Below, piece by piece: positions 1 through 6,352 of a stretch of DNA of 6,352 bases. The stretch lies in the IMG/VR virus record IMGVR_UViG_2690316285_000017; one strand, 5' to 3'. The stretch is from a virus (taxonomy: Duplodnaviria; Heunggongvirae; Uroviricota; Caudoviricetes). Below the pieces are notes generated by a model. That model was not told the DNA's origin, made no database searches, and saw only the letters and a list, made by a program, of their open reading frames with translations. The position numbers and the translations under genes were made by a program. How positions within the stretch are numbered: position 1 is the first letter of the stretch; each line of letters begins with the position of its first letter.

Positions 1-155
1 TTGAACGTGCTAAAGCTGAAGGGGTACATATGGGGAGGCCTGTAAAAGCTTCTTCAGAGGCTGTACAGACGCTTATTTCACAAGGTAAGACGAGGTTGCA
101 GATTCAGGAAGAGTTAGGAATCTCTAGAGCAACTTATTACAGACTTGCTAAATAA
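1..155 (+). CDS. Small serine recombinase (resolvase/invertase family), 3' end only; gene is truncated at the window start
   Basis: Frame 3 from nt 3 reads ERAKAEGVHMGRPVKASSEAVQTLISQGKTRLQIQEELGISRATYYRLAK then TAA at 153-155. The GRPxK motif followed by an HTH ending ..S(R)AT.YR is the typical C-terminus of Hin/Gin/TnpR-type small serine recombinases. Not in the ORF track because it is 5'-truncated. Confidence 0.6.
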   Translation, partial: ERAKAEGVHMGRPVKASSEAVQTLISQGKTRLQIQEELGISRATYYRLAK

Positions 156-492
156 GTTACTGAATAGTTACATGGATGTAGCTGATATTTGGCTTTTTTG
201 CCAAGGGGGTCACATAGCTGGTGTGACGGGTACTTAGCAGCTACAGACATCTGTCAGATATTTTTGAAGATTCGGGGAAGATGAGATTCAAAGAGGGCTA
301 GTCATTTTTTATAAAAATTTTCAGATTCTGAAAAGTTACTGTACAGATTTTGCACAATCCTACCAAACCTCATAGTTGATTCGATTAGAAGCTAATCTCA
401 TAGAAAGCTCTGTAGCGAGTTTTAACCCCATTTTTAGGGGTAACCTATAGGGATGTACTAACCACCTTAAAATAAAGGGGTAAAATCGCTTA

Positions 493-514
493 GAATGCGT
501 TACAGAGCGTCTGA
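493..514. repeat. Lone copy of the ~26 bp arm motif shared by the two inverted-repeat elements (agaatgcgttacagagcgtctg)
   Basis: Contains cgttacagagcg, a 12/12 match to the 3' arm of element B; its reverse complement cagacgctctgtaacgcattct matches the 5' arm cagacgctctcaatcgcattct at about 18 of 22 positions. Confidence 0.5.
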
Positions 515-847
515 GAAGCCATATTCACAGATTTTACTAAAACCTCAGACTTCTAAGTAGTCTTTTAACAGGAGGGGTTCCCCTATGGTCACATATCCCC
601 TCTCTTTCCACTAAGTAAGCCTTAGCAGCACCTAAGCAACAATTGACTAACAGATTCGGTAGAGTCTATCTCATAGGTCAACTTCATAAACTCAGAGCTA
701 AGTTACCTTGAAAGATTCTACCAAGAACTACACAGGTGTTATTTAGTCTGACTGTGAAGGGATATTTAACGGGAGAAGAGATACGATATAACCCGAAGGG
801 AGAGTATCATCTTAACAATTATCTTAAGAATAAAAACTGAAAAACTC

Positions 848-903
848 TTAACAGATAACCACCTAGAAAGAAGGGTTAACAGATAACCACCTAGAAAGAA
901 GGG
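848..903. repeat. Perfect tandem direct repeat, 2 x 28 bp (ttaacagataaccacctagaaagaaggg)
   Basis: Identical 28-mers at 848-875 and 876-903, head to tail, in a region with no ORF; flanked by further short direct repeats (atcttaa x2, aagtct x2) and the palindrome cctgttaaacagg at about 929-941. Confidence 0.9.
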
Positions 904-1309
904 AACGATAAGACCAGAGGTAGTGACCTGTTAAACAGGCTGTTTCAAAGTCTCTTAAAAGTCTGTTAAGTAAGGTCATGTGAACAATCTTACCATTTTG
1001 TCAATGCTTTTGTCTTTGACCTAAATCAATAAAATGTATCGTTTGATATGCTTTTAAACAAAATAGCTAAAAAATCTTTTTTTAGAGGGGCGCTTCGCTT
1101 GGGGTCACTATGAATGATTTTTCTCTCGCTAAGAGAGCGCTTACAGAGGTCTTTCAAATCTCAATAGCCAGCCGAGGAACACAGGAAACCGAGGGAAGAA
1201 AAACTATTGTGATTACCTTGAACAAGGTCTGTAAAGGTCGTTTAAGAGGTCGGTTAAGAAAGGAGCTTCCCTCTCTGGGGTTATCGCTCTTCTCCCGATT
1301 AGTGGGGCG

Positions 1310-1502
1310 GTTAAGAGGGCTTGAAGTTATCTGTGAAGGTACTGGACAGCCTTATATATTGGGTGATTACAACTCGTTGAAAAATAAGCATTTTTAGAAG
1401 TTACTGTTAAGGTTGCAGAGTTGTCTGTGAAGAGACTTGTCAGTTCTCTATATATAGCTAATTACAACTTATTGAAAAATAAGAACTTTTAGAAATTACT
1501 GT
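1310..1502. repeat. Imperfect tandem direct repeat, 2 x ~96 bp
   Basis: Unit 1 (1310-1407) and unit 2 (1406-1502) align end to end, e.g. gttaagagggcttgaagttatctgtgaagg...attacaactcgttgaaaaataagcatttttagaagttactgt versus gttaaggttgcagagttgtctgtgaagag...attacaacttattgaaaaataagaacttttagaaattactgt. Upstream at 1239-1317 are three short (g)gtcgKttaagaRg motifs. Confidence 0.8.
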
Positions 1503-1584
1503 CAGAGAGGTGAATGCTTGATAGATACGGCTTTCCAGTTCTGTCAAGCTATTTTTTAATAGATAGCACAAAATGCTAAAGACA

Positions 1585-1629
1585 CCCCTGTACCATAGAC
1601 TTCTATCTGTCATCTCGTGCAGGGGTTTT
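1585..1629. terminator. Candidate bidirectional terminator hairpin
   Basis: Stem cccctg (1585-1590) pairs with cagggg (1620-1625), followed by TTTT on the plus strand and lying 15 nt past the stop of the minus-strand ORF. The loop is long (about 29 nt), so this is weak. Confidence 0.3.
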
Positions 1630-1637
1630 GAAGGAGT

Positions 1638-1814
1638 TTAACGGGGGTCTGTGTGGTCGTTATCCTTAAGGTCAAGCGTCCATGTACGACCGAACAGTTT
1701 AAAGACAACAAGCACTCTGACGAGGACGTAGCGAAGTAGCAGGCCTGCAATCAGCCCAATACCTCCACCAGTCCATACATCAGGTGACCCCAGCTCAGGA
1801 GGGAGATTTACCAT
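1638..1814 (-). CDS. Small (58 aa) predicted membrane protein with one hydrophobic helix; an alternative upstream start at 1970 would give 110 aa
   Basis: ATG at 1814-1812 is preceded on the minus strand by cttacaAGGAaaactaATG. The product MVNLPPELGSPDVWTGGGIGLIAGLLLRYVLVRVLVVFKLFGRTWTLDLKDNDHTDPR has a single TM-like segment. The locally GC-richer sequence fits coding DNA. The same frame stays open to an ATG at 1970 that has its own SD (ggggagag) and an extended -10 upstream, but that extension runs through repeat element A. Confidence 0.4.
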   Translation of the reverse strand: MVNLPPELGSPDVWTGGGIGLIAGLLLRYVLVRVLVVFKLFGRTWTLDLKDNDHTDPR

Positions 1815-1828
1815 TAGTTTTCCTTGTA

Positions 1829-1926
1829 AGACGCTCTCAATCGCATTCTGACACAAAAAGTACCTGACCTTATGAGTTGACCTGAAGAGGTCGTTTAACT
1901 CGTTACAGGGCGATTGAAGAGGTCTG
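1829..1926. repeat. Inverted-repeat element A (~98 bp): ~26 bp imperfect-palindromic arms flanking a unique core
   Basis: 5' arm agacgctctcaatcgcattctgac (from 1829) and 3' arm cgttacagggcgattgaagaggtctg (1901-1926). The arms are near reverse complements, and both are near-identical to the arms of element B. Confidence 0.8.
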
Positions 1927-1992
1927 TGTGCAATGCAAAATATGCGACCAAATACATAGCCACGCCTCATATTTTACTCTCCCCATAAACCC

Positions 1993-2021
1993 ATTATACC
2001 ACAGATGTTACAAAAATGTTA
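1993..2021 (-). promoter_or_regulatory. Candidate minus-strand promoter with extended -10 (TGGTATAAT)
   Basis: The minus strand reads ctgTGgTATAATggg (TATAAT = plus 1998 to 1993, TG = plus 2001 to 2000). The -35 region is weak (taacat, plus 2016-2021). Predicted start near plus 1986, directly upstream of the SD/ATG at 1970 and of the leader running towards the ORF at 1814. Confidence 0.45.
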
Positions 2022-2028
2022 AAAATAC

Positions 2029-2058
2029 TTGACATTAGTCTTTGAAAATGCTAATATT
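2029..2058 (+). promoter_or_regulatory. Sigma70-type promoter P1 (TTGACA-N17-TAATAT)
   Basis: TTGACA at 2029-2034, a 17 nt spacer, TAATAT at 2052-2057; about 50 nt upstream of the ATG at 2109. Homologous to P2 over about 65 bp. Confidence 0.6.
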
Positions 2059-2108
2059 GTATATATAGGTTAACAGAATAATAACATCTTATGAGAGTCA
2101 GAACATGA

Positions 2109-2666
2109 ATGCAGTATTCAGAATTTAGAGCGATGCTTCAGGCATCAAGAGAACGCAACAAGCACAACTCCTACGCTTACACAAACAACCCCACCAGCTA
2201 CGAAGTCCCAACCTTTAGCAAATCCGAACGTAAGAACATTGAAGCGGTCATTCGTAGCATTACGCCACGAGACAGATTTATGCCAGTACGCAAAACAACA
2301 AAGAATACTATTAAAAATTATCTGGCTAACTTTGACAGTTACGAGCAGTTACCAAGCAAGCTTGATGATGTTTTTATTGGGTTCTGTAGAAGTGAAGGCC
2401 ACCCGAAATACAACAAAAAACTATTTTATCTGCTAAAGAATCTTGACGAAATTAACGCATCCACCGTGACAAATCATCTTCAGCGACAGGCAACCAGACT
2501 TAGTTACGAATTACCAAGCGATAAATATTGCGCTTTGCTTGCTGTGATGTGCGCGAAATTAATTGGCATTGTTGAACATCATATTGCCGTTGGGAATATT
2601 GAGCCAATGGAAAACGAGCAACCAGATTTCGAGTTTGACCCCTATTTAGTTACAGAGGATTTTTAA
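2109..2666 (+). CDS. Hypothetical protein (185 aa), first gene of the operon downstream of P1
   Basis: ORF-track ORF; sits downstream of P1, and its stop abuts the next start (TAA then ATG). SD is weak (gagag about 11 nt upstream). No recognisable motif. Confidence 0.6.
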   Translation: MQYSEFRAMLQASRERNKHNSYAYTNNPTSYEVPTFSKSERKNIEAVIRSITPRDRFMPVRKTTKNTIKNYLANFDSYEQLPSKLDDVFIGFCRSEGHPKYNKKLFYLLKNLDEINASTVTNHLQRQATRLSYELPSDKYCALLAVMCAKLIGIVEHHIAVGNIEPMENEQPDFEFDPYLVTEDF

Positions 2667-2945
2667 ATGAATAAACACACATTAACCAGAGTTACAAAGA
2701 CAGCCTTTGATGAACTGAACCGAATCAAAAACATTACAGGTCTGCCACACTCAGCAGTGATGAAGCTTGCAATTAACCGTGATATTAACGAACAGGATTT
2801 GCTTAATAGTCGCTTAGAGGCTGCAAGACACCATATCAGGATTAAGCAAGATGACCTTGATAGTCTGAAATCCTTAAATGCTTTTGGACTGGATTTAGCA
2901 AGGTTACTAAGTATCAAAATTCACAAACTGTCTCAGGAGGTCTGA
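2667..2945 (+). CDS. Putative ribbon-helix-helix (CopG/Arc/MetJ-like) DNA-binding protein, 92 aa
   Basis: SD gagga 7 nt upstream of the ATG. The N-terminus HTLTRVTKTAFDELNRIKNITGLPHSAVMKLAINRDINE fits the RHH pattern: beta-strand, helix A, G-x-P/S turn, helix B. Assignment is from pattern memory, not a search. Confidence 0.6.
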   Translation: MNKHTLTRVTKTAFDELNRIKNITGLPHSAVMKLAINRDINEQDLLNSRLEAARHHIRIKQDDLDSLKSLNAFGLDLARLLSIKIHKLSQEV

Positions 2946-2947
2946 TT

Positions 2948-3220
2948 ATGAAGCAATGGCGAGATGATATTAAACGGTTCTTTGCAACTTACTTCATGAT
3001 TAATTATGAGACAGGAATGCTTGAATGGATTGATGGTGGAGAGGTTAAGACAAGAGATGATGCTTACGGTAATCCAATGATTCGTTATGGCACTCGTGAT
3101 TATTATCTGAAGTATGTCATCTGGTTTTTGCATCATGAAGTTCAGGCAACTAAAAAGATTATCTTCAGGGATGGTAATAAAAGAAATTGCCACCCAAACA
3201 ATTTACTCCTGGAGATTTAA
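2948..3220 (+). CDS. Small protein (90 aa) with a degenerate HNH_3-like motif, probably not catalytic
   Basis: SD aggagg 7 nt upstream. YLKYVIWFLHH...IIFRDGNKRNCHPNNLLL resembles the HNH_3 signature (H.L.W..hG...DHIDGNK.NN..NLR), but FRD replaces the catalytic DH(I)D. Confidence 0.6.
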   Translation: MKQWRDDIKRFFATYFMINYETGMLEWIDGGEVKTRDDAYGNPMIRYGTRDYYLKYVIWFLHHEVQATKKIIFRDGNKRNCHPNNLLLEI

Positions 3221-3420
3221 TGTTATGTATTAAATTCGAATATTTGACAGATAAAATGATTAAGCATGTATCAGACCTGCTCATCAAAGAAGGTGGTTTC
3301 GGTGATGCTTGCAATCCAAAAGATATCTTCATTCATGCCACCAGCCCAAACGCAACACTAAAGACAGCAGTTACAGCGGAATGGTTTGAACGAAATAAAG
3401 CGGAATTAGGTTATTGGTAG
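3220..3420 (+). CDS. Hypothetical small protein (66 aa), translationally coupled to the upstream gene
   Basis: ATG at 3220-3222 overlaps the upstream TAA (3218-3220) as TAATG; SD ggag about 6 nt upstream. The track's longer ORF from 3187 overlaps the preceding gene by 34 nt and has no SD, so the 3220 start is preferred. Confidence 0.55.
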   Translation: MLCIKFEYLTDKMIKHVSDLLIKEGGFGDACNPKDIFIHATSPNATLKTAVTAEWFERNKAELGYW

Positions 3421-3456
3421 TCCGAGACTTTAAGAGAAATTAGAAAAACAGCTTAT

Positions 3457-3576
3457 CAGACGCTCTCAATCGCATTCTAACGCAAAAAACTATCTTATTT
3501 TAGGGTGGGTAATACCACTACAGGCTACCCCTGAAAAAGACTGTTTAGCTCGTTACAGAGCGATTGAGGAGGTCTG
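3457..3576. repeat. Inverted-repeat element B (~120 bp), paralogous to element A
   Basis: 5' arm cagacgctctcaatcgcattctaacgc (from 3457) and 3' arm cgttacagagcgattgaggaggtctg (3551-3576). Intergenic between the gene ending at 3420 and the gene starting at 3597. The arms can form a stem of about 26 bp with about 4 mismatches. Confidence 0.8.
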
Positions 3577-3596
3577 GTAAAAAGGAGATTTTAAAA

Positions 3597-3920
3597 ATGA
3601 ACGAATATGAATTACAGATTTTCATTGATAGCGACACTGCTATGATGGTGCAGGCTTTCGCTGATTCCGGTGTATCAATTGACCTTGATAAATTACTAAA
3701 GCTAATGGCTGAAAACTCAGAAGAAATTGAAGACTTTATTCAGGAAATTGAAACTGGTGAACCGCGTTTTATGTTTCCTGTTACCGACTCAAACATGAAG
3801 CGTCTTATTATCGAAGAAACGAACAAATACAGCGTTAGCCCTGAAAAATATCTCAAGGCGGCTATAGCAATTTTGTATAGCGATAATATTCTGGTGACGG
3901 ATTCGAAGGTGGTGCATTAA
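3597..3920 (+). CDS. Hypothetical acidic protein (107 aa)
   Basis: ATG at 3597 with SD aaggag 9 nt upstream. The track's TTG start at 3564 lies inside the 3' arm of element B and is considered unlikely. Confidence 0.6.
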   Translation: MNEYELQIFIDSDTAMMVQAFADSGVSIDLDKLLKLMAENSEEIEDFIQEIETGEPRFMFPVTDSNMKRLIIEETNKYSVSPEKYLKAAIAILYSDNILVTDSKVVH

Positions 3921-3985
3921 TGGAATTGGTGATTATCTGTTTTGTATTGATTGGTATGATTGCAGGTGCATCTATTAAAGTATAA
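3920..3985 (+). CDS. Candidate 21 aa hydrophobic micropeptide (MELVIICFVLIGMIAGASIKV), translationally coupled
   Basis: ATG overlaps the upstream TAA as TAATG (3918-3922); SD-like gaaggtgg 7 nt upstream; the product is almost entirely hydrophobic. Very short, so it could be fortuitous. Confidence 0.25.
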   Translation: MELVIICFVLIGMIAGASIKV

Positions 3986-4009
3986 ATGTTACCAATCTGT
4001 TAAAAGCTG

Positions 4010-4038
4010 TTGACAGACAACCTTGAGCATGACATAAT
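4010..4038 (+). promoter_or_regulatory. Sigma70-type promoter P2 (TTGACA-N17-CATAAT), a paralogue of P1
   Basis: TTGACA at 4010-4015, 17 nt spacer, CATAAT at 4033-4038. The upstream ATGTTAC-N5-TGTTAAAA elements and the downstream TGTATATAT are conserved with P1. Confidence 0.6.
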
Positions 4039-4045
4039 TGTATAT

Positions 4046-4192
4046 ATGGGGGAGAGCAATTCTCTCTTATTTTTTCTTTCAATAATCCGATGGATGGATA
4101 TTCTGAGTTTGAAAGGTGCAATGCTTTTCGTCCTAGCCTTTCAGGTTGGTCTGAGAGGCTATCTCAAAAAGTCTTTGTTCATTCATTATTGA
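4046..4192 (+). CDS. Candidate leaderless small hydrophobic protein (48 aa); alternatively this stretch is the body of a ~190 nt small RNA
   Basis: ATG at 4046-4048 lies 7-8 nt after the P2 -10, where transcription is expected to start (leaderless). Product MGESNSLLFFLSIIRWMDILSLKGAMLFVLAFQVGLRGYLKKSLFIHY. TGA at 4190-4192 is followed 16 nt later by an intrinsic terminator. Confidence 0.3.
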   Translation: MGESNSLLFFLSIIRWMDILSLKGAMLFVLAFQVGLRGYLKKSLFIHY

Positions 4193-4207
4193 ATCCTTTA
4201 CAGCTTT

Positions 4208-4235
4208 GCCCTAATCATGAGTTAGGGCTTTCTTT
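4208..4235 (+). terminator. Rho-independent terminator
   Basis: Stem GCCCTAA (4208-4214), 7 nt loop, TTAGGGC (4222-4228), then TTTCTTT (4229-4235). Confidence 0.6.
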
Positions 4236-4304
4236 AAGAGTTTTTAAACAGAGCTTTTAAAGAAAGTTTTCCTGAAACTTCGTTAACGTTATAAGCAAAC
4301 CTCC

Positions 4305-4339
4305 AAAGCCCTTCACAGATTATGTTTAGGGCTTTTCTT
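4305..4339 (+). terminator. Second terminator-like hairpin
   Basis: Stem aGCCCT (4307-4312) pairs with AGGGCt (4328-4333) across a 15 nt loop, followed by ttttctt. The stem resembles that of the hairpin at 4208-4235. Confidence 0.35.
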
Positions 4340-4408
4340 AATAGAGCATCTTTAATAAATCGTTAAGTCATCTTCTAAGTGTATTGGCGTTGAAGGTGCT
4401 CTATTAAG
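4337..4408. repeat. Perfect 12 bp inverted repeat (cttaatagagca ... tgctctattaag) separated by 48 bp
   Basis: Arms at 4337-4348 and 4397-4408, directly upstream of the SD/ATG of the gene at 4436; the first arm overlaps the U-tract of the preceding hairpin. Confidence 0.8.
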
Positions 4409-4435
4409 AAATAACCACACTTAGAGGAAATTATA

Positions 4436-5146
4436 ATGACAAACGATTTATATATTAACGGTAAAAAGGTTGATAGCTTCGGAGACTGGTCACCACAGGG
4501 TGAACATCCGCTACATACTATTCAGCGTCAAGAGCATGACAAGCGCATTGAGCTTGAGCAAGAGCTAAAGATGTCACCAAAGGTAATTTCCTTTGTGTCT
4601 CCTGAGCCTCAAGAAATGCCTGATATCTGCAAAACTGAAGCACTATTTGAGCTTGAGCGTGAATATTACCCAGCTTTAAAATCACAGCGTCTTAGACTTG
4701 ATGTCGCTTACGATGCTGTTAAGAACTTCGAAGAAACCTCGAAACCTTCAGAATATGATATTGCTTACGAGATTAAGTCAAACCCGTTTATCTATTATGA
4801 AGGAAACTTTAATGATGGTTTTGGTACAGCGATTGAAGACGTTCCTAAAGTTCTTCAAAGTATCCCTGAAGGGTTCCGGTTAATTGATGTCAGACAAGCA
4901 TTAAGGGGTTCTGGTCAATTTATTCTGATGACTGATAAAACAGATGAAGAGATTCTTCAGTTAGCTGAAGCTAATTTGACTAAGCATTATTCCGGTAAAC
5001 TGGATAAGTTAAAGCAAAAGCTTAAAAAAGAACTTGATACTATGAAAGAACTTGTTAGTGAATATGAGTCGCAGAAGAAGATTGCTTTGATGGCTGATAT
5101 TGAGCAGTTAACGAAGATTTCTCAGAAGTATAGCAAGGCTGTTTGA
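4436..5146 (+). CDS. Hypothetical protein (236 aa)
   Basis: SD gagga 8 nt upstream of the ATG; long ORF with no nested competitor of comparable quality; no motif recognised. Confidence 0.7.
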   Translation: MTNDLYINGKKVDSFGDWSPQGEHPLHTIQRQEHDKRIELEQELKMSPKVISFVSPEPQEMPDICKTEALFELEREYYPALKSQRLRLDVAYDAVKNFEETSKPSEYDIAYEIKSNPFIYYEGNFNDGFGTAIEDVPKVLQSIPEGFRLIDVRQALRGSGQFILMTDKTDEEILQLAEANLTKHYSGKLDKLKQKLKKELDTMKELVSEYESQKKIALMADIEQLTKISQKYSKAV

Positions 5147-5168
5147 TTATGAATTAAAGAGGTGATTA

Positions 5169-5378
5169 ATGTTTGAAGAACGTTTAGAGACTATTCGGTC
5201 TGTTTGTGAAAACTTAAAGTTACAAACTAAGCCAGCCTTAAGAATTAAAAACAAACGTCAAGTTATCACCTCACACAAACCAAAAACACGCAAGATTCCA
5301 AAGTGGTGTATTGACCGTATTCCTTCTGATGCTCAAATCATAGGTGAAACGGAATTACATTATCTTGTCCGACATTAA
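5169..5378 (+). CDS. Hypothetical small basic protein (69 aa)
   Basis: Strong SD agaggtga 4 nt upstream of the ATG; 22 nt after the preceding stop, so probably co-transcribed; followed by a terminator. Confidence 0.55.
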   Translation: MFEERLETIRSVCENLKLQTKPALRIKNKRQVITSHKPKTRKIPKWCIDRIPSDAQIIGETELHYLVRH

Positions 5379-5401
5379 AAAAGAATTGGTTGGGTAAATA
5401 C

Positions 5402-5444
5402 GGGGAGAGATTATCGAGTGACATCGGTAGCTCTCCCTTTTTTT
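5402..5444 (+). terminator. Rho-independent terminator
   Basis: Stem gggagag (5403-5409) pairs with ctctccc (5431-5437), followed by TTTTTTT (5438-5444); lies 24 nt after the stop at 5378. Confidence 0.6.
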
Positions 5445-5534
5445 GTATGTGTGCTACGTGAAATCTGTAAAGCTAATACCCACACTGAAAAATAGAATTT
5501 ACGTACAACACGCTTAAAGAGGTGAAAAATATGA

Positions 5535-6335
5535 ATGGCACAATTTAAAGTTGATGATTTTCTGATTGAGTTAAGTTTTAACTCTCAGAAAGTTTTAAAA
5601 GGCTTGGAAAAAGCCGAGAAACAAACGATGCAGGTAGCATCACGAATTGAGAAGCGATTGAATAAGTCGTTTAGAGTTAATCCTACGCCTTTAAATGATT
5701 CTCTCAAACTAATGGAAAGAAATGTCGATAAAACTGTTTCCAAGATTGAGCAGCGTCTTAAAAACACTAGAGCGTTTAAGATTAAAACTGAAATTGAGGA
5801 TACTTTAAAGCCACTTAGACAACCAAGACAGCCACGAATTAGCGGAAGCAGAGCAATCACAGCAGCTTACTCAGCGAATATGAGCAAGCTTCGTGACTTT
5901 AATCCTATGCTTGAGAAGTATTTTAAAAGCCAGTATTACAGCTTAAGCAGTAAATCCAAGACACTTGGAAACGAAACTTTTAATCGTGAGTTAGCAAAGT
6001 TAAATCAGTCTCTTCGTGAAACACTTTCTAAGTTTAACAAGACCACCAGCAAAAATAATCACAGTGAAAATGCTTCAAATAGTCTGGATGTATTAGCTAC
6101 GAGTGCAATCAAAGCAGGTACAGCCATTTATAGTTTTCAGACAGCCTTAGAAGCTTACAGGCGGATTATGGAGGTTGGTCTGAAAAAAGAAGCATCACAA
6201 CGAGCGGCACAATTCGTTTTAGGTGATGAAGGTGCTAAACGAGCTACAGAATTTGTTAAGAATCTTGCTGATAGTAGTGGTGTAGACCAGATTGAAACAT
6301 TAAGCAGTTTTGCTAAGTTTGAAGTGGCACACTGA
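5535..6335 (+). CDS. Hypothetical protein (266 aa), K/S/T/N-rich and probably largely helical
   Basis: SD aagaggtg 9 nt upstream of the ATG; a long ORF that ends with TGA inside the window; no family recognised from sequence. Confidence 0.6.
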   Translation: MAQFKVDDFLIELSFNSQKVLKGLEKAEKQTMQVASRIEKRLNKSFRVNPTPLNDSLKLMERNVDKTVSKIEQRLKNTRAFKIKTEIEDTLKPLRQPRQPRISGSRAITAAYSANMSKLRDFNPMLEKYFKSQYYSLSSKSKTLGNETFNRELAKLNQSLRETLSKFNKTTSKNNHSENASNSLDVLATSAIKAGTAIYSFQTALEAYRRIMEVGLKKEASQRAAQFVLGDEGAKRATEFVKNLADSSGVDQIETLSSFAKFEVAH

Positions 6336-6352
6336 ATTTGGCCACCTGAACA

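Follow-up and report, generated by a model that had tools for sequence, protein, structure and literature searches.

A conserved, gene-poor region of a chromosomal island as the candidate cis-acting region of a Felix-O1-like phage satellite

What is the role of a stretch of nearly 2 kb that lies between two genes and holds almost no open reading frames (ORFs)? The question arises for positions 156-2108 of a 6,352-nucleotide stretch of Shigella sonnei DNA, the whole of which we call the window. On its left the C-terminus of a recombinase ends at 155, and the first gene of an array starts at 2109. The original prediction described the region as ORF-poor and dense in repeats and palindromes, and proposed that it might contain an iteron-bearing origin, a site for attachment or packaging, or a long non-coding RNA that is structured.

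Coding content and conservation of the region

The ORF list bears out the first of these descriptions. No ORF of at least 60 aa lies in 156-1109 on either strand, the sole ORF of at least 40 aa that touches this segment being a 43-aa minus-strand frame (1026-1157), and the remaining ORFs of the region are a 95-aa frame on the plus strand (1110-1397) and a 110-aa frame on the minus strand (1638-1970). The lack of ORFs was thought to be unusual in itself. Although the observation is real, few ORFs are expected because non-coding AT-rich DNA gives few, and what is unusual about the region is instead its conservation. Among about 70 related loci this often exceeds that of the neighbouring genes: 156-2108 aligns in 40-60 of 70 loci with 75-97% nucleotide identity, compared with ~80% for the adjacent genes, and its peak identity is 0.97 versus 0.80 for genes. 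A BLASTN-type comparison, which had been suggested as a check, finds the region kept as non-coding DNA in the ~70 loci, with no disrupted long gene hidden within it, and RefSeq annotates no gene in the equivalent stretch of relatives. E. coli, E. albertii and Citrobacter share the layout, as do many metagenome contigs. The region is also a mosaic: breakpoints recur among relatives, and some cassettes are optional.

When mismatches among relatives are tallied by codon position, codon periodicity is absent across 156-2108 outside a single 58-aa gene, and the most conserved blocks give no RNA-fold signal relative to shuffles. These comparisons indicate that selection acts on the DNA of the region rather than on protein or RNA. 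The plus-strand ORF at 1110-1397, already rejected as a gene, shows no coding pattern (0.186/0.224/0.202 mismatch by codon position). Two exceptions qualify this picture. In ~40% of relatives a 222-aa Dam-like methyltransferase/HTH gene lies between ~1017/1101 and 1141, and therefore the region is not gene-free across the island family. The other exception is a minus-strand gene near the right end, where the following features were found:

1641-1814, minus strand: gene whose 58-aa product has a single hydrophobic helix (MVNLPPELGSPDVWTGGGIGLIAGLLLRYVLVRVLVVFKLFGRTWTLDLKDNDHTDPR), with the Shine-Dalgarno sequence AAGGA 8 nt upstream
1575-1625, minus strand: hairpin CCCCTG...CAGGGG followed by a T-rich tail, read from the sequence
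1993-2057, both strands: predicted back-to-back sigma-70-type promoters (consensus scan, 11/12 and 10/12 matches)
2022 to 1993, minus strand: predicted promoter TTAACA-18-TATAAT (consensus match), facing the 58-aa gene
2029-2057, plus strand: predicted promoter P1, TTGACA-17-TAATAT (consensus match), facing the gene array

The minus-strand ORF had been accepted only from an internal ATG at 1814, and the codon-position pattern supports a real gene starting there: mismatch across relatives is 0.098/0.021/0.141, for comparison with 0.177/0.118/0.290 in p185, and no coding pattern is present in 1815-1970, the upstream part of the 110-aa ORF. The gene is present in 64 of 72 loci and encodes a membrane protein that annotation has missed; the protein has no Pfam, PHROG, NCBIfam or PADLOC match. 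A small one-helix protein of this kind recalls the hydrophobic toxins of type I toxin-antitoxin pairs, whose genes are overlapped by an antisense RNA; for such an RNA against the leader or 5' end of the 58-aa gene, the consensus scan listed no promoter-like site apart from a weak 9/12 plus-strand site far upstream at 467-496. The hairpin at 1575-1625 is likely its terminator. Windows across 1501-1625 fold with z of -3.6 to -3.7 on the plus strand and -1.5 to -1.6 on the minus strand, and conservation is lowest (0.44) in the hairpin loop (1591-1620), whereas the arms on either side of it are conserved. Conservation across the promoter region is 90-93%, and 69 of 72 loci have it.

The island and the genome ends of Felix-O1-like phages

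Taken together with its surroundings, 156-2108 looks like a conserved control region of a chromosomal island of ~11 kb, bounded by a large serine integrase (a 500-547-aa serine recombinase at one end). The island has a match in 544 of 5,426 complete E. coli genomes (~10%), always on the chromosome, and its insertion sites differ (ymdF/wrbA, yciI/tonB, yecD); a blastn search of PLSDB plasmids with the region gave no match. Like a satellite, the island is a mobile integrative element with its own integrase and several chromosomal sites, and its virion and replication genes are incomplete, although it carries helper-related genes and sites. Its only phage-like proteins are a tape measure (~28% identity over the full length) and the product of the next tail gene (~70%), both of which find their best matches in Ounavirinae, the Felix-O1-like virulent phages. 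The small island proteins gave nothing but one weak HNH match and tape-measure matches against Pfam, PHROGs, NCBIfam, PADLOC and PDB sequences, and searches of Pfam, PHROGs, NCBIfam and PDB sequences found no Rep, primase or helicase family in any island protein. A terminase small subunit, a replication initiator and a capsid-size factor were likewise not found in the island. One protein, p185, is an orphan, with 19 matches among 1.84 billion representatives in an exhaustive HMMER search, including three distant relatives; its AlphaFold2 model, built from an 18-sequence alignment, has a pLDDT of 53 and is too poor for a fold search.

The metagenome contig OOBX01000469.1 carries the 11,477-bp island unit 2.0 times, head to tail and 99.99% identical, without host genes and with the integrase joined to the island left end. 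This arrangement may have arisen when a circle was misassembled, or it may reflect a tandem integration. The tape measure gene in the window is cut by an IS911 end, and given this the S. sonnei copy of the island may be inactive.

The recombinase to the left of the region is distinct from the large integrase:

1-155, plus strand: 3' end of a small serine recombinase (Mpi/invertase-like, HTH C-terminus; from the ORF list)

A full-length homologue in one related locus matches the Mpi-family invertase model NF009949 at 4e-30, below the model's curated cut-off. Two other loci (L002 and L082) carry a different allele in the opposite orientation, the gene is absent from the 11,477-bp tandem unit, and a conserved 233-nt block lies to its left. 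The small recombinase gene is thus a swappable cassette inside conserved non-coding DNA.

By sequence comparison, two segments of 156-2108 are homologous to the genome-terminus region of the helper-type phages. The phage matches fall between convergent gene blocks, in a gene-free gap of 1.67 kb that holds the annotated 581-bp direct terminal repeat (DTR) of phage Pr103Blw (PMC8303462). We took the DTR boundaries from the MW481326 annotation and from where other records end: PP952733, MG969404 and MG969405 have their ends at the annotated boundaries. The start of the JLBYU28 record was dropped as terminus evidence, that record merely beginning at a gene boundary. The phage-like patches are:

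~184-358, plus strand: homologue of the DTR right end, collinear with its final 51 nt and ~125 nt beyond
809-831, plus strand: two TCTTAA(C/G)A(A/T)T units (TRF period 12), a borderline likeness to three CTTAACA units at the DTR left end
881-950, plus strand: homologue of the DTR interior, ~250-330 nt from the DTR left end, present in 45 of 72 loci

Homology to the boundary of the helper's terminal repeat emerges from both shuffle tests and a family profile. The 184-358 segment aligns to the phage with a local score of 79, against 30 +/- 5 for shuffles, and within it 215-298 aligns best exactly across the DTR boundary, a result reached by 2 of 500 shuffles; 184-234 taken alone gives no significant match in the shuffle test. 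A profile built from 32 island variants and run against the 88-kb phage genome returned a single match, at 531-697 across the DTR end (581|582), with E=1e-10. The equivalent of the DTR right boundary is accordingly placed, as a prediction, at window position 234|235, and among the contig ends of related loci none cluster there. For the second segment, 881-950, blastn gives 82-88% identity to REP5 and CHB7; it maps to DTR positions 259-303 of Pr103Blw, and its family profile matches DTR 256-332 with E=6e-5. At 809-831, a 21-nt alignment to phage non-coding positions 472-492 is reached by 1 of 200 shuffles.

A short core motif, TGTTAA/G, occurs at 5.1/kb in 156-2108 versus 1.2/kb in the rest of the window, an enrichment of ~4-fold. 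The phage terminus gap holds the same core in 11-bp phase, with 26 plus-strand copies in 1.67 kb versus 1.9/kb elsewhere. The motif TATATAT(A/T/G)G beside the island promoters was considered as a mimic of a phage promoter and rejected, as it is absent from the phage genome.

These patches are short (~60-175 nt, 61-88% identity) and recur in 36-45 of 72 island loci. They are not the most conserved parts of 156-2108, the best-conserved blocks of which have no phage counterpart. Compared with the phage junction they are permuted, in that the right-end segment lies ~580 bp before the interior segment, and the two DTR boundaries were not found in helper order and spacing, the left-boundary match being borderline (1 of 200 shuffles). 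The patches could be relics inherited from a phage ancestor rather than working sites.

Nonetheless, our preferred reading, which we hold with moderate confidence, is that 156-2108 is the cis-acting region of a satellite of Felix-O1-like (Ounavirinae) phages, with a mimic of the helper terminus used for packaging and/or replication. Of the functions first proposed, packaging is the best supported, albeit indirectly, given the terminus homology and one segment that spans the DTR right boundary, whereas an attachment site, paired with it in the same proposal, finds no support. Infection by a Felix-O1-like phage would lead to excision of the island by the large serine integrase, and the excised island would be amplified as circles or concatemers. 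The phage terminase and/or terminus-binding proteins would then recognise the copied terminus sequences, and island DNA would be cut and taken up into phage heads; as the island lacks capsid-resizing genes, it would probably be packaged in the form of multimers. The weakest step is the start of replication, for which an AT-rich block at 961-1110 and the phased repeats that flank it would be the best candidate.

Repeats, hairpins and alternative functions

The abundance of repeats and palindromes reported earlier is real: repeat searches and TRF recover tandem, phased, direct and palindromic repeats alike. Those between and beyond the phage-like patches, with the non-coding blocks, are as follows:

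560-800, no strand: island-specific non-coding block, identity among relatives 0.71-0.89, no codon periodicity
848-903, plus strand: perfect tandem duplication of 28 bp, two copies (TRF score 112), the second running into the phage-like patch
928-975, plus strand: near-palindrome CCTGTTAAACAGG, then 11-bp-phased GTCNNTTAA/CTGTTAA repeats (TRF period 11 at 947-969)
961-1110, no strand: most conserved non-coding block, 94-97% identity among relatives
1226-1316, plus strand: 12-bp-phased GGTC(G/T)(G/T)TTAAGA repeats at 1226-1259 with a further copy at 1306, 0.87 identity among relatives
1325-1407 and 1419-1502, plus strand: direct repeat pair, 83-84 nt each, 94-95 nt apart, both copies in 61 of 72 loci

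A profile of the 560-800 block gave no significant phage match in nhmmer searches. The 961-1110 block likewise has no phage homologue by profile search, no codon periodicity and no RNA-fold signal, and positions 980-1085 within it are 25.5% GC, against 39% for the whole region; it is a candidate DNA-level site, either an origin unwinding element or a protein-binding site. The pair at 1325-1502 appears to be an old duplication kept across the island family. It bears a weak likeness to the TGTTAAG array of the right half of the DTR (score 49.5 versus 29 +/- 4.3 for shuffles, reached by 0 of 200) and has no phage match by family profile.

The alternative that survives best is that the region is chiefly a plasmid-type origin, its direct repeats acting as iterons for an island initiator and its phage-like patches incidental. 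Several features speak for it: the 25%-GC block at 980-1085 lies inside the most conserved stretch, so that the adjacent AT-rich unwinding region expected of an origin is present; phased 11-12-bp repeats of the GTCNNTTAA/CTGTTAA group stand on both sides (947-969 and 1235-1259); the 95-nt duplication is conserved; and the closed tandem form implies that the island replicates. However, the most iteron-like feature, the 28-bp tandem, is a duplication private to the window and not an iteron array, as one copy of the unit occurs in 26 of 72 relatives and two copies in none of the 72. The other repeats are 2-4 degenerate copies of 11-12-bp units, or the one 95-nt pair, whereas iterons would be at least three regular, conserved direct repeats of ~17-22 bp, and searches of Pfam, PHROGs, NCBIfam and PDB sequences turned up no Rep-like protein. 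An origin would also leave unexplained why the single match at E=1e-10 in the whole phage genome falls across the DTR end. The origin first proposed is thus possible, given the AT-rich block and its flanking phased repeats, but the 28-bp tandem does not serve as evidence of iterons, and no initiator gene was found. We consider a plasmid-type origin unlikely as the chief function, although it is compatible with the satellite explanation and does not exclude it.

The remaining alternatives turn on three palindromic elements of ~100-150 nt:

407-556, minus strand: copy A, in the opposite orientation to B and C (repeat families I1/I2, alignment)
1823-1926, plus strand: copy B, optional (repeats D5 and D7, alignment), in the leader of the 58-aa gene
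3452-3577, plus strand: copy C, outside 156-2108, between genes p77 and p107

Copy A occurs in some relatives only and always at the same site, and its hairpin is weakly better than shuffles (z -1.9). Copy B is a clean insertion or deletion of ~97 nt at a fixed site, with precise presence or absence among relatives, and folds at -36.7 kcal/mol (z -2.8). Copy C folds at -49.2 kcal/mol (z -5.6), with z -4.9 for the opposite strand. The suggestion from locus L001 that A and C are always gained or lost together was rejected, the three sites being occupied independently. A joint consensus fold of the three element types was also discarded, as it collapses to 8 invariant pairs with no compensatory change.

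The hairpins could be antisense or processing signals, forming an immunity switch like P4 CI or P1 c4. The folding energy of C in particular (-49 kcal/mol) and the z-score of B would suit such a role, as would their positions, since B is part of the leader of the 58-aa gene and C directly precedes the ribosome-binding site of the gene that follows it; with A inverted relative to B and C, some transcripts could pair. Yet the independent occupancy of the three sites implies that the elements are dispensable, the three subtypes share no pairing register or covariation, both strands fold about equally well, as a DNA palindrome would, and the most conserved blocks lack a fold signal altogether. Rfam 15, including the C4/P4 CI and HEARO families, produced no match at E<=1 when both strands of the whole window were searched. 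A regulatory RNA is in our judgment improbable, and the long structured non-coding RNA first envisaged also finds no support, as three short zones only beat shuffles and two of the hairpins are optional insertions.

Still less probable is a role for A, B and C as res or inversion sites of the small serine recombinase, at which intervening segments would be flipped or deleted. The adjacent gene is Mpi/invertase-like, the copies are roughly res-sized and lie in direct and inverted orientation, and the recombinase gene is found in either orientation across strains. However, the large alignment blocks are collinear in 70 of 70 loci, with no inversion or deletion endpoints in the elements; the elements are present in the island unit that lacks the small recombinase gene; and the recombinases of opposite orientation are different alleles in a swapped cassette, not a flipped segment. 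Finally, we give very little credence to the region being the functionless, decaying remains of phage or island genes: the S. sonnei copy is damaged elsewhere by the IS911 end and the region is mosaic, but decay is largely refuted by identity among relatives that equals or exceeds that of adjacent genes (0.94-0.97 over 150 nt), by a layout kept across species, by the failure to recover a frame-shifted long ORF in any relative, bar the intact Dam cassette, and by a p185 protein identity of 62-95%, which argues against very recent clonal copies.

Known satellites and implications

Several known systems resemble parts of the proposed satellite. PICMI satellites of virulent vibriophages lack capsid-remodelling genes and are packaged as 8-mer concatemers (PMC10803314). 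Like them, the island is a small integrative element without genes for capsid remodelling, and it would depend on a virulent phage. A concatemer is the likely packaged substrate of PICMI, and for the island a two-unit head-to-tail contig exists. PICMI is ~6 kb, lies beside fis, carries a tyrosine integrase and AlpA and encodes a primase (PMC10803314), whereas the island is ~11 kb with a large serine integrase. PICMI concatemers have random, headful-like ends and no identified helper-like packaging sequence, whereas the island has homology to the terminus of a DTR-type helper. The island also differs from PICMI in its genes for a tape measure and another tail protein. Eight units of 11.1-11.5 kb are roughly compatible with a phage genome of 84-90 kb, a comparison that does not discriminate.

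The ICP1 satellite PLE of Vibrio cholerae resembles the island in its large serine recombinase, its dependence on a single lineage of virulent myophage, as proposed for the island, and its long non-coding repeat regions, which in PLE hold the origin. PLE, however, is ~18 kb, encodes a RepA initiator and a capsid-size factor, and is not known to have sequence or protein similarity to the island. The link of the island to its putative helper, unlike that of PLE, rests on DNA homology in the terminus region and two tail genes.

For the phage-like patches themselves, the closest parallel is the T7-type concatemer junction, a short cis-acting DNA across the terminal-repeat boundary, of which 184-358 would span the Felix-O1-like equivalent. 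Plasmids with a T7 origin and a T7 concatemer junction were reportedly packaged by T7, in work by Chung and Hinkle from 1990. The terminus-like pieces of the island differ in being permuted and partial and have no sequence relationship to T7. We know of no mapping of packaging signals in Felix-O1-like phages. In P4 (cos/crr/ori) and in SaPI and PICI elements (pac or cos), a gene-poor stretch combines a copy of the helper packaging site with the satellite's own origin and a divergent-promoter switch. However, they exploit temperate cos or pac phages and encode identifiable primases, initiators or TerS. The gene content of the island is not known to resemble that of the four families covered by SatelliteFinder.

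A more specific proposal, which we put forward tentatively and regard as possible rather than probable, is that the island is the first satellite of Felix-O1-like phages, that its region is a rearranged miniature of the helper ends at which the DTR-type terminase would cut and package multimers at defined sites, and that its shorter tape measure would alter the tails of the particles. To our knowledge, packaging at defined sites by a helper's DTR-type terminase has not been described for any satellite, and the literature searched contained no account of the island or of a satellite that parasitises Felix-O1-like phages.

Felix-O1-like phages are classic typing and biocontrol phages of Salmonella and E. 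coli, and as far as we know they are regarded as strictly lytic, no genetic parasite of theirs having been described. For genome annotation, our results indicate that hundreds of RefSeq genomes leave unannotated a 2-kb stretch of functional DNA that includes a missed 58-aa gene. If the island does hijack these phages, it would affect the efficacy of phage therapy and gene transfer and might act in phage defence. It would also open a way to study the recognition and cleavage of genome ends in Ounavirinae, with the short sequences common to island and phage as ready candidates for the recognition sites.

Layout and conservation of the gene-poor region

The original prediction described an ORF-poor, repeat-dense gap at window 156–2108, and both parts of that description held: the recombinase C-terminus ends at 155, the gene array starts at 2109 with short ORFs only between them, and a repeat listing and a tandem-repeat scan confirmed that the repeats are real. 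The gap is more than chance. In annotated relatives, a small serine recombinase is followed by about 1.9–2.0 kb without an annotated gene, then by 6–7 small hypothetical genes, a tape measure gene, a gene annotated as 'phage baseplate protein' and a large serine recombinase. The whole forms an island of about 11.1–11.5 kb, inserted at ymdF/wrbA, at yciI/tonB or beside yecD. A chromosomal match was present in 544 of the 5,426 complete E. coli genomes searched, and apart from the IS end we found no plasmid or phage relatives of the window. The first array protein, p185 (2109–2666), matches Shigella sonnei proteins at 100% identity. The last 36 bases of the window are an IS911 end; because this IS911 (IS3-family) terminal sequence (6317–6352) interrupts the tape measure gene, the island copy carried by this S. 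sonnei is probably defective.

We compared the region with 70 related loci (p185 identities of 62–95%). Of these, 40–60 aligned with 156–2108, at 75–97% identity in nucleotides, the average for adjacent genes being about 80%. Among the related loci, none has the 28-bp tandem duplication seen in this window.

Features of the region, with associated sites (window coordinates; L numbers here are related island loci)
407–556, inverted: palindromic element of 100–150 nt, copy A
848–903: perfect tandem of two 28-bp units
947–969 and 1235–1259: phased GTCNNTTAA/CTGTTAA-type repeats of 11–12 bp
961–1110: best-conserved stretch, identity 0.94–0.97, holding a 25%-GC segment (980–1085)
~1017/1101–1141: insertion point of a Dam-like/HTH gene in relatives (L021 1177–1845; also L022, L026, L034 and others)
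1325–1407 and 1419–1502: direct-repeat pair, 83–84 nt each, 94–95 nt apart
1381–1590: also among the best-conserved stretches
1621–1830: also among the best-conserved stretches
1823–1926: palindromic element, copy B
1981–2070: promoter zone, also among the best-conserved stretches
2022..1993, minus strand: promoter match TTAACA-18-TATAAT, upstream of the 58-aa gene
2029–2057, plus strand: promoter match P1, TTGACA-17-TAATAT, facing the gene array
3452–3577: palindromic element, copy C, outside the region
5535–6335, with L001 17384–19450 and 19624–20394: tape measure and the tail gene after it

The 58-aa minus-strand ORF (ATG 1814 to 1641) that had been accepted proved to be a genuine gene: mismatches occur at rates of 0.098/0.021/0.141 at the three codon positions, and its product has one hydrophobic helix. 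The same type of analysis found the N-terminal extension of this ORF to 1970 to be non-coding, as is the plus-strand ORF at 1110–1397. The 58-aa gene is followed by a hairpin at 1575–1625, with conserved arms and a variable loop, and then by a T-rich tail, a combination that resembles a terminator for this gene. The minus-strand promoter match and P1 lie back to back. A second non-coding gap of ~450 bp (3986–4435) contains a promoter match, P2 (TTGACA-17-CATAAT, then TGTATATATGG), in the same layout as P1 at 2029–2070; a terminator-like hairpin immediately follows P2 (4046–4070), with more hairpins at 4208–4228 and 4334–4411. A hydrophobic 21-codon ORF (MELVIICFVLIGMIAGASIKV), read from the sequence at 3920–3985, shares bases with the stop codon of the gene before it.

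The island family is mosaic, with recurrent breakpoints and several cassettes that are optional. The small recombinase cassette varies in allele and orientation and is missing from some islands, and about 40% of loci carry a 222-aa fusion of a Dam-like N6-adenine methyltransferase with a resolvase-type HTH. The HNH block also differs between relatives: an HNH endonuclease (90 aa), a 77-aa gene and element C (2948–3577) are swapped in some islands for an unrelated 128-aa gene (L001 14872–15386). Left of the small recombinase cassette lies a conserved 233-nt non-coding block (L002 10803–11035; L001 11094–11326), so the conserved non-coding region reaches past the left edge of the window. This block carries a CCTGTTAATAACAGG palindrome resembling window 928–940.

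Homology to the Felix-O1-like genome terminus

A distant blastn search of 156–2108 against 50,697 phage records matched Ounavirinae only, in unannotated DNA, over window 881–950, and local blastn gave a second phage-like patch at 299–339. In the phages, both patches map to a 1.67-kb gene-free gap separating convergent gene blocks. For the Felixounavirus genome Pr103Blw (MW481326), a PhageTerm-derived direct terminal repeat (DTR) of 581 bp is annotated at both record ends (PMC8303462). This DTR sits mid-gap, between a left flank of 457 bp and a right flank of 632 bp. Three further records, PP952733, MG969404 and MG969405, have their ends at these boundaries, and DTRs have been reported for four more Felixounavirus genomes (PMC11737134).

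Window 893–934 corresponds to 259–303 nt inside the DTR, and window 307–346 to 73–113 nt past its right end. By Smith–Waterman alignment, the latter patch extends to window 184–358, a stretch collinear with the final 51 DTR nucleotides and ~125 nt beyond (score 79, versus 30 ± 5 for dinucleotide shuffles). The best alignment of window 215–298 runs exactly across the DTR boundary, with a score reached by 2 of 500 shuffles, which puts the counterpart of the boundary at window 234|235; window 184–234 by itself has no significant similarity to the phage. A profile of 32 island variants of window 183–360 found a single match in the 88-kb phage genome (531–697, E = 1e-10), its posterior support peaking right at the DTR boundary, and a profile of window 760–1110 matched DTR 256–332 (E = 6e-5). 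Weaker likenesses link the TCTTAACAAT units at 809–831 to the DTR left end (1/200 shuffles) and the 95-nt repeats to the TGTTAAG array of the DTR right half (0/200 shuffles); the family profile had no match in that right half. Profile searches with blocks 940–2108 found no phage counterpart. In the island the phage-like segments stand in a different order from that in the phage: the right-end segment comes first, ~580 bp upstream of the interior one.

The phage gap is full of (C/T)TGTTA(A/G) units at 11-bp phase, and this core is ~4-fold enriched in 156–2108 versus the rest of the window. Dozens of such units, at the same phase, occupy the DTR and flanks of Felix-O1-like phages (2750–3330 in L003, phage REP5; 1–581 in Pr103Blw), where GenBank annotates generic repeat_region features only. 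This array at the phage genome ends looks like one that binds protein.

Among the functions originally proposed for 156–2108, a packaging site is the best supported, the sequence comparisons suggesting a satellite cis region that copies a DTR-type helper terminus. An attachment site was not supported, and neither was a long structured non-coding RNA, an Rfam check of both strands giving no match at E ≤ 1.

Palindromic elements and a tandem island contig

Copy C of the palindromic element forms a ~125-nt hairpin (−49 kcal/mol, z −5.6), and its opposite strand folds nearly equally well; copies B (z −2.8) and A (z −1.9) fold progressively less well. Among relatives, the element is restricted to three fixed sites, each occupied or empty independently, and copy B is a clean insertion/deletion of ~97 nt. 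A joint fold comparison of the three element subtypes revealed no common pairing register and no compensatory changes, so that conserved RNA was not demonstrable; nor were recombination sites, since neither inversion nor deletion between copies was seen in 70 loci. Optional occupancy, lack of covariation and lack of rearrangement together mark the elements as palindromic insertions that the island can do without. An effect on mRNA processing or stability is possible, but the elements are not the core function of 156–2108.

Contig OOBX01000469.1 (23,009 bp; loci L034 and L035) comprises 2.0 head-to-tail units of 11,477 bp that are 99.99% identical, with one mismatch. In it, the integrase gene is joined via ~110 nt to the island left-end block, and we found no host genes in the contig. 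The contig probably represents the excised island as a circle or concatemer; it could also stem from a circle misassembled as a tandem, or from a tandem insertion.

The island as a proposed satellite

Compared along its full length, the island tape measure shares ~28% identity with counterparts in Felixounavirus and related phages, and the tail gene after it has ~70% identity to its phage counterpart. When all island proteins were compared by tblastn with the complete Pr103Blw genome, only these two matched. Protein-family searches gave no family assignment for the other island proteins; p185 has 19 relatives only among 1.84 billion representatives, and its structure model was unusable (pLDDT 53).

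These findings are most simply explained if the island parasitises Felix-O1-like virulent phages as a satellite and has its cis-acting region in 156–2108. The analysis itself shows the homologies, the conservation, the small gene and the tandem contig; induction, cutting and packaging of the island, as well as origin function, we infer. The helper-terminus mimic (184–358 and ~805–950) would be recognised by the helper terminase or by terminus-binding proteins; the AT-rich island-specific block, strongly conserved and flanked by phased repeats, is a candidate origin; and the cis region would also combine a divergent promoter switch with a small membrane-protein gene. Phage T7 packages plasmids bearing the T7 concatemer junction. 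PICMI satellites (PMC10803314) offer an analogy that makes packaging of the island as multimers plausible. Our literature searches, whose limited coverage makes them no proof of novelty, found no description of the island or of any Ounavirinae satellite. The island tape measure has 688–694 aa, versus 742 aa in Pr103Blw, and a shorter satellite-encoded tape measure could alter tail length.

Follow-up and report, generated by a model that had tools for sequence, protein, structure and literature searches.

The cos site of P4 matches the cos site of P2, and the SaPIs and PICIs carry cos or pac sites. To our knowledge, the satellites known to copy the packaging site of their helper all use helpers of the cos or pac type. 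In phages of the T7/T3 type the boundary of the direct terminal repeat (DTR) is the expected place of the signals for terminase recognition and cutting. Direct repeats in mobile elements are often read differently, as iterons. Iterons are typically 17-22 bp long, come in at least three copies, are conserved across relatives and lie beside a rep gene. The Vibrio cholerae satellite PLE has iterons in a non-coding region comparable to the one considered here, and we counted this in favor of an iteron reading. Serine recombinases, as far as we know, do not use arm-type sites. These are the systems against which the present locus has to be judged.

The window (the whole 6,352-nt stretch of DNA that was analysed) contains two adjacent 28-mers, each of which reads TTAACAGATAACCACCTAGAAAGAAGGG. 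The initial annotation described them as identical and head-to-tail, and it was right: direct reading of the letters, Tandem Repeats Finder (period 28, 2.0 copies, 100% matches, score 112) and an independent search for repeats, in which the pair is family D10, all agree. By our own arithmetic the chance of an adjacent exact 28-mer in 6.3 kb is 6352 x 4^-28, or about 1e-13, so the pair is not a chance event. The identity ends sharply on both sides (C847 vs G875, and A904 vs T876). There are therefore exactly 2.0 copies with a blunt junction that has no microhomology. Which copy is the newer one cannot be told; it could be either. Written as a degenerate pattern the unit is TTAACAGA-N(0-6)-ACYACCWAGAARGARGGG. 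The only other copies within the window are weak 80% partial matches (families D6 and D8). As a reiterated site GGTAGTGACC is no more frequent than chance predicts. A DnaA box in GATAACCACC fits at 6 of 9 positions by eye and was dropped as too weak.

The repeat was also said to be non-coding. This holds for the repeat itself, as no ORF of at least 40 aa overlaps 848-903 and no conserved ORF runs over it. Two ORFs of 34-38 aa touch the area. The 38-aa one is on the minus strand and is not conserved, since relatives carry 1-nt and other non-triplet indels there that would break it. The statement does not hold for the wider region, because 13/13 relatives, the divergent Citrobacter island included, have an intact 57-aa ORF at minus-strand positions 1638-1811. 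This implies that the "2-kb non-coding region" holds at least one real small gene. Its product (MVNLPPELGSPDVW.GGGIGLIAGLLLRY...) has a hydrophobic segment of membrane type, and it is a RefSeq hypothetical protein in some genomes. A 95-aa ORF on the plus strand (1110-1397) was rejected as a gene, as stops interrupt it in relatives. The DNA of this stretch is well conserved and non-coding, lies downstream of the nearly invariant block listed in Table 1 and contains short GGTCGTTTAAG-like repeats (family D1).

The copy number in relatives decides what the tandem is. We aligned 13 islands from E. coli, E. albertii and three IMG/VR contigs. Every one has a single copy of the unit, and so do L001 and L002, which were also checked on their own. 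The closest relative is L018 from E. coli JML285 (NZ_AP024114). It contains a single identical 28-mer, the flanks of which differ by about 2 substitutions in about 280 nt. Full-length E. coli matches to window 600-1110 all fall about 30 nt short of the query length. Among 60 genomes sampled across the 339 matching E. coli genomes the match either spans 137-141 nt for a query of 169-171 nt or starts at the second copy. Where it starts late, the start is the first base of that copy.

The 48-mer across the junction is absent from 5,426 complete E. coli genomes in an exact search, which is blind to duplicated variant units. The junction pattern gave 22 chance matches in IMG/VR and the JGI metagenomes, and beyond the pattern itself these have nothing in common with the window. 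In near-identity searches of phage and plasmid collections the sole match was to the last ~35 nt of the window, the IS911-type end. Relatives of the region number in the hundreds in complete E. coli genomes, are 85-91% identical and are all chromosomal (359 places in the search related to the sample and 456 in the search with 600-1110). Another search lists 18 plasmid places too, and these are probably matches to the IS911 end. Since every relative examined has one copy and the junction was found nowhere else, the tandem state is private to the window sequence and recent. It is a recent duplication in the lineage of the window, and there is no conserved repeat array.

The initial annotation explained the perfect identity by recent duplication or strong selection. 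Recent duplication is borne out by the lone identical 28-mer of L018 and the single copies elsewhere, while the functional reading is unsupported. Its suggestion was that the pair could bind a Rep initiator, an integrase arm domain or a partition protein, and it proposed checking the copy number of the 28-mer. With one copy in the 13 islands and in the 60 sampled genomes that check speaks against the tandem as an array. A single copy is the family norm, so there is no array, and a tandem pair is not a required feature. The ORFs of the window have no match to a Rep initiator, ParA/ParB or tyrosine integrase family in Pfam, PHROGs or NCBIfam, and ORFs of unknown function remain. Since none of these proteins was found, iterons, arm sites and partition sites are all left without support. 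The recombinases of the island are serine recombinases, which further counts against arm sites. What survives is the weaker idea of a protein-binding cis element that is not an array. The unit has a TTAACAG motif, includes one arm of a conserved inverted repeat and overlaps DTR-like sequence.

Table 1. Features of the window around the 28-mer tandem and at the ends of the island fragment
Feature	Position	Strand	Basis or remark
Small serine recombinase gene, 3' end, with C-terminal helix-turn-helix	1-155	+	"Recombinase family protein" in relatives
Segment spanning the right boundary of the phage DTR	141-358	+	Local and collection searches, multiple alignment
Small conserved hairpin, GATAC..CCC-GAA-GGG..GTATC	783-811		Alignment; ~40 nt upstream of the repeat
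Short TTAACA/TTAAGA tandem, period 12	809-831		Resembles a phage run
28-mer, copy 1	848-875		Extra copy; 28 nt missing here in all relatives
28-mer, copy 2	876-903		Continuous with the rest of the conserved palindrome and the phage-homologous block
Composite imperfect inverted repeat, ~60 bp	876-934		RNAalifold consensus of 13 islands
Block B, homologous to the mid-DTR of Felixounavirus/Suspvirus	881-950	+	Ro111lw 270-313; CHB7; SP22
Nearly invariant block right of the palindrome	975-1040	+	98-100% identical in 11/13 relatives
Tape-measure gene, 5' part	5535-6318	+	PHROG 4036, E = 3e-16
IS911-type terminal inverted repeat	6319-6352		Collection matches; homology to intact islands ends at 6320

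The 28-mer is exactly the left half of a composite palindrome (Table 1). The palindrome runs TTAACAG-ATA-ACCACCT, a purine-rich spacer of 25 nt, and AGGTAGT-GAC-CTGTTAA. The unit takes in the outer arm, ATA, the inner arm and 11 nt of the spacer. After the duplication the element itself is therefore intact, and an additional left half-site lies 28 bp upstream of it. In a consensus fold built from the 13 islands TTAACAG pairs with CTGTTAA and ACYACCT pairs with AGGTRGT, with a spacer of about 25 nt between them. The pairing is present in 93% of cells across these islands, vs 25-48% when the partners are slid by 1-3 columns. The covariation is thin, with only 3 compensated cells, 2 of which are in the poorly aligned L008. 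The third is in L018 (ACCACCT/AGGTGGT), and the window is intermediate (ACCACCT/AGGTAGT). The inner stem of the window version has a C/A mismatch, which would become a G-U pair if the minus strand were read. The element could be either a protein-binding palindrome in duplex DNA or a hairpin. Single-strand folding of the repeat region in the window sequence is unremarkable (z -1.5 to -2.75), and for this reason it does not tell the two apart.

The two halves of the palindrome have evolved differently. Islands hardly differ in the right half and in the ~100 nt that follow it, while the left half is variable. On the left side the outer and inner arms are 0, 3 or 6 nt apart, depending on the member of the family. 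L002 has an extra ACT (an ACT repeat) inside the unit, and L005 and L022 have 5 nt of the spacer deleted, again inside the unit. The left half is an indel hotspot in this family, and the duplication is one more length change there.

Another line of evidence comes from phage genomes. A sensitive DNA search was made with window 156-2108 against 50,697 phage records (a 2.3-Gb collection). The non-coding region matches 142 records, 139 of which are Ounavirinae, or Felix O1-type phages. Matches were placed relative to the DTR on phage vB_EcoM-Ro111lw, whose record has an exact 613-bp repeat at both ends. This repeat was predicted as the DTR by PhageTerm (PMC6454146). A DTR of 608 bp was determined experimentally for UAB_Phi87 (PMC4837284). 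Block B overlaps the palindrome, so that the spacer and right half are homologous to a mid-DTR segment. It extends over 71 nt at 79% identity with Suspvirus CHB7 and Felixounavirus SP22, and its E-value is about 1e-10 in a local comparison and 2e-6 against the 2.3-Gb collection. The phage counterpart has its own version of the palindrome at the same place (TCACTA ... TAGTGA).

A second segment of the window spans the right boundary of the phage DTR. The phage boundary sequence is ...GGGCTACC|AAGCAG..., and the island equivalent is GGGTACTTAGCAG at 228-240, with the position equivalent to the boundary at ~234/235. Block A (299-346) is the right part of this segment. In several islands the right-boundary homology covers 150-215 nt, with local E-values down to 3e-16. 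The multiple alignment has shared sub-motifs amid diverged sequence (GATATTT, TTTGCAAAGG, GGGYTACYWAGCAG, CAGATATTTTTGA and TTTTATAAAAATTTT), and the phage DTR boundary falls inside GGGYTACYWAGCAG. These sub-motifs look like footprints, and the segment is potentially the most informative feature of the window on the interaction between island and phage.

Some islands have a perfect or near-perfect match of 27-30 nt to another piece of the phage terminal region. The matching sequence (AATTGGTATTGTTACCAATCCC...) is itself a small palindrome. It is found at ~1250-1281 (L005) and ~1205-1233 (L019) of the 2-kb stretch upstream of the first ORF. Its location varies by phage, being at DTR 360-386 in Ro111lw and left of the DTR in CHB7. 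It may be a small mobile or exchanged element.

The view that the island simply copies a phage end is weakened on three counts. It has two pieces of the terminal region of the putative helper, the right DTR boundary and the mid-DTR block, and their order is permuted. The boundary segment is ~590 nt before block B in the island, and in the phage the mid-DTR block is ~400 nt before the right boundary. A homolog of the left DTR boundary was looked for in four islands that are complete or nearly so, and none turned up at E < 1e-3, which speaks against a plain copy of the concatemer junction. The phage terminal region has 17-18 copies of the CTTGTTA/TGTTAAG motifs in 1.2 kb vs ~1 expected. This dense array is not reproduced in the island, where enrichment is weak (in the whole window, TGTTAAG 6 vs 1.4 expected and TGTTAA 13 vs 6.6 expected). 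The TGTTAA-type motifs of the island cluster at 812-969, and their orientation switches around the palindrome. We compared seven phage terminal regions as well, but conservation is ~90% over the whole region, so the profile is uninformative on the shared blocks.

The window belongs to an island of ~11 kb that in relatives sits at yciI/tonB, at ymdF/wrbA or inside a DUF72 gene. From left to right the island has a small serine recombinase, ~2 kb without annotated genes, small ORFs, a second gap and ORFs of 236 and 69 aa. These are followed by the tape-measure gene, a "baseplate" gene and a large serine recombinase at the end. The small ORFs are 185, 92, 90 (HNH), 66 (77 from a TTG start) and 107 (118 from a TTG start) aa long in the window. 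The 28-mer repeat is ~9-10 kb from the large recombinase gene. Some match to the island occurs in 744 of the 5,426 complete E. coli genomes, a count that includes IS911-only matches, and 339-422 of the genomes match its non-coding region.

When the ORFs of the window were compared with Pfam, PHROGs and NCBIfam, nothing but the HNH domain, the tape measure and the recombinase was recognised. The L002 homolog of the small recombinase matches serine recombinase / Mpi invertase in NCBIfam. Its gene is on the opposite strand in L002 and L022 relative to L001, L008 and the window, and in L018 a different gene takes its place. This implies that the left end of the island is modular or invertible. The 92-aa ORF comes directly before the 90-aa HNH endonuclease ORF (2667-3220), a pairing that recalls HNH-terminase packaging modules. 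The 92-aa ORF has weak matches to the small terminase family P27 (E = 0.027) and to DndE (E ~0.03), and the former is the sole sign of a packaging protein in the island. We do not call it a small terminase, as there is nothing beyond matches at E ~0.03, no PDB sequence matches it and the AlphaFold model is too poor (pLDDT 48.6).

The full-length homolog of the tape measure is 28-34% identical to Felixounavirus tape measure proteins, which marks the island as phage-tail related. The protein after it in relatives is ~70% identical to Suspvirus/Felixounavirus proteins. In the window the IS911 end cuts the tape-measure gene at 6319, so this copy of the island is disrupted, which hints at an IS-rich source genome of Shigella type. 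The island of E. coli A0 34/86 (NZ_CP120567), like that of JML285, is intact. The G+C content of the island is ~35-45%, and it is 0.345-0.35 at the repeat. Felix O1 has a similar G+C content of 39% (PMC3185647). This is a small island with its own recombinase and several chromosomal sites. It has specific sequence links to a helper phage in its tail proteins and in its homology to the terminal region. These are two of the properties by which we would recognise a satellite, and helper-dependent induction, packaging and transfer would be the third. Eight times ~11 kb is close to the phage genome size, which we treat as numerology, the ends of the island being unmapped.

Several other features of the non-coding DNA deserve mention. 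The hairpin upstream of the repeat is found with three different, compensated outer stems across the family (GATAC/GTATC, GAACC/GGTTC and GTAAC/GTTAC). They fold to one topology with modest energies and a C-GAA-G center. The short tandem next to it is similar to three TTAACA motifs (period 11) found where the phage DTR has its left end. The two exceptions to the conservation of the nearly invariant block are L019, at 95%, and L021, which matches over the first 42 nt alone. This block has a promoter-like TTGTCA-17-CTAAAT (~993-1021) that was read by eye and was not listed by the consensus promoter scan. Scanning for promoters and terminators gave nothing convincing at the repeat. Strong sigma-70-like promoters occur at 2029-2075 (TTGACA-17-TAATAT) and 4010-4050 (TTGACA-17-CATAAT), and ATTGTATATATRGG follows both. 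Upstream of the one at 2029 are two TGTTA(A/C) motifs 11 nt apart that resemble the TTAACA x3 of the left DTR end.

There is also a direct repeat of ~83 nt (1325-1407 and 1419-1502) at 74-88% identity, with a start-to-start spacing of 94-95 nt. Its internal TCTCTATATATAGCTA motif is present in the phage terminal region too. A long imperfect palindrome module of 125-160 nt occurs three times in the island, at 3414-3576 (+), 1823-1926 (+) and 407-556 (inverted). The copy at 3440-3580 has an RNA fold of -48.3 kcal/mol (z = -5.8), and the other two are weaker (z -2.6 and -2.3). Copy C of this module is directly upstream of the ORF at 3597, and the module has no Rfam match. Rfam covariance models gave no match anywhere in the window at E <= 1, and the window contains no tRNAs.

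One can imagine several scenarios for the tandem and the palindrome. If the two 28-mers were iterons of a replication origin, a Rep initiator would bind them and the adjacent DNA would melt. Their position in a long non-coding region of a mobile element fits, as does the low GC, but a single copy in all relatives, the lack of further copies in the window beyond weak partial matches and the lack of a Rep-like protein in Pfam, PHROGs and NCBIfam make this very improbable. An assembly or sequencing artefact is the least probable explanation of all. The two-copy state is unique to the window sequence, as an artefact would be. However, an exact tandem of 56 nt fits inside a single read on all current platforms, and units of 28 nt are not homopolymer-type errors. 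If the element acted as a hairpin, within a structured RNA once transcribed or in single-stranded DNA that replication or packaging exposes, the duplication would change the fold. The conserved inverted repeat, the compensated stems of the adjacent hairpin and the mismatch that becomes a G-U pair on the minus strand all suit this idea. We still think it improbable, as Rfam has no match, the folding z-scores are weak, a 25-nt loop makes the hairpin marginal and the promoter scan has no promoter that would read through it.

The main alternative for the palindrome is a transcriptional operator or activator site. TTAACAG/CTGTTAA would be half-sites for a phage or island regulator acting on 975-1040 or on other promoters, and the duplication would add a half-site. 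In its favor are the cluster of TGTTAA-type motifs with its orientation switch, the two more motifs just upstream of the strong promoter-like site at 2029, the strong over-representation of the same motif family in the phage terminal region and a nearly invariant block 40 nt downstream of the palindrome. Against it, no regulator was identified, the enrichment of the motif within the island is weak and a left-arm spacing that varies between 0, 3 and 6 nt is not what a rigid dimer site would lead one to expect. We regard this as unlikely, and slightly less so than relic homology. In the latter scenario an Ounavirinae genome was the ancestor of the island or recombined with it, the DTR-like pieces and the palindrome are decaying remnants and the duplication is a neutral lesion. 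The permuted pieces, the left boundary that was not found, the many indels of the region and the IS911 disruption of this island copy are what decay would produce. Decay does not explain why sub-motifs are kept, footprint-like, between phages and divergent islands amid diverged sequence, or why lineages that are 60-85% identical elsewhere show such high conservation in block B and in the right half of the palindrome. The 27-30-nt phage match in some islands also implies recent exchange.

We argue that the tandem is probably a neutral and recent duplication of a half-site. The half-site would belong to a cis element derived from a helper phage and probably related to packaging, and the island copy was already disrupted by IS911. 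The island would resemble a satellite and depend on a helper phage of the Ounavirinae, and the palindrome would be a cis-acting site read by DNA-handling proteins of the helper or of the island. Its most likely role would be in terminase end recognition and packaging, which we favor because DTR boundaries serve end processing and packaging in T7/T3-type phages. A transcriptional site that responds to the phage would come second. The duplication presumably arose in the segment that is the indel hotspot of the family, in a disrupted copy. It would leave one complete palindrome and a spare left half-site 28 bp upstream of it, and is most likely neutral. The fact that the island copy was already broken by IS911 helps the case for neutrality. 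It is possible that the extra half-site has a functional effect.

A bolder scenario is that undescribed satellites of E. coli, Citrobacter and Salmonella parasitise the Ounavirinae through DTR signals, 876-934 being one of them, and that the blunt duplication is a scar of nicking and fill-in, not of slippage. The end-processing machinery would make staggered nicks that are then filled in, the same chemistry that duplicates terminal repeats. We consider this doubtful. In a search of the literature we found no packaging signal mapped in any Felixounavirus, and no satellite described for the Felix O1-type phages or the Ounavirinae.

At the very least, the 28-mer repeat should be considered an ordinary private mutation, and annotating it as iterons, an operator array or a partition site is unwarranted. 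Its context is more notable, as serine recombinases, Felix O1-type tail genes and non-coding DNA that resembles phage ends are combined in one island. We hold with moderate confidence that the island is of a known kind, a satellite-like element with cis DNA that mimics its helper. Felixounaviruses are widely used for typing Salmonella and E. coli and in phage therapy. Should the island prove to be their satellite, it could influence the host range and efficacy of these virulent phages, and it would point to the still unmapped packaging signals of Felix O1-type phages.

It remains to compare the locus with the known systems. Like the iterons of plasmids and phages (the RepA/RepE sites of P1 and F), the 28-mers are direct repeats in the non-coding DNA of a mobile element. 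However, there are two copies in one sequence and one everywhere else, and a rep gene was not found. There is also a likeness to PLE, the satellite of ICP1 in V. cholerae. Both have a large serine recombinase at one end, a long non-coding region, a low G+C content that matches a lytic myovirus and mostly orphan small ORFs. They differ in that neither the proteins nor the DNA of the island show detectable homology to PLE components, and in that the island lacks a RepA_N initiator and an iteron array. It also has tape-measure and baseplate genes, and we know of no PLE that carries these.

P4, the SaPIs and the PICIs are similar in another respect. The island, like them, is small and integrative and has little capacity for structural genes. 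Its non-coding DNA is homologous to the end-forming region of one phage group, just as their cos or pac sites are to those of their helpers, and it has related tail genes besides. The putative helper is different, a virulent myovirus with short exact direct terminal repeats in place of cos ends or headful packaging. The island also carries two pieces of the terminal region that are permuted, with the left boundary not found. The likeness to the concatemer-junction signals of T7/T3 is one of position, as the phage DNA with the homology is found in the interior and on the right border of an exact DTR of 0.6 kb. By analogy, we infer that processing signals of the T7/T3 type may exist both in the DTR of Felix O1-type phages and in the island.

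Follow-up and report, generated by a model that had tools for sequence, protein, structure and literature searches.

A 6,352-nt stretch of DNA recorded as part of a tailed virus (Caudoviricetes), hereafter called the window, contains a short open reading frame (ORF) that faces away from the main gene array. An initial annotation, made from the letters of the window, read this ORF as the gene of a small membrane protein with its own Shine-Dalgarno (SD) sequence, promoter, and leader and listed toxins, holin-like proteins, and superinfection-exclusion factors as possible functions. The locus thus raises two questions: whether the ORF is a gene and, if it is, what its product may do for the DNA element that carries it.

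The ORF was found as described, running from ATG to TAA on the − strand opposite to the + strand operon, and its translation is MVNLPPELGSPDVWTGGGIGLIAGLLLRYVLVRVLVVFKLFGRTWTLDLKDNDHTDPR. The local rise in GC content was also confirmed (51.4% in the ORF compared to 37.9% in the rest of the window). GC content is 68% at first codon positions and 47.5% at third positions; the increase therefore arises mainly at first positions and reflects the amino acid composition of the product. Mechanical ORF calling yields a longer, 110-aa frame that begins with an ATG at position 1970. We rejected this version since the extension is not conserved and is interrupted at varying positions among related copies; in L011, a stop codon lies immediately upstream of Met 1814 in the extended frame. 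In protein alignments, nothing is conserved ahead of MVNL. The start was therefore assigned to position 1814. The coordinates of this and other features are collected in Table 1.

Table 1. Features of the small gene and of its surroundings in the window.
Feature	Position	Strand	Details
Hairpin ACCCCTG...CAGGGGT just past the stop codon	1584–1626		Fold z = −1.6 (weak); short T runs on both strands
Small-protein coding sequence	1638–1814	−	ATG 1814–1812, TAA 1640–1638; 58 aa
Predicted 5′ untranslated leader, ~170 nt	1815–1986	−	Estimated from the −10-to-ATG distance
SD region AAGGAAAA	1818–1825	−	AAGGA core at 1821–1825, 6 nt before the ATG
Optional ~105-nt palindrome	1823–1926		Inserted precisely where the leader core (…CACACAG) meets the SD
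Conserved 7-bp leader hairpin GUGGCUA...UGGUCGC	1944–1963	−	RNAalifold, 12 leaders
Sigma-70 promoter with extended −10	1993–2022	−	TTAACA-18-TGgTATAAT; 11/12 consensus positions plus TG
Main operon promoter	2029–2057	+	TTGACA-17-TAATAT with TG; back to back with the small-gene promoter

To assess conservation, 12 diverse E. coli loci were fetched first, which together with the window gave 13 sequences. Twelve of the 13, window included, have an undisrupted, in-frame ORF; in the exception, L010, it is interrupted by an insertion sequence. Two groups of alleles were distinguished, one encoding 58 aa and the other 61 to 62 aa, which differ by 3-nt and 12-nt in-frame indels and by conservative replacements (V/I, L/F, and K/R). 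Variable sites are distributed among codon positions 1, 2, and 3 as 20, 4, and 32 (chi-square p = 2.6e-5), as expected of something more than a chance frame, and pairwise dN/dS values among the E. coli loci range from 0.06 to 0.36. A gene at the same position, ~200 to 300 bp from the first operon gene and facing away from it, is found in E. albertii, in Citrobacter (57% protein identity), and in an outlier element (79% identity). The frame is thus conserved in homologous elements, a point that the initial annotation had made critical for its proposal. Judged by these sequence comparisons, 1638–1814 on the − strand is a real protein-coding gene under purifying selection.

The alternative, a chance or decaying reading frame without function, could appeal to the uneven treatment of the ORF by the NCBI PGAP pipeline, which calls a hypothetical protein at eight loci but not in L001, L002, and L009, and to the existence of a few truncated or frameshifted variants. 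A (CCT)n/poly-C stretch at codons 4 to 6 is a local hotspot of indels; in the outlier copy (L014), a C9 tract puts the canonical ATG out of frame. Against this alternative stand the codon-position pattern, the low dN/dS, the in-frame nature of the indels, the conserved SD and promoter, and the conservation of the gene across genera, which make it barely credible. A search of 5,426 complete E. coli genomes located the ORF region in 402 (~7%). The exact sequence of the window's small protein occurs on 102 contigs, and the two 90%-identity clusters that were looked up contain 527 and 51 member sequences.

The DNA around the gene is that of an integrative element. The window is 85 to 91% identical to a ~10-kb chromosomal element of several hundred complete E. 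coli genomes. The 185-aa protein encoded in the window recurs at 100% identity on more than 1,000 contigs of Shigella sonnei, which identifies this species as the source of the window. No close match to the window was found in phage and plasmid collections, except for its last 36 bases, which correspond to an IS911 end. Four full copies of the element (L001, L002, L014, and L018) were examined. The element starts with a gene for a small serine recombinase, whose C-terminal helix-turn-helix corresponds to window positions 1–155, followed by 1.5 to 2 kb of mostly non-coding, repeat-rich DNA with optional cassettes (a Dam methylase and an AP2-type regulator) and then by the small gene, which is alone on its strand in the full copies. 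The operon that follows encodes the 185-aa protein, a 92-aa protein, an optional HNH endonuclease, several small proteins, and 107-, 236-, and 69-aa proteins and ends with genes of a 691-aa tape measure protein and a 256-aa Dit-like baseplate protein. A large serine recombinase closes the element; the outlier has a tyrosine integrase at the other end instead. Insertion sites vary (beside wrbA, beside tonB, in yecE, and near msrQ). In E. coli O157 Sakai, for which ribosome profiling has been published, the yecE site, the only one looked at, is empty. Overall, the small gene is a core, single-copy gene of a ~10- to 12-kb integrative element of Shigella sonnei, E. coli, E. albertii, and Citrobacter.

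The tail genes point to a particular group of phages. Over 98% of its length, the baseplate protein shares ~70% identity with a protein encoded by virulent, Felix O1-like myoviruses; the tape measure protein aligns from end to end, at 28% identity, with its counterparts in these phages. Endolysin and spanin genes were absent from the full copies. Because recombinases are combined with tail genes related to those of Felix O1-like phages, the element looks like an undescribed satellite-like parasite of these phages or a defense element against them. The searchable literature describes neither a satellite with these tail genes nor a satellite of Felix O1-like phages. As for other products of the operon, the predicted structure of the neighboring 185-aa protein (pLDDT 51) was too poor for a fold search, and searches of PDB sequences with the 185-aa and 236-aa proteins returned no match. 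A second micro-ORF, encoding a hydrophobic peptide of 21 to 25 aa with GxxxG motifs (3920–3985 in the window), ends the early operon in all copies examined; in the window, this micro-protein and the 58-aa protein have the sequence IG(L/M)IAG in common.

The extended −10 promoter and the SD sequence claimed for the small gene were both located (Table 1). The promoter ties for the top score in the window, and its core, TG(G/A)TATAATGG, is kept in every locus, including those of Citrobacter. An AAGG or AGGA core is present at an unchanged distance from the start codon in all three types of leader, whether these carry the palindrome of Table 1, a different insert, or neither, and predicted folds leave the SD unpaired. 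The ~70 nt of the leader closest to the promoter are conserved in E. coli, E. albertii, and Citrobacter. They include a hairpin for which the alignment of 12 leaders revealed seven pairs, seven one-sided wobble-compatible changes, and no broken pair. Since the G-U pairs exist only in the RNA of the − strand, the hairpin provides modest evidence that this strand is transcribed. The same hairpin was also flagged as weakly terminator-like in a scan.

The −35 boxes of the small-gene and operon promoters lie back to back, 6 bp apart, and two direct TAACA repeats, 11 bp apart, are present in the − strand promoter region and could serve as an operator. The small-gene promoter could be repressed, or its transcript attenuated at the leader hairpin; the gene would then not be one of the resident state. 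Past the stop codon, the weak hairpin listed in Table 1 is a possible two-way terminator. Other E. coli copies have a tighter 9-bp hairpin at this place (CCCCTGTAC...GTATAGGGG), and Citrobacter copies have a different one. We also considered an upstream mini-ORF coupled to the gene, since some leaders contain an AUG near the 5′ end and a UGA beside the main AUG. This arrangement is not conserved: the mini-ORF stops early in L016, and its AUG is lost in L003, L006, and L007. Separately, the purine-rich 5′ end of the leader can form 6 to 8 bp with the CUCCCUCCU codons in every variant, with no clean covariation; any significance of this pairing is speculation.

The inverted repeat that had been assigned to the leader is present, inside a ~105-nt palindrome with arms AGACGCTCTCAATCGC and GCGATTGAAGAGGTCT; this palindrome is, however, an optional module that is missing in about half of the related copies and also occurs elsewhere in the element. 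It is present in the window and in L001 to L006, L008 (where it is cut by an IS), L012, L015, and L018 and absent from L007 and L009 (both of which have a different insert there) and from L011, L013, L016, and L017. Among the 402 E. coli genomes that carry the ORF region, it is covered in ~204. A second copy, in the same DNA orientation, occupies 3452–3576 of the window and precedes the gene at 3597; a third, collapsed and inverted, is located at 490–556. The left-arm 21-mer AGACGCTCTCAATCGCATTCT is nearly invariant across copies. The palindrome folds with z = −3.5 on the − strand and folds equally well on both strands.

Three explanations of the palindrome were rejected or weakened. It is not a general E. 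coli repeat of the ERIC type, as it is confined to the ~400 element-bearing genomes. The inverted repeats at 492–518 and 1823–1849, together with the opposite orientation of the recombinase genes in L002 and L011, had prompted the idea of an invertible switch that uncouples the gene from its promoter. However, L001 and L002 simply have recombinase genes of different sequence, and copies whose similarity to the window breaks at 1824 are collinear with it and merely lack the palindrome. Last, the leader copy is read leftward and the 3452–3576 copy rightward, so their RNAs would be complementary (37 nt at 89% and 34 nt at 91%), and in half of the element copies 21 bases beside the SD pair perfectly with the operon transcript at 3458–3478. 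That the two RNAs act on each other in trans became less likely with the finding that the palindrome copies do not co-occur: only the leader copy was seen in L001 and in L003, L004, and L012, the last three being short stretches; only the intergenic copy is present in L007 and L009; and L011, L013, L016, and L017 have neither. Because gene, promoter, and SD persist without either copy, the palindrome appears to be optional rather than a part of the core control.

The same observations bear on the possibility that RNA is the key product of the locus, i.e., that a leftward regulatory RNA pairs with the operon transcript through the repeated palindrome and the protein is secondary. RNA-based immunity is known from satellite P4, and the complementarity of the two transcribed copies with its 21 perfect bases, the invariance of the 21-mer in nearly all copies, and the conserved leader core with a strand-specific hairpin would all fit such a role. 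On the other hand, the palindrome copies do not travel together across loci, the coding frame itself is under clear purifying selection, and equal folding on both strands makes a role at the DNA level just as likely. We therefore consider an RNA product as the main function very improbable.

The features of the protein are those expected of a membrane helix. AlphaFold2 predicts one helix spanning residues 11 to 54, with pLDDT of 88 to 90 at residues 21 to 40, and the best 19-residue Kyte-Doolittle window (residues 19 to 37) scores 2.29. The single, strongly hydrophobic helix of the initial annotation was thus recovered, with the qualification that the unweighted Hessa-scale sum is ~+1.3 kcal/mol, i.e., the segment is hydrophobic yet marginal as a lone transmembrane helix. 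Segments of this sort usually pack against other helices; alternatively, the helix could be interfacial or amphipathic. It contains two invariant arginines, R28 and R33. The N-terminal 13 to 16 residues are net negative (charge of −2), and four K/R residues fall within residues 28 to 43. By the positive-inside rule, this distribution predicts an N-out, C-in topology, with the acidic 13-residue N terminus most probably in the periplasm and the C-terminal tail, basic and then acidic, in the cytoplasm. Altogether, the models strongly suggest a 58- to 64-aa inner-membrane protein built as a single long helix.

Invariant across genera are W14, (G/S)16-x3-G20-x3-G24, R28-Y29, V32-R33, and F38, as well as the C-terminal tail L40-F41-G42-R43-x-W45-xx-D48-L49-K50-D51 (LFGRxWxxDLKD). 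The small-xxx-small motif reads G16-x3-G20-x3-G24 in E. coli and Shigella and S-x3-G-x3-G in Citrobacter; the protein matched no Pfam Gly-zipper family. The invariant positions speak for helix-helix packing in the membrane and for a cytoplasmic tail engaged in a sequence-specific contact, and not for generic membrane damage.

Database searches place the protein in a family of its own. No match was found in Pfam (E ≤ 1), PHROGs, NCBIfam (E ≤ 0.1), or PADLOC (E ≤ 0.1) or among PDB sequences, and tblastn against 50,697 phage records revealed no homolog. A profile search of 1.84 billion representative proteins produced 17 hits, 15 of which are members or fragments of the family itself; the other two are marginal, multi-stretch matches to long proteins. 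The family thus appears to have no detected relatives outside its element, with the reservation that unannotated small ORFs may be absent from the library searched. Where databases name the protein, as with FORC11_2023 of S. sonnei, they call it hypothetical and nothing more, and the searchable literature mentions neither the peptide nor its accessions.

On this basis, we propose that the small protein is a non-lytic membrane factor of the resident state that would act on phage infection at the envelope. The gene would be read from its near-consensus extended −10 promoter, which faces away from the operon, so that production of the protein would be expected during the quiescent, chromosomal stage of the element. 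In this stage, it may exclude, or defend the cell against, helper-type or competing phages or may sense them. The choice of phage infection as the process affected was guided in part by the Felix O1-like origin of the tape measure and baseplate genes of the element. That the ORF is a gene and that it encodes a membrane protein is highly probable. The explanation as a whole, i.e., a real membrane-helix gene expressed in the resident state and involved in exclusion of, defense against, or sensing of phages at the envelope, is tentative and in our estimate falls somewhat short of an even chance, the exclusion or defense role of the protein being a conjecture for which neither PADLOC nor the phage records supplied a match. 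Our committed guess is that the protein is neither a self-poisoning type I toxin nor a holin.

A membrane-damaging effector is the main competitor of this proposal. The glycine-zipper-like face of the helix would oligomerize into a depolarizing pore, and the protein would serve as an addiction toxin, an abortive-infection executioner, or a lysis-timing factor similar to LidI. In its size, its one hydrophobic helix with a (G/S)xxxGxxxG motif, and its charged tail at the C terminus, the protein is reminiscent of small pore-forming toxins, and a long structured leader is typical of type I toxin mRNAs. LidI itself is a precedent, being a 66-aa transmembrane ORF, previously unannotated, in a satellite of a virulent myovirus (PMC7182436). 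An RNA antidote could be provided by the 21-nt stretch at the SD, which in half of the copies is perfectly complementary to operon transcript 3458–3478.

The search for an antisense partner, which the initial annotation had suggested as a check, argues against the effector. No promoter matching at least 9 of 12 consensus positions was found on the + strand between 1500 and 2000, an interval that includes the gene and its leader, in a sigma-70 scan that weak or non–sigma-70 promoters could escape; the scan thus offered no promoter for a cis-antisense RNA. Rfam searches (gathering threshold and E ≤ 1) gave zero matches across the whole window and thus no antitoxin RNA, and the protein matches no Hok, Ldr, TisB, Ibs, or holin family. 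The only sequence complementary to the small-gene mRNA is the operon copy of the palindrome, which is absent from many copies that keep the gene. Palindrome-less copies have no detectable RNA partner and yet retain both the gene and its strong promoter, a situation in which an unrestrained toxin would be hard to maintain. In addition, the SD is unpaired in predicted folds, and the invariant polar motif suggests a specific partner over generic membrane damage. The type I toxin suggestion of the initial annotation accordingly found no support in these searches, and we regard a membrane-damaging effector of any kind as rather unlikely.

A conserved tail that fits protein-protein contact can also be accommodated by an accessory role, in which the small protein is a partner of the element's own machinery. 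It could hold the tape measure or baseplate protein encoded by the element at the membrane, act as a chaperone of either, or form a pair with the micro-protein encoded at 3920–3985. The last arrangement would agree with the occurrence of that second, GxxxG-containing micro-ORF at the end of the early operon in all copies examined and with the IG(L/M)IAG sequence common to both small proteins of the window. However, the alleles of one small protein do not track those of the other from locus to locus, and the gene has a transcription unit of its own that runs against the operon that it would serve. An accessory role is, in our view, distinctly unlikely.

The preferred reading of the protein as an envelope-level factor of the resident state can be pushed further. 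The small protein may be the resident membrane module of an undescribed family of satellites that live in Shigella, E. coli, and Citrobacter, have virulent Felix O1-like phages (Ounavirinae) as helpers, and would be the enterobacterial counterpart of the Vibrio PLEs; alone or together with the 21- to 25-aa micro-protein, it would sense or block tape measure–mediated entry of the helper genome or trigger a response of the element. This specific version is a long shot.

Small membrane proteins are often missed by annotation, and this gene is called by PGAP in some genomes and skipped in others. What was a first-pass guess is now a well-supported gene with a defined start, a promoter, and a conserved motif, and it can be mutated directly. 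Phage therapy and biocontrol make use of Felix O1-like phages. Should the element or the small protein alter the outcome of infection, this would matter for predicting host range and would also add a satellite-helper system in a tractable host. The finding of the gene is sound and of moderate interest; the element around it is of greater interest.

Among known systems, type I toxins (Hok/Gef, Ldr, TisB, Ibs, ShoB, DinQ, and ZorO) are similar to the small protein in length (<65 aa), in having one hydrophobic helix with a polar charged tail and a long structured 5′ leader, in being often missed by annotation, and in their frequent location on mobile elements. The small protein differs in showing no sequence relationship to them (Pfam, E ≤ 1) and in its invariant polar motif and two invariant helix arginines. 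The locus also differs in that no promoter of an antisense or divergent small RNA and no Rfam antitoxin RNA were found, and the SD is not sequestered in predicted folds.

Holins and antiholins are likewise small membrane proteins of phage-related elements, with a small-xxx-small motif that, in the case of our protein, is predicted to be able to oligomerize. Unlike them, the small gene belongs to an element without endolysin or spanin genes, its product matches no holin family in Pfam or PHROG, and it is transcribed apart from late genes; the holin-like function put forward in the initial annotation is thus not borne out.

Prophage-encoded superinfection-exclusion proteins such as HK97 gp15, T4 Imm, and P22 SieA are small inner-membrane proteins that are produced in the resident state from their own promoters, and HK97 gp15 acts at the step of DNA entry, which involves the tape measure protein. 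The small gene resembles them in encoding a small predicted inner-membrane protein under its own predicted promoter, on an element that carries a tape measure gene. It differs in lacking similarity to the phage collection or PHROGs and in being a core gene of its element rather than an accessory insertion.

LidI of the Vibrio cholerae PLE is 66 aa long in PLE1/2 and was a previously unannotated transmembrane ORF; the PLE resides in the chromosome as an island, relies on a large serine recombinase, and requires a virulent myovirus, and LidI was detectable only after phage infection (PMC7182436). The small gene is likewise a small ORF with a predicted transmembrane segment, unannotated in some genomes, on an element with a large serine recombinase, the satellite status of which is, in our case, deduced from gene content. 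It differs from LidI in its constitutive-looking promoter that faces away from the operon. As to homology, the profile search recovered only the family of the small protein itself from a library in which unannotated small ORFs may be absent. Overall, the small gene represents a new family of a familiar kind, that of small membrane proteins encoded on mobile elements.

The window belongs to an integrative element of about 10 to 12 kb whose hosts include Shigella sonnei, Escherichia coli, E. albertii, and Citrobacter and whose copies occupy several chromosomal sites. Its gene products include two serine recombinases, one small and one large, a tape measure protein of 691 aa, and a Dit-like baseplate protein of 256 aa. 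At the right end of the window, nucleotides 6317–6352 form an IS911 terminal inverted repeat identical to the IS911 ends of the Shigella phages Sf6 and SfII. Since this end interrupts the tape measure gene (5535–6335) after about 260 codons, the copy carried by S. sonnei is defective. Features of the window and the positions of full element copies in related loci are collected in the table.

Features located in the window and full copies of the element in related loci
Feature	Sequence	Position	Strand	Details
28-nt tandem repeat	Window	848–903		Two exact copies
~95-nt repeat	Window	1325–1407, 1419–1502		Two copies
Palindromic module, ~105–125 nt	Window	3452–3576, 1823–1926, 490–556		Element-specific
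21-aa hydrophobic ORF	Window	3920–3985	+	Peptide MELVIICFVLIGMIAGASIKV
Second strong promoter	Window	4010–4435 region		TTGACA-17-CATAAT with TG, 11/12
Terminator hairpin	Window	4046–4070		Followed by a T run; directly after the second strong promoter
Additional terminator-like hairpins	Window	4208–4228; around 4304–4344
22-nt inverted repeat	Window	4334–4411
Full element copy	L001	14607–27644
Full element copy	L002	14232–24844
Full element copy	L014	1722–13194
Full element copy	L018	2456–15658

The palindromic module, one copy of which lies in the leader of the small membrane-protein gene, is confined to genomes carrying the element. Its arms are conserved and its interiors variable, and the left-arm 21-mer is nearly invariant, although the copies otherwise differ by 10 to 20%. 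In one E. albertii copy, a T>C change in one arm is accompanied by a compensatory A>G change in the other, and the module copy preceding the gene at 3597 folds with a z score of −5.7. The module could be a protein-binding, packaging, or RNA-processing site. The middle of the operon (window 2948–3420 versus 17872–18258 in the related locus L001) is a swappable cassette: some element copies carry an HNH endonuclease, a 66- to 77-aa protein, and the second palindrome copy, and others carry a 128-aa protein without the palindrome.

The small gene itself varies in length near its start. Codons 4–6 (window 1797–1805), encoding L-P-P, are formed by CTCCCTCCT and a poly-C stretch whose length differs among copies: one codon is missing in the related locus L005 and in the 61-aa protein variant P0042, and in the outlier copy L014 (~8020–8035) a run of nine C residues shifts the canonical ATG out of the reading frame. 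These differences could reflect either a slippage-prone sequence or homopolymer sequencing error. The motif IG(L/M)IAG is common to the 58-aa protein and the product of the 21-aa ORF, whose ATG and the 107-aa gene's stop codon overlap in the sequence TAATG. The same position in other copies, Citrobacter among them, codes for a peptide of 25 aa, M(G/A/T)LII(A/L)WTLLGLxxGCWxxNTxN(K/R)N; no gene is marked there in any of the annotated records examined.

Beyond the small gene's 3′ end, a repeat-rich stretch of about 1.4 kb (156–1560) contains no convincing gene; here, related copies have a gene for either a Dam methylase or a regulator of the AP2 type. On the plus strand of the window, TATATATDG is present four times (1353, 1449, 2060, and 4041; 0.15 expected); AAGAGGTC is present three times (0.45 expected). 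The stretch may serve as an iteron-containing origin of replication or may code for RNA.

The sequence ATTGTATATAT(A/G)G is found in both the second strong promoter and the promoter of the operon (2029–2057). The hairpins and inverted repeat beyond it precede the genes for the 236-aa, tape measure, and baseplate proteins, a layout that resembles an antitermination-controlled late promoter or the source of a very short RNA.

No description of the element was found in the searchable literature. One protein of Felix O1–like virulent myoviruses is ~70% identical to the element's baseplate protein, and the tape measure proteins of these phages share 28% identity with that of the element. The element may represent a satellite of virulent phages that has not yet been described.

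Follow-up and report, generated by a model that had tools for sequence, protein, structure and literature searches.

A conserved divergent promoter region with predicted ArcA-P sites in a satellite-like integrative element of Escherichia and related enterobacteria

The window, that is, the whole 6,352-nucleotide stretch of IMG/VR virus record IMGVR_UViG_2690316285_000017 analyzed here, carries a pair of divergent promoters with a small gene to the left and a series of small genes to the right. The leftward gene (1638-1814, minus strand) encodes a 58-aa, single-pass membrane protein with one hydrophobic span. That the minus-strand promoter would face a small membrane-protein ORF had been predicted from the letters and proved correct, although a 110-aa reading of this ORF from position 1970 had to be given up in favour of a start at the ATG at 1814; the longer reading passes through an optional hairpin element and is for that reason not conserved. 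The 58-aa ORF was uninterrupted in all 18 distinct copies and its median dN/dS was 0.19; across relatives the product is 58 to 62 aa long, with an in-frame 4-aa indel. Neither a family assignment nor a DNA-binding domain nor any other match was obtained for it across the domain libraries. The hairpin element (element B, 1823-1929, 107 nt) lies in the 5' UTR of the minus transcript and is missing in relatives L004, L005 and others.

On the right the plus-strand promoter P1 faces six ORFs at 2109-3985, the six-gene array of the original prediction, and there is no terminator-like site until 4046. All six are on the plus strand. The gene at 2109-2666 encodes a 185-aa all-alpha protein, the core of which was modelled confidently and matches no known fold; this product is 100% identical to a protein found on more than 1000 Shigella sonnei contigs, and S. 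sonnei is accordingly the source of the window. It is followed by a 92-aa gene (2667-2945), the product of which consists of two strand-helix-helix-like halves, an HNH-like ORF of 90 aa (2948-3220), a 66-aa ORF (3220-3420), a 107-aa ORF (3597-3920) and a hydrophobic ORF of 21 aa (3920-3985), with a further hairpin element (element C, 3452-3578) inside the array. The 92-aa protein is a weak candidate for a DNA binder. Sub-threshold matches to the N-terminus of DndE were obtained in 12 of 19 members and the pattern is ribbon-helix-helix-like; the AlphaFold2 monomer model was poor and the internal repeat was not significant. A second plus-strand promoter, P2, precedes genes for a 236-aa protein, a tape-measure-like protein and, in relatives, a distal-tail-like protein. 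The 5' end of its transcript contains a plus-strand hairpin (4047-4070) which is followed by a T run in the window copy and is terminator-like there. The hairpin is kept through compensatory changes in 14 distinct variants, and the T run is present in only about half.

Functional assignments among the window products were limited to the HNH-like nuclease and the tape-measure-like protein. Sequence searches of Pfam, PHROGs, NCBIfam, PADLOC and PDB were uninformative with respect to an element-encoded regulator, and a full representative search for relatives of such a regulator returned only the element family itself and three distant unannotated proteins. No CI-, Cro- or LexA-like protein was recognisable among the rightward genes. 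Hidden genes in 156-1637 were rejected, as other ORFs there are each broken by stop codons in relatives, and no known RNA family was found by Rfam over the whole window at E values up to 1.

Comparison with the loci of relatives placed the window within an integrative element of approximately 11.4 kb that is without a full set of virion genes, in keeping with the original prediction of a promoter node in a mobile element. Gene order is constant across its members, and 18 of 18 relatives are colinear. The element begins with an optional small serine recombinase, the C-terminus of which corresponds to window 1-155 and which is absent in several members, followed by a stretch of 1.5-2 kb without a conserved ORF that in some members holds a Dam-methylase or HNH-AP2 cargo. 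Next come the 58-62-aa gene on the minus strand, the divergent promoters and the 185-aa and 92-aa genes, then variable small genes including the HNH nuclease, the 107-aa gene, P2, and the 236-aa and 69-aa genes, and finally a tape-measure protein (PF20155), a Dit-like protein (PF21821) and a large serine recombinase. Integration sites were the yciI/tonB interval, the ymdF/wrbA interval or a position within yecE. Element DNA including the promoter region was present at 80-99% identity in 409 of 5426 complete E. coli genomes, and relatives were found beyond E. coli in Shigella sonnei, E. albertii, Citrobacter and Salmonella.

Virion genes in the element are limited to those for the tape-measure and Dit-like proteins; no capsid, terminase or lysis genes were found in the gene content of the window or in the loci of relatives. 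Judged on this content, a small integrated element with an integrase and an incomplete set of virion genes, as in phage satellites, the approximately 11-kb element is satellite-like. No name for it and no description were found in the papers searched. The 3' end of the window is the terminal repeat of an IS3-family element that breaks the last, tape-measure gene, and the window copy may be decaying.

The original prediction had placed an extended -10 on the minus strand at 1993-2001, 28 bp from the -35 of P1 (TTGACA, 2029-2034), and both the letters and the coordinates agree. The extended -10 reads TGGTATAAT on the minus strand (ATTATACCA in plus-strand letters) and the start is predicted at about 1986. 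In a promoter scan this element belonged to a full promoter with a -35 of TTAACA (2022-2017), an 18-bp spacer, TATAAT (1998-1993) and TG, which matched at 11 of 12 hexamer positions. P1 (2029-2057) has TTGACA, a 17-bp spacer and TG-n-TAATAT (10/12), with a start predicted at about 2063-2065, so that the two predicted starts lie about 78 bp apart and fire outwards. P2 (4010-4038) is a paralogue of P1 with TTGACA, a 17-bp spacer and TG-n-CATAAT (11/12) and a start at about 4045. All three thus have the near-consensus hexamers, the 16-18-bp spacer and the optional TG of sigma-70 promoters.

Promoters with at least 10 of 12 matches and TG occurred at a mean of 0.14 per dinucleotide shuffle of the window, and among 2000 such shuffles none contained three of them and none contained a divergent pair within 60 bp. 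Weak promoter-like matches were not enriched (20 in the window vs 15 ± 3.4 expected). The G+C content is 24% at 1986-2090 vs 38% for the whole window.

To assess conservation we aligned 19 sequences of the family, 17 of which are distinct; they come from Escherichia, Shigella, Citrobacter and Salmonella. The minus extended -10 was invariant at 9 of 9 columns, the P1 -35 at 6 of 6 and the P1 TGn at 3 of 3. In the P1 -10 the bases T1, A2 and T6 were fixed and variation was limited to positions 3-5 (TAATAT, TAGTAT, TAAGAT, TAATGT), which is the pattern expected for a functional -10. None of the 19 sequences had an indel inside the spacer of either promoter, and the stretch separating the two -35 hexamers and the TA run 3' of the P1 -10 had indels of 0-2 bp; the flanking 5' UTR segments had pairwise identities of only 67-78%. 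Key positions and spacer lengths are therefore fixed in the manner typical of promoters, and from these comparisons the minus promoter and P1 look like real, conserved promoters, which upholds the central claim of a back-to-back divergent pair. The P1 spacer was unusually conserved (11 of 14 columns), which hints at an additional factor.

The short repeats described earlier between the promoters, ATGTTAC and TGTTAAAA, were confirmed at 2005-2011 and 2017-2024, respectively. From the family alignments we derived the motif TGTTAM-N5-TGTTAA, ahead of any comparison with the published site for phosphorylated ArcA (ArcA-P). With one mismatch allowed there are four occurrences in the window, at 953 (+), 2006 (+), 2070 (-) and 3987 (+), vs 0.10 expected, and when eight loci were scanned the motif was confined to the element and absent from the chromosomal flanks. 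At P1 the layout is that of two head-to-tail hexamers, the promoter core and two hexamers in opposite orientation. The site hexamers are invariant or nearly so among relatives, and the N5 spacers between them vary. This number of copies and this conservation support the proposal that the inter-promoter repeats form a regulatory site.

The minimal ArcA-P site has been described as ATGTTAAAAA-1-ATGTTAAAAA, with repeats 11 bp apart centre to centre (PMC4173790), and has also been given as TGTTAA(N5)TGTTAA (PMC7303359). The window sequence at 2005-2025, ATGTTACAAAAATGTTAAAAA, agrees with this consensus at 19 of 20 specified bases, where 0.01 sites with up to three mismatches would be expected. This left box (plus strand) is made up of DR1, ATGTTACAAA (2005-2014), and DR2, ATGTTAAAAA (2016-2025). 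A right box, ATGTTATTATTCTGTTAA on the minus strand, lies inverted at 2070-2087, approximately +6 to +23 of P1, and differs by one base from the rutR box (ATGTTATTAATCTGTTAA). The third box, ATGTTACCAATCTGTTAA (3986-4003, plus strand), is upstream of P2. Repeats start at 2005 and 2016 (+), 2087 and 2076 (-), and 3986 and 3997 (+), so each box has at least two direct repeats with a TGTTA core at 11 bp centre to centre, as expected of an ArcA box. Single repeats scored 6.8-10.5, the maximum possible score being 10.5.

The boxes were scored with an 18-bp ArcA matrix that we rebuilt from Table S3 of PMC3798270, which lists 128 ChIP-seq boxes; 115 rows were readable and were used. The left box (2005-2022) scored 23.7 bits, the right box (2070-2087) 17.9 bits and the P2 box (3986-4003) 18.2 bits, and further plus-strand sites were present at 154-171 (15.3 bits) and 4349-4366 (14.6 bits). 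The highest-scoring training site had 21.5 bits and the median was 15.7 bits, and the left box outscored all 115 training sites. For the published matrix a cut-off of 9 bits and a mean of about 15.6 bits have been given (PMC3798270), and with the rebuilt matrix (115 of 128 sites) all three window boxes exceed this cut-off. Over 1000 first-order randomisations, sites of at least 17.9 bits averaged 0.03 per sequence, three together were never seen, and 23.7 bits was never reached.

The left and right boxes were found at the same position in 18 of 18 relatives, at 20.0-24.9 bits and 16.4-18.1 bits, respectively, and 16 of 18 had a P2 box of at least 16 bits (17.7-20.7 bits). As a positive control, known targets of ArcA, rutR/rutA and oppA, accounted for all but one of the sites of at least 16 bits in the chromosomal flanks. 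A search of viral contigs for the module of box and TTGACA gave 28 matches, about half of them in the element family and the rest in unrelated unplaced contigs. The repeats shared by the back-to-back promoters match the ArcA-P site almost perfectly, and ArcA binding is predicted.

The arrangement of the boxes relative to the promoters is equally regular. The left box spans the -35 and spacer of the minus promoter: the minus -35 TTAACA is the reverse complement of the TGTTAA core of DR2, and DR1 fills the spacer. With respect to P1 the same box lies at about -60 to -40 and ends 3 bp before the -35 (6 bp for the 18-nt core), and the P2 box lies at the same distance from the P2 -35. The left and right boxes are about 54 bp, or about five helical turns, apart and bracket P1. 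P2 has a weak third repeat, CTGTTGA, which in 13 of 17 copies keeps the 11-bp phase and covers the -35; in the window copy it is one base out of phase. Overlap with RNA polymerase elements, as expected at promoters repressed by ArcA, was therefore found at the -35 and spacer of the minus promoter and through the third repeat at P2, and at P1 for the downstream box only.

ArcA is a response regulator of the OmpR/PhoB family; ArcB activates it in response to a reduced quinone pool, i.e., at low oxygen. It acts mostly as a repressor, with sites that overlap sigma-70 elements, and icdA is repressed through ArcA sites downstream of the start (PMC3798270, PMC4173790). In the reading we favour, the region would be the regulatory node of the integrative, satellite-like element of about 11 kb, with the minus promoter transcribing the small membrane-protein gene and P1 the six-ORF operon. 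The repeated sites would bind phosphorylated host ArcA, and ArcA-P on the left box would occlude the minus promoter. ArcA-P would jointly repress the minus promoter, P1 and P2 and keep the element quiet while ArcA-P is abundant, and expression of the element would rise when ArcA-P drops or is displaced. We give this reading, with binding and repression both predicted from sequence, a probability of roughly 0.55.

Joint repression is favoured because the ArcA literature describes mainly repression, seen even in air when repeats were improved towards consensus (PMC4173790, PMC3798270), and because the core promoters are close to consensus; with three near-consensus core promoters an activator should be unnecessary. 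The position of the left box over the minus -35 and spacer and near the P1 -35, with a second box past the P1 start, likewise argues for joint control over an either/or toggle. Against co-repression, the left box does not overlap the core hexamers of P1, where a phased third repeat scores only -1.5 bits, and upstream ArcA sites can accompany activation or anti-silencing, as they do at PY of the F and R1 plasmids (PMC7303359). The unusually conserved P1 spacer and the IS3-family insertion in the window copy also count against it. Repeats as near to consensus as those of the window have been reported to be occupied even aerobically (PMC4173790). The response of such near-consensus boxes to redox state may thus be weak, and another signal may be needed.

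In an alternative reading ArcA-P would shut the minus promoter and aid P1 and P2, through H-NS anti-silencing or contact with RNA polymerase, so that the two directions alternate with redox state. Of the readings considered this is the nearest to the switch of the original prediction. The upstream box is clear of the -35 of both P1 and P2 at an equal distance, ArcA together with TraJ activates R1 PY from a TGTTAA-N5-TGTTAA site (PMC7303359), and the low G+C content at 1986-2090 is typical of H-NS targets. However, P1 and P2 have a near-consensus -35, a 17-bp spacer and an extended -10, whereas silencing of R1 PY needs a non-canonical -35 (PMC7303359). The second box of P1 at +6 to +23 occupies a position linked to repression (PMC4173790), the third repeat of P2 overlaps its -35 in most copies, and according to Park et al. 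(PMC3798270) there is no conserved activating position for ArcA. We consider alternation of this kind rather unlikely. It is quite improbable, in our estimate, that a protein of the element, the 92-aa or the 185-aa product, binds the phased hexamers and regulates its own synthesis, with the likeness to ArcA sites being a coincidence or reflecting competition. Many plasmids and phages have divergent promoters under autoregulation, and the immI region of phage P22, with the ribbon-helix-helix proteins Arc and Mnt, is one example. The ribbon-helix-helix-like pattern and the sub-threshold DndE matches of the 92-aa protein fit such a binder, as do nine CTGTTAA heptamers vs 1.5 expected (six of them within non-coding 565-1410) and a P1 spacer conserved beyond the needs of a promoter alone. 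Against it, a DNA-binding domain was significant in no product, and for a left box that outscores every scored chromosomal ArcA site a coincidence would need to be of great precision.

The original prediction had likened the region to a lysis/lysogeny or maintenance switch, and a switch of the lambda CI/Cro type, inducible by DNA damage, was weighed on the same evidence. In lambda, PRM and PR have back-to-back starts and shared sites, which the geometry of the window with its starts about 78 bp apart resembles; the mobility of the element and its large serine recombinase would also fit. On gene content this reading fails: the leftward gene encodes a 58-aa membrane protein and no repressor, no repressor-like, Cro-like or S24-peptidase domain was found, and, lacking genes for capsid, terminase and lysis, the element falls short of a complete phage. 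The sites themselves are head-to-tail direct repeats in 11-bp phase and not palindromic operators, and there is no CTGT-N8-ACAG near any of the promoters that would couple them to the SOS response. We hold a CI/Cro-type switch to be highly improbable. The description as a regulatory node thus stands and the lysis/lysogeny analogy falls, as does the expectation of induction by mitomycin C, since neither a LexA box nor an S24 peptidase was found and the sites fit the box of host ArcA-P. On present sequence evidence the genes of the element are probably governed by the redox state of the host rather than by a lysis/lysogeny switch of the phage type.

A few other candidates were examined and set aside. 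Control by LexA and the SOS response was rejected as there is no LexA box near the promoters. An invertible promoter acted on by the small serine recombinase (between 2003-2022 and 2070-2089, or 2070-2087 and 3986-4003) was rejected given the colinearity of all 18 relatives, the lack of the recombinase in several members and a 47-bp segment that is too short; the inverted repeats in the promoter region are accounted for by the ArcA-type boxes. An activator site of the P2/P4 type, TGT-N12-ACA, was seen by eye, but its spacing shifts by 1-2 bp among relatives. By inspection there was no convincing match to IHF, FNR, CRP or DnaA sites.

Once the repeats are recognised as ArcA-type boxes, the anonymous "switch" becomes a specific hypothesis of oxygen or redox control through arcA and arcB, and if it is right the informative conditions are oxygen level and arcA/arcB genotype rather than mitomycin C. 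ArcA-controlled promoters are already known, as is ArcA control of a mobile-element promoter in F-like plasmids. Few cases of the use of ArcA by mobile DNA are known, and the present one would extend it beyond these plasmids. What is of interest here is that the element is widespread and undescribed, that its left box is nearer to consensus than the K-12 sites scored, and that three promoters carry boxes. A more speculative version, which we regard as doubtful, is that the element has no maintenance repressor of its own, that super-consensus ArcA-P boxes silence its small-gene, early and tail-gene promoters, and that dephosphorylation of ArcA triggers the satellite. If this were true the trigger could be exposure to oxygen, or a collapse of respiration or membrane potential during infection by a helper phage, and the element would be a new kind of tail-gene-carrying enterobacterial satellite that is switched on by loss of ArcA phosphorylation.

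Among known systems the closest in arrangement are the E. coli sigma-70 promoters repressed by ArcA-P, such as icdA P1, lpdA, sdhC and rutR, which share with the window the TGTTA repeats at 11 bp and boxes over the -35 and spacer or just past the start. The window differs from them in that its sites are in a horizontally acquired element and not in a carbon-oxidation operon, its left box is nearer to consensus than the 115 K-12 sites scored, one box serves two divergent promoters, and an inverted second box brackets P1 with the module duplicated at P2. The lambda PRM/PR and other CI/Cro switches and the staphylococcal Stl/Str system resemble the window in having back-to-back promoters and shared sites in an integrated mobile element. 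Unlike in these systems, the window promoters transcribe no repressor gene, and the sites are direct repeats predicted to serve a host response regulator, with no SOS link.

A second comparison is with the PY (traY) promoter of conjugative plasmids. The first gene of the PY operon encodes TraY, a tandem ribbon-helix-helix protein, and the 92-aa product of the second gene of the P1 operon is possibly similar to it. PY of F, R1 and pSLT is controlled by ArcA (SfrA), TraJ and H-NS, and, as in the window, a mobile element carries a TGTTAA-N5-TGTTAA box for host ArcA upstream of an extended -10 promoter (PMC7303359). With TraJ as partner, the PY box, at -76 to -60, has a positive effect on a promoter whose -35 is deliberately poor (PMC7303359), whereas the box of the window is at about -60 to -43 of a promoter with a consensus -35, a divergent partner promoter and a downstream box, and no TraJ-like site or gene is present.

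At the level of the whole element, the likeness is to the Vibrio cholerae PLEs and the tape-measure satellites (EPIPs; PLE11): the element is small and integrative, at about 11 kb, it has a large serine recombinase, numerous small ORFs of unknown function and a long non-coding stretch, and of virion genes it has those for tape-measure (PF20155) and Dit-like (PF21821) proteins without any for capsid or terminase. Tape-measure genes are rare among phage satellites (PMC12822802, preprint). The element described here differs from the PLEs and EPIPs in its hosts, which are Escherichia, Shigella, Citrobacter and Salmonella.

In the relative loci (L001-L018) of this element family, the part downstream of the window equivalent encodes a tape-measure protein (PF20155, approximately 690 aa) together with a Dit-like protein (PF21821), and these genes are accompanied by a large serine recombinase. 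No capsid or terminase genes were found in the family across these 18 loci. A tape-measure protein, a Dit-like protein and a large serine recombinase without capsid or terminase is an uncommon gene set for a satellite-like element, and a description of this set was not found in the literature searched. In the window an insertion sequence of the IS3 family, similar to IS911, truncates the tape-measure-like gene (5535 onward); the last bases of the window (6317-6352) belong to the terminal inverted repeat of this insertion, and the Shigella sonnei copy of the element is therefore probably defective.

The stretch from 156 to 1637 (approximately 1.5 kb) retained 75-90% identity among relatives, and no ORF within it remained open across them. 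Repeated sequences in it are six CTGTTAA heptamers, a perfect tandem repeat of 28 bp (848-903) and a tandem repeat of approximately 94 bp (1325-1407 and 1419-1502) that looks like degenerate minus-strand promoters of the P1 type, P1 being the plus-strand promoter of the six-ORF array. In relatives, Dam-methylase or HNH-AP2 cargo was inserted into the equivalent stretch. Candidate identities for this region are an origin, a packaging site and a non-coding RNA region.

Three paralogous types of an imperfect hairpin element, 105-127 nt long, were observed, at 404-522 (inverted), at 1823-1929 (type B, in the 5'UTR of the minus-strand transcript covering the 58-aa membrane-protein gene) and at 3452-3578 (type C, between P1-operon genes). 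The three types have basal motifs in common (AGACGCTCT..CGCATTCTAA / CTCGYTACAGAGC) while the apical parts differ by type, with pairing preserved within each. Minimum free energies were -32 to -46 kcal/mol with z-scores of -2.5 to -5.8, and the two strands folded about equally well. Each type was present or absent among relatives independently of the others, and a search of the window gave no Rfam match for the element.

A short hairpin (4047-4070) lies at the start of the transcript predicted from P2, the plus-strand promoter paralogous to P1. It is maintained by compensatory changes across 14 distinct family variants, most with a CAAUU loop. Since only about half of the variants, this window among them, have a T run after the hairpin, we conclude that it is a conserved 5' RNA element which would be an intrinsic terminator or attenuator in some copies only. 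The P1 spacer (TTAGTCTTTGAAAA, 2035-2048) is invariant family-wide at 11 of its 14 columns and is unlike the P2 spacer. This conservation exceeds what a promoter needs, and the spacer may be a site for an additional P1-specific factor. Two weaker predicted boxes for the host regulator ArcA were also detected, one directly 3' of the small recombinase gene's stop codon (154-171, 15.3 bits; 17.3 bits for its counterpart in locus L006) and one upstream of the 236-aa gene (4349-4366, 14.6 bits), the latter in a 22-nt inverted repeat (4334-4355/4390-4411).

The 92-aa product of the second P1-operon gene (2667-2945) has the appearance of a tandem pair of strand-helix-helix units, HTLTRVTK...GLPHSAVMKLAI and HHIRIKQ...GLDLARLLSIKI. 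Alignment of its halves to each other with hhalign was sub-threshold (E = 0.011), as was a match to the DndE N-terminus, obtained for 12 of 19 members. With support at this sub-threshold level, the two-unit product may be likened to TraY and other single-chain ribbon-helix-helix proteins.

Follow-up and report, generated by a model that had tools for sequence, protein, structure and literature searches.

Candidate ArcA boxes at two conserved promoter modules of a phage-related chromosomal island in Escherichia coli and Shigella

Results

The island and its distribution

The window analyzed in this work, a stretch of 6,352 nt from the IMG/VR virus record IMGVR_UViG_2690316285_000017, comes from a chromosomal island, of which it covers the leftmost 6.3 kb; positions 6317-6352, at its right end, are an IS911 terminus. 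Shigella sonnei proteins that are 100% identical to its 185-aa protein are encoded on more than 1000 contigs. In E. coli, the island measures about 10.6 kb when complete. It is found between yciI and tonB in strain A0 34/86, and strain SLK172 has an IS-disrupted copy between ymdF and wrbA. Among 5426 complete E. coli genomes, 184 carry the P1 module described below; Shigella, Citrobacter, and Salmonella also harbor the element. Full copies begin with a gene for a small serine recombinase, followed by a non-coding stretch of about 2 kb that is rich in repeats, by P1 with five small genes, and by P2 with a 390-nt leader, after which come the genes for a 236-aa protein, a 69-aa protein, a tape measure protein, a Dit-like protein, and a 506-aa large serine recombinase.

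Links to the Ounavirinae, the FelixO1-like virulent myophages, emerge from two of these proteins. The Dit-like protein shares about 70% identity with its Ounavirinae counterpart, and in the tape measure protein identity amounts to 77% for the first 47 residues and to about 35% for the rest of the aligned region. Because of these homologies, the element looks like a satellite or parasite of FelixO1-like phages. One full copy (L002) possesses both an integrase and helper-related genes, a combination expected of a PLE-like phage satellite. A search of the literature on the element, on satellites of FelixO1-like phages, and on ArcA in connection with these phages returned nothing relevant, and judged from its genes the element looks like an apparently undescribed satellite of this phage group.

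The features of the window are listed below; scores in bits refer to the ArcA matrix and mean pairwise identities to the set of homologues, both of which are described in the following sections. Box positions relative to P1 and P2 are counted from the predicted starts near 2064 and 4045.

1638-1814, minus strand: gene for a 58-aa single-pass membrane protein (58 to 62 aa in homologues), the predicted product of P_L
1993-2022, minus strand: predicted promoter P_L, with a -35 TTAACA (2022-2017), an 18-nt spacer with TGn, and a -10 TATAAT (1998-1993); predicted start near 1986
2005-2011 and 2017-2024, plus strand: upstream block of P1, composed of ATGTTAC, 5 nt, and TGTTAAAA, followed by 4 nt up to the -35
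2005-2022, plus strand: box A (ATGTTACAAAAATGTTAA), candidate ArcA box, 23.7 bits, at about -59 to -42 of P1; TGTTA starting at 2006 and 2017
2029-2057, plus strand: core of P1, with a -35 TTGACA (2029-2034), a 17-nt spacer ending in TGC, and a -10 TAATAT (2052-2057), then TGTATATATAGG
2058-2066, plus strand: A/T-rich block TGTATATAT of P1, comprising discriminator and predicted start; mean pairwise identity 0.91
2063-2065, plus strand: approximate predicted start of P1 (near 2064)
2070-2087, minus strand: box B (ATGTTATTATTCTGTTAA), candidate ArcA box, 17.9 bits, at about +7 to +24 of P1; repeats at 2082-2086 and 2071-2075
2109-3420, plus strand: genes downstream of P1, encoding proteins of 185 aa, 92 aa, 90 aa (HNH-like), and 67 aa
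3986-3992 and 3998-4005, plus strand: upstream block of P2, composed of ATGTTAC and TGTTAAAA
3986-4003, plus strand: box C (ATGTTACCAATCTGTTAA), candidate ArcA box, 18.2 bits, at about -59 to -42 of P2; TGTTA starting at 3987 and 3998
4010-4038, plus strand: core of P2, with a -35 TTGACA (4010-4015), a 17-nt spacer ending in TGA, and a -10 CATAAT (4033-4038), then TGTATATATGGG
4039-4047, plus strand: TGTATATAT block of P2; mean pairwise identity 0.70
4044-4046, plus strand: approximate predicted start of P2 (near 4045)
4045-4435, plus strand: non-coding P2 leader of about 390 nt, containing two hairpins that resemble terminators (4208-4228 and about 4305-4335) as well as a long covarying stem (4334-4411)
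4048-4066, plus strand: stem-loop (GGGGGAGAG-CAA-TTCTCTC) at the 5' end of the predicted P2 transcript
4436-6316, plus strand: genes downstream of P2, encoding a 236-aa protein, a 69-aa protein, and a tape measure protein cut by the IS911 end at about 6317

In homologous elements, the genes downstream of P1 are annotated as hypothetical proteins and an HNH endonuclease.

Layout of the promoters

P1 (2005-2066) and P2 (3986-4047) have one layout, offset by 1981 nt, and the two promoter-like modules proposed in the initial annotation are thus present in the sequence. Their -10 had been given as (T/C)ATAAT in both cases, which needs correction for P1, where it is TAATAT (TAGTAT in most homologues). 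Compared with the sigma-70 consensus, TTGACA-17-TAATAT of P1 matches at 10 of 12 positions, and both TTGACA-17-CATAAT of P2 and TTAACA-18-TATAAT of P_L match at 11 of 12. The -10 of both P1 and P2 is preceded by TGn, forming an extended -10. A consensus scan placed P2, P_L, and P1 among the top four promoter-like sites of the window, P2 being the best. The best reading of P1 and P2 is that they are strong sigma-70 promoters, with the starts predicted above.

Aligned in register without gaps, the two modules are identical at 43 of 62 positions, compared to 34 to 39 for the best pair of 62-mers in each of 20 dinucleotide shuffles of the window. As this raw similarity exceeds chance only modestly, the case rests on the placement of the identities and on conservation in other elements. 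Outside the functional motifs, the modules agree at 8 of 17 positions in the spacer and at 0 of 4 between the box and the -35. The modules had been termed paralogous; their layout is indeed shared, identity outside the motifs is low, and common descent is not separable from convergence on functional motifs.

P1 and P_L are arranged back to back, with predicted starts about 78 bp apart, and box A covers the -35 and the spacer of P_L. The -10 of P_L (ATTATA on the plus strand) is invariant among homologues. The 58-aa open reading frame is present in essentially all homologues and shows coding-type variation; no family match was found for this membrane protein. P1 and P_L are a predicted divergent pair bracketed by two candidate ArcA boxes, A and B. 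The initial annotation had missed both the inverted third motif copy at 2070-2087 and the divergent leftward promoter. A leftward promoter at P2 that would mirror P_L was rejected, since the equivalent of its -10 is TTTAAT, which is devoid of the key A and poorly conserved. With no equivalent leftward promoter at P2, the conservation of box C is not explicable as that of a -35 on the opposite strand.

Conservation in homologous elements

The comparison covered 70 related loci, which were drawn from genomes, viral contigs, and metagenomes and whose 185-aa proteins are 62 to 95% identical to that of the window. Distinct homologous sequences numbered 60 for P1 and 48 for P2, and a profile derived from both modules detected exactly two copies per element. 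The mean pairwise identities were as follows.

-35 hexamer: P1 1.00, P2 1.00
17-nt spacer: P1 0.946, P2 0.905
-10 hexamer: P1 0.90, P2 0.884
Block after the -10: P1 0.911, P2 0.698
Third codon positions of the neighboring gene: P1 side 0.759, P2 side 0.656
Box A: half-sites 0.98, intervening 6 nt (N6) 0.69
Box B: half-sites 0.99, N6 0.70
Box C: half-sites 0.996

P1 and P2 are constrained more strongly than the adjoining coding DNA, and the alignment of both modules across homologous elements confirmed the earlier claim that conservation extends past the hexamers. The TGTTA half-sites have mean pairwise identities of 0.98 to 0.996, as compared to 0.69 to 0.91 for the 6 nt between them, which read ATAAAA, ATGAAA, CGAAAT, CCAATC, TCAACC, and others. 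Conserved half-sites flanking a drifting N6 are the signature of a protein-binding site made of two direct repeats that are one helical turn apart. The suggestion that ATGTTAC/TGTTAAAA serves as an operator or activator site is in line with these data, since the block behaves like a protein-binding site.

The second operator proposed initially, TGTATATAT, fared differently. This block is kept at P1, but at P2 it is found in only about 27 of the 48 distinct homologues, the others having TTTAATTAT or GGTAATAG, and it is read here as a probable A/T-rich discriminator and start region rather than as a shared operator. A role of TGTATATAT as a second -10 or as a sigma-dependent pause element was rejected, given its position at or upstream of the start, its poor conservation at P2, and its absence from the phage genome.

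The 4048-4066 stem is maintained through compensatory changes (GGGAGAG/CTCTCTC, GGAAGAG/CTCTTCC, and AGAGAGA/TCTCTCT). As a T-run follows it in some homologues only, it is a 5' stem-loop and not a general terminator. Within the P2 leader both terminator-like hairpins are invariant, and the long stem at 4334-4411 covaries abundantly. No reading frame in the leader is conserved among homologues, and an ORF in this region was therefore dismissed. An Rfam scan of the whole window did not retrieve any family at E values up to 1.

Match to ArcA boxes

The block shared upstream of P1 and P2, ATGTTAY-N5-TGTTAA, consists of two TGTTA direct repeats whose starts are 11 bp apart. The form ATGTTAY-N5-TGTTA occurs three times in the window, as compared to 0.11 expected occurrences, and none of 200 shuffles reached three; the third copy is on the minus strand at 2071-2087, a short distance past the predicted start of P1. 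At that stringency the same three copies, and no others, were found in 46 kb around one full island copy. The minimal site for ArcA comprises two 10-bp direct repeats, ATGTTAAAAA-N-ATGTTAAAAA, at a distance of 11 bp from center to center, with TGTTA as the most conserved part (PMC4173790, PMC3798270).

Table S3 of PMC3798270 lists ArcA boxes of E. coli with ChIP support, and 115 of them served as training sites for a position weight matrix; they score 9.6 to 21.5 bits. Boxes A, C, and B are the top three matches in the window, all with an exact TGTTA in both repeats and the 11-bp spacing. Box A scores higher than the best training site (21.5 bits), and all three are within or above the range of 9.1 to 21 bits published for ArcA boxes. 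The A/T-richness of the window favors matrix matches and was controlled for by shuffling: over 1000 dinucleotide shuffles, matches of at least 17.9 bits averaged 0.041 per shuffle, no shuffle had three, and none reached 23.7 bits. In about 70 kb of flanking chromosome, the matches of at least 15 bits were mostly published boxes (rutR, phoH, putP, oppA1, oppA2, and trpD), together with 2 to 3 unlisted ones at 15.3 to 15.4 bits, and rutR alone, at 21.3 bits, reached 17.9 bits; as the published boxes were part of the training set, these figures show how frequent such matches are in the background and do not validate the matrix independently.

A score of at least 15 bits is retained by box A in 60 of 60 distinct homologues, by box B in 58 of 60, and by box C in 46 of 48, corresponding to 164 of 168 instances. 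Boxes A and C are each located 6 nt from the -35 of their promoter and overlap neither the -35 nor the -10 of P1 or P2. Box B has the opposite orientation to box A, their centers being about 65 bp apart. Judged from its sequence, the upstream block of P1 and P2 is probably bound by ArcA, a response regulator of the host.

Two further possibilities were considered for these sites. A third repeat over the -35 of P2 (TGTTG) lies 10 bp, and not 11 bp, from the second repeat in the window and in most homologues, and it was not counted. OmpR was regarded as an improbable binder, because the first repeat reads GTTAAT rather than GTTAC in most homologues and all three sites are accounted for by the ArcA matrix.

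Discussion

Proposed control by ArcA-P

P1 and P2 appear to be strong sigma-70 promoters with ArcA boxes, and phosphorylated ArcA (ArcA-P) probably controls, and most likely represses, P1, P2, and P_L. In the mechanism that we propose, ArcB would phosphorylate ArcA at low oxygen or when the quinone pool is reduced, as in the gut, and ArcA-P would then occupy boxes A, B, and C. Repression of P_L would occur through occlusion of its -35, that of P1 through box B over the early transcribed region, and that of P2 through box C at the alpha-CTD/UP position, so that both rightward gene blocks and the leftward gene would track the redox state of the host. From the observed layout, conservation, and match to ArcA boxes, we infer the occupancy by ArcA-P, the transcription starts, and the direction of the effect.

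The direction is suggested by precedent. Two-repeat ArcA sites of repressed operons are at -63 to -43 for ndk (8.2-fold), -72 to -51 for nudE, and -69 to -49 for bssR, as well as at +8 to +28 for fadH and +4 to +35 for fadE, and the site of icdA, which is also repressed, is at -12 to +21; those of ArcA-activated operons are mostly beyond -90 (PMC3798270, Table S6). The site overlaps the RNA polymerase footprint at 52 of 66 ArcA-repressed promoters (PMC3798270). Repression is favored for P_L, P1, and P2 because comparable site positions belong to repressed operons.

An argument for the opposite sign can be made at P2. The position of boxes A and C is an activating one in the case of promoter-proximal OmpR sites. 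The identical distance between box and -35 in P1 and P2, together with the precedent of the PY promoter of plasmid R1, implies that activation or counter-silencing could be meant, and by this analogy either is possible at P2.

Comparison with known systems

The island promoters resemble the ArcA-P-repressed sigma-70 promoters of E. coli, such as those of icdA, ndk, fadE, fadH, and lpdA, in having two TGTTA repeats 11 bp apart from center to center (PMC3798270, PMC4173790). Box positions are like those of ndk (-63 to -43) or of fadE and fadH (+4 to +35), scores are within or above the range of the chromosomal sites, and several of the latter are shared by divergent promoters, as is box A by P1 and P_L. 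Unlike these promoters, the candidate boxes are part of a horizontally acquired, phage-related island and are not associated with carbon-oxidation genes. Further differences are the inverted boxes, about 65 bp apart, that bracket P1 and the combination of a consensus -35 with an extended -10.

A known example of a mobile element that uses host ArcA is that of the F-like plasmids, whose PY promoter has an ArcA (SfrA) site. There, too, a TGTTAA box of two repeats is located upstream of the main operon promoter, as is proposed here. In PY of plasmid R1, ArcA-P protects TGTTAAGTAAATGTTAA at -76 to -60 (PMC7303359). This box is further upstream, PY has a poor -35, and ArcA-P acts with the plasmid activator TraJ against H-NS silencing. 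The island, in contrast, has a consensus -35 and no evident site for a TraJ-like partner, and the positional precedents favor repression.

P2 is also similar to the lambdoid PR' promoter, which functions with Q, in being a strong, constitutive-looking promoter whose long leader, placed before tail genes, contains terminator-like hairpins. Antitermination of the Q type at P2 was rejected: many homologues lack the T-run after the 5' hairpin, no match to a Q family was found in Pfam or PHROGs, and the -10-like repeat is upstream of the start and not early transcribed. Like PLE, the satellite of the virulent phage ICP1 in Vibrio, the island is small and encodes a large serine recombinase; further shared traits are an extended non-coding region with repeats and the relatedness of some genes to those of a virulent myophage. 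Hosts and helpers differ, no sequence relationship was found, and the island, a putative satellite, possesses tape measure and Dit-like homologues.

Alternative regulators

The initial annotation suggested one element-encoded regulator for both transcription units, with the 92-aa protein as a ribbon-helix-helix candidate, a view that the present data do not favor, since the sites fit the architecture and the matrix of host ArcA and no element protein has a recognizable DNA-binding fold. The alternative is that the 92-aa or the 185-aa protein binds the TGTTA repeats and controls both units by autoregulation, in which case the sites would resemble ArcA boxes by coincidence. P1 drives the genes of both proteins, which is a layout typical of autoregulation, and the 92-aa family has two segments resembling a strand-helix-helix (beta-alpha-alpha) arrangement. 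Ribbon-helix-helix proteins are able to bind direct repeats that are one helical turn apart, which also speaks for such a regulator, and the 92-aa protein has a weak Pfam match to DndE (E 0.027, below the curated cut-off). The AlphaFold models are unreliable, with pLDDT values of 50.7 for the 92-aa and 41.8 for the 185-aa protein, and profiles of the two families retrieved nothing relevant from the PDB. Among the element proteins, no OmpR-type or other DNA-binding domain able to replace ArcA was detected, and no curated family was matched. Moreover, ArcA sites have exactly this half-site and this 11-bp spacing, and box A outscores every chromosomal ArcA box of the training set. Host ArcA explains the sites without an extra assumption, and a regulator encoded by the element is accordingly regarded as unlikely. 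The 185-aa protein was also considered as an ArcA-like winged helix. It contains the heptapeptide SEFRAML, which ArcA also contains; this candidate was abandoned, as the BLASTP E value was 0.058, the heptapeptide is not conserved in the family, the profile found nothing in the PDB, and the model was unusable.

It is also conceivable, though very unlikely in our judgment, that there is no dedicated regulator and that the modules are alike through shared ancestry, or have converged on a strong promoter composed of an A-tract UP element, a consensus -35, a TGn -10, and an A/T-rich discriminator. TGTTAA of box A would then be conserved just as the -35 of P_L, for which TTAACA at 2022-2017 is plausible; phage early promoters also have TTAAAA-N4-TTGACA, and one of them matches the profile of the P1/P2 core with an E value of 8e-5. 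Such an explanation has difficulty with box C, whose half-sites have an identity of 0.996 although the leftward -10 at P2 is TTTAAT, and with box B, which is downstream of the start and explained neither by an UP element nor by a -35. It also does not account for the conservation of the distal TGTTA half-sites, which equals that of the proximal ones in spite of drift in the intervening bases.

Link to FelixO1-like phages

The TGTTA motif is also abundant in the phages to which the island is related. Phage mistaenkt has 15 matrix matches of at least 14 bits, of which 8 are located in the last 600 bp and score up to 22.7 bits; the arrays there consist of TGTTA(A/G) at an 11-bp period and contain the exact form ATGTTAC-N5-TGTTA twice. 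In Felixounavirus UAB_69, the arrays are inside the annotated direct terminal repeat of 618 bp, which has 26 TGTTA and 11 matches of at least 13 bits, and the array region is conserved in about 250 Ounavirinae. Parts of the left non-coding region of the island align weakly and colinearly with the array region of the phages. TTAAAA-N4-TTGACA is typical of mistaenkt early promoters, and the A-tract of P1 and P2 may double as a proximal UP element, the core possibly being derived from a phage promoter. Direct DNA similarity of P1 and P2 to phage records was limited to chance-level matches, and a tblastn search of a helper-type phage genome did not identify homologues of the small proteins of the island.

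Given that the same motif is dense in the phage terminal repeat, a phage protein with ArcA-like specificity is conceivable, and FelixO1-like phages would either use ArcA or encode a protein of the same specificity. The boxes might in this way serve to sense a helper: a phage TGTTA-binding protein could bind the island boxes, or the phage arrays could titrate ArcA-P and thereby derepress P1, P_L, and P2. The tape measure and Dit-like proteins, homologous to Ounavirinae proteins, are in favor of this idea, as are the arrays in the terminal 600 bp of mistaenkt and in the terminal repeat of UAB_69, together with the two exact copies of the island form in mistaenkt. The argument is purely inferential, no literature linking ArcA to these phages was found, and no phage protein with such a TGTTA specificity is known; helper sensing is regarded as improbable. 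The more specific scenario, in which virulent FelixO1-like phages are the helpers of a satellite island and the island detects them when, during phage replication, some 25 high-affinity TGTTA repeats of the phage terminal repeats or a phage protein strip ArcA-P from P1, P_L, and P2 and switch it on, is a long shot. If true, a global regulator of the host would be the repressor of the satellite and the DNA of the helper its inducer.

Implications

Promoters with ArcA boxes are already known, and what is new here is their setting in an apparently undescribed phage-related island. If the probable control by ArcA-P is true, this island would be wired to the oxygen and redox sensor of its host without having a repressor of its own, and its behavior should differ between the anaerobic gut and aerated cultures. 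Mutants in arcA and arcB are a cheap experimental handle on this uncharacterized element. Furthermore, FelixO1-like phages are widespread, and some are used in biocontrol and typing; in this context, this study raises the question of whether ArcA is a host factor for FelixO1-like phages that may link phage and island.

TGTTA(A/G) arrays and phage-like sequence

TGTTA(A/G) repeats with an 11-bp period crowd the direct terminal repeat (DTR) of Ounavirinae phages, a region conserved in about 250 phage records. With the matrix built from 115 ChIP-supported E. coli ArcA boxes, these arrays score as strong ArcA boxes, reaching up to 22.7 bits. They were located in two phages, namely:

L075:36040-36664, TGTTA(A/G)-rich terminal repeat of phage mistaenkt (86040-86664 of that genome)
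L076:1592-2209, TGTTA(A/G)-rich DTR of Felixounavirus UAB_69

In the left non-coding region of the window, short segments at 183-346, 653-677, 824-866, and 1224-1259 resemble the phage terminal non-coding region, and one of these, 25 nt long, is 96% identical to mistaenkt 85422-85446. The window also holds two weaker matches to the ArcA matrix, one directly past the recombinase stop codon (154-171, 15.3 bits) and the other within the long stem of the P2 leader (4349-4366, 14.6 bits); by chance, about 0.3 matches scoring 15 bits or more would be expected.

Left end and repeat modules

Across genomes, the island has a mosaic left end. The small serine recombinase adjoining the non-coding region is encoded on opposite strands in the two homologous loci L001 (19607-20155) and L002 (19232-19807), and the variants comprise 182 and 191 amino acids, respectively. 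The left non-coding region of the window carries two tandem repeats, which may serve as origin or packaging repeats:

848-903, perfect 28-bp tandem duplication, TTAACAGATAACCACCTAGAAAGAAGGG x2
1325-1502, tandem pair of about 95 bp (1325-1407 and 1419-1502)

A second paralogous module, in addition to the promoter-like pair P1 and P2, is an imperfect long palindrome of approximately 100 to 125 nt, present as:

1823-1926, palindrome copy
3452-3576, palindrome copy
490-556, inverted partial copy

The copy at 3445-3585 folds with -49 kcal/mol (z-score of -6.6), and the copy adjacent to P1 occurs in some homologous elements and is missing from others, which shows up as offsets differing by about 100 nt.

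Genes and structures next to the promoter modules

ArcA box A, the predicted site upstream of P1, overlies a leftward promoter that is predicted to drive production of a small membrane protein, the gene of which is left without annotation in the homologous records:

1638-1814, minus strand, conserved gene for a single-pass membrane protein of 58 to 62 aa

Upstream of P2 lies a poorly conserved, hydrophobic 21-codon ORF, MELVIICFVLIGMIAGASIKV (3920-3985), which overlaps the stop codon of the 107-aa gene and extends to the border of ArcA box C. Within the P2 leader, a GATG tetranucleotide repeat (4088-4099) differs in copy number between homologues, from 2 to 5, and a long stem-loop (4334-4411) immediately precedes the ribosome-binding site of the 236-aa gene. 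Many compensatory changes were detected in this stem among 40 distinct sequences, most pairs showing CG/UA and GC/AU swaps, so the stem-loop is a conserved structure.

The island as a whole

The window covers part of a roughly 10.6-kb island, for which the full copy is L002:19232-29844, and the chromosomal site of the island differs by strain (yciI/tonB or ymdF/wrbA). In the window, the tape measure gene is cut short about 260 codons in by the end of an IS911-type insertion sequence (6317-6352), and this copy of the island is therefore probably defective. The island encodes one small and one large serine recombinase, contains a non-coding repeat region of about 2 kb, and possesses tape measure and Dit-like genes akin to those of virulent FelixO1-like phages. 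The Dit-like protein is about 70% identical to its FelixO1-like counterpart, and the tape measure protein shares 77% identity over its first 47 residues and about 35% elsewhere. The island thus looks like an undescribed phage satellite.

Follow-up and report, generated by a model that had tools for sequence, protein, structure and literature searches.

PLE of Vibrio cholerae, a satellite of the virulent myovirus ICP1, is a compact chromosomal element of ~18 kb that integrates through a large serine recombinase, is built mostly of small ORFan genes in co-directional operons and carries homing-endonuclease-related genes at the interface between phage and satellite; PLEs are not known to carry tail genes. 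P4-like, PICI and cf-PICI satellites of Enterobacteria are likewise phage-dependent chromosomal elements that are widespread in E. coli and possess cargo hot-spots, in which P4 and PICI satellites carry defence or anti-defence genes. Here we analysed a window of 6,352 nucleotides, the whole of a stretch recorded as a Caudoviricetes virus (IMGVR_UViG_2690316285_000017), whose central operon sits in a ~10-12 kb chromosomal island of E. coli and Shigella. Similar to PLE, this island is compact and chromosomal, is integrated by a large serine recombinase, consists mostly of small ORFan genes in co-directional operons, appears tied to a single group of virulent myoviruses (the Felix O1-like phages, where PLE is tied to ICP1) and has homing-endonuclease-related genes at the phage-satellite interface. 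In contrast with PLE, to which it has no sequence similarity, the island is smaller, has no recognised replication initiator or capsid-remodelling gene and carries tail genes (tape measure and tube-initiator-like), while its dependence on a helper is a proposal from sequence. It also differs from P4-like, PICI and cf-PICI elements, which have tyrosine integrases, primase or replicase and packaging or capsid genes, and temperate helpers; none of the marker families of these satellites was found in the window proteins with Pfam, PHROG and NCBIfam profiles. The features of the window are as follows.

1-155, plus strand: 3' end of a small serine recombinase gene (resolvase/invertase type; Pfam HTH_7, E 3.7e-7)
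183-358, no strand: non-coding block resembling an ORF-free region of Felix O1-like phages (blastn against phage mio)
848-995, no strand: two exact 28-nt tandem repeats (848-903), then a block common to Felix O1-like phages
1638-1826, minus strand: small hydrophobic protein of ~58-62 aa with one predicted membrane helix (ORF list)
1823-1926, plus strand: hairpin copy A, an inverted repeat upstream of the operon (-36.7 kcal/mol, z -2.8)
1993-2058, no strand: putative back-to-back sigma-70-like promoters (consensus scan, 11/12 and 10/12)
2109-2666, plus strand: 185-aa gene, first of the operon and a core island gene (stop TAA 2664-2666)
2667-2945, plus strand: 92-aa gene (stop TGA 2943-2945)
2948-3220, plus strand: 90-aa HNH-like gene (stop TAA 3218-3220)
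3220-3420, plus strand: 66-aa gene (stop TAG 3418-3420)
3445-3585, plus strand: hairpin copy B, an imperfect hairpin of ~125 nt (-49.2 kcal/mol, z -6.6)
3597-3920, plus strand: core gene whose ORF encodes a 107-aa acidic product of pI 4.2, RHH-like in a motif at its C terminus
4436-5378, plus strand: 236-aa and 69-aa genes, ahead of the tape-measure gene
5535-6319, plus strand: tail tape-measure gene, truncated to its N-terminal ~261 codons (PHROG 4036, E 3e-16)
6320-6352, no strand: terminus of an IS911-type element (100% identical to the IS911 end of phage Sf6)

The 185-aa, 92-aa, 90-aa and 66-aa genes form a four-gene translationally coupled operon, of which 2667-3420 is the distal part. 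The tight clustering described in the initial annotation is borne out by the ORF coordinates and by the junctions read in the sequence: the TAA of the 185-aa gene (2664-2666) is followed by the ATG at 2667 with a gap of 0 nt, the TGA of the 92-aa gene (2943-2945) is separated by 2 nt from the ATG at 2948, and the TAA of the 90-aa gene (3218-3220) overlaps the ATG of the 66-aa gene (3220-3222) in the sequence TAATG. Shine-Dalgarno-like purine runs (AGAGGA, AGGAGG, TGGAGA) lie upstream of all cluster starts. The three small ORFs are real genes under strong purifying selection: the 90-aa gene has a dN/dS of 0.04-0.11 and its 95-aa allele one of 0.02-0.03, and the 66-aa and 92-aa genes lie at 0.1-0.2 (0.1-0.15 for the 66-aa gene by itself). 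The value for the 185-aa gene is 0.12-0.27. Upstream of the operon, the block at 1993-2058 contains putative promoters assigned by consensus match only (leftward TTAACA-18-TATAAT; rightward TTGACA-17-TAATAT), is 81-93% conserved and is a candidate switch region for the operon. The small hydrophobic gene at 1638-1826 is divergent from the operon; it is conserved in a Citrobacter island (L014) and annotated as a 62-aa CDS in four loci (L003, L004, L021 and L023).

Similarity searches revealed little about the individual proteins. No component model of PADLOC 2.0 matched any of the eight proteins queried at E<=0.1, the NCBIfam library gave nothing decisive for the window proteins, Rfam gave nothing, and none of the 50,697 phage genomes searched by tblastn contained a relative of the seven small proteins. 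The view that no function can be assigned from sequence holds for the cluster, for which PADLOC, NCBIfam, PHROGs and the PDB yielded nothing decisive. The statement that no recognisable family is matched is wrong for the '266 aa' ORF, which is the N-terminal third of the tape-measure protein. The 185-aa protein is helical, with an acidic C terminus (...E-[ED]-F), and a HMMER search of 1.84 billion representatives returned 19 proteins, comprising one full-length close representative (P0045), fragments and just three full-length distant relatives, all of them unannotated. Structure modelling, which had been proposed as a check, produced a reasonable 185-aa model (pLDDT 74) with no significant PDB neighbour and a poor model of the 92-aa protein (pLDDT 51). 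The 107-aa gene is present in all examined loci, and its product is RHH-like at the level of a sequence pattern; Pfam gives no support to the 'transposase' label that some RefSeq records attach to the 236-aa and 69-aa genes.

Among 5,426 complete E. coli genomes 744 have matches to the window and 390 to its 2600-3600 region; carriers, which account for about a tenth of these genomes, include O157:H7 and Shigella sonnei. The island occupies at least four chromosomal sites, and four different integration sites each adjoin the large serine recombinase in which intact relatives end; a distant relative has the same layout and the same target gene, and the compact architecture is also kept in Citrobacter and Salmonella. 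The neighbourhood comparison suggested in the initial annotation shows that the operon is retained across islands at these sites, with a variable cassette inside it. Variable cargo also fills the left arm, where a Dam methylase, an FRG-domain protein, a full HNH-AP2 gene or the small recombinase may be found; the last of these, cut by the start of the window, is complete in L002, L004 and L020 (183-191 aa, Resolvase domain). The non-coding blocks of the island are 90-99% conserved, compared with 63-86% for its genes. Genes for replication, packaging or capsid redirection were not recognised in the island, whose status as a satellite is supported only by phage-derived genes and a cis-sequence, and the island loci read contain no capsid or terminase genes. 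Copies in Shigella sonnei are riddled with IS elements, and in the window the IS911-type end at 6320 interrupts the tape-measure gene; this Shigella-type copy is thus probably immobile, although its operon is intact. The proposal that the island is SpLE2 of O157 Sakai was rejected, as SpLE2 lies at sbcB. We found no description of this island, of a tail-gene satellite or of an Ounavirinae satellite in literature of which our coverage was incomplete, and such absence is not proof.

Both the tail genes and the non-coding DNA point to the Felix O1-like phages (Ounavirinae). Intact homologues of the tape-measure protein (688-723 aa) match PHROG 4036 (E 4e-96) and Pfam TMP_3, and their best full-length phage relatives belong to the Ounavirinae (28-34% identity). 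A Dit-like, that is tube-initiator-like, island protein is ~70% identical to the product of the Ounavirinae gene directly 3' of the tape-measure gene, and the gene in this position is, by synteny, the tube initiator of phage Bas63 (PMC12609058). In a database-wide blastn search the block at 848-995 matched 17 Ounavirinae genomes, at one unannotated intergenic place in each (79-95% over 36-70 nt, best E 2e-6); these are 17 of the 18 phage DNA matches, the remaining one being 39 nt in a Xanthomonas phage. Local blastn extends the match to 130 nt at 68% (E 1e-10), which in the phages lies within a ~1.7 kb ORF-free region, and aligns 183-358 with positions 2765-2940 of phage mio (L025; 65% over 180 nt, E 2e-11). 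The block at 848-995 is a candidate cis-site of the helper, either an origin or a packaging signal. Relatives of the window copy end with a large serine recombinase gene, lack capsid and terminase genes, and carry genes and non-coding blocks related to those of the Ounavirinae. We put at roughly 50% the probability of our main reading, namely that the island exploits virulent Felix O1-like phages as a satellite or hitch-hiker, that the operon running from the 185-aa to the 66-aa gene would be its early or control operon, and that the encoded proteins have the binding roles proposed below.

Within the operon at least three swappable cassettes (three or four alternatives) occupy the position that in the window holds the HNH-like gene, the 66-aa gene and the 141-nt hairpin element. 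An HTH-protein cassette replaces the HNH-like pair in 126 genomes, and the 92-aa gene occurs in the absence of any HNH-like gene in L002, L005, L012 and L014. The HNH-like and 66-aa genes appear to be an accessory, exchangeable cassette and not a core function. The cluster is as tight as had been claimed, but it is not a free-standing module, the 92-aa gene being core to a mobile island and the other two genes a swappable unit. The hairpin has the arms AGACGCTCTCAATCGC / GCGATTGAGGAGGTCT. Its copy B travels with this cassette, being 93-99% identical in all 12 cassette-bearing loci and absent from HTH-cassette loci, and ends ~10 nt 5' of the ribosome-binding site of the next gene; copy A is a direct repeat with 3452-3576 at 89-91% identity. 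At 93-99% identity the copies are too alike for covariation to separate an RNA from a DNA role, and such strong conservation could, instead of binding, reflect recent spread or use as a recombination junction. The possibility that the copies are sites for the small serine recombinase was rejected, as they persist in islands without that gene.

It could be argued that the variable cassette is defence or anti-defence cargo in an island hot-spot, aimed at rival phages or at nucleases of the host or helper, and is not concerned with regulation of the island. The presence of at least three unrelated cassettes at one position, the recombinant HNH-like chimeras (P0002 and P0009) and the other variable cargo of the left arm would fit such a role, as would the precedent of P4 and PICI satellites. 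Against this, PADLOC matched none of the proteins, which are also very small; the cassette that can take their place encodes a simple HTH protein, and translational coupling links the variable cassette to core genes. We therefore regard the cargo reading as improbable, although it deserves some weight; of the functions suggested in the initial annotation (regulation, anti-defence or defence), the last two are possible but have neither a PADLOC match nor other positive support.

The 92-aa protein, encoded by a core gene of the E. coli-type islands and belonging to a family confined to E. coli, Citrobacter and Salmonella, probably acts as a regulator that binds DNA; it is plausibly best read as a single-chain double ribbon-helix-helix (RHH) protein of the kind seen in DndE, TraY and VirC2. 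Its pattern HTLTRVTKTAFDELNRIKNITGLPHSAVMKLAI fits a unit of β-strand, helix, G-x-S/T-type turn and helix, and the putative β-strands (HTLTR at 4-8; R54, H56, R58 and I59) are invariant or nearly so. When aligned by hhalign with a hand-typed RHH set, the N-terminal and C-terminal halves both fall in register (P 7e-4 and 9e-3, respectively). DndE is the only Pfam profile that recurs, matching 15 of the 22 family members, all below threshold (best E 0.0024; E 0.027 and 15.2 bits for the window protein, against a cut-off of 25 bits), with the alignment falling on the first RHH unit, and the AlphaFold model, poor as it is, has helices at the expected RHH places. No RHH-family profile in Pfam, however, matched at its curated threshold, and PDB searches with the profile of the protein and with its two halves returned chance matches only. 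The RHH-like N terminus noted earlier hence retains a pattern and a resemblance in DndE and hhalign comparisons, but at no point reaches significance. DndE is a double RHH protein, and TraY and VirC2 likewise carry both units in a single chain (PMC10853773); the 92-aa protein would share two putative β-α-α units per ~90-aa chain with DndE, F-plasmid TraY, the C-terminal domain of VirC2 and MJ0366 (PMC10853773, PMC5425179). It differs from these in that its matches are sub-threshold and that no dnd, relaxase or T-DNA genes lie nearby, dndBCD and the cysteine desulfurase genes being absent from all island loci read. We propose that the protein would bind DNA sequence-specifically through two RHH units in one chain, probably acting on highly conserved non-coding sites of the island, namely the promoter region and the recurring inverted-repeat elements.

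The 90-aa protein, which recurs unchanged in 8,420 blocks of the assembly collection, is by profile and alignment evidence a true relative of HNH_3 (PF13392). Although the window allele scores just below the Pfam cut-off (22.7 bits, E 7.5e-5; cut-off 24.8), a homologous 95-aa allele, 39-40% identical over its full length, exceeds it (34.3 bits, E 1.8e-8), and BLASTP aligns the alleles over their whole length with the HNH_3 module of the 174-aa HNH_3-AP2 protein encoded by the same island family (E 2e-4 and 9e-8). The 174-aa protein is itself 36-41% identical to homing endonucleases of T4-like phages. In the alignment the IDHIDGD of this paralogue corresponds to IIFRDGN in the window and to IIHRNGN in the 95-aa allele, which upholds the earlier observation of an HNH_3 signature with replaced catalytic residues: in the window allele (IIFRDGNK) the catalytic His is Phe and the preceding, metal-binding Asp is Ile. 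The match ends at position 38 of the 46 in the profile, and the C-terminal half of the motif is missing; the chain stops at ...NNLLLEI, ahead of the last Asn/His ligand, and has no second metal ligand. PDB searches with both alleles produced only chance matches, among them antibody light chains and isopropylmalate dehydrogenase. In contrast to HNH_3-AP2 homing endonucleases of the I-HmuI type, the 90-aa protein has no AP2 domain, has lost these residues and is always paired with a 66-71-aa partner. The 66-aa protein, for which no relatives were detectable outside the island family, is an obligate companion of the HNH-like protein: its gene occurs in every examined locus with the HNH-like gene, in either gene order (the order is reversed in the commonest allele), and is missing where the HNH-like gene is missing.

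We infer that the 90-aa protein is a domesticated fragment of a homing endonuclease, a relic devoid of the cutting residues. It may descend from an HNH_3-AP2 enzyme resembling that encoded at another position in these islands and would have lost both the AP2 domain and the catalytic residues; it is because of these losses that the protein is proposed to bind rather than cut, acting jointly with its 66-aa partner. The earlier suggestion that a nuclease fold was redeployed as a binding protein agrees with the strong purifying selection seen on this allele despite its loss of the catalytic His and of half the motif at the C terminus. Some HNH-like alleles may still cleave, because the 95-aa allele retains the His. 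The likely target would be the accompanying 141-nt inverted repeat or hairpin, through which the pair could gate genes further downstream; alternatively, the target may be a protein of the helper phage.

The same genes might instead form a toxin-antitoxin or toxin-immunity pair that stabilizes the island, with either an RHH antitoxin and an HNH toxin or an HNH toxin and a 66-aa immunity protein. A small basic RHH-like gene 0-2 nt upstream of another small gene resembles a type II layout, and the HNH-like and 66-aa genes co-occur strictly. The 92-aa gene, however, is found equally with the HTH cassette, in loci with no HNH gene, and is thus not a dedicated partner of the HNH-like gene; the partners of a type II pair would always occur together, but L002, L005, L012 and L014 have the 92-aa gene and no HNH-like gene. 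Given also that catalytic His, Asp and terminal Asn are all missing from the window allele, that the commonest allele has the two genes in the opposite order and that no toxin was matched in PADLOC or Pfam, we consider such a pair very unlikely. Equally hard to sustain is the idea that the HNH-like protein is a packaging cofactor which, with the RHH protein, steers the helper terminase to island DNA. HNH proteins do assist the terminases of HK97-like cos phages, and TraY and VirC2, proteins of the double RHH type, are accessory factors in site-specific nicking; moreover, a distant 185-aa homologue lies upstream of HNH_3 and large terminase genes in a phage-like contig (L019), and the 92-aa protein weakly matches a P27-type small terminase (NCBIfam, E 0.027). 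This last match, however, is far below threshold, the cassette is dispensable, an HTH protein taking its place in 126 genomes, the catalytic residues are gone, and, in contrast to the terminase neighbour expected of an HK97 gp74-type protein, no terminase gene is present in the island loci read. That the cluster is a decaying remnant of a selfish homing endonuclease with ORFans in a dead prophage fragment, lacking any present function, might be surmised from the IS-destroyed tape-measure gene of the window, the IS-riddled Shigella sonnei copies and the frameshifted and fused HNH-like variants (P0002, P0004, P0006 and P0007), but is already largely refuted for the island family by dN/dS values of 0.02-0.27 across genes, by an architecture kept at at least four integration sites and in Citrobacter, Salmonella and the distant relative, and by intact ORFs in hundreds of genomes, leaving it the least credible of the alternatives.

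Returning to the satellite reading, a fuller version is tentative and, on balance, doubtful: that these islands constitute an undescribed satellite family of E. coli, Shigella, Citrobacter and Salmonella living on virulent Felix O1-like myoviruses, with a tape-measure protein and tube initiator of their own, mimicry of a helper cis-site and an HNH-like module serving as a switch or in interference. If true, the satellites would be unusual in encoding a tape-measure protein and a tube initiator, and so in re-programming or sabotaging tail assembly of the helper; equally unusual would be their non-coding control region, ~1.3 kb long and ultra-conserved, as a copy of a cis-site of the helper; and the HNH-like protein, 66-aa protein and hairpin would represent a domesticated homing-endonuclease module acting as a sequence-specific switch or helper-interference device. 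The cluster may offer a tractable example of how a homing endonuclease becomes a non-catalytic binder that has its own partner protein and its own DNA or RNA element, and the 92-aa protein may provide a minimal single-chain double-RHH regulator. As a satellite of Felix O1-like phages the island would be the E. coli counterpart of the PLE-ICP1 system of Vibrio, with a virulent helper. Felix O1-like phages are common in typing and therapy cocktails, and an island that hijacks or blocks them would bear on the outcomes of phage therapy.

The cluster flagged in the initial annotation belongs to a co-directional gene array in which four genes are joined:

2109-2666, + strand, 185-aa gene, its TAA stop directly adjoining the start codon (ATG) of the next gene
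2667-2945, + strand, 92-aa gene (RHH-like), ending 2 bases before the start of the 90-aa gene
2948-3220, + strand, 90-aa HNH-like gene, its TAA overlapping the ATG of the 66-aa gene as TAATG
3220-3420, + strand, 66-aa gene, the last of the four

The open reading frames and the junction sequences, which were read directly, show that the coordinates and junctions originally assigned were right, and that a purine-rich ribosome-binding site precedes every start of the four genes. The members of the cluster are real genes under purifying selection: between copies of the chromosomal island of E. coli and Shigella that contains them, the 90-aa gene has a dN/dS of 0.04-0.11 and its 95-aa allele one of 0.02-0.03, the 66-aa and 92-aa genes have values of 0.1-0.2, and the 185-aa gene has 0.12-0.27. 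A candidate back-to-back promoter pair, defined by consensus matches only, is located at 1993-2058. Pointing away from the operon, 1638-1826 (- strand) encodes a small hydrophobic protein of ~58-62 aa with one membrane helix, which is kept even in the Citrobacter island and may be a peptide of holin or toxin type. Further along, the 515-nt intergenic region upstream of the 236-aa gene (3921-4435) contains a near-consensus promoter-like site (4010-4038, 11/12 match), two terminator-like hairpins (4046-4070 and 4208-4228) and a 22-nt inverted repeat (4334-4411).

Every E. coli-type island copy has the 185-aa and 92-aa genes, and the content downstream of them is variable:

Cassettes found after the 92-aa gene
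Type 1 (window): HNH-like 90 aa and 66 aa; 73 E. coli genomes match, 37 of them complete
Type 2: 71-aa homologue, then 95-aa HNH-like gene; 227 E. coli genomes
Type 3: unrelated 128-aa protein with a C-terminal HTH; 126 E. coli genomes
Type 4: four-gene variant; E. albertii, not counted

Recombination between cassettes has produced chimeric proteins, and the alleles of the 92-aa gene, which form two groups that are ~60% identical, occur in free combination with the cassettes. The HNH-like and 66/71-aa genes always co-occur, in either order, and are also missing together. Always downstream of this pair is a 141-nt element (3445-3585), which folds as a ~125-nt hairpin (-49 kcal/mol, z -6.6) and displays 93-99% identity in 12 of 12 cassette-bearing loci, compared with only 40-70% for the adjacent genes; none was found in the loci carrying the HTH cassette. 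The hairpin element has a paralogue ahead of the operon, at 1823-1926, and a weaker, inverted copy at ~407-519, with arms at 490-556. The + strand transcript of this inverted left-arm copy (490-556) is predicted to be complementary to the 5' arms of the downstream copies (1823-1849 and 3414-3480), which recalls the RNA-based immunity of satellite P4. The initial observation is confirmed and its interpretation supported in part: the proposed stand-alone module is instead made up of a core gene for a regulator and a cassette that can be exchanged, within what appears to be the control operon of the island.

Residues 52-88 of the 90-aa protein match Pfam HNH_3 slightly below the 24.8-bit cut-off (E 7.5e-5, 22.7 bits) and PHROG 'HNH endonuclease' families at ~3e-4. 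The 95-aa allele of other island copies, which is 39-40% identical to the 90-aa protein, scores above that threshold, with 34.3 bits (E 1.8e-8). Many island copies also encode, in their left arm, a 174-aa HNH_3-AP2 protein, whose N-terminal module can be aligned with the entire length of both alleles (BLASTP E 2e-4 and 9e-8 for the 90-aa and 95-aa alleles, respectively). This protein has 36-41% identity to homing endonucleases of T4-like phages and is itself typical of phage homing endonucleases. The IDHIDGD stretch of the 174-aa enzyme aligns with IIFRDGN in the window, such that the catalytic His is replaced by Phe and the Asp before it by Ile, bearing out the earlier claim of an HNH_3-like signature with its catalytic His-Asp substituted. 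The 90-aa chain also ends ahead of the last Asn of the motif and is without an AP2 domain, and the 95-aa allele has kept the His and lost the Asp. As the 90-aa protein is under strong purifying selection without its catalytic residues, it therefore probably acts through binding, and the suggestion of a nuclease fold repurposed for this role stands.

No search with the 92-aa protein was significant, and its family, which contains no Pfam domain, is found only in E. coli, Citrobacter and Salmonella. The family alignment consists of two similar halves, each comprising a strand-like stretch followed by two helices, with the most conserved positions in the strand-like stretches (HTLTR at 4-8; R54, H56, R58 and I59). 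The sole recurrent Pfam match is DndE, in 15 of 22 members, which covers the first 44 profile positions and is below significance (best E 0.0024). DndE comprises two tandem RHH domains (PMC10853773); other proteins with the RHH fold include VirC2 and MJ0366 (PMC5425179). When the halves were compared by hhalign with a hand-assembled RHH set, both aligned in register (N-terminal P 7e-4, C-terminal P 9e-3). The AlphaFold model had a pLDDT of 51, and a fold search with it was uninformative. The protein is thus probably a single-chain double RHH; the RHH-like N-terminus first noticed draws weak support from the in-register alignments and the recurrent DndE matches, none of them significant.

Relatives of the 66-aa protein outside the island family were not found in Pfam, PHROG, PADLOC, NCBIfam or phage-genome searches, and the phage-genome search returned no relatives of the seven small proteins. 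The 185-aa protein has only 19 relatives among 1.84 billion representatives, one of which, a distant one, sits in a related island. Another distant relative, a 317-aa homologue, occurs in a phage-like contig (L019 1467-7049), where a few small genes separate it from a downstream 188-aa HNH_3 protein, a large terminase and an SU10-type portal. The last ~15 codons of 2109-2666 encode a conserved acidic tail with a terminal E-[ED]-F (…DFEFDPYLVTEDF), reminiscent of the C-terminal tails that single-strand DNA-binding proteins use for interactions.

Some part of the window is matched by 744 of 5,426 E. coli genomes, and 2600-3600 by 390. In intact copies the array continues with a 688-723-aa tape-measure protein (PHROG 4036 at 4e-96; Pfam TMP_3) and a 256-aa Dit-like protein, and ends with a divergent large serine recombinase abutting the chromosome. 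Copies reside inside yecE (DUF72), inside mdtG and in the yciI/tonB and ymdF/wrbA intervals. A large serine recombinase beside the chromosome and the use of several sites therefore define a mobile island of ~10-12 kb. The window proteins are identical to those of Shigella sonnei, whose island, at yciI-tonB, is riddled with IS elements. An IS911-type end at 6320 cuts the window's tape-measure gene (5535-6352) after ~261 codons, and the truncated frame runs 16 nt into the IS to a stop codon at 6333-6335; the 266-aa protein previously left without a family is this truncated tape-measure protein. The IS-damaged copy may be immobile. A distant relative island in another Enterobacterales assembly (L016/L017 7750-19854), inserted in the same DUF72/yecE target beside aspS, shares the layout and encodes Dam, a homologue of the 185-aa protein, an HTH protein in the place of the RHH gene, a small serine recombinase mid-island, a tape measure and a large serine recombinase. 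The left arm is a second variable region (L003, L005, L006, L008 and L021, all island loci), its cargo differing by copy: Dam methylase, an FRG-domain protein with neighbours, a coiled-coil membrane protein, the full HNH_3-AP2 endonuclease or a small serine recombinase.

Phage-derived tail genes and cis-blocks link the island to the Ounavirinae, the virulent Felix O1-like phages. The best full-length phage relatives of the tape-measure protein are from this group (28-34% identity), and the Dit-like protein (22521-23291 in the island locus L001) shares ~70% full-length identity with a protein of ~250 Ounavirinae genomes. In phage CHB7 its homologue is immediately after the tape-measure gene (L026 5980-6777), the position that in Bas63 follows the tape measure (gp17) and is occupied by the tube initiator gp18 (PMC12609058); by synteny, the Dit-like protein is the likely tube-initiator equivalent. 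A sensitive DNA search of 50,697 phage genomes with the whole window returned 18 records, of which 17 were Ounavirinae, all matching window 881-950 at one unannotated place per genome; the remaining record, from a Xanthomonas phage, had one match of 39 nt. Local alignment lengthened the Ounavirinae match to 130 nt (window 881-995 region) and revealed a second block of 180 nt (window 183-358). Their phage counterparts (L024 2501-2609; 2469-2590 and 2765-2940 in mio, L025) lie within a ~1.7 kb ORF-free, repeat-rich region with convergent gene groups on either side. The adjacent tail genes of the island thus differ greatly in how far they have diverged from their phage versions.

The most conserved part of the island is ~850-2100, a stretch of ~1.25 kb with no annotated + strand gene, which is 90-95% identical between copies whose flanking genes show 63-86% identity. 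No Rfam match was found within it; it may be a large region that acts in cis, as an origin or packaging site, or it may be transcribed into a non-coding RNA. A 28-nt unit (TTAACAGATAACCACCTAGAAAGAAGGG) is present at 848-903 as two identical tandem copies, and adjacent ~84-nt copies, 74-88% identical, are found at 1325-1407 and 1419-1502. In total, the window contains 12 occurrences of the motif TTAACAR, compared with an expectation of 3.8, and nine of the 12 lie in non-coding DNA.

We propose that the island lives as a satellite or hitch-hiker on virulent Felix O1-like phages, and that the operon, starting at the candidate promoter pair, would be its early control operon. The 92-aa protein would be the DNA-binding regulator of the operon, while the HNH-like and 66-aa proteins would form a domesticated homing-endonuclease module that binds either the inverted repeat found with it, in DNA or RNA form, or a helper protein. 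It could be argued that the cassette occupies a hot-spot as cargo for defence or anti-defence, which, when the alternatives are ranked by plausibility, comes first. A toxin-immunity pair, second in rank, is weakened by the presence of the 92-aa gene without the HNH gene and by the loss of catalytic residues, and a packaging cofactor, third, by the dispensability of the cassette. That the cluster is a dead remnant fits the damaged window copy but is the least plausible, as purifying selection contradicts it for the family.

With respect to the satellite or hitch-hiker proposal, we found no papers on such an island or on any Ounavirinae satellite, within incomplete coverage of the literature. 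The kinds of parts are known already: regulators of RHH type, degenerate HNH domains and satellite-like islands with a serine recombinase at the boundary. What is new in this apparently undescribed, phage-linked mobile element is their combination, together with the tail genes and shared cis-sequence that connect it to Felix O1-like phages.

Follow-up and report, generated by a model that had tools for sequence, protein, structure and literature searches.

A Conserved Long-Hairpin Module Between Two Genes of an Escherichia Island Related to Felix O1-like Phages

Introduction

The RNase III hairpins of phage T7 (R0.3 to R18.5) lie between genes, are about 60 nt long, and all share one transcriptional orientation. 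Conserved intergenic repeats that flank small variable genes are also found as the promoter-early stem-loop (PeSL) cassettes of T4-type phages and as the boundary sequences of lambdoid phages. ERIC, REP/BIME, and Correia sequences are intergenic palindromic repeats or MITEs that occur in many copies at varied chromosomal sites. In the satellite P4, seqA, seqB, and seqC are short single-stranded pairing partners that reside within the processed CI RNA and its targets.

The PLE satellites of the Vibrio cholerae phage ICP1 encode a large serine recombinase together with tape-measure and baseplate genes of their own, and show kinship to a lytic myovirus (PMC12987554).

In this work, we analyze element B, a long imperfect hairpin in a 6,352-nt stretch of viral DNA, which is referred to as a whole as the window. 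A hairpin at 3457-3576 between genes 4 and 5 had been proposed from the sequence alone (the original prediction), and is confirmed here, with coordinates that were right within 4 nt at each end. As judged from its homologues, B is a copy of a long-hairpin module that is family-specific, and not a dispersed or mobile repeat; it resides in an island that is akin to the Felix O1-like phages.

Structure of Element B and Its Neighboring Signals

The features of the window that concern element B are collected in Table 1. The 5′ arm of the basal helix reads TTATCAGAC/GC/TCTCAATCGC/A/TT/C/TAACG, and the 3′ arm reads CGTTA/C/AG/A/GCGATTGAGG/AG/GTCTGGTAA. The helix that they form consists of 9 + 10 + 2 + 5 pairs, interrupted by one 2 × 2 and two 1 × 1 internal loops, and the mRNA form is predicted to fold into an irregular helix of roughly 27 bp. 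The stability of the hairpin is far above chance: the RNA fold of 3450-3600 has an energy of −49.2 kcal/mol, as compared with a mean of −30.2 kcal/mol (sd 3.8) for 200 dinucleotide-preserving shuffles (z = −5.05), none of which is as stable as the native sequence. The DNA fold of the same segment has an energy of −23.8 kcal/mol (z = −4.75), and folding shows no strand asymmetry, both strands folding about equally well.

Table 1. Coordinates of element B, its copies, and the adjoining genes and signals in the window.
Feature	Position	Strand	Description
Element B	3453..3580	+	long imperfect hairpin; seen as fold, repeat families D5/D7, and nhmmer match 3446-3585
Basal helix arms of B	3453-3482 with 3551-3580		centre 3483-3550 variable
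Conserved leader	3419..3452	+	travels with the hairpin; homologous to the flank of copy C (526-561, reverse complement)
SD-like GAGGAGG	3566..3572	+	within the 3′ arm, opposite GCTCTC; not a functional SD
Shine–Dalgarno AAGGAG of gene 5	3582..3587	+	real SD; directly outside the stem
Gene 4	3220..3420	+	66 aa; upstream of B
Gene 5	3597..3920	+	107 aa; no family match; true start ATG 3597
Paralogue A	1823..1926	+	arms 89-91% identical to those of B; centre different
Paralogue C	388..525	− (inverted)	in non-coding region homologous to Felix O1-like phage non-coding region
58-aa ORF	1813→1638	−	hydrophobic; conserved; annotated in RefSeq relatives; no Pfam match

A scan of 3420-3600 for promoter-like and terminator-like sites predicts none, and a search of the whole window against Rfam with cmscan (both strands, E ≤ 1) yields no matches. 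The reading as an intrinsic terminator was rejected, as GGTAAAAAGGAG rather than a U-tract comes after the 3′ arm, and no terminator-like site is found in 3440-3600 on either strand. An integron attC site would carry its outer core sites (RYYYAAC ... GTTRRRY) at either end of the palindrome and would have an IntI integrase nearby. The TAAC and GTTA motifs of B are instead internal, with 25 paired nucleotides further out, and only serine recombinases, and no IntI, are encoded, so that B was also rejected as an attC site.

A part of the 5′ arm (3460-3483; GACGCTCTCAATCGCATTCTAACG) has exact 23-24-nt matches in the Asteriusvirus jumbo coliphages 121Q, PBECO4, and EJP2, where the matching site is intergenic and lies in a terminal-repeat or early-gene region. 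With E values of about 0.01-0.04 and no partner arm present there, this match is probably due to chance.

The Hairpin and the Translation Start of Gene 5

The original prediction placed the real Shine–Dalgarno (SD) sequence of gene 5 just outside the stem, and this is borne out, since the stem ends 2 nt before it; the ATG, which follows GGAG by 9 nt, also lies outside the stem. The suspicion that an ORF beginning with TTG at 3564 is an artefact was likewise correct, as this TTG lies within the stem, lacks an SD, and shares its reading frame with the ATG of gene 5, and the RefSeq start of the orthologous gene is the ATG in the related islands L002, L057, and L058. The same prediction further suggested that the SD-like GAGGAGG could be sequestered in the 3′ arm of a hairpin for processing or translational control. 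That the run is largely paired holds true: GAGG (3566-3569) pairs with UCUC of the 5′ arm and G3572 is also paired, with A3570 and G3571 residing in the 2 × 2 loop. Its sequestration as a meaningful control, however, finds no support. Because no start codon lies 5-12 nt downstream, GAGGAGG is the SD of nothing, and it is not conserved, being GAAGAGG in A and having no counterpart in the C-type (L006) and D-type (L187) hairpins that occupy the B position in other islands. The run is best read as a by-product, namely the purine-rich complement of the conserved pyrimidine-rich 5′ arm (GCTCTC).

A more general form of this idea, in which the hairpin would sequester either GAGGAGG or the SD region and thereby control the translation of gene 5, is very improbable. 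In its favor, the commonest variant of B carries a 5′ flank, CUUCU, that is able to pair with the true AGGAG, and the SD of L002 is predicted to be paired with a probability of 0.78, as compared with a mean of 0.37 in the window, 0.29 in L057, and 0.41 in L058. The partner predicted in L002, however, is the downstream coding sequence and not the hairpin, and the values for the other three B-bearing islands are set against 0.40-0.52 in islands without a hairpin (0.70 in L006, with a C-type copy at the B position), so that the modeled folds give no consistent SD occlusion across islands. Furthermore, the hairpin-less islands of the L001/L005/L188 type, which have unrelated sequence at the B position and a leader that is not unusually structured (z = −1.6), retain the gene 5 start region AGGA-TTTTAAAA-ATG. 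B was thus rejected as a member of the SD-sequestering hairpin class, since the functional SD and the start codon are located outside the stem and the sequestering pairing is not conserved among orthologous loci.

Copies, Types, and Distribution of the Module

The module consists of a hairpin of about 105-140 nt together with a leader of ~35 nt. The ~35 nt upstream of the B hairpin are shared with C as part of inverted repeat I1 (490-556 with 3414-3480), with homology breakpoints at q3419 and q3587. A and B form direct repeats, and C runs in the opposite orientation. Copy A lies between a predicted leftward promoter (2022→1993) and the 58-aa minus-strand ORF, and gene 4 accompanies the hairpin at the B position in every hairpin-bearing island. 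The island positions of A, B, and C, and their orientation relative to one another, do not differ between the loci examined.

A blastn search with B gives matches in 400 of the 5,426 complete E. coli genomes, all of them chromosomal, at 1-6 places in each. When one GTDB genome per species was scanned with a pattern, true copies beyond E. coli were found only in E. albertii, the other matches being due to chance. In metagenomes, about 20 contigs carry true copies, all of the same three types; these were recovered by nhmmer, the gapped pattern scan having returned mainly chance matches. A megablast search of phages and plasmids with the window matched only an IS3-family end at 6317-6352. A dispersed intergenic repeat or MITE of the ERIC, REP, or Correia kind was considered and rejected, as the element is confined to island-bearing genomes, with 1-6 places and three fixed island positions; the constant placement and relative orientation of the copies in all loci examined are the reason why the module is regarded as neither dispersed nor mobile.

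The B position itself can hold other versions of the hairpin. In L006, it is occupied by a complete C-type copy that is 93% identical to copy C of the window, between flanking genes that are 70-82% identical. L187 has yet another version there, the fourth (D type), which is built on the pairing of ATTCTAAGCGATTTTAAGCCCC with GGGGTTAAAACGTCTTAGAAT. In L057, copy C and its flanks (window 352-565) are missing precisely, with 20 nt (5373-5392) in place of these 214 nt. In L001 (6358-6729), L005 (5962-6172), and L059, C is replaced by an unrelated C-rich segment with a minus-strand terminator-like hairpin.

Conservation and Maintained Pairing

In a six-island alignment, B of L057 is 97-100% identical, with 63-73% identity in the upstream 200 nt and about 30% in the first 90 nt of gene 5, and B of L034 is 88-97% identical versus 42-58% upstream. 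For copies C and A, the identity between islands is about 95%, as against about 80% for the surrounding sequence. Within the basal helix, 21 of the 23 pairs never vary among 12 distinct B sequences, so that covariation in these copies neither supports nor tests the helix. The apical part does vary: in a small local helix, five of the eight pairs change on one side only and stay paired (U·G, C-G, U-A), which is weak evidence, as 29-39 of 500 shuffles do as well. The A copy of L034 shows one compensated change from T-A to C-G, together with two uncompensated changes.

The construction of the helix varies between the hairpin types. In the C type, GCTCTGTAACG of the 5′ side pairs with CG(C/T)TACAGAGC, a 3′ strand that can also be given as CGYTACAGAGC. 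In the A and B types, the 5′ arm carries GCTCTCAATCGC, for which the 3′ arm has gained GCGATTGA(G/A)GAGG as a partner, and CGTTACAGAGC pairs imperfectly with ATTCTAACG. A shift in the register of the arms is thus compensated, the pairing of GCTCTGTAACG with CGYTACAGAGC in the C type corresponding to that of TCTCAATCGC with GCGATTGAGG in the A and B types. Because the B-, C-, and D-type variants pair the same conserved 5′ half with different 3′ halves, the comparison argues for selection on intrastrand pairing as well as on the sequence of the 5′ half. The hairpin is strongly conserved, and it almost certainly has a function.

The Island and Its Kinship to Felix O1-like Phages

The window represents part of an Escherichia island of ~10 kb and low GC content, full versions of which are found in L002 (5232-15844) and L057 (4629-15574); the insertion sites are yciI/tonB, near ymdF, yecN/yecD, and mdtG. 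The island begins with a small serine recombinase gene, followed by about 2 kb of non-coding DNA and an operon of small genes, which encode proteins of 185 aa and 92 aa, an optional HNH endonuclease, and a protein of 66 aa or, alternatively, 128 aa; the B position and gene 5 come next. After gene 5, a promoter and three terminator-like hairpins precede a 236-aa gene, a tape-measure gene, a Dit-like baseplate gene, and the gene for a large serine recombinase. The 236-aa gene is labeled "transposase" in some records and has no family match; its homologues listed, which come from E. coli, Shigella, E. albertii, and Salmonella, are all at least 87% identical, with no divergent islands among them.

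The tape-measure protein of the island (Pfam TMP_3) is 77% identical to gp68 of the Felix O1-like phage CHB7 over the first 47 aa and 37% identical over 270 aa in its middle part, and the Dit-like protein (Pfam Dit_like) is 71% identical to CHB7 gp67 over 258 aa. In the best explanation, the island is integrated by its large serine recombinase and derives from, or parasitizes, myoviruses of the Felix O1-like group (Ounavirinae). It looks like a PLE-like satellite by its gene content, from which we infer dependence on a helper. Literature on the genome termini, the non-coding region, and the satellites of Felix O1-like phages was searched, and no description of such a satellite or island was found.

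Several parts of the island vary between copies. In the window, the tape-measure gene is cut off after 266 codons by the IS3-family end at 6317-6352, which is matched by sequence annotated as IS911 in phage Sf6 and by a related IS end that many plasmids carry, and because of this cut the present island copy is, as read from its genes, defective. The small serine recombinase has 182 aa and is encoded on the operon strand in the window, L001, L057, and L060; in L002, it has 191 aa and is encoded on the opposite strand, with the switch point near window 156-183 (window 1-155 versus L002 5232-5807). The optional HNH gene precedes the 66-aa gene in the window (2948-3220), L002, and L058, and follows it in L057 (8712-8999), a placement that fits a mobile gene of the homing type. 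Upstream of the tape-measure gene lies a 70-nt segment (5452-5521) that is found again downstream of this gene in related islands (L187 4646-4716), with 77-99% identity, and that may be a repeated regulatory element. The non-coding region also contains a tandem duplication of ~84 nt (1325-1407 and 1419-1502; D2, D9), the halves of which are about 80-88% identical.

Possible Functions of the Hairpin

The function that we tentatively favor for B, as the leading one among several, is that of an intercistronic hairpin which is transcribed and takes part in processing, stability, or the binding of a protein. Since the interval from gene 4 to gene 5 has neither a predicted promoter nor a predicted terminator, B would be transcribed with the operon of genes 1-5. 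In the mRNA, this hairpin between two cistrons may then serve as a double-strand-specific processing site of the RNase III type, as a stability determinant, or as a docking site for a helper or island protein. B has a coaxial stem of at least about 20 bp in a region that would be transcribed, as expected of an RNase III-type processing hairpin, and every hairpin variant at the B position stops only a few nucleotides away from the gene 5 SD. The role would be shared by copy A, in the 5′ leader of a leftward transcript, and perhaps by copy C. Such a processing or control hairpin is a plausible general form of the original prediction, and one that has to explain these two other copies as well. 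The leftward promoter-like site next to A is strong (TTAACA-18-TATAAT, with an extended −10) and would place the reverse complement of A in a 5′ leader, abutting the SD of the 58-aa ORF.

This leftward site is divergent from the operon promoter at 2029-2057, and the block that comprises 1623-2072 is 91-96% conserved between islands. Downstream of gene 5, a second strong promoter-like site (4010-4038; TTGACA-17-CATAAT) is followed immediately by a terminator-like hairpin (4046-4070), and two more such hairpins (4208-4228 and about 4302-4340) lie ahead of the 236-aa gene. The predicted layout of 4010-4340 suggests control of late genes by antitermination or attenuation, and such control at the level of RNA elsewhere in the island speaks for a role of B in RNA.

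Several findings speak against a role of B in RNA. The invariance of the basal helix makes covariation uninformative, the equal folding of both strands leaves the element without an RNA strand signature, no Rfam family is matched, and islands that lack B keep the same start region of gene 5; in addition, the conservation of the sequence appears much stronger than a purely structural RNA would need, and the arm motif GCTCT(G/A)TAAC with its 10-nt periodicity recalls a DNA inverted repeat of a helper-type phage. A close rival, possible although less probable, is that A, B, and C are cis-acting sites at the DNA level, that is, inverted arrays of units of about 10 bp (CGCTCTxxAA, CGCATTCTAA, CGCAAAAAAC, and their complements) that are bound by a protein of the helper phage or of the island. 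Candidate binders would be the RHH-like 92-aa product of gene 2, which weakly matches DndE, the 128-aa HTH protein, the small serine recombinase, or a helper-phage protein; the sites would serve replication, packaging, or operator control, and the ability to form a hairpin would follow from the inverted arrays or from the extrusion of cruciforms. The invariant arms around a variable centre, a conservation of B that far exceeds that of its flanks, the equal folding of both strands, and the recurrence of CGC at 10-nt intervals in the 5′ halves of the three types fit such sites, as does the phage kinship of the surrounding DNA. Three blocks of the island's non-coding region (228-358, 650-693, and 881-950) are homologous to a 1.7-kb convergent non-coding region of Felix O1-like phages, with E values of 3e-12 to 4e-5 in a small search space and of 2e-6 in the whole phage collection. 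That phage region is bounded on both sides by terminators and holds two of the three long inverted repeats of the 88-kb CHB7 genome, one of which is composed of GCTCTATAAC twice ... TTATAGAGC (also written GCTCTATAACGCTCTATAACGG ... CTTTATAGAGCTTCCTAGAGCC) and has a 10-bp unit that occurs 9 times in phiWec172. The island arms, however, resemble the phage repeat at the motif level only (19/27, as against 20/27 elsewhere genome-wide), the 3′ arm is not among the top matches in the phage genome, and nhmmer finds no match to the phage repeat, so that the homology of the arms to this repeat, suggestive by motif, architecture, and neighborhood and not statistically significant, is a lead only. Moreover, B is self-complementary over its entire length, up to a small loop at the apex, and in the variants different 3′ arms re-establish this complementarity, neither of which an array of protein sites would need; two versions of the arm (GTAAC and CAATC) coexist in one island, and B lies within an operon. 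A bolder combination, in which the three modules are satellite copies of the Felix O1-like inverted-repeat element that are recognized, as DNA or RNA, by a helper protein, so that helper infection switches on the expression, replication, or packaging of the satellite, is rather doubtful.

It is less likely still, and on the whole improbable, that B is a recombination element, whether as a crossover site of the small serine recombinase or as a conserved linker for the homologous exchange of modules in the manner of the PeSL cassettes of T4-type phages. Mosaic breakpoints do fall at the borders of the elements (q2951/q3419 and q3587 for B, q357 and q562 for C), the HNH endonuclease gene adjoins B at two different insertion points, and both the direct and inverted arrangement of the copies and the exact loss or replacement of C in some islands would be in keeping with exchange. 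Chimeric queries against the 5,426 genomes, which cover only products that are fixed in genomes, nevertheless find the A × B deletion junction joined in none of 423 genomes with the pieces and the C × A inversion junction in none of 459; B contains no promoter, and homologous exchange would account for the mosaicism but not for the maintained pairing. A serine-recombinase crossover site of the hix, gix, or res kind was accordingly rejected, and since the predicted junctions are absent and C keeps one orientation with respect to A and B throughout the loci examined, a role of B as a site-specific crossover site is unlikely. As a conserved stretch, B may passively host homologous exchange.

Other repeats of these non-coding regions can be noted here. 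The island blocks and the phage region (CHB7, phiWec172, and JLBYU28) are homologous in rearranged order, and the phage region contains many repeats of the TGTTAAGA type, whose period is about 11 bp, as well as a 10-bp ACGCTCTATA repeat in 2 to 9 copies. An 11-nt TGTTAAG-type motif was tried as an explanation of the arms, and the counts were unconvincing. In the island, a perfect 28-nt tandem repeat (848-903; TTAACAGATAACCACCTAGAAAGAAGGG twice), which is iteron-like, directly precedes a phage-homologous block.

Significance

A lone intergenic hairpin beside a ribosome-binding site would be ordinary, and the idea that it traps an SD fails. The notable part is that a very strongly conserved module, in which the structure is maintained, occurs three times in a small island akin to lytic Felix O1-like phages. 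If the island is a satellite, these hairpins are prime candidates for regulatory or cis-acting signals and offer a handle on what the helper contributes; if they are indeed recognized by a helper, they would constitute a device for sensing the helper in a PLE-like E. coli satellite, as yet undescribed, of a virulent myovirus. As a practical marker, the module reveals this family of islands in about 7% of the complete genomes of E. coli.

Comparison with Known Systems

Like ERIC, REP/BIME, and Correia sequences, the island hairpins are imperfect palindromes of about 100-150 bp that lie in intergenic DNA, presumably transcribed, and would fold in the mRNA; in contrast to them, they are confined to the island at three fixed positions, have no target-site duplications, and share no sequence similarity with those repeats. 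The seqA, seqB, and seqC sequences of P4 are comparable in being three related sequences in a satellite, some of them mutually complementary, near early promoters. They act at the RNA level, a role that is only proposed for the island copies, each of which, unlike the P4 sequences, is itself a self-complementary hairpin and is not known to pair in trans.

With regard to the island rather than the hairpin, PLE shares the large serine recombinase, the link to a lytic myovirus, the tape-measure and baseplate genes homologous to those of the helper, and a large repeat-rich non-coding region (PMC12987554). The two differ in host and helper family and in size (about 10 kb for the island versus about 18 kb for PLE; PMC12987554), no RepA or capsid-remodeling homologue is recognized in the island, and its dependence on a helper is putative.

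In its genomic pattern, the module appears closest to the PeSL or boundary-sequence type of intergenic module. Mosaic breakpoints occur at the borders of both, and both flank small variable genes; B, however, has no promoter, and deletion or inversion products between the copies are absent from the 5,426 genomes. Mechanistically, the closest analogue would be the RNase III hairpins between T7 genes. The island elements differ from these in being 105-140 nt long and much more highly conserved, with one copy inverted and one located upstream of a rightward promoter, and with processing that is only putative. They resemble the T7 sites in forming a family of long, irregular hairpins that are paralogous and related in sequence and that lie between genes, in presumably transcribed parts of a phage-type genome, with stems of at least 20 bp that contain internal loops, adjoin the downstream ribosome-binding site, and lack a U-tract.

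What the first reader, a model, noticed from the sequence alone, without database searches (positions are those of the whole stretch)
4010..4235. Compact promoter, leaderless small ORF and terminator unit (or a ~190 nt sRNA)
P2 (4010-4038) is followed 7-8 nt later by an ATG (4046), i.e. at the expected transcription start. The 48 aa hydrophobic ORF ends at 4192, and a clean intrinsic terminator follows at 4208-4235. The whole unit is about 225 bp and sits between two operons. It is either a leaderless small membrane protein or a small regulatory RNA, and it uses the same promoter module as the main operon.
Basis: partly seen in the sequence, partly recalled or inferred. Interest (0 to 1): 0.6.

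Follow-up and report, generated by a model that had tools for sequence, protein, structure and literature searches.

The report
Structured leader RNA gating tail genes
The supposed small membrane-protein gene is really a conserved, folded non-coding RNA, made from a very strong promoter and stopped by terminators just ahead of the tail genes of a poorly known mobile element carried by about one in ten E. coli genomes, where it most likely gates those genes.

Summary
Only one of its two readings holds up.

**ORF.** Across 51 distinct homologues, the 5' ATG is present in 24. The ORF reads in frame through the conserved core in 3. No frame is consistently open.

**RNA.** The + strand RNA is conserved as structure:
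- a 5' hairpin;
- an invariant hairpin (GAAAGGU-GCAAU-GCUUUUC);
- a third hairpin with compensatory changes;
- an intrinsic terminator that comes in three interchangeable versions.

98.6% of pair cells are paired. G-U pairs number 239 against 3 A-C pairs. Rfam has no match.

**Context.** The unit lies in a roughly 11-kb integrative element with a large serine recombinase, a tape-measure gene and a Dit-like gene. The element is in 544 of 5426 complete E. coli genomes.
- P2 is the most conserved 60 nt locally.
- P2 is the only sigma-70-like promoter ahead of the 236-aa/69-aa/tape-measure/Dit module.
- A strongly covarying leader hairpin starts 3-4 nt after the last terminator, so read-through transcripts must exist.

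**Best reading (confidence about 0.5).** This is a lambda 6S/StxS-type terminated leader RNA that gates the tail module. A trans-acting role is possible. It is a new member of a known kind.

The parts
3986..4009 (+). Upstream promoter module ATGTTACCAATCTGTTAAAAGCTG: two TGTTA half-sites 11 bp apart, followed by an A-tract. P1 carries the same module.
   Evidence: Nearly invariant in 51 homologues. Shared with P1 in the window, L001 and L002. ATCTGTTAA is the reverse complement of the iteron core TTAACAGAT at 848-903 (I8). Its role as a regulator-binding site or UP-like element is inferred.
4010..4038 (+). Promoter P2: TTGACA, 17-nt spacer with TG extended -10, then CATAAT.
   Evidence: 11/12, TG present. 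The -35 is invariant in 51/51, the -10 is CATAAT in 45/51, and the TG is present in 50/51. The block 3981-4040 is the most conserved 60 nt of a 3.4-kb, 17-sequence alignment, at 0.94-0.95.
4045..4235 (+). The non-coding RNA: about 190 nt here and about 185-255 nt in homologues. The start is inferred from the -10 position and the end from terminator T1.
   Evidence: Minimum free energy -59.9 kcal/mol, z = -3.7. Consensus structure over 51 sequences. 98.6% of pair cells are paired, against 41-66% for slid controls, and 7 pairs show compensatory changes. G-U cells number 239 against 3 A-C cells, so the + strand is the folded one. The covariance model scores 83-106 bits on the + strand and 21-25 bits on the - strand, with one copy per element.
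4046..4070 (+). SL1, a 5'-terminal hairpin. In the window it is followed by a T-run (4071-4077), which makes it terminator-like.
   Evidence: Flagged. Energy -10.0 kcal/mol. Three of its pairs show compensatory changes. The T-run is missing in several variant groups, so the hairpin is the conserved feature and the T-run is not.
4046..4192 (+).
   Evidence: The 5' ATG is present in 24/51, is in frame through the core in 3/51, and no frame is consistently open.
4111..4129 (+). SL2, an invariant hairpin: GAAAGGU, loop GCAAU, GCUUUUC.
   Evidence: Identical in 50 of 51 sequences. In the one divergent sequence (L017, UGAGAGU-GCAAU-GCUUUCA), read by eye, two pairs change on both sides and pairing is kept. 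The automatic count does not show this, because MAFFT places a gap inside the 3' arm of L017.
4134..4161 (+). SL3, an 11-12-bp hairpin.
   Evidence: Energy -17.1 kcal/mol. Four pairs show compensatory changes and 99.4% of cells are paired.
4208..4235 (+). Intrinsic terminator T1.
   Evidence: The GCCCU/AGGGC stem is 100% paired in all sequences. Three different terminator versions occupy this position among homologues.
4305..4341 (+). Second intrinsic terminator T2: AAAGCCCU...AGGGCUUU followed by UUCUU.
   Evidence: Energy -14.0 kcal/mol. Conserved in the group of homologues that has two terminators.
4334..4411 (+). Long leader hairpin with a roughly 21-bp outer stem, immediately after T2. 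An alternative pairing sequesters the ribosome-binding site of the 236-aa gene.
   Evidence: The fold of 4236-4450 gives z = -7.4. The 18-bp helix is 98.5% paired, and 9 of its 18 pairs show compensatory changes in 18 sequences. Energy -33.9 kcal/mol. It being an RNase III-type substrate is inferred from the duplex length only.
4424..5146 (+). Ribosome-binding site and the 236-aa gene, the first gene of the downstream module (236 aa, 69 aa, tape measure, Dit-like).
   Evidence: No sigma-70-like promoter lies between the first terminator and this start codon in 18 of 18 homologues.

Best explanation
The unit is a non-coding RNA gene that doubles as the 5' leader of the element's tail-gene module.

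**Proposed mechanism.**
1. P2 is a near-consensus sigma-70 promoter that shares a regulatory module with P1.
2. It starts transcription at about 4045 and makes a folded RNA: 5' hairpin SL1, invariant hairpin SL2, and covarying hairpin SL3.
3. In the resting (integrated) state this RNA ends at intrinsic terminator T1, backed up by T2. The cell then accumulates a roughly 190-nt RNA and the genes downstream stay silent. Those genes are the 236-aa gene, the 69-aa gene, the tape-measure gene (itself preceded by a third terminator) and the Dit-like gene.
4. When the element is activated, probably by a helper or infecting phage or by one of its own early proteins, RNA polymerase that started at P2 or P1 is made terminator-resistant.
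5. It then reads through T1, T2 and T3. The invariant SL2/SL3 region is the likeliest RNA site where this modification is set up.
6. The read-through transcript carries the long covarying leader hairpin, which controls processing and/or translation of the 236-aa gene.
7. The short terminated RNA may also act in trans, as StxS does.

**Shown here.** Promoter, terminators, RNA structure, absence of coding, absence of another promoter, and the structure of the read-through leader.

**Inferred.** The transcription start, the efficiency of termination, the existence and identity of an antitermination factor, the role of SL2/SL3, and any trans target.
For: - **Not coding.** (see the observation check and interpretation sections).
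- **Conserved + strand RNA structure.**
- **Promoter conservation.** P2 is the most conserved stretch locally and is nearly invariant.
- **A terminator is always present.** Three unrelated versions are exchanged at the same place. The termination function is conserved rather than a particular sequence. This argues against a riboswitch-like alternative pairing with one specific terminator.
- **No other promoter.** No sigma-70-like promoter lies between the terminator(s) and the 236-aa start codon in 18/18 homologues.
- **Read-through transcripts must exist.** The leader helix beginning 3-4 nt after the T2 tail is 98.5% paired, with compensatory changes at 9 of 18 pairs. An RNA that crosses the terminators must therefore exist and be under selection.
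- **A third terminator.** A strong terminator (-21.9 kcal/mol, T7 run) sits between the 69-aa gene and the tape-measure gene. Several terminators inside one transcription unit is the pattern seen where antitermination is processive.
- **A tail module lies downstream.** TMP_3 and Dit_like domains. The tape-measure protein is 28-34% identical over its full length to those of Felix-O1-like myophages.
- **Precedent.** The late promoter PR' of Stx phages is always active and is terminated immediately downstream. Its short by-product RNA, StxS, is a functional sRNA (PMC7547250, abstract).
Against: - No antiterminator was recognised. None of the element's proteins matches Q, N, RfaH/NusG-like or any other annotated family in Pfam, PHROGs, NCBIfam, PADLOC or PDB sequences.
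- There is no conserved boxA-like motif.
- The -10-like TATATA sequence overlaps the start site rather than lying in the transcribed region, and it is not kept in all variants.
- No transcript data exist for either the short or the read-through RNA.
- The terminators have interrupted U-tracts (UUUCUUU). They could simply be leaky, in which case no antitermination factor is needed.
- A promoter of a non-sigma-70 type, specified by a helper phage, cannot be excluded by a consensus scan.
Confidence: 0.5

Rival explanations
1. It is an autonomous trans-acting small RNA. The roughly 190-nt transcript is the functional product, and its invariant SL2 region pairs with, or sequesters, a target in the host, a helper phage or the element. 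On this view the terminators are simply its 3' end, and the downstream genes are expressed by leakage or from an unrecognised promoter.
For: - It has the complete anatomy of an sRNA gene: a strong promoter, a protective 5' hairpin, conserved structure, and a Rho-independent terminator.
- The 20-nt core is identical in 50 of 51 sequences while its flanks diverge and recombine. This is expected for a seed or a protein-binding site.
- The RNA is kept unchanged next to downstream 236-aa proteins that are only 24-26% identical to each other, so its function does not depend on that protein's sequence.
- A satellite-encoded sRNA that regulates both satellite and phage genes is known: SviR of the Vibrio PLE (10.1101/2022.04.08.487710).
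Against: - No target was found. Duplex predictions against the nine translation-initiation regions of the window are not better than shuffles, with all z above -2.
- The only exact 10-mer complement in the window lies on a strand not known to be transcribed (1002-1011).
- No extended match exists in 50,697 phage records or in E. coli genomes outside the element itself.
- This reading alone does not explain why the downstream module has no promoter of its own.
- It also does not explain why a covarying leader helix abuts the terminator.
- It is compatible with the best explanation rather than exclusive of it.
Confidence: 0.25
2. It is a factor-independent, cis-acting antiterminator RNA of the HK022 put type. 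On this view the two adjacent hairpins SL2 and SL3 bind the polymerase that made them and make it read through T1, T2 and T3 constitutively. Control would then lie only at the promoters P1 and P2.
For: - Two adjacent conserved hairpins sit downstream of a strong promoter and upstream of several terminators.
- P1 and P2 share a likely operator module, so control at the promoter is plausible.
- No antiterminator protein is recognisable.
Against: - The covariance model of SL2-SL3 finds nothing in the HK022 genome, so there is no homology. The resemblance is only architectural and is recalled from established knowledge of put.
- If read-through were constitutive, three conserved terminators would have no obvious purpose.
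- The function cannot be tested here.
Confidence: 0.1
3. It encodes a small hydrophobic protein: either the reader's 48-aa leaderless ORF, or a shorter peptide from the invariant internal ATG at 4119.
For: - The ORF exists in the window.
- The internal ATG at 4119 is invariant and is preceded by AAGGUG.
Against: - The 5' ATG is absent in 27/51 homologues. The ORF reads in frame through the core in 3/51.
- The peptide from the internal ATG ranges from 5 to 58 aa and has frameshifts.
- No frame is consistently open.
- The AAGGUG lies only 2 nt from the ATG, and both are inside the SL2 stem-loop.
- The substitution pattern is that of paired RNA, with compensatory and G-U changes.
Confidence: 0.03
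4. The conservation reflects a DNA site rather than an RNA, for example a site for the element's recombinases, for replication or for packaging.
For: - The element has two serine recombinases and many repeats.
- SL3 is an imperfect palindrome.
Against: - Pairing tolerates G-T but not A-C: 239 cells against 3. This is strand-specific and meaningless for duplex DNA.
- The - strand scores about 80 bits lower with the covariance model.
- The region is framed by a conserved promoter and terminators in the matching orientation.
Confidence: 0.03

Closest known systems
Lambdoid late leader RNA: lambda 6S RNA from pR' to tR', and its Stx-phage form, the sRNA StxS (PMC7547250)
   Same: - A strong, always-on promoter is followed within about 200 nt by an intrinsic terminator, directly ahead of the late or structural genes.
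- A short RNA is the by-product in the resting state.
- The late genes need read-through.
- The by-product can itself be a regulator (StxS).
   Different: - No Q gene or other recognisable antiterminator sits upstream.
- No clear -10-like pause element lies in the transcribed region.
- The RNA is longer, with an invariant hairpin and covarying hairpins of its own.
- The host element is a roughly 11-kb island with only tape-measure and Dit-like tail genes, not a complete phage.
- There is no sequence similarity to any phage record.
Immunity RNAs of satellite P4 (CI RNA) and phages P1/P7 (c4): small structured RNAs cut from an operon leader that act on complementary sites in the same transcript
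   Same: A small structured RNA is encoded in the leader between a constitutive promoter and the genes it controls, in a small integrative element, and termination is the controlled step.
   Different: - No repeated complementary target sites for this RNA were found in the element.
- No Rfam family matches.
- The covariance model finds nothing in P4.
- This RNA has its own terminator, so it need not be released by processing.
- A different repeat pair in the same window (1823-1926 and 3452-3576) looks more like the P4/P1 arrangement.
HK022 put RNAs (cis-acting antiterminator RNAs)
   Same: Two neighbouring stem-loops are transcribed from a strong promoter, upstream of terminators that must be passed to reach later genes.
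   Different: - There is no sequence or structure match in HK022.
- Activity on RNA polymerase is untested.
- The resemblance is architectural only.
SviR, the sRNA of the Vibrio cholerae satellite PLE (10.1101/2022.04.08.487710)
   Same: An sRNA is encoded by a phage-parasitic island that has a large serine recombinase, and that sRNA regulates satellite and helper genes.
   Different: - There is no homology.
- No target or Hfq dependence is known here.
- That this E. coli element is a satellite at all is an inference from its gene content.

Membership tests
Leaderless small-protein gene | A start codon at the transcription start is conserved in homologues. | tested here: not met
   An ATG within the start region is present in 24/51 homologues. 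The closest relatives have ATA.
Leaderless small-protein gene | The reading frame is preserved: no frameshifts or stops, and a coding-type substitution pattern. | tested here: not met
   The ORF reads in frame through the core in 3/51. Indels of 1, 2, 4 and 28 nt occur. No frame is consistently open.
Independent sRNA gene (promoter, structured RNA, Rho-independent terminator) | A conserved promoter and a conserved intrinsic terminator in the same orientation. | tested here: met
Independent sRNA gene (promoter, structured RNA, Rho-independent terminator) | Secondary structure is maintained by compensatory changes. | tested here: met
   Seven pairs have changes on both sides. 98.6% of cells are paired, against 41-66% for slid controls. 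0/500 shuffles reach the observed covariation score.
Independent sRNA gene (promoter, structured RNA, Rho-independent terminator) | A discrete, abundant transcript of the predicted size. | not testable with these tools
   No expression data are available. A text search for the core sequence found no paper.
Trans-acting base-pairing sRNA | A conserved single-stranded seed with a complementary, conserved target. | tested here: inconclusive
   No in-element target scores better than shuffles. No extended complement exists in phage or E. coli collections. Short seeds against host or unknown helper genes cannot be excluded.
Lambdoid Q-dependent late leader (pR'-qut-tR') | A constitutive promoter, then a terminator within about 200 nt, directly upstream of the late or structural genes, which have no promoter of their own. 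| tested here: met
Lambdoid Q-dependent late leader (pR'-qut-tR') | A Q-family antiterminator gene upstream of the promoter. | tested here: not met
   No Q or other antiterminator family is hit by any element protein.
Lambdoid Q-dependent late leader (pR'-qut-tR') | A -10-like pause-inducing element in the initially transcribed region. | tested here: inconclusive
   TATATA(T/G) follows the -10 but overlaps the inferred start site, and it is replaced in some variants.
Lambdoid Q-dependent late leader (pR'-qut-tR') | Read-through of the terminator on induction. | not testable with these tools
   Supported only indirectly. A covarying leader helix begins 3-4 nt after the terminator tail.
Any Rfam family (including C4/CI-type phage immunity RNAs) | A match to the family covariance model. 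| tested here: not met
   No match at E up to 1 in the whole window, on either strand.
HK022 put RNA | Sequence or structure homology to putL/putR. | tested here: not met
   The model of SL2-SL3 finds nothing in the HK022 genome.
HK022 put RNA | Factor-independent antitermination in cis. | not testable with these tools
   This needs in vitro transcription.

The most novel reading that the evidence does not exclude
The invariant SL2/SL3 part of this RNA would be a new cis-acting antitermination site, nut-like or put-like but unrelated in sequence. Through it, a helper phage or an early protein of the element would switch on a tape-measure/Dit tail module. The element itself would be an undescribed family of E. 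coli phage satellites that supplies or subverts tail parts, possibly of Felix-O1-like virulent myophages, and that relies heavily on RNA-based control.
Probability: 0.2. Interest if true: 0.75.

Novelty: new member of a known kind. Interest (0 to 1): 0.45.

Why it matters
It removes a false small-protein candidate. In its place it defines a new structured RNA family, absent from Rfam, that is present in roughly 9% of complete E. coli genomes.

The RNA sits at the control point of a compact integrative element. That element carries only a tape-measure gene and a distal-tail gene between two serine recombinases. I found no description of such an element in the searchable literature.

If the gating model is right, the RNA and its terminators are the switch to study for how this element senses and exploits, or blocks, a phage. 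P2-RNA-terminator reporters would make that question directly testable.

If the short RNA also acts in trans, it would be a second example, after StxS, of an antitermination by-product used as a regulator.

Tried and rejected
- **Coding reading.** Rejected.
- **Rfam.** cmscan at E up to 1 found nothing.
- **Nucleotide and protein searches against phages.**
  - The unit and the 236-aa protein have no match among 50,697 phage records.
  - The 34-nt core has only chance 17-20-nt matches there.
  - Against 5426 E. coli genomes the core matches only the element itself.
- **Plasmids.** Only the IS911 end matches.
- **Target search.**
  - RNAduplex over the whole window was dominated by self-matches and long looped artefacts and was not informative.
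  - A 10-mer complement search gave about as many hits as expected by chance.
  - Duplex energies against nine translation-initiation regions were no better than shuffles.
- **Metagenome scan.** The 16-mer scan returned mostly chance hits from unrelated environments. Only nhmmer-confirmed loci were kept.
- **More distant relatives.** The genome-contig scan gave one locus. The profile scan of viral contigs gave only the same E. coli-type contigs.
- **Function of neighbouring proteins.** Pfam, PHROGs, NCBIfam, PADLOC and PDB-sequence searches gave only HNH, tape-measure, Dit-like and recombinase hits. The 'transposase' label that NCBI records give the 236-aa protein has no support from any profile.
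- **Excised circular copies.** No metagenome contig has a terminal overlap, and several carry host flanks.
- **Literature.** Searches for a described satellite with these genes, or for the core sequence, found nothing relevant.
- **Not done.** I did not attempt structure prediction of the neighbouring proteins, because only near-identical homologues could be supplied as an alignment.
Full report
**What the window is**

The last 36 bases (6317-6352) are an IS911 end. The rest matches only chromosomes of E. coli and its close relatives. Of 5426 complete E. coli genomes, 544 carry a related stretch, always chromosomal. Of these, 477 match the intergenic region 3921-4440.

In full copies this is an island of roughly 11 kb. 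It is inserted, for example, between yciI and tonB or between ymdF and wrbA. Its layout, in order:
- a variable left end, either a small serine recombinase or a 221-aa protein plus an HNH-AP2 protein;
- about 2 kb without annotated genes but full of repeats;
- promoter P1 and five small genes;
- the unit under study;
- a 236-aa gene and a 69-aa gene;
- a tape-measure gene (Pfam TMP_3);
- a Dit-like distal-tail gene;
- a large serine recombinase.

The tape-measure protein is 28-34% identical over its full length to those of Felix-O1-like virulent myophages. The other proteins hit no informative family. I found no description of this element in the searchable literature.

**Check of the observation**

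The promoter 4010-4038 is TTGACA, 17 nt, CATAAT, with a TG extended -10, scoring 11/12. The ATG is at 4046 and the 48-codon ORF ends at 4192. Terminator 4208-4235 has 8 pairs followed by a T-rich tail.

Consensus matches as such are not enriched in the window. Promoter-like sites number 20 against 15.0 +/- 3.4, and terminator-like sites 6 against 4.5 +/- 2.2. Their reality had to be shown by comparison.

I collected 51 distinct homologous copies from E. coli genomes, IMG/VR contigs and gut metagenomes. They were confirmed by nhmmer among many chance hits of a 16-mer scan. In these 51:
- the -35 is invariant;
- the -10 is CATAAT in 45;
- the TG is present in 50;
- a GCCCU/AGGGC hairpin with a T-rich tail is always present.

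In a 17-sequence alignment of 3.4 kb, the block 3981-4040 is the most conserved stretch (0.94-0.95), above every coding region. P1 and P2 do share a module. It consists of ATGTTAC-N5-TGTTAAAA upstream of the -35, parts of the spacer, and TTGTATATAT after the -10.

**The ORF is not a gene**

- The ATG at the start site is present in only 24 of 51 copies. The closest relative (95% identical) has ATA.
- Only 3 of 51 copies have a 5'-ATG ORF that reads in frame through the conserved core.
- The peptide that would start at the invariant internal ATG (4119) ranges from 5 to 58 residues because of frameshifts.
- Insertions and deletions of 1, 2, 4 and 28 nt separate the variants.
- No frame across the core is consistently open. 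The median open length is 12, 19 and 30 codons in the three frames.
- PGAP annotates no gene here in any relative inspected.

**The RNA is conserved as structure**

The window RNA (4044-4238) folds to -59.9 kcal/mol, z = -3.7 against shuffles. RNAalifold on the 51 sequences gives four elements.
- **SL1**, a hairpin at the very 5' end (4046-4070).
- **SL2** (4111-4129): GAAAGGU, loop GCAAU, GCUUUUC. It is identical in 50 of 51 sequences. In the one divergent sequence (L017), read by eye, two of its pairs change on both sides and still pair. MAFFT gaps the 3' arm of L017, so the automatic count does not register this.
- **SL3** (4134-4161).
- **The terminator.**

For these helices, 98.6% of cells are paired, against 41-66% when partners are slid by 1-3 columns. 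Seven pairs carry compensatory changes, three in SL1 and four in SL3. No shuffle out of 500 reaches the observed covariation score. The tool's own caveat applies: related sequences can beat shuffles without structure. The slid controls and the compensatory pairs are therefore the stronger part of the evidence.

The helices contain 239 G-U cells and only 3 A-C cells. So the + strand RNA is what folds, not the DNA or the - strand. A covariance model of SL2-SL3 scores 83-106 bits on the + strand and 21-25 bits on the - strand. It finds one copy per element. It finds nothing in 15 unrelated metagenome loci, HK022 or P4. Rfam has no match at E up to 1.

The RNA is mosaic:
- a 27-nt hairpin is inserted after the start site in some copies;
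- a 28-nt insert lies before SL2 in others;
- there are three linker types;
- there are three unrelated terminator versions.

**Context that bears on function**

1. In the window, T1 is followed by a second terminator, T2 (about 4305-4341, -14.0 kcal/mol). Other variants have a single, different terminator.
2. No sigma-70-like promoter lies between the first terminator and the 236-aa start codon in 18 of 18 homologues. P2, or P1 further upstream, must therefore drive the tail module. No terminator separates P1's operon from P2.
3. Three to four nucleotides after the T2 tail begins a long hairpin (4334-4411, -33.9 kcal/mol).
   - The 215-nt leader folds with z = -7.4.
   - The 18-bp helix is 98.5% paired, with compensatory changes at 9 of 18 pairs across two leader types.
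   - A selected RNA structure that abuts the terminator can only be made by transcription that passes the terminator.
   - An alternative pairing covers the ribosome-binding site: UCUUCUAAGU at 4372-4381 with ACUUAGAGGA at 4420-4429. This pairing also appears to co-vary, by eye.
4. A third strong terminator (about 5402-5438 plus a T7 run, -21.9 kcal/mol) precedes the tape-measure gene.

**Most likely mechanism**

The anatomy is that of a terminated late leader. A very strong promoter fires constitutively, or under the regulator it shares with P1. The transcript stops at T1/T2 and accumulates as a roughly 190-nt RNA stabilised by its 5' hairpin. The tail module is expressed only when polymerase is made terminator-resistant.

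Several terminators in one unit, together with interchangeable terminator sequences, point to processive antitermination rather than to an alternative pairing with one terminator. The invariant SL2 and its neighbour SL3 are the obvious candidates for the RNA site involved. I put this reading at about 0.5.

What is shown:
- the parts;
- their conservation;
- the absence of coding;
- the absence of another promoter;
- the read-through leader structure.

What is inferred:
- the start site;
- how efficiently the terminators stop polymerase;
- the antitermination step and its factor, for which no candidate protein was recognised;
- any role of SL2/SL3.

**Rivals**

- **Purely trans-acting sRNA (0.25).** This fits the anatomy and the invariant core, and it has a precedent in the PLE satellite sRNA SviR (10.1101/2022.04.08.487710). 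I found no target in the element, in phage records or in E. coli genomes. It also leaves the promoterless tail module unexplained. It can coexist with the leader model, as in StxS (PMC7547250).
- **put-type, factor-independent antiterminator (0.1).** This is architecturally possible, but there is no homology, and conserved terminators would then have little purpose.
- **Small protein (0.03) and DNA site (0.03).** The frame analysis contradicts the first. The strand-specific G-U pattern contradicts the second.

**Comparison with known systems**

The unit works most like the lambdoid pR'-6S-tR' arrangement and its Stx-phage version, StxS. It shares a leader location with the P4 CI and P1 c4 immunity RNAs, and a two-hairpin layout with HK022 put.

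It is not a member of any of these families. There is no Q gene, no Rfam hit, no match in P4 or HK022, and no complementary target repeats. It is a new RNA family of a known functional kind, in an element that itself appears undescribed.

**Verdict**

- The small-protein reading is refuted.
- The sRNA reading is supported but is better framed as a terminated leader gating a tail-gene module.
- Interest is moderate (0.45). The kind of device is familiar. The RNA family is new and widespread, and it sits at the control point of an unexplored, possibly phage-parasitic element.

Noticed in passing
window 3920-3985: A tiny hydrophobic ORF encodes 21 aa here (MELVIICFVLIGMIAGASIKV) and 25 aa in most relatives (e.g. 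MGLIIAWTLLGLFVGCWVGNTVNKN). Its ATG overlaps the stop of the 107-aa gene (TAATG). It is conserved as an open frame in all 18 relatives aligned and annotated in none.
   Followed up: partly
window 1993-2022 (- strand), with 1585-1625: A strong promoter on the - strand (TTAACA-18-TATAAT with TG, 11/12) lies back to back with P1 and is conserved in L002. Its leftward transcript would run about 370-400 nt to a bidirectional terminator-like hairpin at 1585-1625. It would cover a 110-codon ORF (1970..1638) that one gene caller calls in L151 but PGAP never annotates. The layout looks like a divergent-promoter switch.
   Followed up: partly
window 1823-1926, 3452-3576 and 490-556: A repeated module has two blocks, GACGCTCTCAATCGCATTCT and CTCGTTACAG(A/G)GCGATTGA(A/G)GAGGTCTG, which are also complementary to each other. 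Copy 1 lies just left of P1, where the leftward transcript would be antisense to it. Copy 2 lies just upstream of the 107-aa gene's ribosome-binding site. A partial inverted copy lies at 490-556. The leftward RNA would therefore be complementary to the operon mRNA at copy 2, an arrangement like the P4 CI or P1 c4 immunity RNAs. Copy 1 is in all relatives checked. Copy 2 is only in some (window, L002).
   Followed up: partly
window 848-903: Two perfect tandem 28-bp iterons, TTAACAGATAACCACCTAGAAAGAAGGG, sit here, and a third related copy of the core is at 459-478. TTAACAGAT is the reverse complement of ATCTGTTAA in the conserved module upstream of P2. GTTAA/GTTAC motifs recur through the 2-kb gene-free region. 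This may be a binding array for one DNA-binding protein, serving as an origin or a regulator site.
   Followed up: no
window 156-2108: About 1.9 kb has no gene annotated in any relative but is dense in direct and inverted repeats, for example the 42-nt and 35-nt repeats at 1325-1502. The function is unknown.
   Followed up: no
window 5402-5445: A strong terminator (GGGGAGAG...CUCUCCC plus a T7 run, -21.9 kcal/mol) lies between the 69-aa gene and the tape-measure gene. Downstream of it is a poorly conserved stretch (5451-5510) containing ATCTGTAAAGCT, which resembles the upstream module of P2.
   Followed up: partly
window 6317-6352: An IS911 (IS3 family) end truncates the tape-measure gene after about 260 codons, so this copy of the element is damaged.
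   Followed up: yes
window 4436-5146 and relatives: The 236-aa protein is labelled 'transposase' in hundreds of NCBI records, yet it hits no Pfam, NCBIfam, PHROG or PDB-sequence family. The label looks like propagated misannotation. Two versions of the protein only 24-26% identical to each other occupy the same slot behind the same RNA.
   Followed up: partly
L001, L002, L151-L154 (whole element): The element as a whole carries a large serine recombinase, TMP_3 and Dit_like tail genes, and no capsid, terminase or recognisable replication genes. It is about 11 kb, has at least two chromosomal insertion sites, and is present in 544 of 5426 complete E. coli genomes. It looks like an undescribed phage-satellite or tail-interference island. 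Its tape measure is distantly related to those of Felix-O1-like myophages. No circular copies were seen among metagenome contigs.
   Followed up: partly
window 1002-1011 versus 4119-4128: The 10-mer CAATGCTTTT of the invariant SL2 core recurs, in the same orientation, inside a conserved inverted repeat (TTGTCAATGCTTTTGTCTTTGACC) about 3 kb upstream in every relative that extends that far. If that region is transcribed leftward, its RNA would pair with SL2 over 10 nt. This may be coincidence.
   Followed up: partly

Follow-up and report, generated by a model that had tools for sequence, protein, structure and literature searches.

What does the strongly structured segment in front of the 236-aa gene do, and how does the transcript of that gene come into being? 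This question is raised by positions 4305 to 4408 of the window, by which we mean the whole 6352-nt stretch of DNA analysed here. In this segment the initial annotation had placed a terminator-like hairpin and a perfect 12-bp inverted repeat, and it had suggested attenuation or antitermination control of read-through into the downstream operon or, alternatively, a protein-binding palindrome.

The window is AT-rich (~37% GC) and has chromosomal matches in 744 of 5426 complete E. coli genomes, and no close match to it was found in 50,697 phage records or in the plasmid set, except for the IS911 end at 6317-6352. Intact copies form a ~10-kb, AT-rich, integrative island located at differing sites of the E. 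coli chromosome (yciI/tonB in strain A0 34/86 and ymdF/wrbA in SLK172), with up to three or four copies of the element per genome. The gene order of the island is as follows.

Part 1: a small serine recombinase, followed by ~2 kb without annotated genes
Part 2: five or six small genes, including one for an HNH endonuclease, followed by a ~515-nt intergenic region
Part 3: the operon for the 236-aa protein, a ~70-aa protein, a tape measure protein (Pfam TMP_3) and a Dit-like distal tail protein
Part 4: a large serine recombinase after the tail operon

Within the island, the leader module occupies the 3' end of the long intergenic region and immediately precedes the 236-aa gene. Matches to the leader region (4190-4560) were obtained from 444 of the 5426 complete E. 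coli genomes (~8%), with a full-length match in 277 of them, and the leader is also present in gut metagenomes. No description of the island or the leader was found in the literature that could be searched, and the island resembles a phage satellite. The gene that follows the leader is:

4436-5146, + strand: gene for the 236-aa protein, the first gene of the tail operon, with its ATG at 4436

It is followed by a 69-aa ORF and then by the tape-measure gene, which in the window is cut by the IS911 end; in intact copies, the genes downstream give matches to TMP_3 and Dit_like. Searches of Pfam, PHROGs, NCBIfam, PADLOC and, by profile, PDB assigned the 236-aa protein itself to no family, and tblastn against the 50,697 phage records gave no match. 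The RefSeq label of the protein, 'transposase', is unsupported by the family searches.

The 12-mer at 4337-4348 (CTTAATAGAGCA) is the exact reverse complement of 4397-4408, with the arms 48 nt apart and 15 nt between the end of the repeat and the GAGG at 4424-4427. The coordinates and distances annotated initially were right, but the extent had been understated. The perfect inverted repeat is actually 15 nt long (4334-4348/4397-4411) and extends to 22 nt at 91% identity in the repeat search, and as RNA it gives 23 consecutive pairs (20 Watson-Crick, 3 G·U). Such a repeat had been called very unlikely by chance, which agrees with 2000 dinucleotide shuffles of 4300-4440, where a perfect inverted repeat arose four times with a length of at least 12 nt and a single time with 15 nt or more. 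Shuffling the whole window 60 times gave no inverted repeat of 15 nt, and the 6352-nt window has no other inverted repeat of 14 nt or longer within a distance of 150 nt. The predicted fold of 4300-4445 has an energy of -49.7 kcal/mol (z = -7.3 versus shuffles), and the z-scores are -8.8 for 4195-4445 and -8.6 for the whole putative leader, 4045-4445. The parts of this long hairpin (LH) are:

4334-4356, + strand: LH 5' arm, 23 bp with 4389-4411, compensatory changes across lineages
4357-4388, + strand: LH apical region, carrying the anti-start-site sequences (4371-4382 against the SD region, 4355-4364 against codons 3-6)
4389-4411, + strand: LH 3' arm, pairing with 4334-4356, compensatory changes across lineages

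The hairpin is 77-78 nt in length and bears the anti-start-site sequence at its tip, in a 6-9-nt loop. Beyond the local partners, no complements of the loop or the arms were found elsewhere in the window, and a scan of the whole window against Rfam at E<=1 gave no match to any family. The stem exceeds about two turns of nearly uninterrupted double-stranded RNA, which is the length of an RNase III substrate, and it is probably one. E. coli RNase III cuts uninterrupted duplexes of this kind, for example in T7 early mRNAs and in the lambda N leader.

Homologous leaders were collected from E. coli genomes, one other Escherichia genome, viral contigs and metagenomes, which gave ~100 distinct sequences. 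A pattern scan of viral contigs with TCTTCTAAGT...CTTAGA was too permissive (120 unrelated matches) and was disregarded. Four lineages can be distinguished among the ~100 distinct leaders, with stem sequences that are for the most part unrelated.

Lineage A (the window): 5' arm UUUCUUAAUAGAGCAUCUUUAAU, stem of 23 bp
Lineage B (L015, L023): 5' arm (UA)UUCAG(C/U)UUUUAAAAAGCAUACUUGGCA, stem of 27-29 bp
Lineage C (L030, L031): 5' arm CAAUUCAUAAAAGCACACUUGGCAG, stem of 24-30 bp
Lineage E (L108): 5' arm UUUUCGUCAAGUACACUUGGUAGCU, an unrelated sequence, with 24 of 25 positions paired (stems of C and E: 24-30 bp)

RNAalifold, applied to 31 distinct sequences, independently recovers LH, and 11 of the 24 predicted pairs are changed on both sides with the pairing kept. 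Across the 20-bp core in 31 distinct sequences, 99.2% of the cells are paired and two-sided changes occur at 8 pairs. The covariation score of the core is 0.36; sliding the 3' partners gives 0.135 or less, and none of 500 shuffles reaches 0.36. Furthermore, an anchor-based table gives pairing at 23 consecutive positions. The compensatory changes in the stem trace to a few lineage splits and not to many independent events. The wobble pattern of the stem, with G·U on the + strand throughout, argues for LH as a conserved structure of the + strand RNA (or of a single strand).

Upstream of LH, the leader contains the following predicted elements.

4010-4038, + strand: sigma-70-type promoter-like site (TTGACA, 17 nt, TG-n-CATAAT), with 11 of 12 consensus matches and an extended -10 TG
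4046-4070, + strand: hairpin at the predicted 5' end of the leader RNA, a terminator-like match in the scan, with a T-run after the stem in the window
4208-4264, + strand: upstream pair of a terminator-like hairpin (4208-4228) and a 15-bp hairpin (4230-4264), from terminator scan, fold and repeat D1
4305-4339, + strand: hairpin T3, intrinsic-terminator-like, with the stem 4306-4312/4327-4333, an inner stem of 3 bp and the U-tract TTTTCTT at 4333-4339

The -35 and -10 of the candidate promoter at 4010-4038 are kept in all aligned loci, and this predicted promoter, ~400 nt upstream, is the probable source of the leader transcript. Between T3 and the ATG, a 4+4 hexamer test found no sigma-70-like promoter in 92 of the 103 distinct leaders. 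An independent promoter of the gene at 4436, one part of what the initial annotation had named as overturning its reading, was thus not found in these leaders. Because the upstream promoter is conserved and an internal one is lacking in 92 of 103 leaders, the mRNA of the 236-aa gene is likely derived from 4010-4038 by read-through, most likely of one to three terminator-like hairpins (4046-4070, 4208-4228 and 4305-4339). The segment 4305-4435 is best read as the 3' part of a ~390-nt structured 5' leader.

The stem of the hairpin at 4046-4070 is retained with altered sequences in other loci (GGAAGAGC..., AGAGAGAATTGCTCTCT). Its T-run is not conserved, and therefore a role as 5' stabiliser appears as likely as a role as terminator. 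The pair at 4208-4264 is linked to the T3 region by the direct repeat D1 (4222-4240 versus 4326-4344) and looks like a degenerate duplicate of the module made of T3 and the long hairpin; since it is missing from the short leader type (L022-L029), it lies outside the conserved core.

The terminator-like hairpin annotated initially at 4307-4333 is present, with inverted-repeat arms at 4305-4317/4323-4335 that are followed by TTTTCTT, and RNAfold pairs 4306-4312 with 4327-4333 and adds an inner 3-bp stem. The stem AAGCCCU/AGGGCUU and the following UUUUCUU make a GC-rich stem-loop with a U-run on the transcribed strand, as in an intrinsic terminator, and the U-tract doubles as the start of the 5' arm of the long hairpin. 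A GC-rich hairpin is found directly 5' of the long hairpin in every leader type. At least 5 T among the 8 nt after the T3 stem are present in 86 of 103 distinct leaders, and a weaker U-tract variant with a TATTCAG tail in 16 of 103. Some loci have a different T3 stem sequence (UAGCCCU.../AAUAGCCCU...), and others have insertions of 10-30 nt in the T3 loop, which lengthen the stem. From these sequence features, T3 looks like a genuine intrinsic terminator of the + strand.

Several other candidate elements of the leader were rejected or given no weight. A 14-codon ORF at 4321-4365, with its ATG in the terminator loop, was considered as a leader peptide, and it is shortened or absent in other lineages. 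Pairing of the upstream motif GAAAGGUGC with the 5' arm works in lineage A only, though the motif is conserved everywhere. In the predicted fold, CCUC (4300-4303) pairs with the GAGG of the SD, but this involves 4 bp only and is missing from several leader types.

Absent from the earlier reading was a complementarity of the LH loop to the SD and start region, which points to translational or antisense-type control. The target is:

4417-4451, + strand: translation initiation region of the 236-aa gene, with the loop target at 4417-4428, the SD GAGG at 4424-4427 and a second complementary stretch at 4442-4451

In lineage A, that is in the window, 4371-4382 (UCUUCUAAGUGU) is complementary to 4417-4428 (ACACUUAGAGGA, with the SD inside), and 4355-4364 (AUAAAUCGUU) is perfectly complementary over 10 bp to 4442-4451, which are codons 3-6. 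The combined duplex is interrupted, comprises ~26 bp at -26 to -28 kcal/mol and covers positions -19 to +16. In lineage B, CUCUUCUAAGU pairs with ACUUAGAAGAG in 11-12 perfect pairs. In lineage C, the loop and the SD are both changed and yet match (UUCACCUCU with AGAGGUGAA), with the extra pairs AGAC/GUCU and UGUUCA/UGAACA in codons 2-8, and the downstream protein has 23% identity to the 236-aa protein. In lineage E, 26 bp are paired, including the AUG, of yet another N-terminus. The four lineages have 9-12 bp of complementarity at the SD, which extends to 22-26 bp over the start region.

In a matrix across the lineages, the cognate duplex is the best or near-best (-21 to -26 kcal/mol, versus -11 to -17 between A, B and C), and the cross-talk is confined to shared SD regions. 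In 7 of 8 representatives, the cognate duplex is also better than all 65 other 54-nt windows of the same gene. When the loops were shuffled with dinucleotides kept, the observed energy was reached in 0 of 1000 in A, C (L030) and E and in 5-38 of 1000 in B and some chimeras, and the shuffle frequency is only about 0.5-4% in B and some C cases. It is fairly easy for pyrimidine-rich loops to pair with ribosome sites rich in purines. The 10-bp core of the loop-SD pairing is kept in 85-90 of the 90 distinct leaders of lineages A, B and E. Within these three, the loop-SD helix has only one-sided changes from U-A to U·G and no double compensatory change, so the covariation argument for this helix is made at the level of lineages, of which few are independent: between lineages both loop and SD differ and still match, and the number of independent events is small. 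As in leaders that carry an anti-SD element, the complementarity to the SD and start is conserved and beyond chance in the four lineages, with cognate pairings exceeding non-cognate ones.

Such leaders would also have a favoured fold in which the SD is paired, whereas here the SD and the AUG are open in the minimum-energy folds. LH wins the minimum-energy fold in every lineage (-34 to -46 kcal/mol) and the start region stays unpaired; a sequestered SD is therefore not what is predicted by default. In constrained folds that exclude the 5' arm from pairing, the loop takes the start region as its partner, at -18 to -28 kcal/mol. Between stem and target, the linker measures 4-6 nt in lineages A and B, and C has up to 15-22 nt. 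By our estimate, the A and B linkers look too short for the tip of a ~30-bp helix to contact the SD in cis as long as the full stem is in place, so that a compact pseudoknot would be improbable without an opening of the lower stem. Since the complementarity is conserved and yet the start region is open in the default fold, there should be a second state that brings loop and start region together.

The comparison of loci also revealed how the leader is inherited. L030, of lineage C, is identical to window positions 4190-4336 at 98.6% and divergent thereafter, which puts a break at the junction of T3 and the long hairpin, and other loci have similarity to the window only from 4363 or from 4423 onward. 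Recombination breakpoints thus lie at the T3/hairpin junction and between the SD and the ATG. Moreover, a hairpin and SD of lineage B stand before genes of lineage-C type in L120, L122, L123 and L125. Judged from these breakpoints, the ~100 nt between the terminator, which is included, and the ATG, which is not, act as one cassette. Loci with different hairpin lineages freely exchange the leader upstream of it, so that upstream leader and hairpin lineage assort independently.

We propose, with evenly balanced confidence, a two-tier leader in which a terminator gate is combined with a hairpin-borne anti-start-site lock on the tail operon. T3 would stop most of the transcripts from 4010-4038, and the operon would be expressed only via read-through or antitermination. 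The read-through RNA would then fold into LH (4334-4411), with a lower stem of 22-29 bp, and the cassette of hairpin plus SD would set the translation level of the first gene, where pairing of the loop with the start region would block ribosome binding. This pairing could be reached by partial opening of the stem, by removal of the 5' arm or by an RNase III cut that frees the apical piece. Cleavage of the 22-29-bp stem by RNase III would be the most economical route, since the detached apical piece could pair with the start region; in cis, partial melting of the stem or a factor bound to one arm would have the same effect. The sequence analysis shows the structures, their conservation and covariation, the lineage-specific match of loop and start site, and the lack of an internal promoter. 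Termination, RNase III cleavage, repression as the direction of the effect and the existence of a trigger are what we infer here.

Other explanations of the repeat were weighed against the two-tier leader. As an element of the DNA, it might be an operator palindrome, a site for a recombinase or invertase, or a cruciform, which would suit the long, perfect arms and the two serine recombinases of the island. However, all non-Watson-Crick positions of the stem are G·U when read from the + strand, and the opposite strand would have A·C in their place (in terms of DNA, G·T is confined to the + strand). Since the wobble pairs fit the + strand only, LH is an RNA hairpin and not a DNA palindrome, and the protein-binding palindrome suggested initially is disfavoured. 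In addition, the arm sequences are wholly different between lineages with the pairing kept, and the 34-nt spacer, which would be inverted by a switch, has the same orientation in all ~100 distinct sequences, so we regard a role at the DNA level as highly improbable. Even less credence, hardly any, is given to an antisense RNA that would be read off the minus strand over both start site and hairpin: a promoter-like site with 10 of 12 matches does lie on that strand at 4458-4430, but most other leaders have A-rich or different sequence in place of its -10 (ATTATA, 4430-4435), and there is no conserved minus-strand terminator. A transcription attenuator, where alternative pairing by the inverted repeat decides on terminator formation, is very unlikely as well. 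It would profit from the adjacency of T3 and LH with their common U-tract, and from the cross-complementarity of the terminator-like stems 4208-4228 and 4306-4333; such cross-complementarity, however, is trivial for duplicates, and 4208-4228 is missing from many loci. It is the sole competitor of T3 among the alternative terminator and antiterminator folds that the initial annotation had proposed to look for, and no competing pairing with T3 covaries. Furthermore, the 3' arm of LH is made only after the polymerase passes the termination point, and the small ORF at 4321-4365 is not conserved. The independent assortment of upstream leader and hairpin lineage disfavours a co-adapted pairing between them and hence an attenuator. 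The read-through control put forward initially is supported as far as the terminator, the upstream promoter and the lack of an internal promoter (92 of 103) are concerned, but not for the inverted repeat as the switch of attenuation or antitermination.

As an RNA hairpin, LH could be a mere RNase III processing or mRNA-stability element, with the complementarity of loop and SD being functionless. The AU-rich, uninterrupted 22-29-bp duplex is of the RNase III substrate type and the start region is free in the minimum-energy fold, as this would require, but it leaves unexplained why four divergent lineages have loops that best match their own start region and why hairpin and SD are inherited jointly as one cassette; we find it distinctly doubtful. 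Alternatively, LH or its apical part, released by a nuclease, might accumulate as a small, stable antisense RNA directed in trans against the operon's start region, in co-resident or incoming copies included. It would then be a kind of RNA 'immunity' factor, encoded ahead of the target that it acts on, and the loops of the lineages would be its specificity types. An anti-start-site sequence presented at the tip, in the 6-9-nt loop of a stable hairpin of 77-78 nt, is the classic design of an antisense RNA, and the specificity of loop for start depends on the lineage. The strained look of cis pairing with the full stem and the presence of 3-4 element copies at most per genome would also favour it. 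On the other hand, no promoter or terminator bounds an independent small RNA, regulator and target come 1:1 from one transcript, no match to Rfam C4 or any other family occurs at E<=1, and there is no conserved 3' CCA-like signal for RNase P, as ACCA follows the stem in lineage A only. We therefore consider action in trans as rather unlikely. It is quite unlikely that the apical hairpin, excised probably by RNase III, is a lineage-specific 'immunity type' antisense RNA, which would silence resident or incoming tail operons until a helper phage overrides it. If this were true, it would be an immunity-type system analogous in function to P1 c4 and P4 CI, and evolutionarily unrelated to them, in a hitherto undescribed family of satellite-like islands with tail genes.

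P1/P7 c4 and P4 CI are antisense 'immunity' RNAs (Rfam family C4). The leader here resembles them in having a structured RNA of ~77 nt upstream of its target on the same transcript, with loops complementary to the ribosome-binding region of the downstream gene, in the setting of a temperate phage or satellite. The loop at 4355-4382 sits 35-60 nt upstream of its complement at 4417-4451, i.e. the antisense determinant is located upstream in the same operon, as in c4/CI. In contrast to them, no Rfam model matches, LH is a single long hairpin and not cloverleaf-like, it has no conserved RNase P-type end signal, and its processing and action in trans are putative. The preQ1-II and SAM-II riboswitches and the IncB/IncI-alpha repA/repZ leaders also have an upstream hairpin whose loop is complementary at or near the SD of the next gene. 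In comparison with these pseudoknots, the LH stem of 22-29 bp and the linker of 4-6 nt make a compact pseudoknot unlikely. No ligand-pocket nucleotides are conserved between the LH lineages, unlike in riboswitches, and the promoter for a counter-transcript and the leader peptide of IncB/IncI-alpha have no conserved equivalents here (neither the site at 4458-4430 nor the ORF at 4321-4365 is conserved). The pseudoknot of IncB and IncI activates translation and leaves the SD uncovered.

A long, near-perfect stem in the 5' leader just upstream of the ribosome-binding site is shared with the lambda N leader, the sites in T7 early mRNAs and the rpoS leader. As in RNase III-processed leaders, cleavage, which is predicted for LH, would alter the access to the start site. 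In rpoS, one strand of the stem itself serves as the anti-start-site sequence, whereas in LH this sequence is found in the loop. With the late control of lambda (PR', tR', Q), the locus shares a strong conserved promoter, one or more terminators and then structural or tail genes, whose expression needs read-through; unlike in lambda, neither a Q-like protein nor a qut site was identified here, and the translational-lock hairpin is without a lambda counterpart. The LH leader fully fits the definition of none of the compared families and matches no Rfam model. Its unusual feature is the position of the anti-SD, which is carried by the loop of a long stem instead of by the stem. The general principle of a structured leader, encoded in cis and combining a terminator with an anti-SD element, is familiar, and the mechanism we infer for this locus would be a version of it. 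The leader thus represents an RNA structure supported by covariation and without an Rfam family, at the control point between the early genes and the tail operon. If the pairing of loop and start is functional, it would offer a compact, tractable case of combined termination and translational gating in a satellite-like element, and a handle for finding the inducer of the island. The exchange of the hairpin together with its SD as a cassette would be modular evolution of a regulatory RNA.

The putative ~390-nt leader before the 236-aa gene (4436-5146) carries the following elements outside the terminator-like hairpin (4305-4339) and the long RNA hairpin (4334-4411):

4134-4161, a further leader hairpin (TAGCCTTTCAG...CTGAGAGGCTA)
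4208-4264, a terminator-like hairpin followed by a 15-bp hairpin
4281-4288, an 8-bp palindrome (CGTTAACG) inside the block 4265-4305
4300-4304, an anti-SD-like CCUCC inside the same block

The stem sequence of the hairpin at 4134-4161 varies among the homologous loci with the pairing retained, for example ATGACCTCT...AGAGGTCAT and TAGCCTATTTAG...CTAGATAGGCTA, which suggests that RNA structure extends through all of the ~390-nt leader. The leader might be a small RNA whose 3' end lies at one of the terminators. The nearly invariant block at 4265-4305 (TTTTCCTGAAACTTCGTTAACGTTATAAGCAAACCTCC) separates the two hairpin modules; in the predicted fold its CCUC (4300-4303) is paired with the Shine-Dalgarno GAGG (4424-4427) of the 236-aa gene, and the whole block is missing from the short leader type (loci L022-L029). 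The pair of hairpins at 4208-4264 looks like a shortened tandem copy of the terminator plus long-hairpin module, with a direct repeat between 4222-4240 and 4326-4344. Moreover, the pair is found in some leader types and missing from others, and this patchy occurrence points to the GGGC-T-run junctions as sites of recombination or duplication. A 21-codon hydrophobic ORF (MELVIICFVLIGMIAGASIKV; 3921-3986, plus strand) adjoins the stop codon of the preceding gene in a TAATG arrangement. A small hydrophobic ORF also occurs at this position in other loci, though with another sequence, e.g. MGLIIAWTALGLFVGCWVGNTVNKN, and the ORF may encode a small membrane peptide overlooked by annotation.

The protein encoded at 4436-5146 is named ‘transposase’ by RefSeq (PGAP) in many genomes. 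No significant match to it was found in Pfam, NCBIfam, PHROGs, PADLOC or PDB, nor among phage records using tblastn, and the label appears to have been propagated without basis. Its C-terminal third has a coiled-coil-like appearance. The genes of the island, as seen over the whole window and in the homologous loci L001 and L002, include tail genes of the tape measure (TMP_3) and Dit-like kinds, along with two serine recombinases. It has about a dozen genes, and the annotation shows none for a capsid, a terminase or any further tail component. The island is integrated at differing chromosomal sites. Its gene set differs from those known for P4, PICI, cfPICI and PLE. Furthermore, literature searches found no description of the island. 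It may represent a kind of tail-modifying satellite not described before, or else a defence island. The tape-measure gene (start 5535), whose product is ~690 aa in intact copies, is interrupted after ~266 codons in the window copy, since the final 36 nt (6317-6352) are identical to an end of IS911 (IS3 family).

The related RefSeq copies show no annotated gene in the region 155-2109 (~1.95 kb), yet its conservation equals that of the coding parts (84–91% identity to L001 and L002), and the GC content climbs to ~47% at 1500-1950. The features in this region are:

2022-1993, minus strand, a promoter-like site with 11/12 matches and TG
2029-2057, plus strand, a promoter-like site with 10/12 matches and TG, divergent from the former
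1638-1970, minus strand, an unannotated 110-aa ORF with a hydrophobic segment, starting just downstream of the minus-strand promoter-like site

No match was found in Rfam for 155-2109, and folding of the minus strand over 1400-1990 gives z = -3. The region could hold a gene that annotation missed or a large non-coding RNA, or it could be the control region of the island.
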